Source of the DNA: a virus | DNA length: 13,322 nucleotides | Reading direction: 5' to 3' (one strand) | Virus genome (UHGV): UHGV-1734956 | Made by a program: the position numbers and the translations under genes | Notes under the pieces: model-generated | Seen by the model: the letters and a program-made list of their open reading frames with translations, nothing else | Database searches by the model: none | What the model was told of the DNA's origin: nothing | Shown: piece by piece, positions 1-13,322 of the stretch | Layout: the number at the start of each line of letters is the position of its first letter | How positions within the stretch are numbered: the stretch's first letter is position 1

Positions 1-38
1 ACCCTGTTTTCCTTGCCATAGACACCATCCCTGTCTTC

Positions 39-64
39 CCCCACATGATGTGGGGTTTTTTTTT
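39..64 (+). terminator. Rho-independent terminator-like hairpin (CCCCACA / TGTGGGG stem, 3-nt loop) followed by a T9 run
   Basis: Read directly: ccccacaTGAtgtgggg then ttttttttt on the + strand. May terminate a rightward-transcribed flanking gene or belong to the att core region. Confidence 0.55.
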
Positions 65-150
65 ATCAATTACTTACATGCAATCAAAAGTAAAAACAGG
101 TACTTATCGAAAGCTGTAAGGGTTTGGAGCGGTTTCAAAATTTCTTGAGT

Positions 151-170
151 GTGGACACTATGTGGACACT
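151..170. promoter_or_regulatory. Tandem direct repeat GTGGACACT-AT-GTGGACACT, putative integrase arm-type binding sites next to the int 3' end
   Basis: Two perfect 9-bp copies 11 bp apart, about 15-35 bp beyond the int stop. Contains TGTGGACA, which I recall as the P2 Int arm-site consensus (from memory, not verified). Confidence 0.4.
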
Positions 171-183
171 CAGAGGGGGAAAT

Positions 184-1164
184 TTATAACGTCACTCCGC
201 CTTTTAGTGGATTCAGAGCGACGGCATTTTGCAGATAGTCAGGCGCAAGGTGCGCATAGGCCATCGTCTGCTGAATGCTCGCATGTCCCAGAATCTGTTG
301 CAGTGCGATTATATTGCCCCCATTCATCATGAAATGGCTTGCGAATGTATGCCGCAGGATGTGGGTTGCCTGATTGGGTGGTATATCAGGTTTCACTCTG
401 CGTAAAATCCCGCAAAATTTCTCATAATCAACTTTGAATAATTTGGCGCTGGCCTCCTCTTTAACTTTTTTCTCCAGTTCCTCAGAAATCGGCACGGTTC
501 GCTTTTTACCGTTTTTGGTTTTCAGGAAGGTAACCCTGCAATTTGTAATCTGTGCTGGTTTTAGCGTGGCAACTTCCGTCCATCTTCCTCCAGTGCTCAG
601 ACATAAAAGCGCGACAAGTAAGTCATCACCAGCCAAAACATTTAACAGTTTTTCGATTTCTGCTTTTTCCAGGAACGTCATTTCAGGGTTGGCCTCCGCC
701 AGTGGCGGCAGTCCGTGAATTGGGTGTTGCCCGGAAAATTCATCCAATTGAATTAATTTTGTGAACATGCCGGATAATCGGTACATGTCACGGTTTATCG
801 TTGCGGCACTGATACCATCACGTAGTCGCATGGAACGATAATCCATCAAAGCCCTTTTGCTCATCCTGCTCACTGGTATATCACCTATGCCGCTGATGGT
901 TTTGAGTAGATGATTAAACTCTTTTGTTCCATGCTCGTGGTTTTGCCCGTGATATTTCCACCAGATGTCCAGCAACTCACTCAAAGTCCGGCGGTCTGCT
1001 CGCTGGCCTCCCCATTCTTTCTGACTGGCATTGGCGATTGTGTATCGCTCAAATGCTAGTGCTTCAGCTTTTCTTTCGAATTTCCTGCGGATGCGTTTTC
1101 CGTCGCGACCGCGAGGTCTAATGTCCACTTCATAGCGACCATCATCGAGCTTCTTAATTGCCAT
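184..1164 (-). CDS. int: Tyrosine recombinase / phage integrase (P2 Int-like)
   Basis: C-terminal ...ATHILRHTFASHFMMNGGNIIALQQILGHASIQQTMAYAHL is the tyrosine-recombinase catalytic region. N-terminus MAIKKLDDGRYEVDIRP matches what I recall of P2 Int. ATG at 1164 has a GGAGG 8 nt upstream, whereas the longer-ORF ATG at 1194 has none. Stop TAA at 184-186. Confidence 0.9.
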   Translation of the reverse strand: MAIKKLDDGRYEVDIRPRGRDGKRIRRKFERKAEALAFERYTIANASQKEWGGQRADRRTLSELLDIWWKYHGQNHEHGTKEFNHLLKTISGIGDIPVSRMSKRALMDYRSMRLRDGISAATINRDMYRLSGMFTKLIQLDEFSGQHPIHGLPPLAEANPEMTFLEKAEIEKLLNVLAGDDLLVALLCLSTGGRWTEVATLKPAQITNCRVTFLKTKNGKKRTVPISEELEKKVKEEASAKLFKVDYEKFCGILRRVKPDIPPNQATHILRHTFASHFMMNGGNIIALQQILGHASIQQTMAYAHLAPDYLQNAVALNPLKGGVTL

Positions 1165-1233
1165 AAGAAAGCCCTCCGGCGCTGTATTCACCATCTTGGT
1201 AGCAAATGGTGAAAATGTAATCTTTATATAGAG

Positions 1234-1527
1234 TTAGCCAATCCTTTTCGCGGAGTGGTTGGACTCTGTTGACTCTGGCCCAATGTGCGCGAGAGCCGGT
1301 GCGATTTGTCCTGCGTCCGGCGCGGTTTTATCTGTCATAAGCCATAGAGCATATTTTTGGAATGTGGGATGCATAGTGATTTTTAGCAAAGCTGTGCCAC
1401 CGGGTTCAAAGTTTCCTCCTTCATATTTTTTAAGTGTGCTTAGCGGTAACTCTATGATTTCACAGAATTTTGATTGGCTTAGCCCTTCAGCCTCACGCAA
1501 GGCCTTAATCTTTTCGCTTAATTTCAT
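1234..1527 (-). CDS. C: Immunity repressor (P2 C-like, helix-turn-helix)
   Basis: 97 aa. HTH-like segment LSQSKFCEIIELPLSTLKKYEGG. Sits immediately upstream of int on the same strand and divergent from the cox-like gene, as in the P2 C-int arrangement. Confidence 0.75.
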   Translation of the reverse strand: MKLSEKIKALREAEGLSQSKFCEIIELPLSTLKKYEGGNFEPGGTALLKITMHPTFQKYALWLMTDKTAPDAGQIAPALAHIGPESTESNHSAKRIG

Positions 1528-1648
1528 TTGACATGGTGCCTATATAGGGACTAAATTCCCTCAAAACTGGAACCTATATAGGTTCCATTGATTTGAGAAT
1601 AAACCAGCGTCTAAACGGTTTTGAGTGGTTTAGAAAGGGCTGGATCCT
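1528..1648. promoter_or_regulatory. Lysis-lysogeny switch region between divergent C and cox; two CCTATATAGG palindromes as putative operator/promoter elements
   Basis: CCTATATAGG at 1539-1548 and 1573-1582, the second inside a perfect 18-bp palindrome GGAACCTATATAGGTTCC (1569-1586). The 121-bp gap separates divergently transcribed repressor and cox genes. Confidence 0.5.
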
Positions 1649-1936
1649 ATGAGGGTACCATATATGGACGCTGAAAATTATGTGATTCAGTATCCGCTTA
1701 ATGCGGTTCATGTGGATAAATTTGCTGATTTATTAGGGAAGCCAAAGACAGCCGTCAGTGAAATGGTGAAGGCAAATAAATTACCAATTATTGAATTGCG
1801 TGATCCTTGCAAACCGAAGGCTCGTGCCGGTGAAAAATGGGTTTTCATTCCTGAGTTTAATCGCGCTGTACGAGAGGCGTTTTATAACCGACCAGTTGAA
1901 CAGCGTGATGCATGGCTTTTGTGGATGGGGTTGTGA
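1649..1936 (+). CDS. cox: Cox-like excisionase / transcriptional regulator (start may instead be the ATG at 1664)
   Basis: About 90-95 aa, first gene of the rightward early operon opposite the repressor. Ends ...RDAWLLWMGL, similar to my recollection of the P2 Cox C-terminus. Purine-rich SD-like sequence precedes both candidate starts. Confidence 0.7.
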   Translation: MRVPYMDAENYVIQYPLNAVHVDKFADLLGKPKTAVSEMVKANKLPIIELRDPCKPKARAGEKWVFIPEFNRAVREAFYNRPVEQRDAWLLWMGL

Positions 1937-1938
1937 TT

Positions 1939-2109
1939 ATGAGTGAACCGCGTTGTATTGCTCAGTTACTGCGTAACGAAAGCCCCAGGGCGATTGACTT
2001 CACCATCACCCACGGGAAGGGACGCAAGGGAATCATTATCCGCACCAAAAAACAGAGTCCGTTAAAGAAGGCTCTGACCTTTCTGAAAAGCCGGAGGGTC
2101 TGGAAATGA
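1939..2109 (+). CDS. Small early protein (P2 orf78-like position)
   Basis: ATG 2 nt after the cox stop; its stop overlaps the B start (ATGA). Basic, 56 aa. Supported by position and coupling only. Confidence 0.4.
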   Translation: MSEPRCIAQLLRNESPRAIDFTITHGKGRKGIIIRTKKQSPLKKALTFLKSRRVWK

Positions 2110-2606
2110 CAGTGATGACGCTTAATCTCGTTGAAAAACAGCCAGCAGCTATGCGCCGGATAATTGGTAAGCATCTGGCCGTCCCTCGCTGGCAGGATAC
2201 ATGTGATTATTATAATCAGATGATGGAACGCGAACGGCTAACGGTTTGCTTTCATGCGCAGTTAAAACAACGTCATGCAACGATGCGTTTTGAAGAAATG
2301 AACGACGTCGAACGTGAACGGCTGGTTTGTGCAATTGATGAATTGCGTGGGGCATTCTCAAAACGCCGTCAGGTTGGCGCAAGTGAGTATGCATATATTA
2401 GTTTTTTAACAGTCAGTCAGCGTCGTACTTTATTTATGCATGCCGGATTGACTGAAAAAGAATTCAACCAGCCATACTGGCGAATTAATGAAGAGTCATG
2501 TTACTGGCGTGATGCCTTATTCCGTGCATTACGTGAATTATTCAGCCTGTTTGAGTATGCACCGACAATTCTGACGTCGGTAAAACCAGAGCAATATCTG
2601 CATTAA
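2106..2606 (+). CDS. B: Replication protein B-like (P2 gpB-like)
   Basis: 166 aa, the length I recall for P2 gpB. GGAGG 8 nt upstream. Position between cox/orf78 and the small-ORF block matches P2. Confidence 0.7.
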   Translation: MTVMTLNLVEKQPAAMRRIIGKHLAVPRWQDTCDYYNQMMERERLTVCFHAQLKQRHATMRFEEMNDVERERLVCAIDELRGAFSKRRQVGASEYAYISFLTVSQRRTLFMHAGLTEKEFNQPYWRINEESCYWRDALFRALRELFSLFEYAPTILTSVKPEQYLH

Positions 2607-2669
2607 GTAATTAACCAGAGTTTTTAACGCACTTAATCGTGCGGGGCTTCTTTTTGCCTGGAGAAAGTC

Positions 2670-2894
2670 ATGCATACAGTTTCTGAAAATCAGTGCGGTA
2701 AATACGCATTACTGCTGCAACAGGCCAGAACCGAAGCACAGGCTGACGCTGCGACGCGCTTTTCTTCTCATCTTGACACCATGATTCGCCACATCACAAA
2801 GGCGGAGTTATCCCGCGTGGAGATAGTCGAGCTGCTCAGTCAGGAGTCGGAAAAATTTCACAATATCGGATTGTCTCGCGGGGAGGTGCTTTGA
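2670..2894 (+). CDS. Hypothetical early protein (P2 orf80-like position)
   Basis: 74 aa; GGAG 7 nt upstream of the ATG; stop overlaps the next start (TGATG). Confidence 0.55.
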
Positions 2895-3196
2895 TGTCCT
2901 GTTCTCATTCAGTTGTATTACTGAATAACGCCTTAAAAATCGCCGTTATGAAAAATGGCGATTTGTCTCTTATTCAACTTTGTCTTGATAAAGAAAAACG
3001 CGACATCACTGAATCTGTTATCGCGATTTATCAGAACGAATTAAACCTCCTGTCTGATGTGGTCAATTTACTTGTTAAACGCGCTGTGTTTCACAAGCAA
3101 ATCTCCTCCGTGGATGAACTGACGAAATTAACGACAGAAATCGCCAGCTATTGCGCTGATGAATTTAAAAACCTTAACGACAAAAGGAACTGGTAA
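2894..3196 (+). CDS. Hypothetical early protein (P2 orf81-like position)
   Basis: ATG at 2894 (the track's 2891 start is a TTG one codon upstream). GGGAGG upstream. Stop overlaps the next start (TAATG). Confidence 0.55.
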   Translation: MSCSHSVVLLNNALKIAVMKNGDLSLIQLCLDKEKRDITESVIAIYQNELNLLSDVVNLLVKRAVFHKQISSVDELTKLTTEIASYCADEFKNLNDKRNW

Positions 3197-3420
3197 TGCC
3201 GGACAACGTAGATTTTATTCAGGAACAACAAGCTGAATTACTGGAGCGCCAGATTAACGCGGCAAGGGTAAAACATTGCGGTGCTTCTGCGCTGGTTTGC
3301 GAAGAGTGTGACGCGCCAATACCTGCTGCCCGTCGTGCGGCTTACCCGTCAGCCACGCGTTGTGTTTCCTGTCAGTCAGTCTTTGAAGCAAAAAACAAAC
3401 ATTACCGGAGAACGGCATGA
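3196..3420 (+). CDS. TraR/DksA-family C4 zinc-finger protein (P2 orf82-like)
   Basis: CxxC-N(about 20)-CxxC: C-EEC ... C-VSC in a 74-aa protein; AAGGA upstream; stop overlaps the next start (ATGA). Confidence 0.65.
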   Translation: MPDNVDFIQEQQAELLERQINAARVKHCGASALVCEECDAPIPAARRAAYPSATRCVSCQSVFEAKNKHYRRTA

Positions 3421-3695
3421 GTATTCGTATTGAAATTGGCGAACGTTATGTCGTTACCAGTGACAGCTTTCAGTTTATTCTCCACGAGAAAAAGAGAGCG
3501 GAAAGCGGTAAAAACGCCGGTCAGGAATGGCTGGCGGTGGTTGGTTATTACCCGAAATTAAGCCAGCTCGTTTCCGGCCTGATGCATCACGATATTCTGA
3601 CCGGAAGCGCAAAGTCTTTTGCTGATTTAAACGCGCAGGTTGAGCAAATTAGTCAGCAATGTCTGACTGCATTTAACCATAAGTTCAGCCAATAA
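3417..3695 (+). CDS. Hypothetical early protein (P2 orf83-like position)
   Basis: 92 aa, coupled to the upstream ORF, GGAG upstream. Confidence 0.55.
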   Translation: MSIRIEIGERYVVTSDSFQFILHEKKRAESGKNAGQEWLAVVGYYPKLSQLVSGLMHHDILTGSAKSFADLNAQVEQISQQCLTAFNHKFSQ

Positions 3696-3709
3696 GCAGG
3701 GGACAGGTC

Positions 3710-4528
3710 GTGAATAACGTTGTTCATTACCACGGAACTCCTGTGTGGGGTGATGCAGGAAATGTTCATCGTATTGCTGTGAGTGGTGCAGGGGCATTTG
3801 TTTCCTATGCCCGGCCTGACCAACTCGTTGCCTCATTTAAACATGCTAAGTCCGTGGCGATTGATAATGGGGCTTTTTCAGCATGGAAAAGTGGCCTTGT
3901 TATCGACTGGCAGAAGTTTTATCAGTGGATTGCCCCTCATTATTATCATCCCAAACTGGCTTTCTTTGTCATACCTGATGTGGTGGACGGGGATGAAGCG
4001 GACAACGATGCGCTGATTAAAGCGTTGCCTCGTTGTTTTAGAGAAAAAGCTACTCCAGTCTGGCATCTGCATGAATCCTTGCAACGCCTTGTCGAACTTT
4101 GCCGGGAATGGCCTCGTGTTTGTTTTGGTTCTTCTGGCGATTACGCCACTGTCAGAACTGCACTCTGGCATAGCCGGATGCAGGATGCATTTGAAACCAT
4201 TTATCTTAAATATGGTTTTAGTACCCGCATTCATGGTCTGCGCATGCTTGATGGGCGCATTCTCGGTAATTATCCGCTGCATACAGCAGACAGCACTAAC
4301 CTTGCCTGTAACGTACCAAAATATCTTATCAAATATCCCGAACTGACAAGGGCAATCAGTGAGGCAGACTATACACAAAAACTTTCTGAGAAGGAGTTGA
4401 AGGCGTTCATCCTTAAAGGACGGTGTGCAATTCTGAAAAATTCTGTGGAGTCGGTTTTTCCTCCATCGATTGCTGAATGGGCATCAAATAGCCTTGCTCC
4501 ATCACAAATGGAGTTAGCTTTCGCATGA
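3710..4528 (+). CDS. Hypothetical 272-aa protein inserted between the orf83-like gene and A; function unknown (weak, speculative TGT/DpdA-like motif resemblance)
   Basis: GTG start with a purine-rich SD; stop overlaps the A start (ATGA). No equivalent gene at this position in canonical P2 as I recall it. Motifs HGTPVWGD and AIDNGAFSAWKSG loosely resemble the TGT-family TPxFMPVGT and DSGGFQ motifs. Confidence 0.6.
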   Translation: MNNVVHYHGTPVWGDAGNVHRIAVSGAGAFVSYARPDQLVASFKHAKSVAIDNGAFSAWKSGLVIDWQKFYQWIAPHYYHPKLAFFVIPDVVDGDEADNDALIKALPRCFREKATPVWHLHESLQRLVELCREWPRVCFGSSGDYATVRTALWHSRMQDAFETIYLKYGFSTRIHGLRMLDGRILGNYPLHTADSTNLACNVPKYLIKYPELTRAISEADYTQKLSEKELKAFILKGRCAILKNSVESVFPPSIAEWASNSLAPSQMELAFA

Positions 4529-6738
4529 CGATTTATGCTTACTCCTGGAACAAACCAAATGAAGCAATAGGACGCGAAAGATCTCTTACACGTGACGAGA
4601 TGCGTCAGGTGCAAGGTGTTTTATCCACGATTAACCGCCTGCCTTACTTTTTGCGTTCGCTGTTTACTTCACGCTATGACTACATCCGGCGCAATAAAAG
4701 CCCGGTGCACGGGTTTTATTTCCTCACATCCACTTTTCAGCGTCGTTTATGGCCGCGCATTGAGCGTGTGAATCAGCGCCATGAAATGAACACCGACGCG
4801 TCGTTGCTGTTTCTGGCAGAGCGTGACCACTATGCGCGCCTGCCTGGAATGAATGACAAGGAGCTGAAAAAGTTTGCCGCCCGTATCTCATCGCAGCTTT
4901 TCATGATGTATGAGGAACTCTGCGATGCATGGGTTGATGCGCATGGTGAAAAAGAATCGCTGTTTACGGATGAGGCGCAGGCTCACCTGTATGGTCATGT
5001 TGCTGGCGCTGCACGTGCTTTCAATATTTCCCCGCTCTACTGGAAAAAATACCGTAAAGGACAGATGACCACGAGGCAGGCATATTCTGCCATTGCCCGC
5101 CTGTTTAACGATGAGTGGTGGACTCATCAGCTTAAAGGCCAGCGTATGCGCTGGCATGAGGCGTTACTGATTGCTGTCGGGGAGGTCAATAAAGACCGTT
5201 CTCCTTATGCCAGTAAACATGCCATTCGTGATGTGCGTGCGCGCCGCCAGGCAAATCTGGAATTTCTTAAATCGTGTGACCTCGAAAACAGGGAAACCGG
5301 CGAACGCATCGACCTTATCAGTAAGGTGATGGGCAGTATTTCTAATCCTGAAATTCGCCGGATGGAGCTGATGAACACCATTGCCGGTATTGAGCGTTAC
5401 GCCGCCGCAGAGGGTGATGTGGGGATGTTTATCACGCTGACCGCGCCGTCAAAGTATCACCCGACACGTCAGGTCGGAAAAGGCGAAAGTAAAACCGTTC
5501 AGCTTAATCACGGCTGGAACGATGAGGCATTTAATCCAAAGGATGCGCAGCGTTATCTCTGCCGTATCTGGAGCCTGATGCGCACGGCATTCAAGGATAA
5601 TGATTTACAGGTCTACGGTTTGCGAGTCGTCGAGCCACACCACGACGGAACGCCGCACTGGCATATGATGCTTTTTTGTAATCCACGCCAGCGTAACCAG
5701 ATTATCGAAATCATGCGTCGCTATGCGCTCAAAGAGGATGGCGACGAAAGAGGAGCCGCGCGAAACCGTTTTCAGGCGAAACACCTTAACCGGGGCGGTG
5801 CTGCGGGGTATATCGCGAAATACATCTCAAAAAATATCGACGGCTATGCACTGGATGGTCAGCTCGATAATGATACCGGCAGACCGCTGAAAGACACTGC
5901 CGCGGCTGTTACCGCATGGGCGTCAACGTGGCGCATCCCGCAATTTAAAACGGTTGGTCTGCCGACAATGGGGGCTTACCGTGAACTACGCAAATTGCCT
6001 CGCGGCGTCAGCATTGCTGATGAGTTTGACGAGCGCGTCGAGGCTGCACGCGCCGCCGCAGACAGTGGTGATTTTGCGTTGTATATCAGCGCGCAGGGTG
6101 GGGCAAATGTCCCGCGCGATTGTCAGACTGTCAGGGTCGCCCGTAGCCCGTCGGATGACGTTAACGAGTACGAGGAAGAAGTCGAGAGAGTGGTCGGCAT
6201 TTACGCGCCGCATCTCGGCGCGCGTCATATTCATATCACCAGAACGACGGACTGGCGCATTGTGCCGAAAGTTCCGGTCGTTGAGTCTTTGACTTTAAAA
6301 AGCGGCATCGCCGCGCCTCGGAGTCCTGTCAATAACTGTGGAAAGCTCACCGGTGGTGATACTTCGTTACCGGCTCCCACACCTTCTGAGCACGCCGCAG
6401 CAGTGCTTAATCTGGTTGATGACGGTATTATCGAATGGAATGAGCCGGAGGTCGTGAAGGCGCTCAGGGGCGCATTAAAACACGGGCTGAGAACGCCAAA
6501 CCGTCAGCAAAGAAACGGAAGCACGTTAAAACCACATGAAATTGCACCATCGGCCAGACTGAGCCGGTCGGAACGATTGCAAATCACCCGTATCCGCGTT
6601 GACCTTGCTCAGAATGGAATCTTGCCCCAGCGATGGGAGCTTGAGGCGCTGGCGCGTGGGGCAACCGTAAATTATGACGGGAAACAATTCACGTATCTGG
6701 CTGCTGATGAGTGGCCGGGATTCTCAACAAACATATAA
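4525..6738 (+). CDS. A: Rolling-circle replication initiator (P2 gpA-like HUH endonuclease)
   Basis: 737 aa. HUH-type motif EPHHDGTPHWHMMLF (about 5630-5675) and paired-tyrosine motif AAGYIAKYISKN (about 5800-5835), as in phiX174 gpA / P2 gpA-type initiators. Last gene of the early operon. Confidence 0.9.
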   Translation: MTIYAYSWNKPNEAIGRERSLTRDEMRQVQGVLSTINRLPYFLRSLFTSRYDYIRRNKSPVHGFYFLTSTFQRRLWPRIERVNQRHEMNTDASLLFLAERDHYARLPGMNDKELKKFAARISSQLFMMYEELCDAWVDAHGEKESLFTDEAQAHLYGHVAGAARAFNISPLYWKKYRKGQMTTRQAYSAIARLFNDEWWTHQLKGQRMRWHEALLIAVGEVNKDRSPYASKHAIRDVRARRQANLEFLKSCDLENRETGERIDLISKVMGSISNPEIRRMELMNTIAGIERYAAAEGDVGMFITLTAPSKYHPTRQVGKGESKTVQLNHGWNDEAFNPKDAQRYLCRIWSLMRTAFKDNDLQVYGLRVVEPHHDGTPHWHMMLFCNPRQRNQIIEIMRRYALKEDGDERGAARNRFQAKHLNRGGAAGYIAKYISKNIDGYALDGQLDNDTGRPLKDTAAAVTAWASTWRIPQFKTVGLPTMGAYRELRKLPRGVSIADEFDERVEAARAAADSGDFALYISAQGGANVPRDCQTVRVARSPSDDVNEYEEEVERVVGIYAPHLGARHIHITRTTDWRIVPKVPVVESLTLKSGIAAPRSPVNNCGKLTGGDTSLPAPTPSEHAAAVLNLVDDGIIEWNEPEVVKALRGALKHGLRTPNRQQRNGSTLKPHEIAPSARLSRSERLQITRIRVDLAQNGILPQRWELEALARGATVNYDGKQFTYLAADEWPGFSTNI

Positions 6739-6799
6739 AAATGATTGAAATGGTTGATTTTGCTTCCACTTGATGGTTGGTATCAGCAACTGATGGATC

Positions 6800-7060
6800 A
6801 TGCGGAACTGCGTGGCAATCTTGCTTTGGAAGCATGTCATTATGACTAATGCATACATTACTAGCTATGCGTCCGGTTCCGCCATTGTACTCGTGCAAGA
6901 GTCTCCGGCTGATGGCTATTGTTTACAAATTATGGTCAAAGAGAATCTGACCCTCTACGAGTTGGTCGGAGGGACTGAGATCGTCAGTGATAACTGCAGC
7001 CGTATGGGAGAAATAAATAATCCCAACCGTCCATATTTCTACCTTCACGCGTGCCCATAA
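6800..7060 (+). CDS. Small hypothetical ORF in the variable hotspot (86 aa; alternative start at 6842 gives 72 aa)
   Basis: Open frame only; no recognisable motif and weak ribosome-binding context. Position corresponds to the variable region downstream of A. Confidence 0.3.
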   Translation: MRNCVAILLWKHVIMTNAYITSYASGSAIVLVQESPADGYCLQIMVKENLTLYELVGGTEIVSDNCSRMGEINNPNRPYFYLHACP

Positions 7061-7081
7061 TCTGTCACCACGTTGACCATA

Positions 7082-7124
7082 GAAAATCCCGCCGACGCTG
7101 AAACTCGCTTTCAGTGCTGGCGGG
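7082..7124 (-). terminator. Long GC-rich hairpin (about 16-bp imperfect stem, loop CTCGC) followed on the - strand by AUUUUCU; putative terminator for the RT gene, possibly bidirectional
   Basis: CCCGCC(7088-7093)/GGCGGG(7119-7124) outer stem with CTGAAA/TTTCAG inner stem. Lies between the convergent + small ORF / A operon and the - strand RT gene. Confidence 0.45.
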
Positions 7125-7187
7125 GTTGAACAACGAGCTTGCGAGGCGTTAGGGATGTCGAAATTTCATATGACTGTTCGCTTTAAT

Positions 7188-7231
7188 GCTTAACGAAGTC
7201 ATGTTGAGTTAATAACATTGTTTCGTTAAGC
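7188..7231. repeat. Perfect 10-bp inverted repeat GCTTAACGAA ... TTCGTTAAGC with a 24-nt loop that itself contains ATGTT...AACAT; overlaps the RT stop codon
   Basis: Read directly: arms at 7188-7197 and 7222-7231; the RT TAA (7226-7228, - strand) lies inside the right arm. Confidence 0.6.
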
Positions 7232-8770
7232 GCTGTGTTCCTTGTCGAATAAGTTCACTTCTTCTGGTGTAATATCAGTATCCATTTCTTCGAATGCATC
7301 TAAATCCACAATTTTTGTTTTTTTCAAAATTGATAGTATTTTCTGTTTGTTTTTATTTTTGGCTGAACCCGGAATCCACTCTACATCCCACAGGCCATCA
7401 ATGGTAAATGTTTTTTTTCCCTTGAGTTCATCATTTATGCGTTGACATAGGGCTGTTTTGTAATCGCCTTCCCATTGTGTGTGTATCTTCCCTTGAACTC
7501 GTTGAAACCAAATATCTAACATTTCAGTATTTGGTTGTTTACCTAGTTTACAATGAAGTTGTTGTAACTTGCCAAATTTGAGTTCATCGTCGTCATAAAG
7601 GAAGGTCAAGAGTTTTGCGAAAATAGCCATTCCCACTGGGTAGGTGGTTGGGTTTTTAGCCATGATGCTTGAAATAATTCCAAGCATTGCATCTAGTTGA
7701 TGCCCACTATTTGTGATCTTTTTCTTCCTAAATAATTTCCGCAAGAAATCATTTAAATATCTGACTGTAATTTTGGAGTTTTGATGTTTTAAAGAAAATA
7801 AATATATTGCATACAACATTTTCTGTAGGGAGTTGAACGACCCTTCTATAATATATTCTTTTTTTGCTGATTTAAGGGAGTGAAGAATGATGTCGTCATG
7901 TAGTTCTGTTTTTCTTGAGTTTAAATCAAGCCCAAACTCACCTAAGACCTCAACCAAACACTTTGAGATTTTGTCCAAATCATCTTTACTGCTTGAAAAT
8001 ATTCGATAATCATCTCTGTAGCGAACTACTTTGTAATCCGTTATTTTTTGCTCTTCGGTTTTTTTTCTTAGCTGTAAATCAATTTCGCCTAAAATTAATT
8101 CGGCAAATGTATCCATCAACGTACTACCCAATGGTATTCCGTTTGTCTGATTACTCATCATCATCTGGATATGAGTGTCAATCAATCGTCCTGGGTTATT
8201 GTTATTTTCTTTCTTTTTGGCCTCTTCTTTTGAGATGAATACCCATTCAAAGCTATGAGTGTAAATAGAAGGGTAGAAGTTTGAAATATCTGTGCTGAAC
8301 ATGAACTCATACTCAAGAGCCAATGAAAGACTTTTTTGTTCAAAATCTTCCCACCAGTTTAAAACAGATGCAGCTACGTTTGAGGTGTTCTTTTTGCTCA
8401 CTGGGATACTTGAGCATAAAAAAAGATCATTAGACTCAAACTCTCTAAATTTATTCCTTATAGCATTCCAGTTGGAAGAGGATGTAATAAGTTTACAAAA
8501 ATACACGTAGTACAGAGGATTAATTAGTGTTATTCGTCGCCAGCTATATAAGCCATCTTTGCTGACTAAAACCTCGTAATTTATATTCTTCCCCATCAAT
8601 GACTTGGAGTCAGGTTGGAAGTTGATTTTACCTTCATCTATCGCGGAGTTGATTTCTTCAAGCAAGGAAGAAAAATCGACATAACTGGGTAGCTCCAGAG
8701 TAGTGTATGAATCATGCTGCAGAAAATACTTAAGCGCTCTACCAGTAGTTAATTCATAAATCTTTTTCAT
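7226..8770 (-). CDS. Reverse transcriptase, defence-associated Abi-type (Abi-P2 / AbiK-like class), 514 aa
   Basis: RT motifs in the translation: FSTDISNFYPSIYTHS (motif A), NGIPLGSTLMDTFAELILGEID (motif B), VRYRDDYRIF (YxDD motif C), LDLNSRKTEL (motif D), then about 200 aa of C-terminal extension. ATG at 8770 (MKKIYEL...) chosen because the AT-rich body begins there; the track ORF extends to a TTG at 8896. Strongly AT-rich relative to flanks. Confidence 0.85.
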   Translation of the reverse strand: MKKIYELTTGRALKYFLQHDSYTTLELPSYVDFSSLLEEINSAIDEGKINFQPDSKSLMGKNINYEVLVSKDGLYSWRRITLINPLYYVYFCKLITSSSNWNAIRNKFREFESNDLFLCSSIPVSKKNTSNVAASVLNWWEDFEQKSLSLALEYEFMFSTDISNFYPSIYTHSFEWVFISKEEAKKKENNNNPGRLIDTHIQMMMSNQTNGIPLGSTLMDTFAELILGEIDLQLRKKTEEQKITDYKVVRYRDDYRIFSSSKDDLDKISKCLVEVLGEFGLDLNSRKTELHDDIILHSLKSAKKEYIIEGSFNSLQKMLYAIYLFSLKHQNSKITVRYLNDFLRKLFRKKKITNSGHQLDAMLGIISSIMAKNPTTYPVGMAIFAKLLTFLYDDDELKFGKLQQLHCKLGKQPNTEMLDIWFQRVQGKIHTQWEGDYKTALCQRINDELKGKKTFTIDGLWDVEWIPGSAKNKNKQKILSILKKTKIVDLDAFEEMDTDITPEEVNLFDKEHSA

Positions 8771-8976
8771 AATTAGTGATTTCTTCTTAAGTTGCGCACA
8801 AATAACTACCTGTTTTCTATCATGATAACGATGCGAATGCGAGCAATTCAGGAAGTGCATTACTCTGCATCGAAGCGCACGCAAGTCAGAGAACAATAAC
8901 TGCCTGGCGACATCAGGACTGGCGCGCTAGTTGAGTGGTCATGCAACTGCATTAAAACCGCCCCATGAAGCGGGCG

Positions 8977-8995
8977 GGCGAGGCGGGGAAAGCAC
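8977..8995. other. cos site core: GGCGAGGCGGGGAAAGCAC, the 19-nt P2/P4 cohesive-end sequence
   Basis: Exact 19-mer read at 8977-8995, about 170 bp beyond the portal stop and between the hotspot and Q, as in P2. The cos sequence is recalled from memory. Confidence 0.65.
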
Positions 8996-9137
8996 TGCGC
9001 GCTGGCGGTGGTGCTGATTTTATTTTTTCAGCGTCTGAGCGCGTCGTGAAGGCGCTTAGTCTGCCCGTTGAGGCGTTGGTGTGTCTGCGGGGTGTTTTGT
9101 GCGGTGGTGAGCGTGTGAGGGCGTGATGACGGGGTGT

Positions 9138-9159
9138 AAAAAAGCCGCCCGCAGGCGGC
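9138..9159 (-). terminator. Rho-independent terminator of the P-Q operon
   Basis: - strand reads GCCGCCTGCGGGCGGC (6-bp GC stem, 4-nt loop) followed by TTTTTT, starting 6 nt after the portal stop. Confidence 0.65.
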
Positions 9160-9164
9160 GATGT

Positions 9165-10188
9165 TCAGCCGTTGTCAGTGTCCAGTGAGTAGTTTTTAAA
9201 GCGGATGACCTCCTGACCGAGCCAGCCGTTTATCTCGCGGATCCTGTCCTGTAGCGGGATAAGCTCATTACGGACAAAGACCTTTGCCACTTTCTCAATA
9301 TCACCCAGCGACCCGACGTTCTCCGGCTTGCCGCCCATCAACTGAAAGGGGATGCGGTGCGCGTCCAGCAGGTCAGCGGCGCTGGCTTTTTTGATATTAA
9401 AAAAATCGTCCTTCGTTGCCACTTCACTGAGCGGGATAATTTTAATACCGTCGGCTTTTCCCTGTGGGGCGTAGAGAAACAGGTTTTTAAAGTTGTTGCG
9501 GCCTTTCGACTTCACCATGTTTTCGCGAAGCATTTCGATCCTGCACGGCATCAGTGACGTACATGATGTATCCGGCATGTGCGCCGTTTTCGTAATACTT
9601 GCGGCGGAACAGCGTGGCCGACTCATTCAGCCAGGCAGAGTTAAGGGCGCTGAGATATTCCGGCAGGCCGTACAGCTCCTGATTGATATCCGGCTCCAGC
9701 AGGTGAAACACGGAGCCGGGCGCGAAAGGTGTCGGCTCGTTGAAGGACGGCACCCACCAGTAAACATCCTCCTCCACGCCACGGCGGGTATATTTTGCCG
9801 GTGAGGTTTCCAGTCTGATGACCTTACCGGTGGTGCTGTAACGCTTTTCCAGAAACGCATTACCGAACACCAGAAAATCCAGCACAAAGCGGCTGAAATC
9901 CTGCTGGGAAAGCCACGGGTGCGGAATAAACGTTGAAGCCAGAATATTACGTTTGACGTAAATCGGTGAGCTGTGATGTACGGCAGCACGCAGGCTTTTT
10001 GCCAGACCGGTAAAGCTGATCGGTGGCTCATACCATCTGCCGTTACTGATGCACTCGACGTAATCCAGAATGTCACGGCGGTCGAGTACCGGCACCGGTT
10101 CACCAAAGGTGAATGCCTCCATTTTCGGGGCGCTGGCGGTCATTTTTTTTGCCGCAGGTTGCGGTGTTTTCCCTTTTTTCTTGCTCAT
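9165..10188 (-). pseudogene. Q: Portal protein (P2 gpQ-like) interrupted by a frameshift near 9535-9550
   Basis: Two overlapping - strand ORFs in different frames (9487..10188 and 9165..9626) together give about 340 aa, close to the 344 aa I recall for P2 gpQ. Start overlaps the terminase stop (TGATG). No single intact ORF exists in this sequence. Confidence 0.6.
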
Positions 10189-11960
10189 CAGTAAAACTCC
10201 AGAATGGTGGATGTCAGCGGGGTGCTGATACCGGCGGTGAGTGGCTCATTTAACAGGGCGTGCATGGTCGCCCAGGCGAGGTCGGCGTGGCTGGCTTCCT
10301 CGCTGCGGCTGGCCTCATAGGTGGCGCTGCGTCCGCTGCTGGTCATGGTCTTGCGGATAGCCATAAACGAGCTGGTGATGTCGGTGGCGCTGACGTCATA
10401 TTCCAGACAGCCACGGCGAATAACGTCTTTTGCCTTGAGCACCATTGCGGTTTTCATTTCCGGCGTGTAGCGGATATCGCGCGCGGCGGGATAGAACGAG
10501 CGAACGAGCTGGAACACGCCGACACCGAGGCCGGTGGCATCAATTCCGATGTATTCGACGTTGTATTTTTCGGTGAGTTTGCGGATGGATTCAGCCTGGG
10601 TGGCAAAGTCCATGCCTTTCCACTGGTGACGCTCAAGTATTCTGAATTTGCCACCGGCCACCACCGGCGGTGCCAGCACCACGCATCCGGCACTGTCGCC
10701 ACGGTGTGACGGGTCGTAACCAATCCATACCGGACGTGAGCCGAACGGATTGGCGGCAAACGGCGCATAGTCTTCCCATTCTTCCAGCGTGTCGACCATG
10801 CAGCGTTGCAGCTCCTCGAACGGGAACACCGACGCCTTGTCGTCAACAAATTCACACATGAACAGGTTTTTAAAATCGTCGGCGCTGTTTTCACGTTTGA
10901 GCTGCTCAATGTCGAACAGTGTGCAGCCACCTTTCAGGGCATCCTCAATGGTGACAATCTGCCGCCACTGGCCGTCCGCACAGAGAAGACCACCGGCAAG
11001 GGCGTTATGACTGACGTCGATTTCCACGCGTTCGGCGGCGCTGGCGCGTCCCCGGTTGAACAGTTCACCTGACCAGAACGGGTAGGCGTCGTGCGCCAGC
11101 GTGGACGGGGTGGAGAAATAGGTCGAGCGCAGGTGACTCTGTGAGGCCATACCTGATGCTACCTTACGCAGTACCTGAAAATTCGGGATCCAGAAAATCT
11201 CGTCGACGTACAGGTCGCCGTTATGGCTCTGCGCGGTGTTGGAGTTGGTGCCGAGAAAAATCAGTTTTGCACCGTTATTGCCCAGGACAATCGGGTCACC
11301 GGTCAGGTCAACGTCAACCAGCCGGGCAAAGGCAATGATGTATTCGCGGAACACATACGCCTGCGTTTTACTGGCCGACAGAAAAATCTGGTTATGACCG
11401 GTTTTCAGGGCGCGCAGCAGCGCCTCGCGGGAAAAATAAAACGTTGCGCCAATCTGGCGGGATTTCAGGATATCGCGGATGCGGTGCTCAAGCCCGGCGC
11501 GATACCAGTGCAACTGATAGTCGAAAGACTGCTCAAAGAAAATCTGCTCCAGCTTTTCGATGGCCTCGTCACTGAAAAAATTCTTTTTCGGTTTGCGCCG
11601 TCCGCCTTTGTTGCGGTTAGCGACGTTCGGATTAAGGTCTGCCTCGTTGCCGGTCTGACTGTAACGGTTTACCCGTGCCAGTCGTTCAATCTGGCGTCCC
11701 AGCAGGTCAATTTCCTTGAAGTCACCGCCGGTTTTCTGCGGTTTGATGATGAGCTGGGTCAGCCGCGCTTCCAGACTCATTTCGACACGGCTGATGGGGG
11801 CAACGCTGTCCCAGCCGTCGCGCTGTTTCCAGCTCTGCACCGTCGGGCGTTTCATCTGCAACATGGCGGCAATCTGCGGCACGGAAAACCCCTGCCAGTA
11901 CAGCAGCGCCGCCTGACGACGCGGGTCGTGTAAAAGAGTGGTGTCTGTGGTGATGGTCAT
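10188..11960 (-). CDS. P: Terminase large (ATPase) subunit, P2 gpP-like
   Basis: 590 aa from the ATG at 11960 (GAGG 6-7 nt upstream), the length I recall for P2 gpP; the track's longer ORF begins at a TTG (11990). Upstream of and coupled to the portal gene, divergent from O. Confidence 0.85.
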   Translation of the reverse strand: MTITTDTTLLHDPRRQAALLYWQGFSVPQIAAMLQMKRPTVQSWKQRDGWDSVAPISRVEMSLEARLTQLIIKPQKTGGDFKEIDLLGRQIERLARVNRYSQTGNEADLNPNVANRNKGGRRKPKKNFFSDEAIEKLEQIFFEQSFDYQLHWYRAGLEHRIRDILKSRQIGATFYFSREALLRALKTGHNQIFLSASKTQAYVFREYIIAFARLVDVDLTGDPIVLGNNGAKLIFLGTNSNTAQSHNGDLYVDEIFWIPNFQVLRKVASGMASQSHLRSTYFSTPSTLAHDAYPFWSGELFNRGRASAAERVEIDVSHNALAGGLLCADGQWRQIVTIEDALKGGCTLFDIEQLKRENSADDFKNLFMCEFVDDKASVFPFEELQRCMVDTLEEWEDYAPFAANPFGSRPVWIGYDPSHRGDSAGCVVLAPPVVAGGKFRILERHQWKGMDFATQAESIRKLTEKYNVEYIGIDATGLGVGVFQLVRSFYPAARDIRYTPEMKTAMVLKAKDVIRRGCLEYDVSATDITSSFMAIRKTMTSSGRSATYEASRSEEASHADLAWATMHALLNEPLTAGISTPLTSTILEFY

Positions 11961-12133
11961 GAATACCTCGCCGTGATGAATACACGGCAAGGCTACTGAG
12001 TCGCGCCCCGCGATTCGCTAAGGTGCTGTTGTGTCAGTGATAAGCCATCCGGGACTGATGGCGGAGGATGCGCATCGTCGGGAAACTGATGCCGACATGT
12101 GACTCCTCTAATCACTATTCAGGACTCCTGACA
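11961..12133. promoter_or_regulatory. Divergent late-promoter region between P (-) and O (+); expected site of Ogr-type activator-dependent promoters
   Basis: 173-bp gap between divergently transcribed packaging operons. Call is by position, analogous to P2 P_P/P_O; no specific activator site identified. Confidence 0.35.
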
Positions 12134-12988
12134 ATGGCAAAAAAAGTCTCAAAATTCTTTCGTATCGGCGTTGAGGGTGACACCTGTGACGGGCGTGTCA
12201 TCAGTGCGCAGGATATTCAGGAAATGGCCGAAACCTTTGACCCGCGAGTCTATGGTTGCCGCATTAACCTGGAACATCTGCGCGGCATCCTGCCTGACGG
12301 TATTTTTAAGCGTTATGGCGATGTGGTCGAACTGAAGGCCGAAAAGATTGACGATGATTCGGCGCTGAAAGGCAAATGGGCGCTGTTTGCGAAAATCACC
12401 CCGACCGATGACCTTATCGCGATGAACAAGGCCGCGCAGAAGGTCTACACCTCAATGGAAATTCAGCCGAACTTTGCCAACACCGGCAAATGTTATCTGG
12501 TGGGTCTGGCCGTCACCGATGACCCGGCAAGCCTCGGCACGGAATACCTGGAATTCTGCCGCACGGCAAAACACAACCCCCTGAACCGCTTCAAATTAAG
12601 CCCTGAAAACCTGATTTCAGTGGCAACGCCCGTTGAGCTGGAATTTGAAGACCTGCCTGAAACCGTGTTCACCGCCCTGACCGAAAAGGTGAAATCCATT
12701 TTTGGCCGCAAACAGGCCAGCGATGACGCCCGTCTGAATGACGTGCATGAAGCCGTGACCGCTGTTGCTGAACATGTGCAGGAAAAACTGAGCGCCACTG
12801 AGCAGCGCCTCGCTGAGATGGAAACCGCTTTTTCCGCACTTAAGCAGGATGTGACTGACAGGGCGGATGAAACCAGCCAGGCATTCACCCGCCTGAAAAA
12901 CAGTCTCGACCACACCGAAAGTCTGACCCAGCAGCGCCGCAGCAAGGCCACCGGTGGTGGCGGTGACGCCCTGATGACGAACTGCTGA
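12134..12988 (+). CDS. O: Capsid scaffolding protein, P2 gpO-like
   Basis: 284 aa from ATG 12134 (MAKKVSKFFRIGVEGDTCDGRV...), AGGA about 9 nt upstream; length and N-terminus match what I recall of P2 gpO. Confidence 0.85.
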   Translation: MAKKVSKFFRIGVEGDTCDGRVISAQDIQEMAETFDPRVYGCRINLEHLRGILPDGIFKRYGDVVELKAEKIDDDSALKGKWALFAKITPTDDLIAMNKAAQKVYTSMEIQPNFANTGKCYLVGLAVTDDPASLGTEYLEFCRTAKHNPLNRFKLSPENLISVATPVELEFEDLPETVFTALTEKVKSIFGRKQASDDARLNDVHEAVTAVAEHVQEKLSATEQRLAEMETAFSALKQDVTDRADETSQAFTRLKNSLDHTESLTQQRRSKATGGGGDALMTNC

Positions 12989-13046
12989 CCGGCGTCAGTC
13001 AGTCCGGGAAAACCTTCACGATTAACCCTTAATTTCAGGAAAAACT

Positions 13047-13322
13047 ATGCGCCAGGAAACCCGCTTTAAATTTAATGCCTACCTGTCCCGTGTTGCCGAA
13101 CTGAACGGCATCGACGCCGGTGATGTGTCGAAAAAATTCACCGTTGAACCGTCGGTCACCCAGACCCTGATGAACACCATGCAGGAGTCCTCTGACTTTC
13201 TGACCCGCATCAACATTGTGCCGGTCAGCGAAATGAAAGGGGAAAAAATTGGTATTGGTGTCACCGGCTCCATCGCCAGCACCAGCGACACCGCCGGTGG
13301 CACCGAGCGTCAGCCGAAGGAC
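13047..13322 (+). CDS. N: Major capsid protein, P2 gpN-like (5' partial; runs off the window end)
   Basis: ATG at 13047 with CAGGA upstream; translation MRQETRFKFNAYLSRVAELNGIDAGD... stays open to the last base. Absent from the supplied ORF track because no stop is reached. Confidence 0.8.
   Translation, partial: MRQETRFKFNAYLSRVAELNGIDAGDVSKKFTVEPSVTQTLMNTMQESSDFLTRINIVPVSEMKGEKIGIGVTGSIASTSDTAGGTERQPKD

Follow-up and report, generated by a model that had tools for sequence, protein, structure and literature searches.

DpdA1 of the Queuovirinae Enterobacteria phage 9g and Escherichia phage CAjan is a validated preQ0 DNA transglycosylase. The whole preQ0 pathway adjoins dpdA in these phages, 25–32% of guanines (G) are replaced, and the DNA product is dPreQ0 or dG+; dense modification of this kind protects against restriction. 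According to the literature, DpdA1 acts without a DpdB-type partner. The third group of Hutinet 2019, termed "DpdA-only" or "singleton", comprises PHROG 887 proteins from gammaproteobacterial phages without preQ0-synthesis genes, and the Supplementary Data of that study place Salmonella phage SEN1 (YP_009217891), HK106, SfI, SPN3UB, BTP1 and Salmonella phage 7-11 in it. DNA of phage 7-11 carries dADG at 0.02% of G, whereas the mycobacteriophage Orion, also DpdA-only, has no modification at all. In DNA of Pantoea phage MED16, dADG makes up 0.13% of G alongside trace amounts of dPreQ0, and the restriction enzymes tested were not noticeably affected by this dADG (PMC8306585). The bacterial enzyme, bDpdA of Salmonella Montevideo (7UI4), is ~400 aa long, carries a CxCx2Cx22H zinc site and a 128-residue insertion, Ins8, and requires the ATPase DpdB and ATP (PMC10164549). 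It shares three Asp with TGT (an acid/base at the end of β3, a base-binding residue and a nucleophile at the end of β8) and has an extra base-binding His (PMC10164549). Cap10 of type IV CBASS (9NTN) is a compact, zinc-less TGT-like barrel that binds protein-linked 7-amido-7-deazaguanine and is found in a defence operon with Cap9 and a CD-NTase. Its equivalent residue set is D73/S74, D122, K154, H226 and D248, with H226 and D248 described as a pair.

We analyzed a 13,322-nt stretch of the virus genome UHGV-1734956 (the window), which is a P2-type prophage. Between its orf83-like gene and the replication gene A lies an additional gene, here called dpdA-like, and the surrounding features are as follows.

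184–1194, minus strand: integrase, followed by repressor C, cox, B, the orf80–83 homologues and A
3417–3695, plus strand: orf83-like DUF5405 gene, the upstream neighbour (Pfam PF17399, E 2e-13)
3648–4535, plus strand: 888-bp cassette in place of 108 bp of P2 (P2 28000–28107), from BLASTN
3698–3703, plus strand: Shine-Dalgarno-like AGGGGA, 6 nt 5' of the GTG start, read from the sequence
3710–4528, plus strand: dpdA-like gene with a GTG start, 272 aa, from the ORF list and sequence
4525–4528, plus strand: ATGA stop/start overlap of the dpdA-like gene and A (TGA 4526–4528, ATG 4525–4527)
4525–6738, plus strand: gene A, the coupled downstream gene for the rolling-circle replication endonuclease, 737 aa
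7226–8896, minus strand: AbiP2-type reverse transcriptase, followed by portal, terminase and scaffold genes

An earlier note on this DNA had described a 272-aa ORF with a GTG start and an ATGA overlap with A, and the coordinates (3710–4528, plus strand) agree with that description. It had also proposed that the gene is an extra one at a point where P2 runs from orf83 straight to A, which both the P2 record and BLASTN bear out. In canonical P2 (AF063097), A (28034–30319) directly overlaps orf83 (27769–28044), with no gene between them. Compared by BLASTN, the window and P2 are 99.4% identical up to position 3647 and 93% identical from 4536 onward; the break points of the cassette come from this alignment and from one with a P2-type prophage that has no dpdA-like gene. 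The cassette supplies a new 3' end for orf83, the intergenic Shine-Dalgarno sequence and the dpdA-like gene, and it extends 11 nt into A. Both flanking genes are altered: orf83 in its final codons, and A in roughly its first 24, which makes A 24 N-terminal residues shorter. The gene A product, with its remodelled N-terminus (737 aa here versus 761 aa in P2), shares ~96–97% identity with A of P2-type phages over the sequence that begins at residue 5. At the nucleotide level, homology to SEN1 is limited to positions 3717–4531. A foreign origin by base composition was considered and set aside: the GC content of the cassette (46–48%), unlike that of the AT-rich reverse-transcriptase island, resembles the remaining early operon, so base composition is uninformative on this point.

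The flanks of the insertion were matched in 1,612 of 5,426 complete E. coli genomes, and only three of these carried the dpdA-like gene. A nucleotide-level homologue occurred in 106 of the 5,426 genomes (about 2%), comprising the window allele in 3 and a ~70%-identical 186-type allele in 103. E. coli BUCT2930 encodes a CDS of identical length (WP_001439018.1) that RefSeq labels "hypothetical protein", the annotation given to all of the nucleotide-level E. coli homologues among the matches listed. At the protein level, we found 3,867 database homologues (E ≤ 1e-3), and an exhaustive search yielded 632 homologous cluster representatives. Given these homologues and the BUCT2930 CDS, the 272-aa ORF is no chance reading frame. 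The SEN1 gene and the more common E. coli copies reside on 186-type (Eganvirus) backbones, usually with Dam just upstream, whereas the window copy sits on a true P2-type (Peduovirus) E. coli backbone without Dam. Descriptions of the gene family go back to 2019, and the published list already includes a P2-group example; what is new here is the true P2 backbone in E. coli, the absence of Dam and the rare allele (3 genomes).

Sequence comparisons place the encoded protein with phage DpdA. Its one PHROGs match is phrog_887, "queuine tRNA-ribosyltransferase" (E 8.8e-87), which is also matched by 9g DpdA (E 2e-98), the 7-11 protein (7e-74) and the MED16 protein (3e-70); the same PHROGs search returned no match between E. 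coli Tgt and phrog_887. Identity to 9g DpdA is only ~20%. An hhalign comparison of the 72-sequence family profile with 9g DpdA nevertheless gave 93% probability (E 3.4e-7), pairing AIDNGAFSAW with FLDSGAFSAY, VWHLHE with CFHAGE, IHGL with VHGF and ADST with CDSS. The closest phage proteins by tblastn were SEN1 gp38 and SW9 gp39 (78% identity), whose genes occupy the same place 5' of the replication gene and which are the only viral proteins in the MED16 DpdA branch (PMC8306585). A bat-associated siphovirus (63%), MED16 DpdA (gp38, 52%) and Drexlerviridae phages (47%) came next, and HK106, SfI, 7-11, SPN3UB and BTP1 were more distant (35–41%; 7-11, 35%). The guess of a TGT-like DpdA in the earlier note is thus upheld by PHROG 887, by the alignment to 9g DpdA and by the presence of SEN1 in the list of Hutinet 2019.

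Profile libraries were less informative. Scans of the protein against Pfam, NCBIfam and PADLOC gave no match. Pfam at E ≤ 10 yielded only noise for 16 aligned family members, the window protein included, and the PF01702 search proposed earlier was accordingly negative. Sequence searches of the PDB returned chance matches only, whether started from the single protein, a 16-sequence profile, a 95-sequence profile or 9g DpdA. With hhalign, the family profile had no significant match to E. coli Tgt alone, nor to a gammaproteobacterial TGT profile compiled from 79 sequences at genome loci; that profile is shallow (Neff 2.2), so the missing match does not count against a relationship. The published HHpred analysis of the MED16 protein, 52% identical to ours, reported 99.2% to Thermotoga maritima TGT 2ASH (PMC8306585). 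The link to canonical TGT runs via structure and phage DpdA only.

The AlphaFold2 model, built with 72 homologues (mean pLDDT 92.3, pTM 0.89), consists of eight alternating strands and helices forming a (β/α)8 barrel. The TIM-barrel TGT fold is thus present in the model, and no unrelated family was assigned by any search, so that neither of these refuting outcomes named in the earlier note occurred. Cap10 was the top match in a Foldseek search of the PDB (E 1.3e-5) and the only one below E 1e-3, with DpdA 7UI4 at rank 9; the best solved structural matches were Cap10, DpdA 7UI4 and archaeal and bacterial TGT. Among viral models in BFVD, 32 matches were found at E ≤ 1e-3, including a Vibrio phage nt-1 protein. 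All named matches were phage "queuine tRNA-ribosyltransferase", and beyond the 32 the scores dropped to noise. The barrel is compact. At 272 aa, it is about 100 residues shorter than bacterial Tgt and, unlike E. coli Tgt (PF01702; CDCYTC at residue 302), has no such cysteine motif. Ins8, the large DNA-binding insertion of bDpdA, is missing, and the β8–α8 insertion measures ~30 residues. The zinc site of TGT and bDpdA (CxCx2C...H) is absent from the dpdA-like protein, and none of its five Cys is conserved. The CxCx2C motif is also absent from 9g DpdA and Cap10; because the validated 9g DpdA lacks it too, the missing zinc site is not disqualifying for a phage DpdA.

The residues expected of the active site are retained. 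D52, D90, K113, H119, H175, D194 and S195 are invariant in 72/72 sequences. Across 95 more diverse sequences H119, H175, D194 and S195 remain invariant, and D52 and D90 are kept in at least 90%. In the model these conserved residues line the C-terminal ends of β3, β4, β5, β7 and β8, as in bDpdA and Cap10, and the DpdA-only group shares the same invariant D/D/H/H/D set. The codons concerned are the following.

3863–3865, plus strand: Asp52 (IDNGAF), last residue of β3; predicted general acid/base, aligned with LDSGAF of 9g DpdA
3977–3979, plus strand: Asp90 (IPDV), just past β4; predicted base-binding Asp
4064–4066, plus strand: His119 (VWHLHE), at the end of β5; aligned with a His of 9g DpdA
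4232–4234, plus strand: His175 (IHGLRML), in β7; aligned with VHGF of 9g DpdA
4289–4291, plus strand: Asp194 (ADST), in β8; predicted nucleophile, aligned with CDSS of 9g DpdA

Asp90 holds the same place in the order of key residues as D122 of Cap10 and D130 of bDpdA, and Asp194 is topologically equivalent to Asp256, the nucleophile at the β8 end of bDpdA. His119 is probably a base or ribose contact, and His175 could be the partner of the nucleophile, by analogy with H226 of Cap10. Two motifs had been singled out from the sequence beforehand; AIDNGAF does hold the acid/base Asp52, but HGTPVWGD does not provide the base-binding Asp, which is instead Asp90 in IPDVV.

Taken as a whole, the most likely explanation, and one that we hold with good though not full confidence, is that the gene product is a phage DpdA acting on double-stranded DNA, a TGT-superfamily enzyme of compact, zinc-less build. 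[quoted passage not shown] Asp90, together with Lys113 and His119, would read the base, and a free 7-deazaguanine would then resolve the covalent intermediate through its N9, taking the place of guanine. Like DpdA1 of 9g and CAjan, the protein would act without a DpdB-type partner. Several points speak against this explanation: the negative Pfam, NCBIfam, PADLOC and PDB sequence searches, the missing zinc site and Ins8, the dependence of bDpdA on DpdB while no dpdB–K genes were detected in the window, the results for MED16 and Orion, and the broken portal gene of this prophage.

E. coli has the queuosine pathway. The window ORFs include no folE-, queC-, queD-, queE-, queF- or yhhQ-like genes, and neither a preQ1 riboswitch nor any further RNA of relevance turned up in an Rfam scan. 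The lack of such supply genes places the gene in the DpdA-only group, where it still counts as a DpdA and differs from 9g and CAjan in standing alone. Since the prophage has no folE, queD, queE or queC, the base must be supplied by the host, and it would be drawn from the queuosine pathway as preQ0, its ADG precursor or preQ1. Judging from MED16 (52% identity) and 7-11 (35%), relatives in which less than 0.2% of G is modified, as dADG, the expected product is a sparse, probably motif-specific dADG or dPreQ0. For a 33-kb genome this would mean tens of sites rather than bulk replacement, a number that itself suggests a motif-specific enzyme.

The neighbourhoods of homologues tie the family to 7-deazaguanine supply and to DNA methylation. 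A gene for QueD (6-carboxytetrahydropterin synthase) precedes the homologue in Caulobacter phage DMCA, and the homologue begins at the final base of that gene. The copy in Escherichia phage Phleasolo is coupled to a gene of the VUT/YhhQ family, the family of the preQ0 transporter, and in a lambdoid prophage the homologue P0126 follows a Vut_1 gene. P0126 (42 member sequences) joins a complete DpdA domain (residues 1–263) to a complete Dam domain (283–452). A second apparent Dam–DpdA fusion, P0097, was rejected: its Dam profile covers 1–201 of 253 positions and the first 43 DpdA residues are missing, so it probably arose by deletion between adjacent genes. Because P0097 is truncated on both sides, it was not counted as Rosetta-stone evidence, and the full-length P0126 was used instead. 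In 186-type prophages, including that of E. coli ATCC 8739, a TraR/DksA zinc finger, a Dam methylase, the DpdA homologue and gpA are encoded in that order, with Dam immediately 5' of the DpdA homologue. Other phages fill the position before gpA differently.

SEN4: two DNA methyltransferases before gpA
Klebsiella phage phi5.4: one DNA methyltransferase before gpA
Phage 186: a PAPS-reductase-domain protein (Orf84) before gpA

The slot directly 5' of gpA in Peduoviridae is therefore a recurrent slot for DNA-modification cargo. According to the phage 186 record, translation of A needs orf84 to be translated to its end, a dependence that fits the ATGA coupling of the dpdA-like gene to A. A promoter scan found no sigma-70-like site directly upstream of the dpdA-like gene, and the P2 record has the early operon transcribed from the early promoter Pe. 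The gene would thus have no promoter of its own, being transcribed within the early operon (from Pe in P2) and coupled in translation to A. From this position and coupling we infer that synthesis of the protein is confined to infection or induction and accompanies replication; the co-expression with replication, as read from the sequence, should hold. A role in lysogenic conversion or defence was considered and rejected because the gene lies in the early lytic operon, which is repressed in P2 lysogens; it also lies outside the P2 cargo hotspots.

What the phage gains is the weakest step of the proposed mechanism. Most likely the phage would thereby escape at least one host defence that reads the modified sites. 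The earlier note had cast the gene as a DNA-modification, anti-restriction gene. Its first half persists as a prediction from sequence, but the second is not established: with 0.02–0.13% of G modified in relatives and no noticeable effect of MED16 dADG on the enzymes tested, anti-restriction is unproven. An enzyme that acts on DNA for some other end is the alternative that survives best, although we consider it unlikely. It might place physiological marks (signals for replication, packaging or gene expression), act mainly as a glycosylase, or be a near-neutral passenger. In its favour are the same low modification levels of DpdA-only relatives, the lack of a noticeable effect of MED16 dADG on the restriction enzymes assayed, the tight coupling to gpA, the recurrent pairing or fusion with Dam, and the rarity of the gene in P2-type prophages (3/1,612 genomes). 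Against it, all 7-deazaguanine systems with a known role are defensive or counter-defensive, and the strong conservation of catalytic residues across the 632 cluster representatives argues for selection. Protecting a few sites may also be enough against Type I and further multi-site systems. Sparse marks may have a physiological, non-defensive role, perhaps exerted together with Dam, and this is the most interesting reading of the locus.

A related and rather doubtful proposal is that the compact, zinc-less DpdA-only clade, with Cap10 as its nearest solved structure, is functionally distinct from the bulk-replacing DpdA1. Its members would insert ADG, an amide base, directly at a few defined sites and, with Dam, would create a composite epigenetic mark for gpA replication initiation or for the evasion of a single defence, not for anti-restriction in general. 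Host QueC forms ADG as an intermediate, and direct insertion of this base would explain dADG in phages that have no DpdC- or QueC-like gene.

Two further alternatives concern the substrate rather than the purpose, and both appear highly improbable. The protein could be a Cap10-like enzyme that, instead of modifying DNA, binds or transfers a protein-conjugated 7-amido-7-deazaguanine, as Cap10 does at the N-terminus of the CD-NTase, perhaps interfering with or mimicking deazaguanylation-based immunity; only its structural rank suggests this. The two proteins share the order of key residues at only ~10% identity, and the compactness common to both is likely why Cap10 ranks best; since the validated 9g DpdA is equally zinc-less, compactness alone explains the match. 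The window contains no Cap9 (QueC-like) gene, no CD-NTase with an M(G/S)G(G/S)GG N-terminus and no effector, and PADLOC found nothing for the protein. In relatives whose products were measured, the base is in DNA, and homologues are fused or adjacent to DNA methyltransferases. A tRNA-directed transglycosylase that exchanges a G (G34 or a different one) of host or phage tRNAs, tuning translation in the lytic cycle, would fit the modelled TGT-superfamily fold and the name used by PHROG and many GenBank records, but that name is inherited by homology only while 9g DpdA inserts preQ0 into DNA, the zinc subdomain that stabilizes binding of TGT to nucleic acid is absent, no Pfam TGT model matches, the context is one of DNA modification and replication, and E. 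coli already has Tgt.

A probable phage DpdA at this locus bears on what DpdA-only phages gain from replacing less than 0.2% of their guanines. There is an annotation gap, because the family is covered by none of the models in Pfam, NCBIfam or PADLOC; a new profile or annotation rule would give many prophages a named DNA-modification gene. A copy in the well-understood P2/186 early operon of E. coli also provides a tractable system: the standard strain ATCC 8739 carries a homologue, and the queuosine pathway of the host can be deleted gene by gene.

The window has two further peculiarities downstream of A. The portal gene is split via an 11-bp deletion; this prophage copy is probably defective and, with its portal gene broken, may never be packaged. 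The AT-rich AbiP2-type reverse transcriptase fills the old/tin hotspot of P2.

The position directly upstream of gpA is occupied by variable cargo across Peduoviridae, and this cargo is repeatedly of a DNA-modification type, as in phage 186, SEN4 and Klebsiella phi5.4:

Locus L095, 3744-4748: Orf84 of phage 186, which has a PAPS-reductase domain (PF01507, E 1e-43)
Locus L096, 437-2426: SEN4 Dam and cytosine methyltransferase
Locus L097, 1296-2252: Klebsiella phi5.4 DNA methyltransferase

Dam, a DpdA homologue and gpA are consecutive in a 186-type prophage of E. coli ATCC 8739 (locus L104, 3624-7677), where the homologue gene shares about 70% nucleotide identity with the window gene. ATCC 8739 is a common laboratory strain, and its prophage offers an experimental system at hand. 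The N-terminus of the window's gene A (4525-4600, + strand) is remodelled and 24 residues shorter than that of P2 (MTIYAYSWNKPNE... versus MAVKASGRFVPPSAFAAGTGKMFTGAYAWNAPRE...), since the cassette extends over the first 11 nt of A.

DpdA homologues were also found in lambdoid prophages. One lambdoid prophage (loci L098 and L099, both 5540-7383) encodes a full-length DpdA-Dam (PF05869) fusion of 460 aa (P0126, 42 member sequences) directly after a transporter gene of the Vut_1/YhhQ family. A homologue with 66% identity (P0068) is encoded in a lambdoid E. coli prophage (locus L103, 5001-5810) between holin and endolysin genes, an unusual location for a DNA-modification gene; a ParB_N/N6_N4-methyltransferase gene lies three genes downstream.

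Two further genes of the window are of note:

7226-8896, - strand: reverse transcriptase, 556 aa, matching the PADLOC AbiP2 (DRT) model (E 5.6e-160)
9165-10188, - strand: portal gene Q, split into two reading frames, with the break near 9532-9539

Frame -3 of gene Q encodes residues 1-219 and frame -1 residues 221-339. Comparison with the intact homologue of E. coli BUCT2930 revealed an 11-bp deletion, which accounts for the split, and this copy of the prophage is probably unable to produce virions. The AbiP2-type reverse transcriptase lies in an AT-rich island (GC 31-38% versus ~48-55% in its surroundings), which occupies the position of the old/tin cargo hotspot of P2.

An Rfam search returned a partial match to Hrs1, an Hfq-regulated sRNA, at 1-63 (- strand), adjoining the integrase end of the prophage; the match is clipped by the window edge, and its 47.3 bits fall short of the gathering score (56.4).

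Follow-up and report, generated by a model that had tools for sequence, protein, structure and literature searches.

Genes at the Locus

The stretch of viral DNA analysed here (hereafter the window, 13,322 nt) carries at positions 7226-8770, on the minus strand, an intact gene of 514 amino acids for Abi-P2 (AbiP2), a reverse transcriptase (RT)-like polymerase of class 1 of the UG/Abi group. To its left lies the replication gene A (gpA; 4525-6738, plus strand), which matches the Pfam family Phage_GPA with E = 2.9e-124. To its right are the cos cohesive-end sequence GGCGAGGCGGGGAAAGCAC (8977-8995), read directly from the sequence, and the portal gene Q (9165-10188, minus strand). The 19 nt of cos are identical to those that the P2 record (AF063097) marks as cosR at its end, and the linear record of phage L-413C ends at this same position. 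Gene Q is present as two overlapping ORFs, both matching Phage_portal; relative to strain B7A, whose portal gene is intact, it has lost 11 bp near 9535, which disrupts it. Genes for gpA, portal, terminase and scaffold proteins surround the slot, whose position is that of the gpA-gpQ hotspot known from P2-like phages (Rousset et al. 2022, PMC9122126). Rapid swapping of defence genes, with AbiP2 found in P2, has been described (PMC13586616).

AbiP2 is the best PADLOC family (E = 6e-160, 531 bits), with residues 1-512 aligned to positions 4-487 of a profile of 489, whereas the next-best family, Drt6 (E = 6.7e-47), and the other secondary matches to Drt4 and AbiK are distant (E = 1e-29 to 1e-47). 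An uninterrupted sequence alignment to PDB 7r08 (E = 3.6e-256) covers residues 1-508 of the 514, including the helical C-terminal domain seen in the solved Abi-P2 structure. Pfam RVT_1 is found above cut-off, a YRDD motif occupies residues 251-254 (VVRYRDDYRIF), and the catalytic residues D161, D253 and D254 are invariant in an alignment of 12 family members. The start of the protein at the ATG at 8770 is shared by the orthologues, and the upstream extension lacks in-frame conservation. Among species-representative genomes, a search for relatives of AbiP2 gave only two loci.

The closest known system is that of prophage P2-EC58 (ORF544, AM157368), which shows 98.9% DNA identity over the entire variable region, ORF85 included, although its original annotation used a 544-aa start in place of the 514-aa start supported here by the orthologues. 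The slot between gene A and cos and the YRDD motif are common to P2-EC58, P2-EC30 (orf570) and the window, whereas the backbone differs from both phages in an extra orf272 module, another integrase and immunity region, and the broken portal gene. The allele found here is about 75% identical to an orf570-type E. coli protein, P0051, so that its phage range may differ.

Exclusion of phage T5 by orf570 of P2-EC30 depends on the YRDD motif (Odegrip 2006, as cited in PMC8632793 and PMC9508834). [quoted passage not shown] The Abi-P2 homologue studied in that work is a trimer that makes DNA, for which the authors identified no priming residue. Like the protein described here, AbiK of Lactococcus, DRT4 and other class 1 UG/Abi RTs combine an RT-like domain with a helical domain, but AbiK is a plasmid-borne hexamer and Abi-P2 a prophage-borne trimer (PMC9508834). 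By analogy with its close homologues, we infer that the allele in the window would encode a trimeric RT-like enzyme capable of making DNA without a template. Protein priming, as for AbiK, is thought to initiate this synthesis. In a lysogen, such an enzyme would be expected to block T5 through abortive infection, as published for the same homologues.

Base Composition

The island at 7130-8770 that the original prediction had described as poor in G+C is confirmed by the recomputed profile, with a G+C content of 0.354 against 0.528 in gene A and 0.555 from cos rightwards (8977-13322). It is the lowest-G+C stretch of 1641 bp in the whole window (the global minimum starts at 7182), it lies 3.3 sd under all non-overlapping windows, and it differs from the rest of the sequence with a chi-square p of 8e-31. 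The predicted drop is real, but its level had been set too low, at roughly 30%, when the actual value is about 35% and only locally 28-34%. Similarly, flanks well above 50% G+C are found on the gene A and cos/late-gene sides (53-56%) but not in the early region (1-4524), where G+C is only 45.5%. The proposed check of codon usage also singles out the RT gene, which has a GC3 of 0.36 versus 0.55-0.70 in genes A, P and O, an RSCU correlation with these three genes of -0.32, and a depletion of G+C at all three codon positions. This deviation in both G+C and codon usage, bounded by sharp edges, defines a compositional island, which contains the AbiP2 gene and no other.

The right border is not where it had been expected. 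Maximum-likelihood change points in G+C fall at 7160 and 8862 instead of 7130 and 8770, so the switch occurs some 90 nt upstream of the RT start codon and not at the ATG itself. The 92 bases preceding this codon (8771-8862) have a G+C content of 0.359 and are part of the island. A leader of backbone-like composition had been proposed for the whole of 8771-8976, a description that fits 8863-8976 (0.561) and fails for the AT-rich portion next to the gene.

Boundaries and Proposed Control Elements of the Cargo

Homology of other P2-like phages to the window stops at about 6715-6729 and resumes at about 8934-8942, with unrelated genes in between. Six other phages carry unrelated cargo between the same flanks, and the occupants of the slot include Fic, DUF4238, DUF4209, SIR2, DUF2971 and AAA ATPase genes as well as old/tin, while one locus is empty. 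The view of the island as hotspot cargo was thus correct, as related phages carry unrelated genes between conserved flanks.

Next to gene A lies an accessory segment (6739-7056, plus strand; G+C 0.453) with ORF86 (6800-7060), which corresponds to ORF85 of P2-EC58. The full-length segment occurs in only 63 E. coli genomes, a count that matches the 64 RT carriers. ORF86 matches phrog_13272, of unknown function, without Pfam, PADLOC or NCBIfam matches or any RefSeq annotation, and its five variable sites show no bias to the third codon position. The segment may be non-coding remnant DNA.

It is followed by a hairpin element (7057-7152, minus strand), in which a CCCGCC...GGCGGG stem precedes GTTGAACAACGAGC...GAGGCGTTAG. 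The predicted stem is on the minus strand, with AUUUUCUAU after it. The element is present in 43 other E. coli genomes with 81-94% identity, and in the six other loci inspected it occupies the same slot, beside SIR2, DUF2971, a 313-aa protein (two loci), the YpM50 gene and an empty slot. All these sequences diverge directly past ...GAGGCGTTAG at 7152. P2 itself lacks the element, as do several other P2-like phages, and it is therefore not a universal boundary. It has the appearance of a terminator for cargo transcripts that run leftward, and the AbiP2 transcript would end at this conserved structure.

On the cos side, full-length copies of 8771-8932 are found only in the 64 genomes carrying the AbiP2 block, whereas in 459 E. 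coli genomes that lack this cargo only about the last 35-56 nt before cos match. A conserved core flanking cos (8936-8976) is evident from alignments and consists of a hairpin, CCGCCC...GGGCGG, followed by TTTTAATGCAGTTGCAT. Farther to the left, phased ATGCA repeats on the minus strand (8856-8880) comprise exact copies at 107 and 117 nt from cos and a degenerate one at 97 nt. Of 16 loci, 15 have an ATGCA at 25 nt from cos, and one to four further copies at 90-120 nt (mostly 97, 107 and 117-120) occur both in satellite P4 and in 15 P2-like loci, whose cargoes are of about ten kinds. These repeats, to which we would ascribe a packaging role, may already feature in work from 1990 on the P2 and P4 cos sites; our literature search found no accessible account of P2 cos architecture.

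Since the hairpin and the ATGCA repeats bracket it, the cargo proper can be delimited as the AT-rich sequence from 7153 to ~8852 (minus strand, 1.70 kb, G+C 0.352). The sharpness of the island edges would follow from this location between two functionally constrained elements of normal G+C, namely the hairpin ending at 7152 and a cos packaging region that would reach ~125 nt to the left of cos, as far as the phased ATGCA repeats.

A candidate promoter is also found within the cargo (8814-8843, minus strand), with CTCGCA at 8843-8838, an 18-nt spacer and TGaTAGAAA at 8822-8814. CTCGCA and TCATGATAgAAAA are kept upstream of AbiP2 orthologues in E. coli, Klebsiella, Salmonella and Serratia, and a scan for the strict sigma-70 consensus detected no promoter on the minus strand ahead of the gene. 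As only AbiP2 orthologues share these likely promoter motifs, the promoter would travel with the cargo, and AbiP2 is probably transcribed leftward, away from cos, from its own promoter.

The region of P2 that holds old and tin (the 'TO' or gpA-gpQ cos-adjacent hotspot) offers a close parallel, with the same position, an AT-rich cargo, leftward transcription from the cos side and conserved ATGCA repeats beside cos. It differs in its cargo, the old nuclease and tin in place of one RT-like gene, and in lacking the hairpin on the gene A side. In the P2 record, the old-tin mRNA starts ~150 nt from cosR, beside or just downstream of the ATGCA cluster. The idea of a promoter-proximal slot is consistent with this start near cos in P2, but the candidate promoter described here is specific to AbiP2.

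Exchange between Prophages

A block of low divergence that includes cos (6703-9003) is shared by every carrier of this AbiP2 allele that was sampled and is apparently the unit of exchange. It is 99.2-100% identical in the other carriers, and 64 complete E. coli genomes have it at 99.2% identity or more; 11 further complete E. coli genomes hold P2-like prophages with AbiP2. At four-fold sites, divergence is 1.6% in the RT gene (~160 sites) versus 7.6-8.3% in genes A, Q and P, about five times higher, a comparison based on seven carriers each set against the window and hence not independent of one another. In the five carriers with a diverged gene A, mismatches fall from about one in 10 bp (6417-6702) to about one in 150 bp within the block, and past 9004-9050 their density climbs once more in each carrier sampled at that end, while the two closest carriers are identical already from 6300. 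Conversely, three genomes whose orf272 module is 99.8-99.9% identical to that of the window (gene A ~97%) carry three other cargoes, and the combination of orf272 and AbiP2 was seen in no complete E. coli genome. The high identity of the block, the low divergence of RT and these swaps of cargo bear out the horizontal movement that had been proposed, and recombination between diverged P2-like backbones would explain them.

We put at about 93% the probability that the window is an E. coli prophage of the P2-like (Peduovirus) type whose island is exchanged cargo, AbiP2, of the gpA-cos-gpQ defence hotspot. That the dip in G+C could be a product of chance, or of the ordinary compositional variation within a phage, might be argued from the early region, which likewise falls to 0.39 in places; this is hardly credible for a stretch that is the global minimum, lies so far below the other windows with such a low p value, and has edges that match the homology junctions. 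Nor is the RT at all likely to be part of a retron, a group II intron or a DGR, with the island as a self-mobile element inserted in the prophage. The generic RVT_1 domain, all that Pfam reports, would be compatible with such an element, and a retron Ec48-type system occurs nearby in some carriers, but that retron sits across cos and is absent here, the AbiP2 profile is both the best and full-length, and the NCBIfam models for retron and group II intron RTs score 35-42 bits, far from their cut-offs of 235-300. Assignment to these two classes was consequently rejected, as a search of the whole window against Rfam matched no family, intron and retron RNAs included, and hence gave no evidence of an associated non-coding RNA. 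The RT described here is to be annotated as a defence gene and not as a retroelement.

Odegrip (2006, as cited in PMC8632793 and PMC9508834) had already reported that the variable region is AT-rich and of horizontal origin, and that it excludes T5. With island and defence gene already published, only the exact junctions needed correcting. The current understanding of Abi-P2 and of the P2 hotspot is unchanged, and what is gained is a clean annotation with exact cargo junctions for a well-studied hotspot.

Low G+C and the Age of the Transfer

The deduction of a recent acquisition from composition is not supported. Whether their flanks are at 0.35 or at 0.64, orthologues from Klebsiella, Salmonella, Serratia, Aeromonas, Proteus and Xenorhabdus (71-86% protein identity) have a G+C content of 0.32-0.36, so low G+C in the AbiP2 cargo is no sign of recency and should not be taken as evidence for recent transfer. 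The other cargoes of the slot are likewise AT-rich (0.33-0.42). Low G+C is a long-standing trait of this gene family, and of hotspot cargo generally, and not a clock for its acquisition.

An unameliorated transfer from a low-G+C donor, joined at the start of the RT gene after a conserved backbone promoter and leader, would agree with the roughly five-fold lower divergence of the cargo at four-fold sites and with the annotated P2 old-tin start near the conserved ATGCA cluster. We consider it unlikely, since the orthologues of six other genera keep the same composition beside any flank, the junction is already contradicted by the switch at 8862 instead of 8770, the leader is full-length only in carriers of the block, and its motifs are conserved among AbiP2 orthologues only. 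There is a somewhat better, albeit still minor, chance that fixed functional elements both set the edges of the slot and channel the swapping of cassettes, the AT-richness being selected. The ATGCA repeats, about one helical turn apart, could then be bound by the shared P2 terminase as its recognition sites, leaving the ~125 nt to the left of cos untouchable, and the gene A side would be closed by the hairpin terminator ending in ...GAGGCGTTAG, with the cargo swapped as a cassette in between. AT-richness would be kept here by selection, for instance through H-NS control of a toxic gene, and not by recency. Taken by itself, selection for AT-richness, either by H-NS silencing of a toxic abortive-infection gene or by weak codons that limit expression, is a more plausible proposal, to which we nevertheless give less than even odds. 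The stability of G+C and GC3 across hosts, the depletion at all three codon positions, the anti-correlated RSCU and the low G+C of the other cargoes all favour it, but in these data it is not separable from a mutation-and-transfer equilibrium in the mobile gene pool. For the mining of phage hotspots, the stability of low G+C in this cargo may be helpful to know, as may the conserved non-coding elements on either side of the slot, usable as anchors for the automatic extraction of cargo from P2-like prophages.

Composition and identity of the island

The drop in G+C originally reported at 7130-8770 is real, with a sliding profile, exact counts, a chi-square test and codon usage all in agreement. 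In a 300-bp sliding profile, G+C falls from 0.46-0.60 to 0.32-0.40 over ~7050-8850, and exact counts give 0.354 for 7130-8770, 0.528 for the replication gene A (4525-6738), 0.555 for 8977-13322 and 0.455 for the early region (1-4524). No 1641-bp stretch of the window is lower in G+C than this island, which lies 3.3 sd under all non-overlapping windows of the same size (chi-square p = 8e-31 for the island vs the remaining window). The reverse transcriptase (RT) gene shows GC1/GC2/GC3 values of 0.39/0.30/0.36, with GC3 at 0.55-0.70 in genes A, P and O, and its RSCU correlation with A+P+O is -0.32. The edges are another matter, as the original prediction had placed the switch at the RT start codon (ATG 8770) and regarded the 8771-8976 leader as backbone-like. 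A two-boundary maximum-likelihood fit sets the edges at 7160 and 8862, and 8771-8862 still has a G+C of 0.359, which puts the right edge upstream of the ATG. Within the leader, only 8863-8976 has a backbone-like G+C (0.561), and this part is best read as an extended cos region.

The window is a P2-like prophage, carrying an integrase (184-1194), gene A (Phage_GPA, E = 2.9e-124), portal, large terminase and scaffold genes, and the P2 cohesive-end sequence GGCGAGGCGGGGAAAGCAC at 8977-8995. The sole long ORF of the island (7226-8770, minus strand, 514 aa) matches the PADLOC AbiP2 profile along its entire length (E = 6e-160), and Drt6, Drt4 and AbiK far more weakly. Its residues 1-508 match chain 7r08_A (E = 3.6e-256; deposited name "reverse transcriptase"), which starts MKKVYELTSEE, as does the orf570-type E. 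coli gene. At the DNA level, 6682-8962 is 98.9% identical to GenBank AM157368 ("P2-EC58 proviral ORF444 DNA"), which encodes ORF85 and ORF544, the latter labelled "putative reverse transcriptase". The catalytic D161 and YRDD (residues 251-254), invariant across the family, are intact. Retron and group II intron RT models score far under their cut-offs, and no Rfam family was matched anywhere in the window. ATG 8770 is the start common to orthologues of E. coli (orf570 type), Klebsiella, Salmonella, Serratia and Entomohabitans, upstream of which the sequences differ by indels with lengths not divisible by three; since these break the frame, N-terminal extensions to 544 or 556 aa are unsupported.

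The RT gene thus belongs to the Abi-P2 family and occupies the gpA-gpQ hotspot known from P2-like phages (Odegrip 2006; Rousset 2022, PMC9122126). An Abi-P2 crystal structure has been reported (PMC9508834), and the compositional anomaly with its horizontal-transfer reading appears in PMC8632793. The finding as a whole is already known.

Junctions of the cargo

The cargo was delimited in three ways, which were compared: homology to phages with other cargo, finer anatomy and the population block. The window aligns with STYP1, pro483, 569R9, vB_YpM_50 and L-413C up to 6715-6729, resuming at 8934-8938; the intervening cargo is Fic in STYP1, DUF4238 in pro483 and DUF4209 in 569R9. The full-length 8771-8976 leader occurs in only 64 of 5,426 complete E. 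coli genomes, a count equal to that of the RT carriers, and in a further 459 the match is confined to the final 35-56 nt before cos.

At the left side, 7057-7152 is a 96-nt element made of a hairpin followed by GTTGAACAACGAGC...GAGGCGTTAG, found in 43 further genomes at 81-94% identity. It occupies the same slot in all other loci examined, where its neighbour is SIR2, DUF2971, a 313-aa protein or the YpM50 gene, or where the slot is essentially empty, and past ...GAGGCGTTAG (7152) all these sequences diverge at once. The end of this element and the ATGCA repeats on the cos side define a cargo proper from 7153 to ~8852 (1,700 bp, G+C 0.352), within 10 nt of the compositional change points. The idea that the island marks the hotspot cargo is hence borne out, with its coordinates corrected to 7153-~8852. 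In five sampled carriers of the allele with diverged gene A, mismatches to the window are dense to 6702 and sparse over 6703-9003, and the two closest carriers are identical already from 6300; beyond cos, mismatches are dense again in all carriers sampled there.

The ATGCA motif was followed in 16 loci (L003-L007, L016, L017, L020, L022, phage P2 as L023, satellite P4 as L024, L025-L028 and the window). One copy lies 25 nt from cos in 15 of them, and all 15 P2-like loci have 1-4 extra copies 90-120 nt from cos, mostly at 97, 107 and 117-120 nt, spaced about one helical turn. This spacing is independent of the cargo (about ten different ones in the 15 P2-like loci), and P4 shares these distances. 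In the window (regions 8856-8880 and 8948-8952), the positions 8952, 8870 and 8860 each begin an exact copy, and a degenerate one is at 8880. These motifs may be terminase recognition repeats.

Horizontal exchange and low G+C

Seven carriers (pro147, HKUOPY1, B7A, GDAR2-2, a KPC plasmid with a P2-like prophage, EC93 and DCE7) are 99.2-99.9% identical to the window in the island, 95.9-97.5% in gene A and 95.1-97.2% in Q. Divergence at four-fold degenerate sites, which are few and always compared with the window as common reference, is 1.6% for the RT gene (18/1124 sites), 8.3% for A, 7.9% for Q and 7.6% for P. The distinctive module of orf272, an ORF just upstream of gene A, is shared by just three complete genomes (99.8-99.9% identical; gene A ~97%), which bear three different unrelated cargoes without AbiP2. 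Horizontal exchange of the cargo is therefore well supported. The allele of the window (EC58-type) is present in 64 of 5,426 complete E. coli genomes and the EC30-type in 11, and a DUF5405-gene A backbone query of P2-like prophages matches at least 1,612.

Exchange stands, but not the recency originally read from composition. AbiP2 orthologues with 71-86% protein identity keep a G+C of 0.32-0.36 (GC3 0.28-0.38) although their surroundings differ widely. In Klebsiella and Salmonella they occupy P2/186-like slots, and in Serratia the degraded remains of a P2-like element; the Proteus gene lies in a lambdoid prophage (flanks 0.35-0.39), that of Xenorhabdus in another prophage, adjoining head and packaging genes, and that of Aeromonas at a chromosomal site beside sucCD (flanks 0.62-0.64). 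Since other cargoes of the same slot are also at 0.33-0.42, low G+C is a stable trait of the AbiP2/hotspot gene pool, and no sign of recent arrival; either selection or a balance of mutation and transfer may keep it low. Altogether, the original prediction is partly supported, as cargo and horizontal exchange hold whereas the ATG junction and composition-based recency fail. Modest new points are the junctions at 7152/7153 and ~8852-8862, the two conserved elements that frame the cargo, the occurrence of the phased ATGCA repeats in P4 as well and an AT-richness persisting across hosts.

Proposed expression and function

The functional account is drawn from the literature on close homologues. 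PMC8632793 and PMC9508834 place Abi-P2 genes in a region of P2-like prophages that is variable, rich in AT and presumed to be of horizontal origin, and state that deletion of the YRDD-encoding region abolishes the Abi-P2 effect. Template-independent, protein-primed synthesis has been described for Abi polymerases, with a covalent tyrosine-DNA link observed in AbiK (PMC9508834), and Abi-P2 counts among the stand-alone class 1 UG/Abi enzymes (PMC9226505).

The AbiP2 gene would be transcribed leftward from a candidate cargo-borne promoter at 8843-8814 (CTCGCA, 18 nt, TGaTAGAAA), whose motifs are conserved upstream among orthologues and were not called by a strict consensus promoter scan. Transcription would stop at the conserved hairpin, where the minus-strand stem is followed by AUUUUCUAU. 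Two terminator-like hairpins after portal gene Q flank cos, and the AbiP2 gene, downstream of both, is thus probably insulated from late transcription. In the P2 record, the annotated old-tin mRNA starts 149-151 nt from cosR, just downstream of the ATGCA cluster, and by our own reading a -35-like TTGAAT overlaps the third repeat. The proposal of a promoter-proximal slot holds in part: it agrees with P2, but in the window the promoter would belong to the cargo. A perfect 10-nt palindrome at 8820-8829, TATCATGATA, overlaps the proposed -10 and is mostly kept in orthologues (TCATGATA); some regulator could use it as an operator.

Other variable modules

The end of portal gene Q is separated from cos by a second variable slot (window 9004-9240; loci L001, L008, L010, L012, L013). 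It is empty in the window, encodes a 333-aa hypothetical protein in HKUOPY1 and holds a retron Ec48-type RT with a membrane effector in pro147, GDAR2-2, EC93 and DCE7, so some prophages have RT-based systems on both sides of cos. Relative to strain B7A, where gene Q is intact, an 11-bp deletion at ~9535 breaks the gene of the window (9165-10188) into two overlapping ORFs; the sequences on either side of the gap both start CGAT. The prophage is probably defective, with an intact AbiP2 gene.

The orf272 product (3710-4528, 272 aa) resembles queuine tRNA-ribosyltransferases (phrog_887, E = 8.8e-87). It was not seen in any sampled AbiP2 carrier, and among 5,426 complete E. coli genomes only 3 match a query spanning it in full length. 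This has the look of a further exchangeable module, which may serve DNA modification. Compared with the prophages that have the cargo or the orf272 module in common with the window, the integrase/repressor region (1-1600) shows only 72-80% identity over ~20% of its length, and thus represents a different integrase and immunity type; the module combination of the window was found in no complete E. coli genome.

ORF86 (6800-7060; phrog_13272, function unknown) is ORF85 of P2-EC58. It occurs in 63 genomes, vs 64 for the AbiP2 allele, is absent beside the orf570 allele and lacks RefSeq annotation. As part of the segment (6908-6993) resembles intergenic DNA of Yersinia phage vB_YpM_50 (72% similarity), it may be a recombination remnant and not a gene. 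In E. coli DCE7 (L013, locus 3075-4055), an IS5 interrupts this segment, which separates gene A from the AbiP2 gene, at ~6861-6864 of the window. Lastly, the island falls at exactly 2699-4439 in many complete E. coli chromosome records, which indicates that those assemblies start inside a P2-like prophage, at gene A or slightly ahead of it; an automatic rotation tool mistaking gpA for a replication-initiator gene may explain them.

Follow-up and report, generated by a model that had tools for sequence, protein, structure and literature searches.

A predicted EC58-type Abi-P2 reverse transcriptase gene in the A-cos hotspot of a P2-like prophage

Introduction

What is the AT-rich reverse transcriptase (RT) gene that lies between replication gene A and cos in the viral genome UHGV-1734956, and does it stand alone there? 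We addressed this on a single stretch of 13,322 nucleotides, referred to below as the window. The cos-proximal hotspot between gpA and gpQ is the site of old and tin in P2 itself (PMC9122126), and AbiP2 has been listed among its occupants both in the 2022 UG/Abi classification (PMC9226505) and in a 2026 survey of P2/P4 hotspots (PMC13586616). Abi-P2 was first described in 2006 (Odegrip, Nilsson & Haggard-Ljungquist) and crystallised in 2022 (Figiel et al.; PMC9508834); the latter paper, citing Odegrip et al. 2006, traces the definition of Abi-P2 to two prophages, P2-EC30 and P2-EC58. An earlier reading of the window, made from its letters and open reading frames (the sequence-only reading), had proposed an Abi-class RT as the sole cargo of the hotspot and had left undecided whether this RT is Abi-P2 or belongs to another RT clade.

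Results

The window spans the left part of a P2-like prophage together with its packaging end. In window order it holds an integrase, a C-type repressor, cox, B, several small early genes, A, the hotspot, cos, portal Q, terminase P and scaffold O. Its closest relative among complete E. coli genomes is strain PD4, which covers 93% of the window at 98.3% identity; in PD4 the prophage adjoins cpxP and the A, RT and Q genes have the same arrangement. The landmarks that define the hotspot are as follows:

184-1194, - strand: integrase, the first gene in window order
4525-6738, + strand: replication gene A, left border of the hotspot (phrog_91, "nicking at origin of replication", E 0)
6739-8940, right end approximate, no strand: variable (cargo) segment of the A-cos hotspot, from comparison of phage records
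8977-8995, + strand: P2-type cos cohesive-end sequence GGCGAGGCGGGGAAAGCAC, exact match
9165-10188, - strand: portal gene Q, right border, split into two ORFs (phrog_68 portal, covering profile positions 1-223 and 220-343)

The 19-mer GGCGAGGCGGGGAAAGCAC, which we take to be the P2 cos sequence, is also found in pro147, HKUOPY1 and PD4. In comparisons with other P2-like phages the match sets in only at about 8913-8942, the interior being covered by three phage records, and a backbone block at 8941-8957 beside cos is the only part shared with the upstream region of EC30-type loci. Since both kinds of match begin only there, we set the cargo segment at 6739 to about 8940. Gene A thus ends at 6738, cos lies at 8977-8995 and the RT gene sits between them, in the place of old and tin in P2, just where the sequence-only reading had put it. 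The Q side of cos (8996-9164) is empty in the window; HKUOPY1 has a 333-aa hypothetical protein on that side. Portal gene Q is split by a deletion of 11 bp, which shows as a gap near 9536 in the alignment with E. coli PD4. Because this gene is frameshifted, the prophage element may be decaying; abi-P2 itself is intact.

To characterize the RT gene we located its reading frame, its motifs and its domain boundaries. It runs on the - strand from an ATG at 8770 to a TAA at 7226-7228, giving 514 aa with no interruption:

7226-8770, - strand: abi-P2 coding sequence, EC58-type allele, 514 aa plus stop (ORF and translation, PADLOC AbiP2 profile, identity to EC58, PDB 7R08)
8681-8683, - strand: Tyr30 codon TAT, counterpart of the EC30 priming Tyr61 (alignment offset of 31 residues)
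8264-8290, - strand: RT motif DISNFYPSI at aa 161, holding the first catalytic Asp, D161 (exact match; invariant in window, EC58 and EC30)
8105-8134, - strand: RT motif PLGSTLMDTF at aa 213 (exact match; invariant in window, EC58 and EC30)
8009-8020, - strand: active-site motif YRDD at aa 251, with Y251, D253 and D254 (exact match; invariant against EC30 and EC58)
7907-7918, - strand: RT motif SRKT at aa 285 (exact match)
7229-7885, - strand: C-terminal domain, aa 296-514, homologous to the Abi-P2 alpha-helical solenoid (aligned to 7R08 through aa 508)

All four motifs quoted in the sequence-only reading were found exactly. Pfam RVT_1 matches aa 144-291 with 40.8 bits (gathering cut-off 29.6), which leaves 223 aa C-terminal to the match, in agreement with the extension of "roughly 200 aa" described there. 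The claim that the gene is AT-rich also held: the gene has a GC content of 0.351, lower than the 53-56% of the phage genes on either side (gene A, 0.528; Q-P region, 0.555) and than the 0.488 of the window overall. A low GC content has been reported for Abi-P2 (PMC8632793).

Two longer versions of the frame can be drawn. The longest mechanical ORF starts at a TTG at 8896 (556 aa), and the GenBank record of P2-EC58 gives a product of 544 aa with a start 30 codons further upstream than ours. In the alignment of the window, EC58 and EC30 proteins, the residues that precede MKK are unrelated between EC58 and EC30, and conservation is high from MKK on; furthermore, the crystal structure of EC30 Abi-P2 does not show residues 1-31 (PMC9508834). 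For these two reasons we consider the 514-aa start the best call, and the start given in the EC58 record does not look genuine.

The protein was then compared with the known members of the family. A tblastn search of phage records gave 98.8% aa identity to P2-EC58 ORF544 ("putative reverse transcriptase") over 100% of its length, 98.6% to gp33 of phage pro147 and 74.7% to the P2-EC30 reverse transcriptase ORF570, the last two likewise at full length. At the DNA level, the cassette 6703-9003 is 99.1% identical to those of pro147 and P2-EC58. The PADLOC profile AbiP2 (PDLC03744) matches with E 6e-160 and 531 bits, aligning aa 1-512 with positions 4-487 of its 489, and the crystal structure of EC30 Abi-P2 (PDB 7R08) is matched over aa 1-508 with a single one-residue gap (E 3.6e-256). 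Identity to EC30 is 78.6% in the RT-like part (aa 1-295) and 69.4% in the C-terminal part. With an offset of 31 residues, EC30 Tyr61 corresponds to Tyr30 of the window protein, Tyr46 to Tyr15 and Tyr282 to Tyr251 of YRDD. The priming tyrosine lies in a similar context in both proteins, LELPSY(30)VDF in the window being aligned with LELPAY(61)INF in EC30, and D161, D253, D254 and Tyr30 are all conserved in the alignment with EC30 and EC58. Judged by its sequence, then, the window protein is Abi-P2 itself, in its EC58-type allele: the AbiP2 profile match and the close relationship to the founding EC58 and EC30 proteins settle the membership that had been left undecided, and the full-length profile match together with the position between gene A and cos bears out the proposal of an Abi-class RT in the P2 hotspot. 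By the same alignment, the C-terminal domain is predicted to form an alpha-helical solenoid in place of a thumb.

The RT gene is the cargo of the hotspot, as proposed, but not its sole occupant, because the variable segment also encodes a small protein on the opposite strand:

6800-7060, + strand: ORF86 (ORF85 of P2-EC58, gp34 of pro147; phrog_13272), convergent with abi-P2 and inside the variable segment

Does Abi-P2 need this protein, or is it regulated by it, as in a two-gene system with an antitoxin-like or sensor partner? ORF86 shares the variable segment with the RT, belongs to a PHROG family (phrog_13272, E 2.8e-54) and in the phage collection occurs only alongside an EC58-type RT, which it accompanies in every phage record that has it. 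EC30-type loci, however, have no room for it: in E. coli Combat13F7 only 103 bp lie between the stop codons of the RT and of gene A, and the P2-EC30 record has 180 bp. As these loci lack ORF86, it is not obligate, and we rejected it as an obligate partner of Abi-P2. Whether Abi-P2 defence requires other elements of the locus was called unclear in a 2021 review (PMC8632793); against such a need, EC30 Abi-P2 is active in vitro alone (PMC9508834) and is reported to exclude T5. A relative of ORF86 does recur beside another Abi-P2, since a 33-aa stretch is 54% identical to part of a 92-aa ORF in the hotspot of a P2-like prophage of Entomohabitans teleogrylli, which also has a 75%-identical Abi-P2. 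There, however, the RT has the ORF on its cos side, so that no fixed arrangement is kept. ORF86 also differs from the RT in GC content (0.46 and 0.35, respectively), which points to a separate origin; RefSeq leaves it unannotated in PD4 and HKUOPY1, and it has no PADLOC or Pfam match. Altogether we consider a two-gene system very unlikely, and ORF86 is probably a small independent hotspot gene.

We next weighed whether the protein might belong to another class 1 UG/Abi or DRT family. In the profile-HMM search across RT, Abi, UG and DRT families that the sequence-only reading had proposed for this purpose, RVT_1 lies above its cut-off and AbiP2 is best by far. Four other PADLOC profiles are also significant, namely Drt6 (158 bits, E 6.7e-47), UG14 (153 bits, E 2.8e-45), Drt4 (144 bits, E 1.8e-42) and AbiK (106 bits, E 7.8e-31), but none exceeds 158 bits against the 531 of AbiP2 and they mostly cover the RT part. 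The NCBIfam models for Drt4 (122 bits, cut-off 450), Drt3b (117 bits, cut-off 350), group II intron maturase, AbiA and retron St85 all score far under their curated cut-offs. Given in addition the near-identity to the founding Abi-P2 proteins, an assignment to Drt6, UG14, Drt4 or AbiK instead of Abi-P2 is highly improbable.

Since several RT classes act with an RNA encoded beside them, we looked for structured RNA on both sides of the gene. A scan of the whole window gave no Rfam family at E<=1 in the hotspot (6739-8976), and a repeat search around the RT turned up neither inverted repeats of the a1/a2 type nor direct repeats flanking the gene. Folding of the 206 nt that separate the abi-P2 start codon from cos gave no more structure than shuffled sequence has (z +0.35). 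The 165 nt downstream (7061-7225) gave z -1.72 and contain a terminator hairpin that appears in both the MFE and the centroid structure; this was the only structured RNA seen near the RT by Rfam, folding of both flanks and the repeat search.

7081-7124, - strand: intrinsic terminator of abi-P2, with AUUUUCU after a GC-rich hairpin of 37 nt (7088-7124)
8771-8940, - strand: upstream non-coding part of the cassette, presumed promoter region (from alignment; no excess RNA structure)

abi-P2 forms a transcription unit of its own, ends in its own terminator and, as far as Rfam, folding and the repeat search show, has no associated RNA, in line with the earlier remark that no msr/msd-like structure flanks it: no Rfam retron RNA and no suitable inverted repeats were found. 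That the gene encodes a retron RT or a group II intron RT whose RNA partner escaped recognition has a negligible probability. The RT-core matches that would speak for it are weak (group_II_RT_mat, TIGR04416, 42 bits; retron_St85_RT, 35 bits) and fall far short of the respective cut-offs (300 and 235 bits); neither a retron or intron RNA of Rfam (E<=1) nor an a1/a2-type or flanking repeat was found in the window; the upstream region folds like shuffled sequence; and the protein, which aligns with 7R08 throughout, has a 223-aa helical C-terminal domain where a maturase/X domain would stand. The sequence-only reading had turned down both classes as well. On the upstream side, a block at 8811-8825 (TCATGATAGAAAACA) differs by one base from the upstream region of EC30-type loci, and this near-identity hints at the location of the abi-P2 promoter. 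Upstream of the RT, a sigma-70 scan of the - strand detected no consensus site, and for this reason expression of abi-P2 from the prophage is only assumed.

Finally, we asked how widespread the gene is. A DNA search found abi-P2 in 75 of 5426 complete E. coli genomes (~1.4%). The matching E. coli records fall into two groups, 65 at >=99% identity (the window allele) and 11 at 60-80% (EC30-type); the gene occupies the same gene A-cos locus in 65 E. coli records, and three copies were on plasmid records. A scan of a genome collection, which detects close relatives only, gave three loci, in Entomohabitans and at two "Martelella alba" contig ends. When the window is aligned with PD4 there are 4 mismatches over 6500-9000, and in the phage genes on either side 2-4% of positions differ. 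Because the cassette is near-invariant while its flanks differ to this extent, the comparison is consistent with cassette exchange among P2-like backbones.

Discussion

Our preferred reading, to which we give a probability of roughly 93%, is that the gene is abi-P2 (the EC58 ORF544 allele), a moron of a P2-like prophage that would encode a self-primed, untemplated ssDNA polymerase excluding phage. On this reading it is carried in the gpA-cos variable region of a prophage integrated beside cpxP. By homology to EC30, the product is predicted to be an RT-like polymerase with palm and fingers, no thumb and a fused C-terminal alpha-helical solenoid, which would assemble into trimers and possibly a dimer of trimers. 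The first nucleotide would be attached to the protein's own Tyr30, a tyrosine of the fingers loop, and ssDNA would then be extended without template or nucleic-acid primer, with the solenoid sitting in the thumb's place and lining the channel of the nascent strand. A lysogen would, from the literature, block superinfecting phages via abortive infection, T5 being the target of the EC30 homologue.

The biochemistry behind this reading comes from EC30 Abi-P2, which is a trimer, makes template-free DNA products of ~40 nt and >100 nt in vitro, loses DNA synthesis with the Y61F substitution and has its alpha-solenoid in the thumb's place, where it lines the nascent-strand channel (PMC9508834). Its Tyr282 is the sole DNA-contacting residue shared with AbiK, and the purified protein is free of nucleic acid (PMC9508834). 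A stand-alone gene without an RNA fits such nucleic-acid-free, template-free synthesis. Resistance to T5 conferred by EC30 orf570 is stated in PMC9508834 and PMC8632793, both passing on Odegrip 2006. In the literature we found, T5 exclusion, polymerase activity and structure all concern the EC30 allele, and none the EC58-type allele.

It is conceivable, if unlikely, that the EC58-type cassette differs functionally from EC30 Abi-P2, with another phage specificity or a regulatory partner. We mention this because the helical domain is ~31% diverged and because an ORF86-family protein recurs, elsewhere placed, in another Abi-P2 hotspot. If it were true, the allele could reveal how Abi-P2 senses infection.

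On our preferred reading the finding is already known: the gene is a near-identical copy of a named family, with an experimental basis and a solved structure, in its canonical location. The window adds one further copy of the commoner E. coli allele (EC58-type, 65 records against 11), and Abi-P2 is already in the standard defence classifiers, with a PADLOC profile and reporting by DefenseFinder. For Abi RTs as a class, the question is how untemplated, protein-linked ssDNA stops phage and what triggers this (PMC12783706, PMC11077055); the window locus makes it no more testable than do existing clones. The residual novelty is modest and concerns what the EC58-type allele and ORF86 do.

Comparison with known systems

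The closest known system is the Abi-P2 of P2-EC58 (ORF544, CAJ43157), with which the window protein shares 98.8% of residues over 514 aa, the cassette including ORF85/ORF86 and the non-coding flanks, with 99.1% nucleotide identity over 6703-8962, and the A-cos position; the two differ by a handful of substitutions and by the annotated start, which lies 30 codons upstream in the EC58 record. Escherichia phage pro147 (NC_028896) is nearly as close, with its gp33 RT (98.6%), the ORF86 homologue gp34 and the cassette on the A side of cos. It differs in carrying retron Ec48 (RT plus membrane effector) between cos and Q, where the window is empty (8996-9164).

The Abi-P2 of P2-EC30 (ORF570, 7R08) has the same hotspot, RT motifs, YRDD and priming tyrosine, and aligns at 74.7% identity with a one-residue gap. 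It is nevertheless a diverged allele (78.6% in the RT-like part, 69.4% in the helical part), and EC30-type loci are without ORF86.

More distantly, AbiK of Lactococcus lactis, AbiA and DRT4 belong to the same class, with a thumbless RT-like palm and fingers followed by C-terminal helical repeats (PMC9508834, PMC11077055, PMC12783706). They share tyrosine-primed, untemplated ssDNA synthesis and the formation of oligomers (PMC9508834, PMC11077055, PMC12783706), properties that the window protein would have by homology. AbiK is nonetheless a distant relative, its PADLOC profile scoring 106 bits on the window protein against 531 for AbiP2. Its helical domain has no sequence homology to that of Abi-P2 and its priming tyrosine is located elsewhere (PMC9508834). 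Finally, AbiK is a hexamer encoded on a Gram-positive plasmid (PMC9508834), whereas the window protein would be the trimeric product of a P2-like prophage.

Possible exchange of the abi-P2 cassette within a divided hotspot

The cos site (window 8977-8995) divides the variable gpA-gpQ hotspot into two sub-sites. On the A side of cos lies abi-P2, which encodes the RT-like defence polymerase, while on the Q side we found retron Ec48 in phage pro147 (L002 8578-10472), a 333-aa hypothetical protein in HKUOPY1 (L004 11502-12503), and no cargo in the window (8996-9164). When the window was compared with E. coli PD4, the strain with the closest complete genome, the cargo cassette (window 6500-9000) showed only 4 differing positions in 2.5 kb, whereas the adjoining phage genes differed at ~2-4% of positions. 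This disparity between cassette and flanks suggests that the cassette was exchanged recently between diverged P2-like backbones.

Two further features were seen at the 3' end of abi-P2. The terminator region downstream of the gene (window 7066-7152) resembles other E. coli prophage loci that carry no RT (H38, H39), with 81-90% identity over short stretches; it may be a terminator module common to different hotspot cargos. Separately, the abi-P2 stop codon falls within an 18-nt inverted repeat (window 7188-7231), whose arms are 83% complementary and enclose an 8-nt loop.

Relatives of the cassette genes in other genome assemblies

The small ORF86 (window 6800-7060, + strand), which is convergent with abi-P2, belongs to the phrog_13272 family and matches phrog_11386 more weakly. 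A relative (54% identity over 33 aa) occurs at 3006-3284 of L006, a P2-like prophage locus of Entomohabitans teleogrylli, in a position different from that in the window. The same hotspot also has an Abi-P2, 75% identical to the window protein, together with two extra ORFs, neither of which is present in the window:

L006 3392-3928: 178-aa ORF, directly upstream of Abi-P2 and co-oriented with it
L006 5591-6073: 160-aa ORF, between Abi-P2 and gene A

Abi-P2 is also encoded jointly by two contig ends (L007 76-945 and L008 4001-4681) in an assembly of the alphaproteobacterium 'Martelella alba', with 73-80% identity to the E. coli protein of the window. This occurrence could reflect either assembly contamination or long-range transfer.

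State of the prophage

Portal gene Q (window 9165-10188, - strand) is interrupted and reads as two overlapping ORFs:

9487-10188, - strand: matches portal profile positions 1-223
9165-9626, - strand: matches portal profile positions 220-343

The frameshift results from a deletion of 11 bp at ~9536 relative to E. coli PD4. If the deletion is genuine rather than an artefact of assembly, the prophage is probably packaging-defective, with abi-P2 still intact.

At the left end of the window, just beyond the integrase gene, positions 1-63 (- strand) match the Rfam family Hrs1 (Hfq-regulated sRNA 1). The match, truncated where the window begins, scores 47.3 bits (E 1.1e-6) and does not reach the gathering score of 56.4. 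Its counterpart in E. coli PD4 lies 4 bases after the cpxP stop, and the segment probably belongs to the host DNA of the prophage attachment site.

A possible third variable locus upstream of gene A

A 922-bp segment (window 3648-4569) is missing from the closest relatives PD4, HKUOPY1 and pro147, which have ~142 bp there instead. It carries this ORF:

3710-4528, + strand: 272-aa ORF, its 3' end overlapping the start of gene A

The N-terminus of gene A differs as well (737 aa in the window, 758 aa in relatives without the segment). Searches of Pfam and PADLOC returned no match for the 272-aa product. It does match phrog_887, 'queuine tRNA-ribosyltransferase' (E 8.8e-87), and shares 78% identity with a gene of Salmonella phage SEN1. 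A third variable locus may be present here, with a gene for DpdA-like DNA modification or for anti-restriction as its cargo.

Follow-up and report, generated by a model that had tools for sequence, protein, structure and literature searches.

A portal gene that falls into two reading frames beside an intact cos site and an intact terminase gene raises the question of whether the prophage has truly lost a virion component, or whether the break lies in the sequence record or is bypassed in translation. We addressed this question for one such gene in a 13,322-nt stretch of viral DNA (UHGV virus genome UHGV-1734956), referred to here as the window. This DNA represents the left part of a P2-like (Peduovirus) E. 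coli prophage and runs in the order attL, int, C, cox, an early operon with gene A, an Abi-P2 reverse transcriptase (RT) in the cos-proximal hotspot, cos, the portal gene Q, the terminase gene P and the scaffold gene O (Table 1).

The original prediction held that the cos site, the terminase, the defense RT, the integrase and the repressor had all been preserved next to the broken portal gene, and each of these points stood up. The cos 19-mer, which we take to be the P2 cohesive-end sequence, is exact, and P2-type phage records align with the window from 8977 onward. For the 590-aa terminase, the collection has 31,909 blocks with exactly the same protein. The RT, identified as Abi-P2 by both PADLOC and PDB 7r08, is an exact copy of a protein on record in 35 blocks; the open reading frame (ORF) as called mechanically is longer by 42 codons at its upstream end, where it reaches a TTG at 8896. 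Abi-P2 is an abortive-infection polymerase (PMC9508834), and a cos-proximal defense hotspot of P2-like phages has been described (PMC9122126); the RT of the window, a protein-primed polymerase of this type, occupies that hotspot. The integrase and repressor genes lie in a stretch that is identical to L022, a related locus in which they are called as normal genes, and integrase, repressor, cox and gene A are all full length in stretches almost identical to that locus.

The terminase gene lies upstream of the portal gene in the same operon. A terminator-like hairpin followed by a T run probably marks the end of this P-Q transcription unit, and a promoter scan of 8900-12100 found nothing. Since Q is the last gene in the unit, no downstream gene is affected, and a polar effect of the lesion on the terminase was ruled out.

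Table 1. Coordinates of features in the window (position 1 is its first nucleotide).
Feature	Position	Strand	Remarks
Abi-P2 defense reverse transcriptase, 514 aa	7226..8770	-	A-Q (cos-proximal) hotspot; PADLOC AbiP2 E 6e-160; PDB 7r08 E 3.6e-256
cos cohesive-end 19-mer GGCGAGGCGGGGAAAGCAC	8977..8995	+	Exact; 0 mismatches, 0 matches expected by chance
Terminator-like hairpin and T run	9144..9159	-	Just past the portal stop; consensus match only
P2 gpQ-type portal gene, now a predicted pseudogene	9165..10188	-	1024 nt, against 1035 nt in intact genes
Stranded C-terminal part of the portal coding sequence	9165..9539	-	Native residues 221-344, including clip strand L240-Y243
C-terminal ORF, 153 aa	9165..9626	-	Reads ...IEMLRENMVKSKG... 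up to the normal C-terminus; upstream ATG at 9626
N-terminal ORF, 233 aa	9487..10188	-	Starts MSKKKGKTPQ...; TAA stop at 9487-9489
Mosaic patch	9513..9739 (227 nt)		12 of 16 substitutions relative to L022, surrounding the deletion
Deletion junction	9536..9540		+ strand, between 9539 and 9540; retained ATCG copy (cgat, 9536-9539) abuts C9540; 4-nt placement ambiguity
Terminase large subunit gpP, 590 aa, intact	10188..11960	-	Pfam Terminase_5, Terminase_6N, Terminase_6C

The two portal ORFs, of 233 aa and 153 aa, overlap on the minus strand and occupy one place in two frames, as the original prediction had described; the split is a definite property of the sequence and no mere statistical pattern. 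In profile searches against the PHROG 68 portal family (344 positions), the N-terminal fragment matched positions 1-223 (E 1.7e-112) and the C-terminal fragment positions 220-343 (E 6.6e-57), such that the two combined span positions 1-343. Against Pfam PF04860, the fragments covered profile positions 45-174 and 200-276, respectively, each falling under the curated cut-off because the domain is split. A megablast search with a 1151-nt query from the portal region against 50,697 phage records returned 100 records at 95-99% identity over most of the region, annotated as portal and terminase of Peduovirus phages (P2, pro483, P24A7b, Yersinia L-413C and others), and the query corresponds to 1161-1162 nt in the matched records.

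The gene also keeps the surroundings expected of its family. It sits between cos and the terminase gene P, a layout equal in L001-L023, and, as in intact relatives, the ATG with which it starts shares bases with the stop codon of the terminase gene (ATGA at 10188). Like P2 gpQ itself, the window portal thus lies by cos with the same ATGA overlap with gene P and ~97% nucleotide identity, a value that also holds for the pro483 and P24A7b genes, with a single 11-nt gap; in contrast to P2 gpQ, it is 11 nt short, its ORF is split, and its product ends at residue 233 and lacks everything from the clip strand onward. There is no uninterrupted ORF of ~344 codons that contains the clip strand, which is out of frame with the N-terminus, and the stranded C-terminal part can be read in the +1 frame only. 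Judged by its reading frames, the gene is most simply classed as a pseudogene of the P2 gpQ portal family and not as a functional member.

The alignment to intact P2-family portals that had been suggested as a check located the indel. Compared with the intact 1035-nt portal genes of pro483, P24A7b and P2, the lesion is a clean 11-nt deletion of ATCGCAACGAT at gene nucleotides 650-660, and this gap is the sole indel in the gene. The junction, including its 4-nt placement ambiguity, falls inside the interval 9535-9550 near which the change of frame had been placed. The deleted allele reads GCATTTCGAT joined directly to CCTGCAC, and an intact allele would carry the full ATCGCAACGATATCG. In the ancestral order, ATCG-CAACGAT-ATCG, two copies of a 4-nt direct repeat flank 7 nt; the window retains one ATCG, having lost the other copy together with the 7 nt between them. 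The deleted unit, ATCG-CAA-CGAT, is also a small quasi-palindrome that can form a hairpin, albeit a weak one at -1.0 kcal/mol.

Such flanking repeats are rare among the deletions that the gene could suffer. Microhomology of at least 4 nt flanks 4 of the 768 distinct possible 11-nt deletions in the portal gene (0.5%), the observed deletion being one of those 4, and the same fraction (0.5%) holds for deletions of 2-30 nt. There is no homopolymer at 9530-9550 or at the junction itself (gcatttcgat joined to cctgcacgg), in agreement with the earlier observation that the region has no long homopolymer. The direct repeat, with one copy kept, points to a microhomology-mediated (slipped-strand) deletion, and the lesion fits slipped-strand mispairing between short direct repeats, a footprint made by a polymerase; the 11 nt would then have been lost in such an event during replication. 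Slipped-strand deletions between short direct repeats are exemplified by the deletion hotspots of lacI, where, as here, one repeat copy and the intervening bases are lost. Unlike in those cases, the repeat in the portal gene, at 4 nt, is near the lower limit of the lengths usually reported, and the event itself is unobservable. The original prediction had expected a single-base difference. The actual lesion is instead an 11-nt, microhomology-flanked deletion and no 1-nt slip, which makes a base-calling error less likely than had been assumed.

The first 216 portal codons are unaltered, and the codons at the junction, GAT CGA AAT, by chance encode the native D-R-N of residues 217-219. The product is therefore native through residue 219, continues with 14 out-of-frame residues (ASRKHGEVERPQQL) and ends at a TAA. 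It lacks residues 220-344, that is, the 125 C-terminal residues, including the clip strand L240-Y243, which comes just past the premature stop (KNLFLY in the window). For the mapping of portal domains we relied on the published description of the P2 virion (10.64898/2026.09.14.750843), a cryo-EM preprint in which gpQ residues 27-340 are modelled as wing, stem and clip, and in which the clip strand L240-Y243 is paired both with the neighboring portal subunit and with gpL, the head-to-tail adaptor. An AlphaFold2 model of the intact portal (P0001 with 24 close homologs) had a mean pLDDT of 34.9, and no solved relative emerged when the repaired portal was searched by sequence against the PDB.

In P2, the portal at the unique vertex is a dodecamer of gpQ, the incorporation of which has been described as essential for DNA packaging (PMC7552001). 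Loss of the clip strand and all that follows is strongly predicted to abolish portal function: following established P2 biology, no portal dodecamer would form, and there would be neither DNA packaging nor tail attachment. Classical Q-defective (amber) mutants of P2 are blocked in head formation and DNA packaging, and the predicted phenotype of the window allele is the same: the portal would be lost, heads would stay unfilled and P4 would have no helper. Those mutants are nonsense alleles made in the laboratory, whereas the window carries a natural deletion in a prophage whose phenotype is a prediction. The prophage would release no infectious particles, nor could it serve as a helper for P4-type satellites, and immunity (C), integrase, the replication genes and the Abi-P2 defense would stay intact despite loss of the portal. 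The original prediction that such a prophage cannot make heads needs to be narrowed: it fails for shells, given that gpN/gpO shells assemble without a portal (PMC7552001), and stands for DNA-filled heads that can be joined to tails.

We then looked for the deleted allele elsewhere. A 100-nt query across the junction matched 1,285 of 5,426 complete E. coli genomes, and every target was 11 nt longer, the deletion being present in none. With a 50-nt junction query, no record among the same 5,426 genomes or among 50,697 phage records spanned the junction, and matches ended at the repeat. Exact searches for the junction 24-mer GCCGTGCAGGATCGAAATGCTTCG were negative in GTDB species representatives, JGI metagenome contigs and IMG/VR; as a control, an intact 35-mer was found in at least 120 IMG/VR contigs and in 3 GTDB representative genomes. 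An exact look-up of both truncated portal products in the assembly collection found neither on record. All 134 comparator portals carry the 11 nt: at the site of the deletion, the + strand reads ATCGTTGCGAT in 131 of them and ATCGTTGCGGT in 2, and 1 has an extra 1-nt insertion elsewhere. Likewise, each of the 20 loci recovered through exact terminase or RT matches has the 11 nt and a 344-aa portal, and among the 118 comparators with end-to-end coverage, 116 have the intact 1035-nt ORF. We conclude that the portal deletion is a private allele, a singleton among the collections searched.

Every one of the 5,426 complete E. coli genomes matched some part of the window and none matched the whole of it, the best covering 93% at 98.3% identity. 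The portal region occurs in up to 3 copies per E. coli genome. The other two of the 118 comparators also have broken portals, both on IMG/VR contigs (L069 1164-2197 and L029 7622-8654), with 2-3 separate 1-nt indels each; these breaks look like sequencing noise, with no single clean lesion.

The nearest relatives of the window were found by exact-sequence look-up of the terminase (590 aa) and the RT (514 aa). Two of the loci are collinear with the whole window, L022 on a JGI contig and L014 in E. coli GCA_052717245.1. The window differs from L022 by 16 substitutions and one 11-nt gap, and from L014 by 37 substitutions and the same gap. The deletion is thus the sole indel in 13,322 nt relative to either locus, homopolymer runs included, and the sequence is accordingly of high indel quality. 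When the 11 nt are put back, the gene encodes a 344-aa portal that is one residue from P2 gpQ (I57V) and two from that of L022. In the comparison of the repaired portal with L022, 9 of 11 changed codons are synonymous, without any excess of non-synonymous change, and the repaired gene shows no sign, in its codons, of pseudogene drift.

The substitutions are unevenly placed, with a patch around the deletion holding most of those that separate the window from L022, leaving 4 in the ~13 kb outside it. Each of the 12 states in the patch occurs as a common standing allele in the 134 other P2-like portals, and L011 has an allele similar to that of the patch. It is best read as ordinary recombinational mosaicism of P2-like phages. 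We also considered local hypermutation or error-prone repair around the deletion, which was ruled out, as 12 of 12 patch states are common alleles and 9 of 11 codon changes are synonymous. Outside the lesion, the window is nearly the same as in relatives whose portal is intact, and repair of the gene restores what is essentially a wild-type sequence, so the event is probably very recent. Within the window, the deletion is apparently a very recent single hit in an otherwise intact prophage.

We consider it likely that the deletion is a genuine mutation rather than an artefact. The converse, that the portal of the organism is intact and the gap is a consensus error, a minority variant of the culture or a chimera between reads from two P2-like prophages in one host, is in our judgement unlikely, although several observations are what it would produce. 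The junction is unique in every collection searched, a singleton as an error would be, and neither truncated protein is on record. The deletion also lies within the 227-nt patch that holds 12 of the 16 differences from L022, and a mixed assembly of two portal paralogs could produce such a pattern, E. coli genomes having up to 3 copies of the region. However, the patch alleles are ordinary polymorphisms, mostly synonymous, as in real recombination between P2-like phages, and k-mer assemblers do not collapse 4-nt repeats. Loss of 11 bases from non-repetitive, non-homopolymer sequence is atypical of base-calling or polishing errors, and an error-prone context was not found, there being neither a homopolymer at 9530-9550 nor a second indel in 13,322 nt relative to L022 or L014. 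The 4-nt microhomology, with its 0.5% expectation, favors polymerase slippage over a random gap. This footprint and the otherwise indel-free sequence together make a base-calling or polishing error unlikely.

A genuine deletion could still be one lesion among many in an old, decaying cryptic prophage, kept for its defense and immunity genes alone, or could be tolerated through a bypass in translation. Defective, or "grounded", enterobacterial prophages are common and often retain useful genes (PMC6379469, PMC7744054), a truly decayed P2 relative (L008, with a large deletion from capsid to tail) was seen, and the part of the prophage past 13322, with the capsid, tail and lysis genes, lies outside the window. 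Nevertheless, we find old decay very unlikely. The remaining genes of the window are all of full length and nearly identical to their counterparts in relatives, the repaired portal is 1 aa from P2 gpQ without a non-synonymous excess, the terminase and RT each match a widespread protein exactly, and cos is exact. The description of the element as "decaying or cryptic" in the original prediction was not borne out in the window, where the deletion is the sole indel and no other gene is damaged. As in the grounded prophages described previously (PMC6379469, PMC7744054), an essential virion gene has been lost and immunity, integrase and an anti-phage gene have been kept; unlike them, the window has one small lesion and no other decay in 13.3 kb, and would be at most a first step. 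In L008 (GCA_049979445.1), a 125-aa stub of the capsid gene at 8537-8914 stands beside gpU, D and ogr, with portal and terminase intact, and this locus is an example of real prophage decay in the P2 family.

Bypass would take the form of a +1 slip of tRNA-Leu from CUU to UUU, or of two fragments that complement each other. The out-of-frame stretch ends in CAA CTT TAA A (9487-9495, minus strand), and the stranded portal sequence lies in precisely its +1 frame; both this CUU-stop heptamer and the frame relation can be read straight from the sequence. After a slip, the portal frame would be regained at K238, just before the clip strand, giving a 340-aa portal with 14 wrong residues and the junction peptide ...QQL-KNLF... 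/ ...ERPQQLKNLFLY.... The motif recalls the +1 site of prfB (RF2), CUU UGA C, which has a Shine-Dalgarno (SD)-like sequence 3 nt upstream and a weak stop. As in prfB, a stop comes directly after a CUU codon, and the remainder of the protein is encoded in the +1 frame. In contrast to prfB, the window site has CCG CAA CAA upstream and no SD-like stimulator 3 nt upstream, its stop is UAA rather than the weak UGA C, and it is an unconserved product of the deletion, relatives reading the same bases in frame as N-F-K-N. The likeness is one of resemblance only and probably a coincidence. Moreover, a slip would put 14 scrambled residues in place of 18 native ones just upstream of the clip strand, and no relative uses a frameshift at the portal. 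Bypass in either form is scarcely credible. Programmed frameshifting was rejected outright, as 134 of 134 comparators carry the 11 nt, 20 of 20 loci have a single 344-aa ORF and no stimulator is present.

One further reading takes the deletion as real and the portal-null allele as a selected state, in which the prophage would be a non-transmissible island of defense and immunity (Abi-P2 and the repressor), or would be partly rescued by +1 slippage at CUU UAA A. If this were true, tail production and cell lysis might persist, and the prophage would have taken an initial step toward an R-type tailocin. We regard it as highly improbable: nothing supports selection on the allele, which is a singleton. 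The preferred account, a recent slippage deletion, is an ordinary private loss-of-function mutation in a well-known type of prophage and involves no new kind of biology. For practical purposes, the prophage is best recorded as probably non-infectious and probably no helper for P4, with the portal gene annotated as a pseudogene. The locus provides a clean example of how one small slippage deletion can ground an intact P2-like prophage while leaving Abi-P2, immunity and the integrase untouched, and such grounding is the presumed first step of prophage domestication. As a singleton, the allele carries little weight beyond annotation.

The window has several other features of its own. A 272-aa gene at 3710-4528 (+), in the early operon directly upstream of the replication gene A (4525-6738), matches PHROG 887, "queuine tRNA-ribosyltransferase" (E 8.8e-87), with no Pfam or PADLOC match, and may encode a DpdA-like DNA or tRNA transglycosylase. 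Gene A itself is 737 aa long here, compared with 750-765 aa in other loci, and L014 and L022 are the only loci that share this layout of a 272-aa gene and a short gene A. Between gene A and the RT, a small ORF at 6800-7060 (+) matches PHROG 13272 (unknown function; E 2.8e-54), and is called as a 72-aa gene in several relatives. In L014, the prophage adjoins cpxP-cpxR-cpxA (window 1-183; L014 18774-21492).
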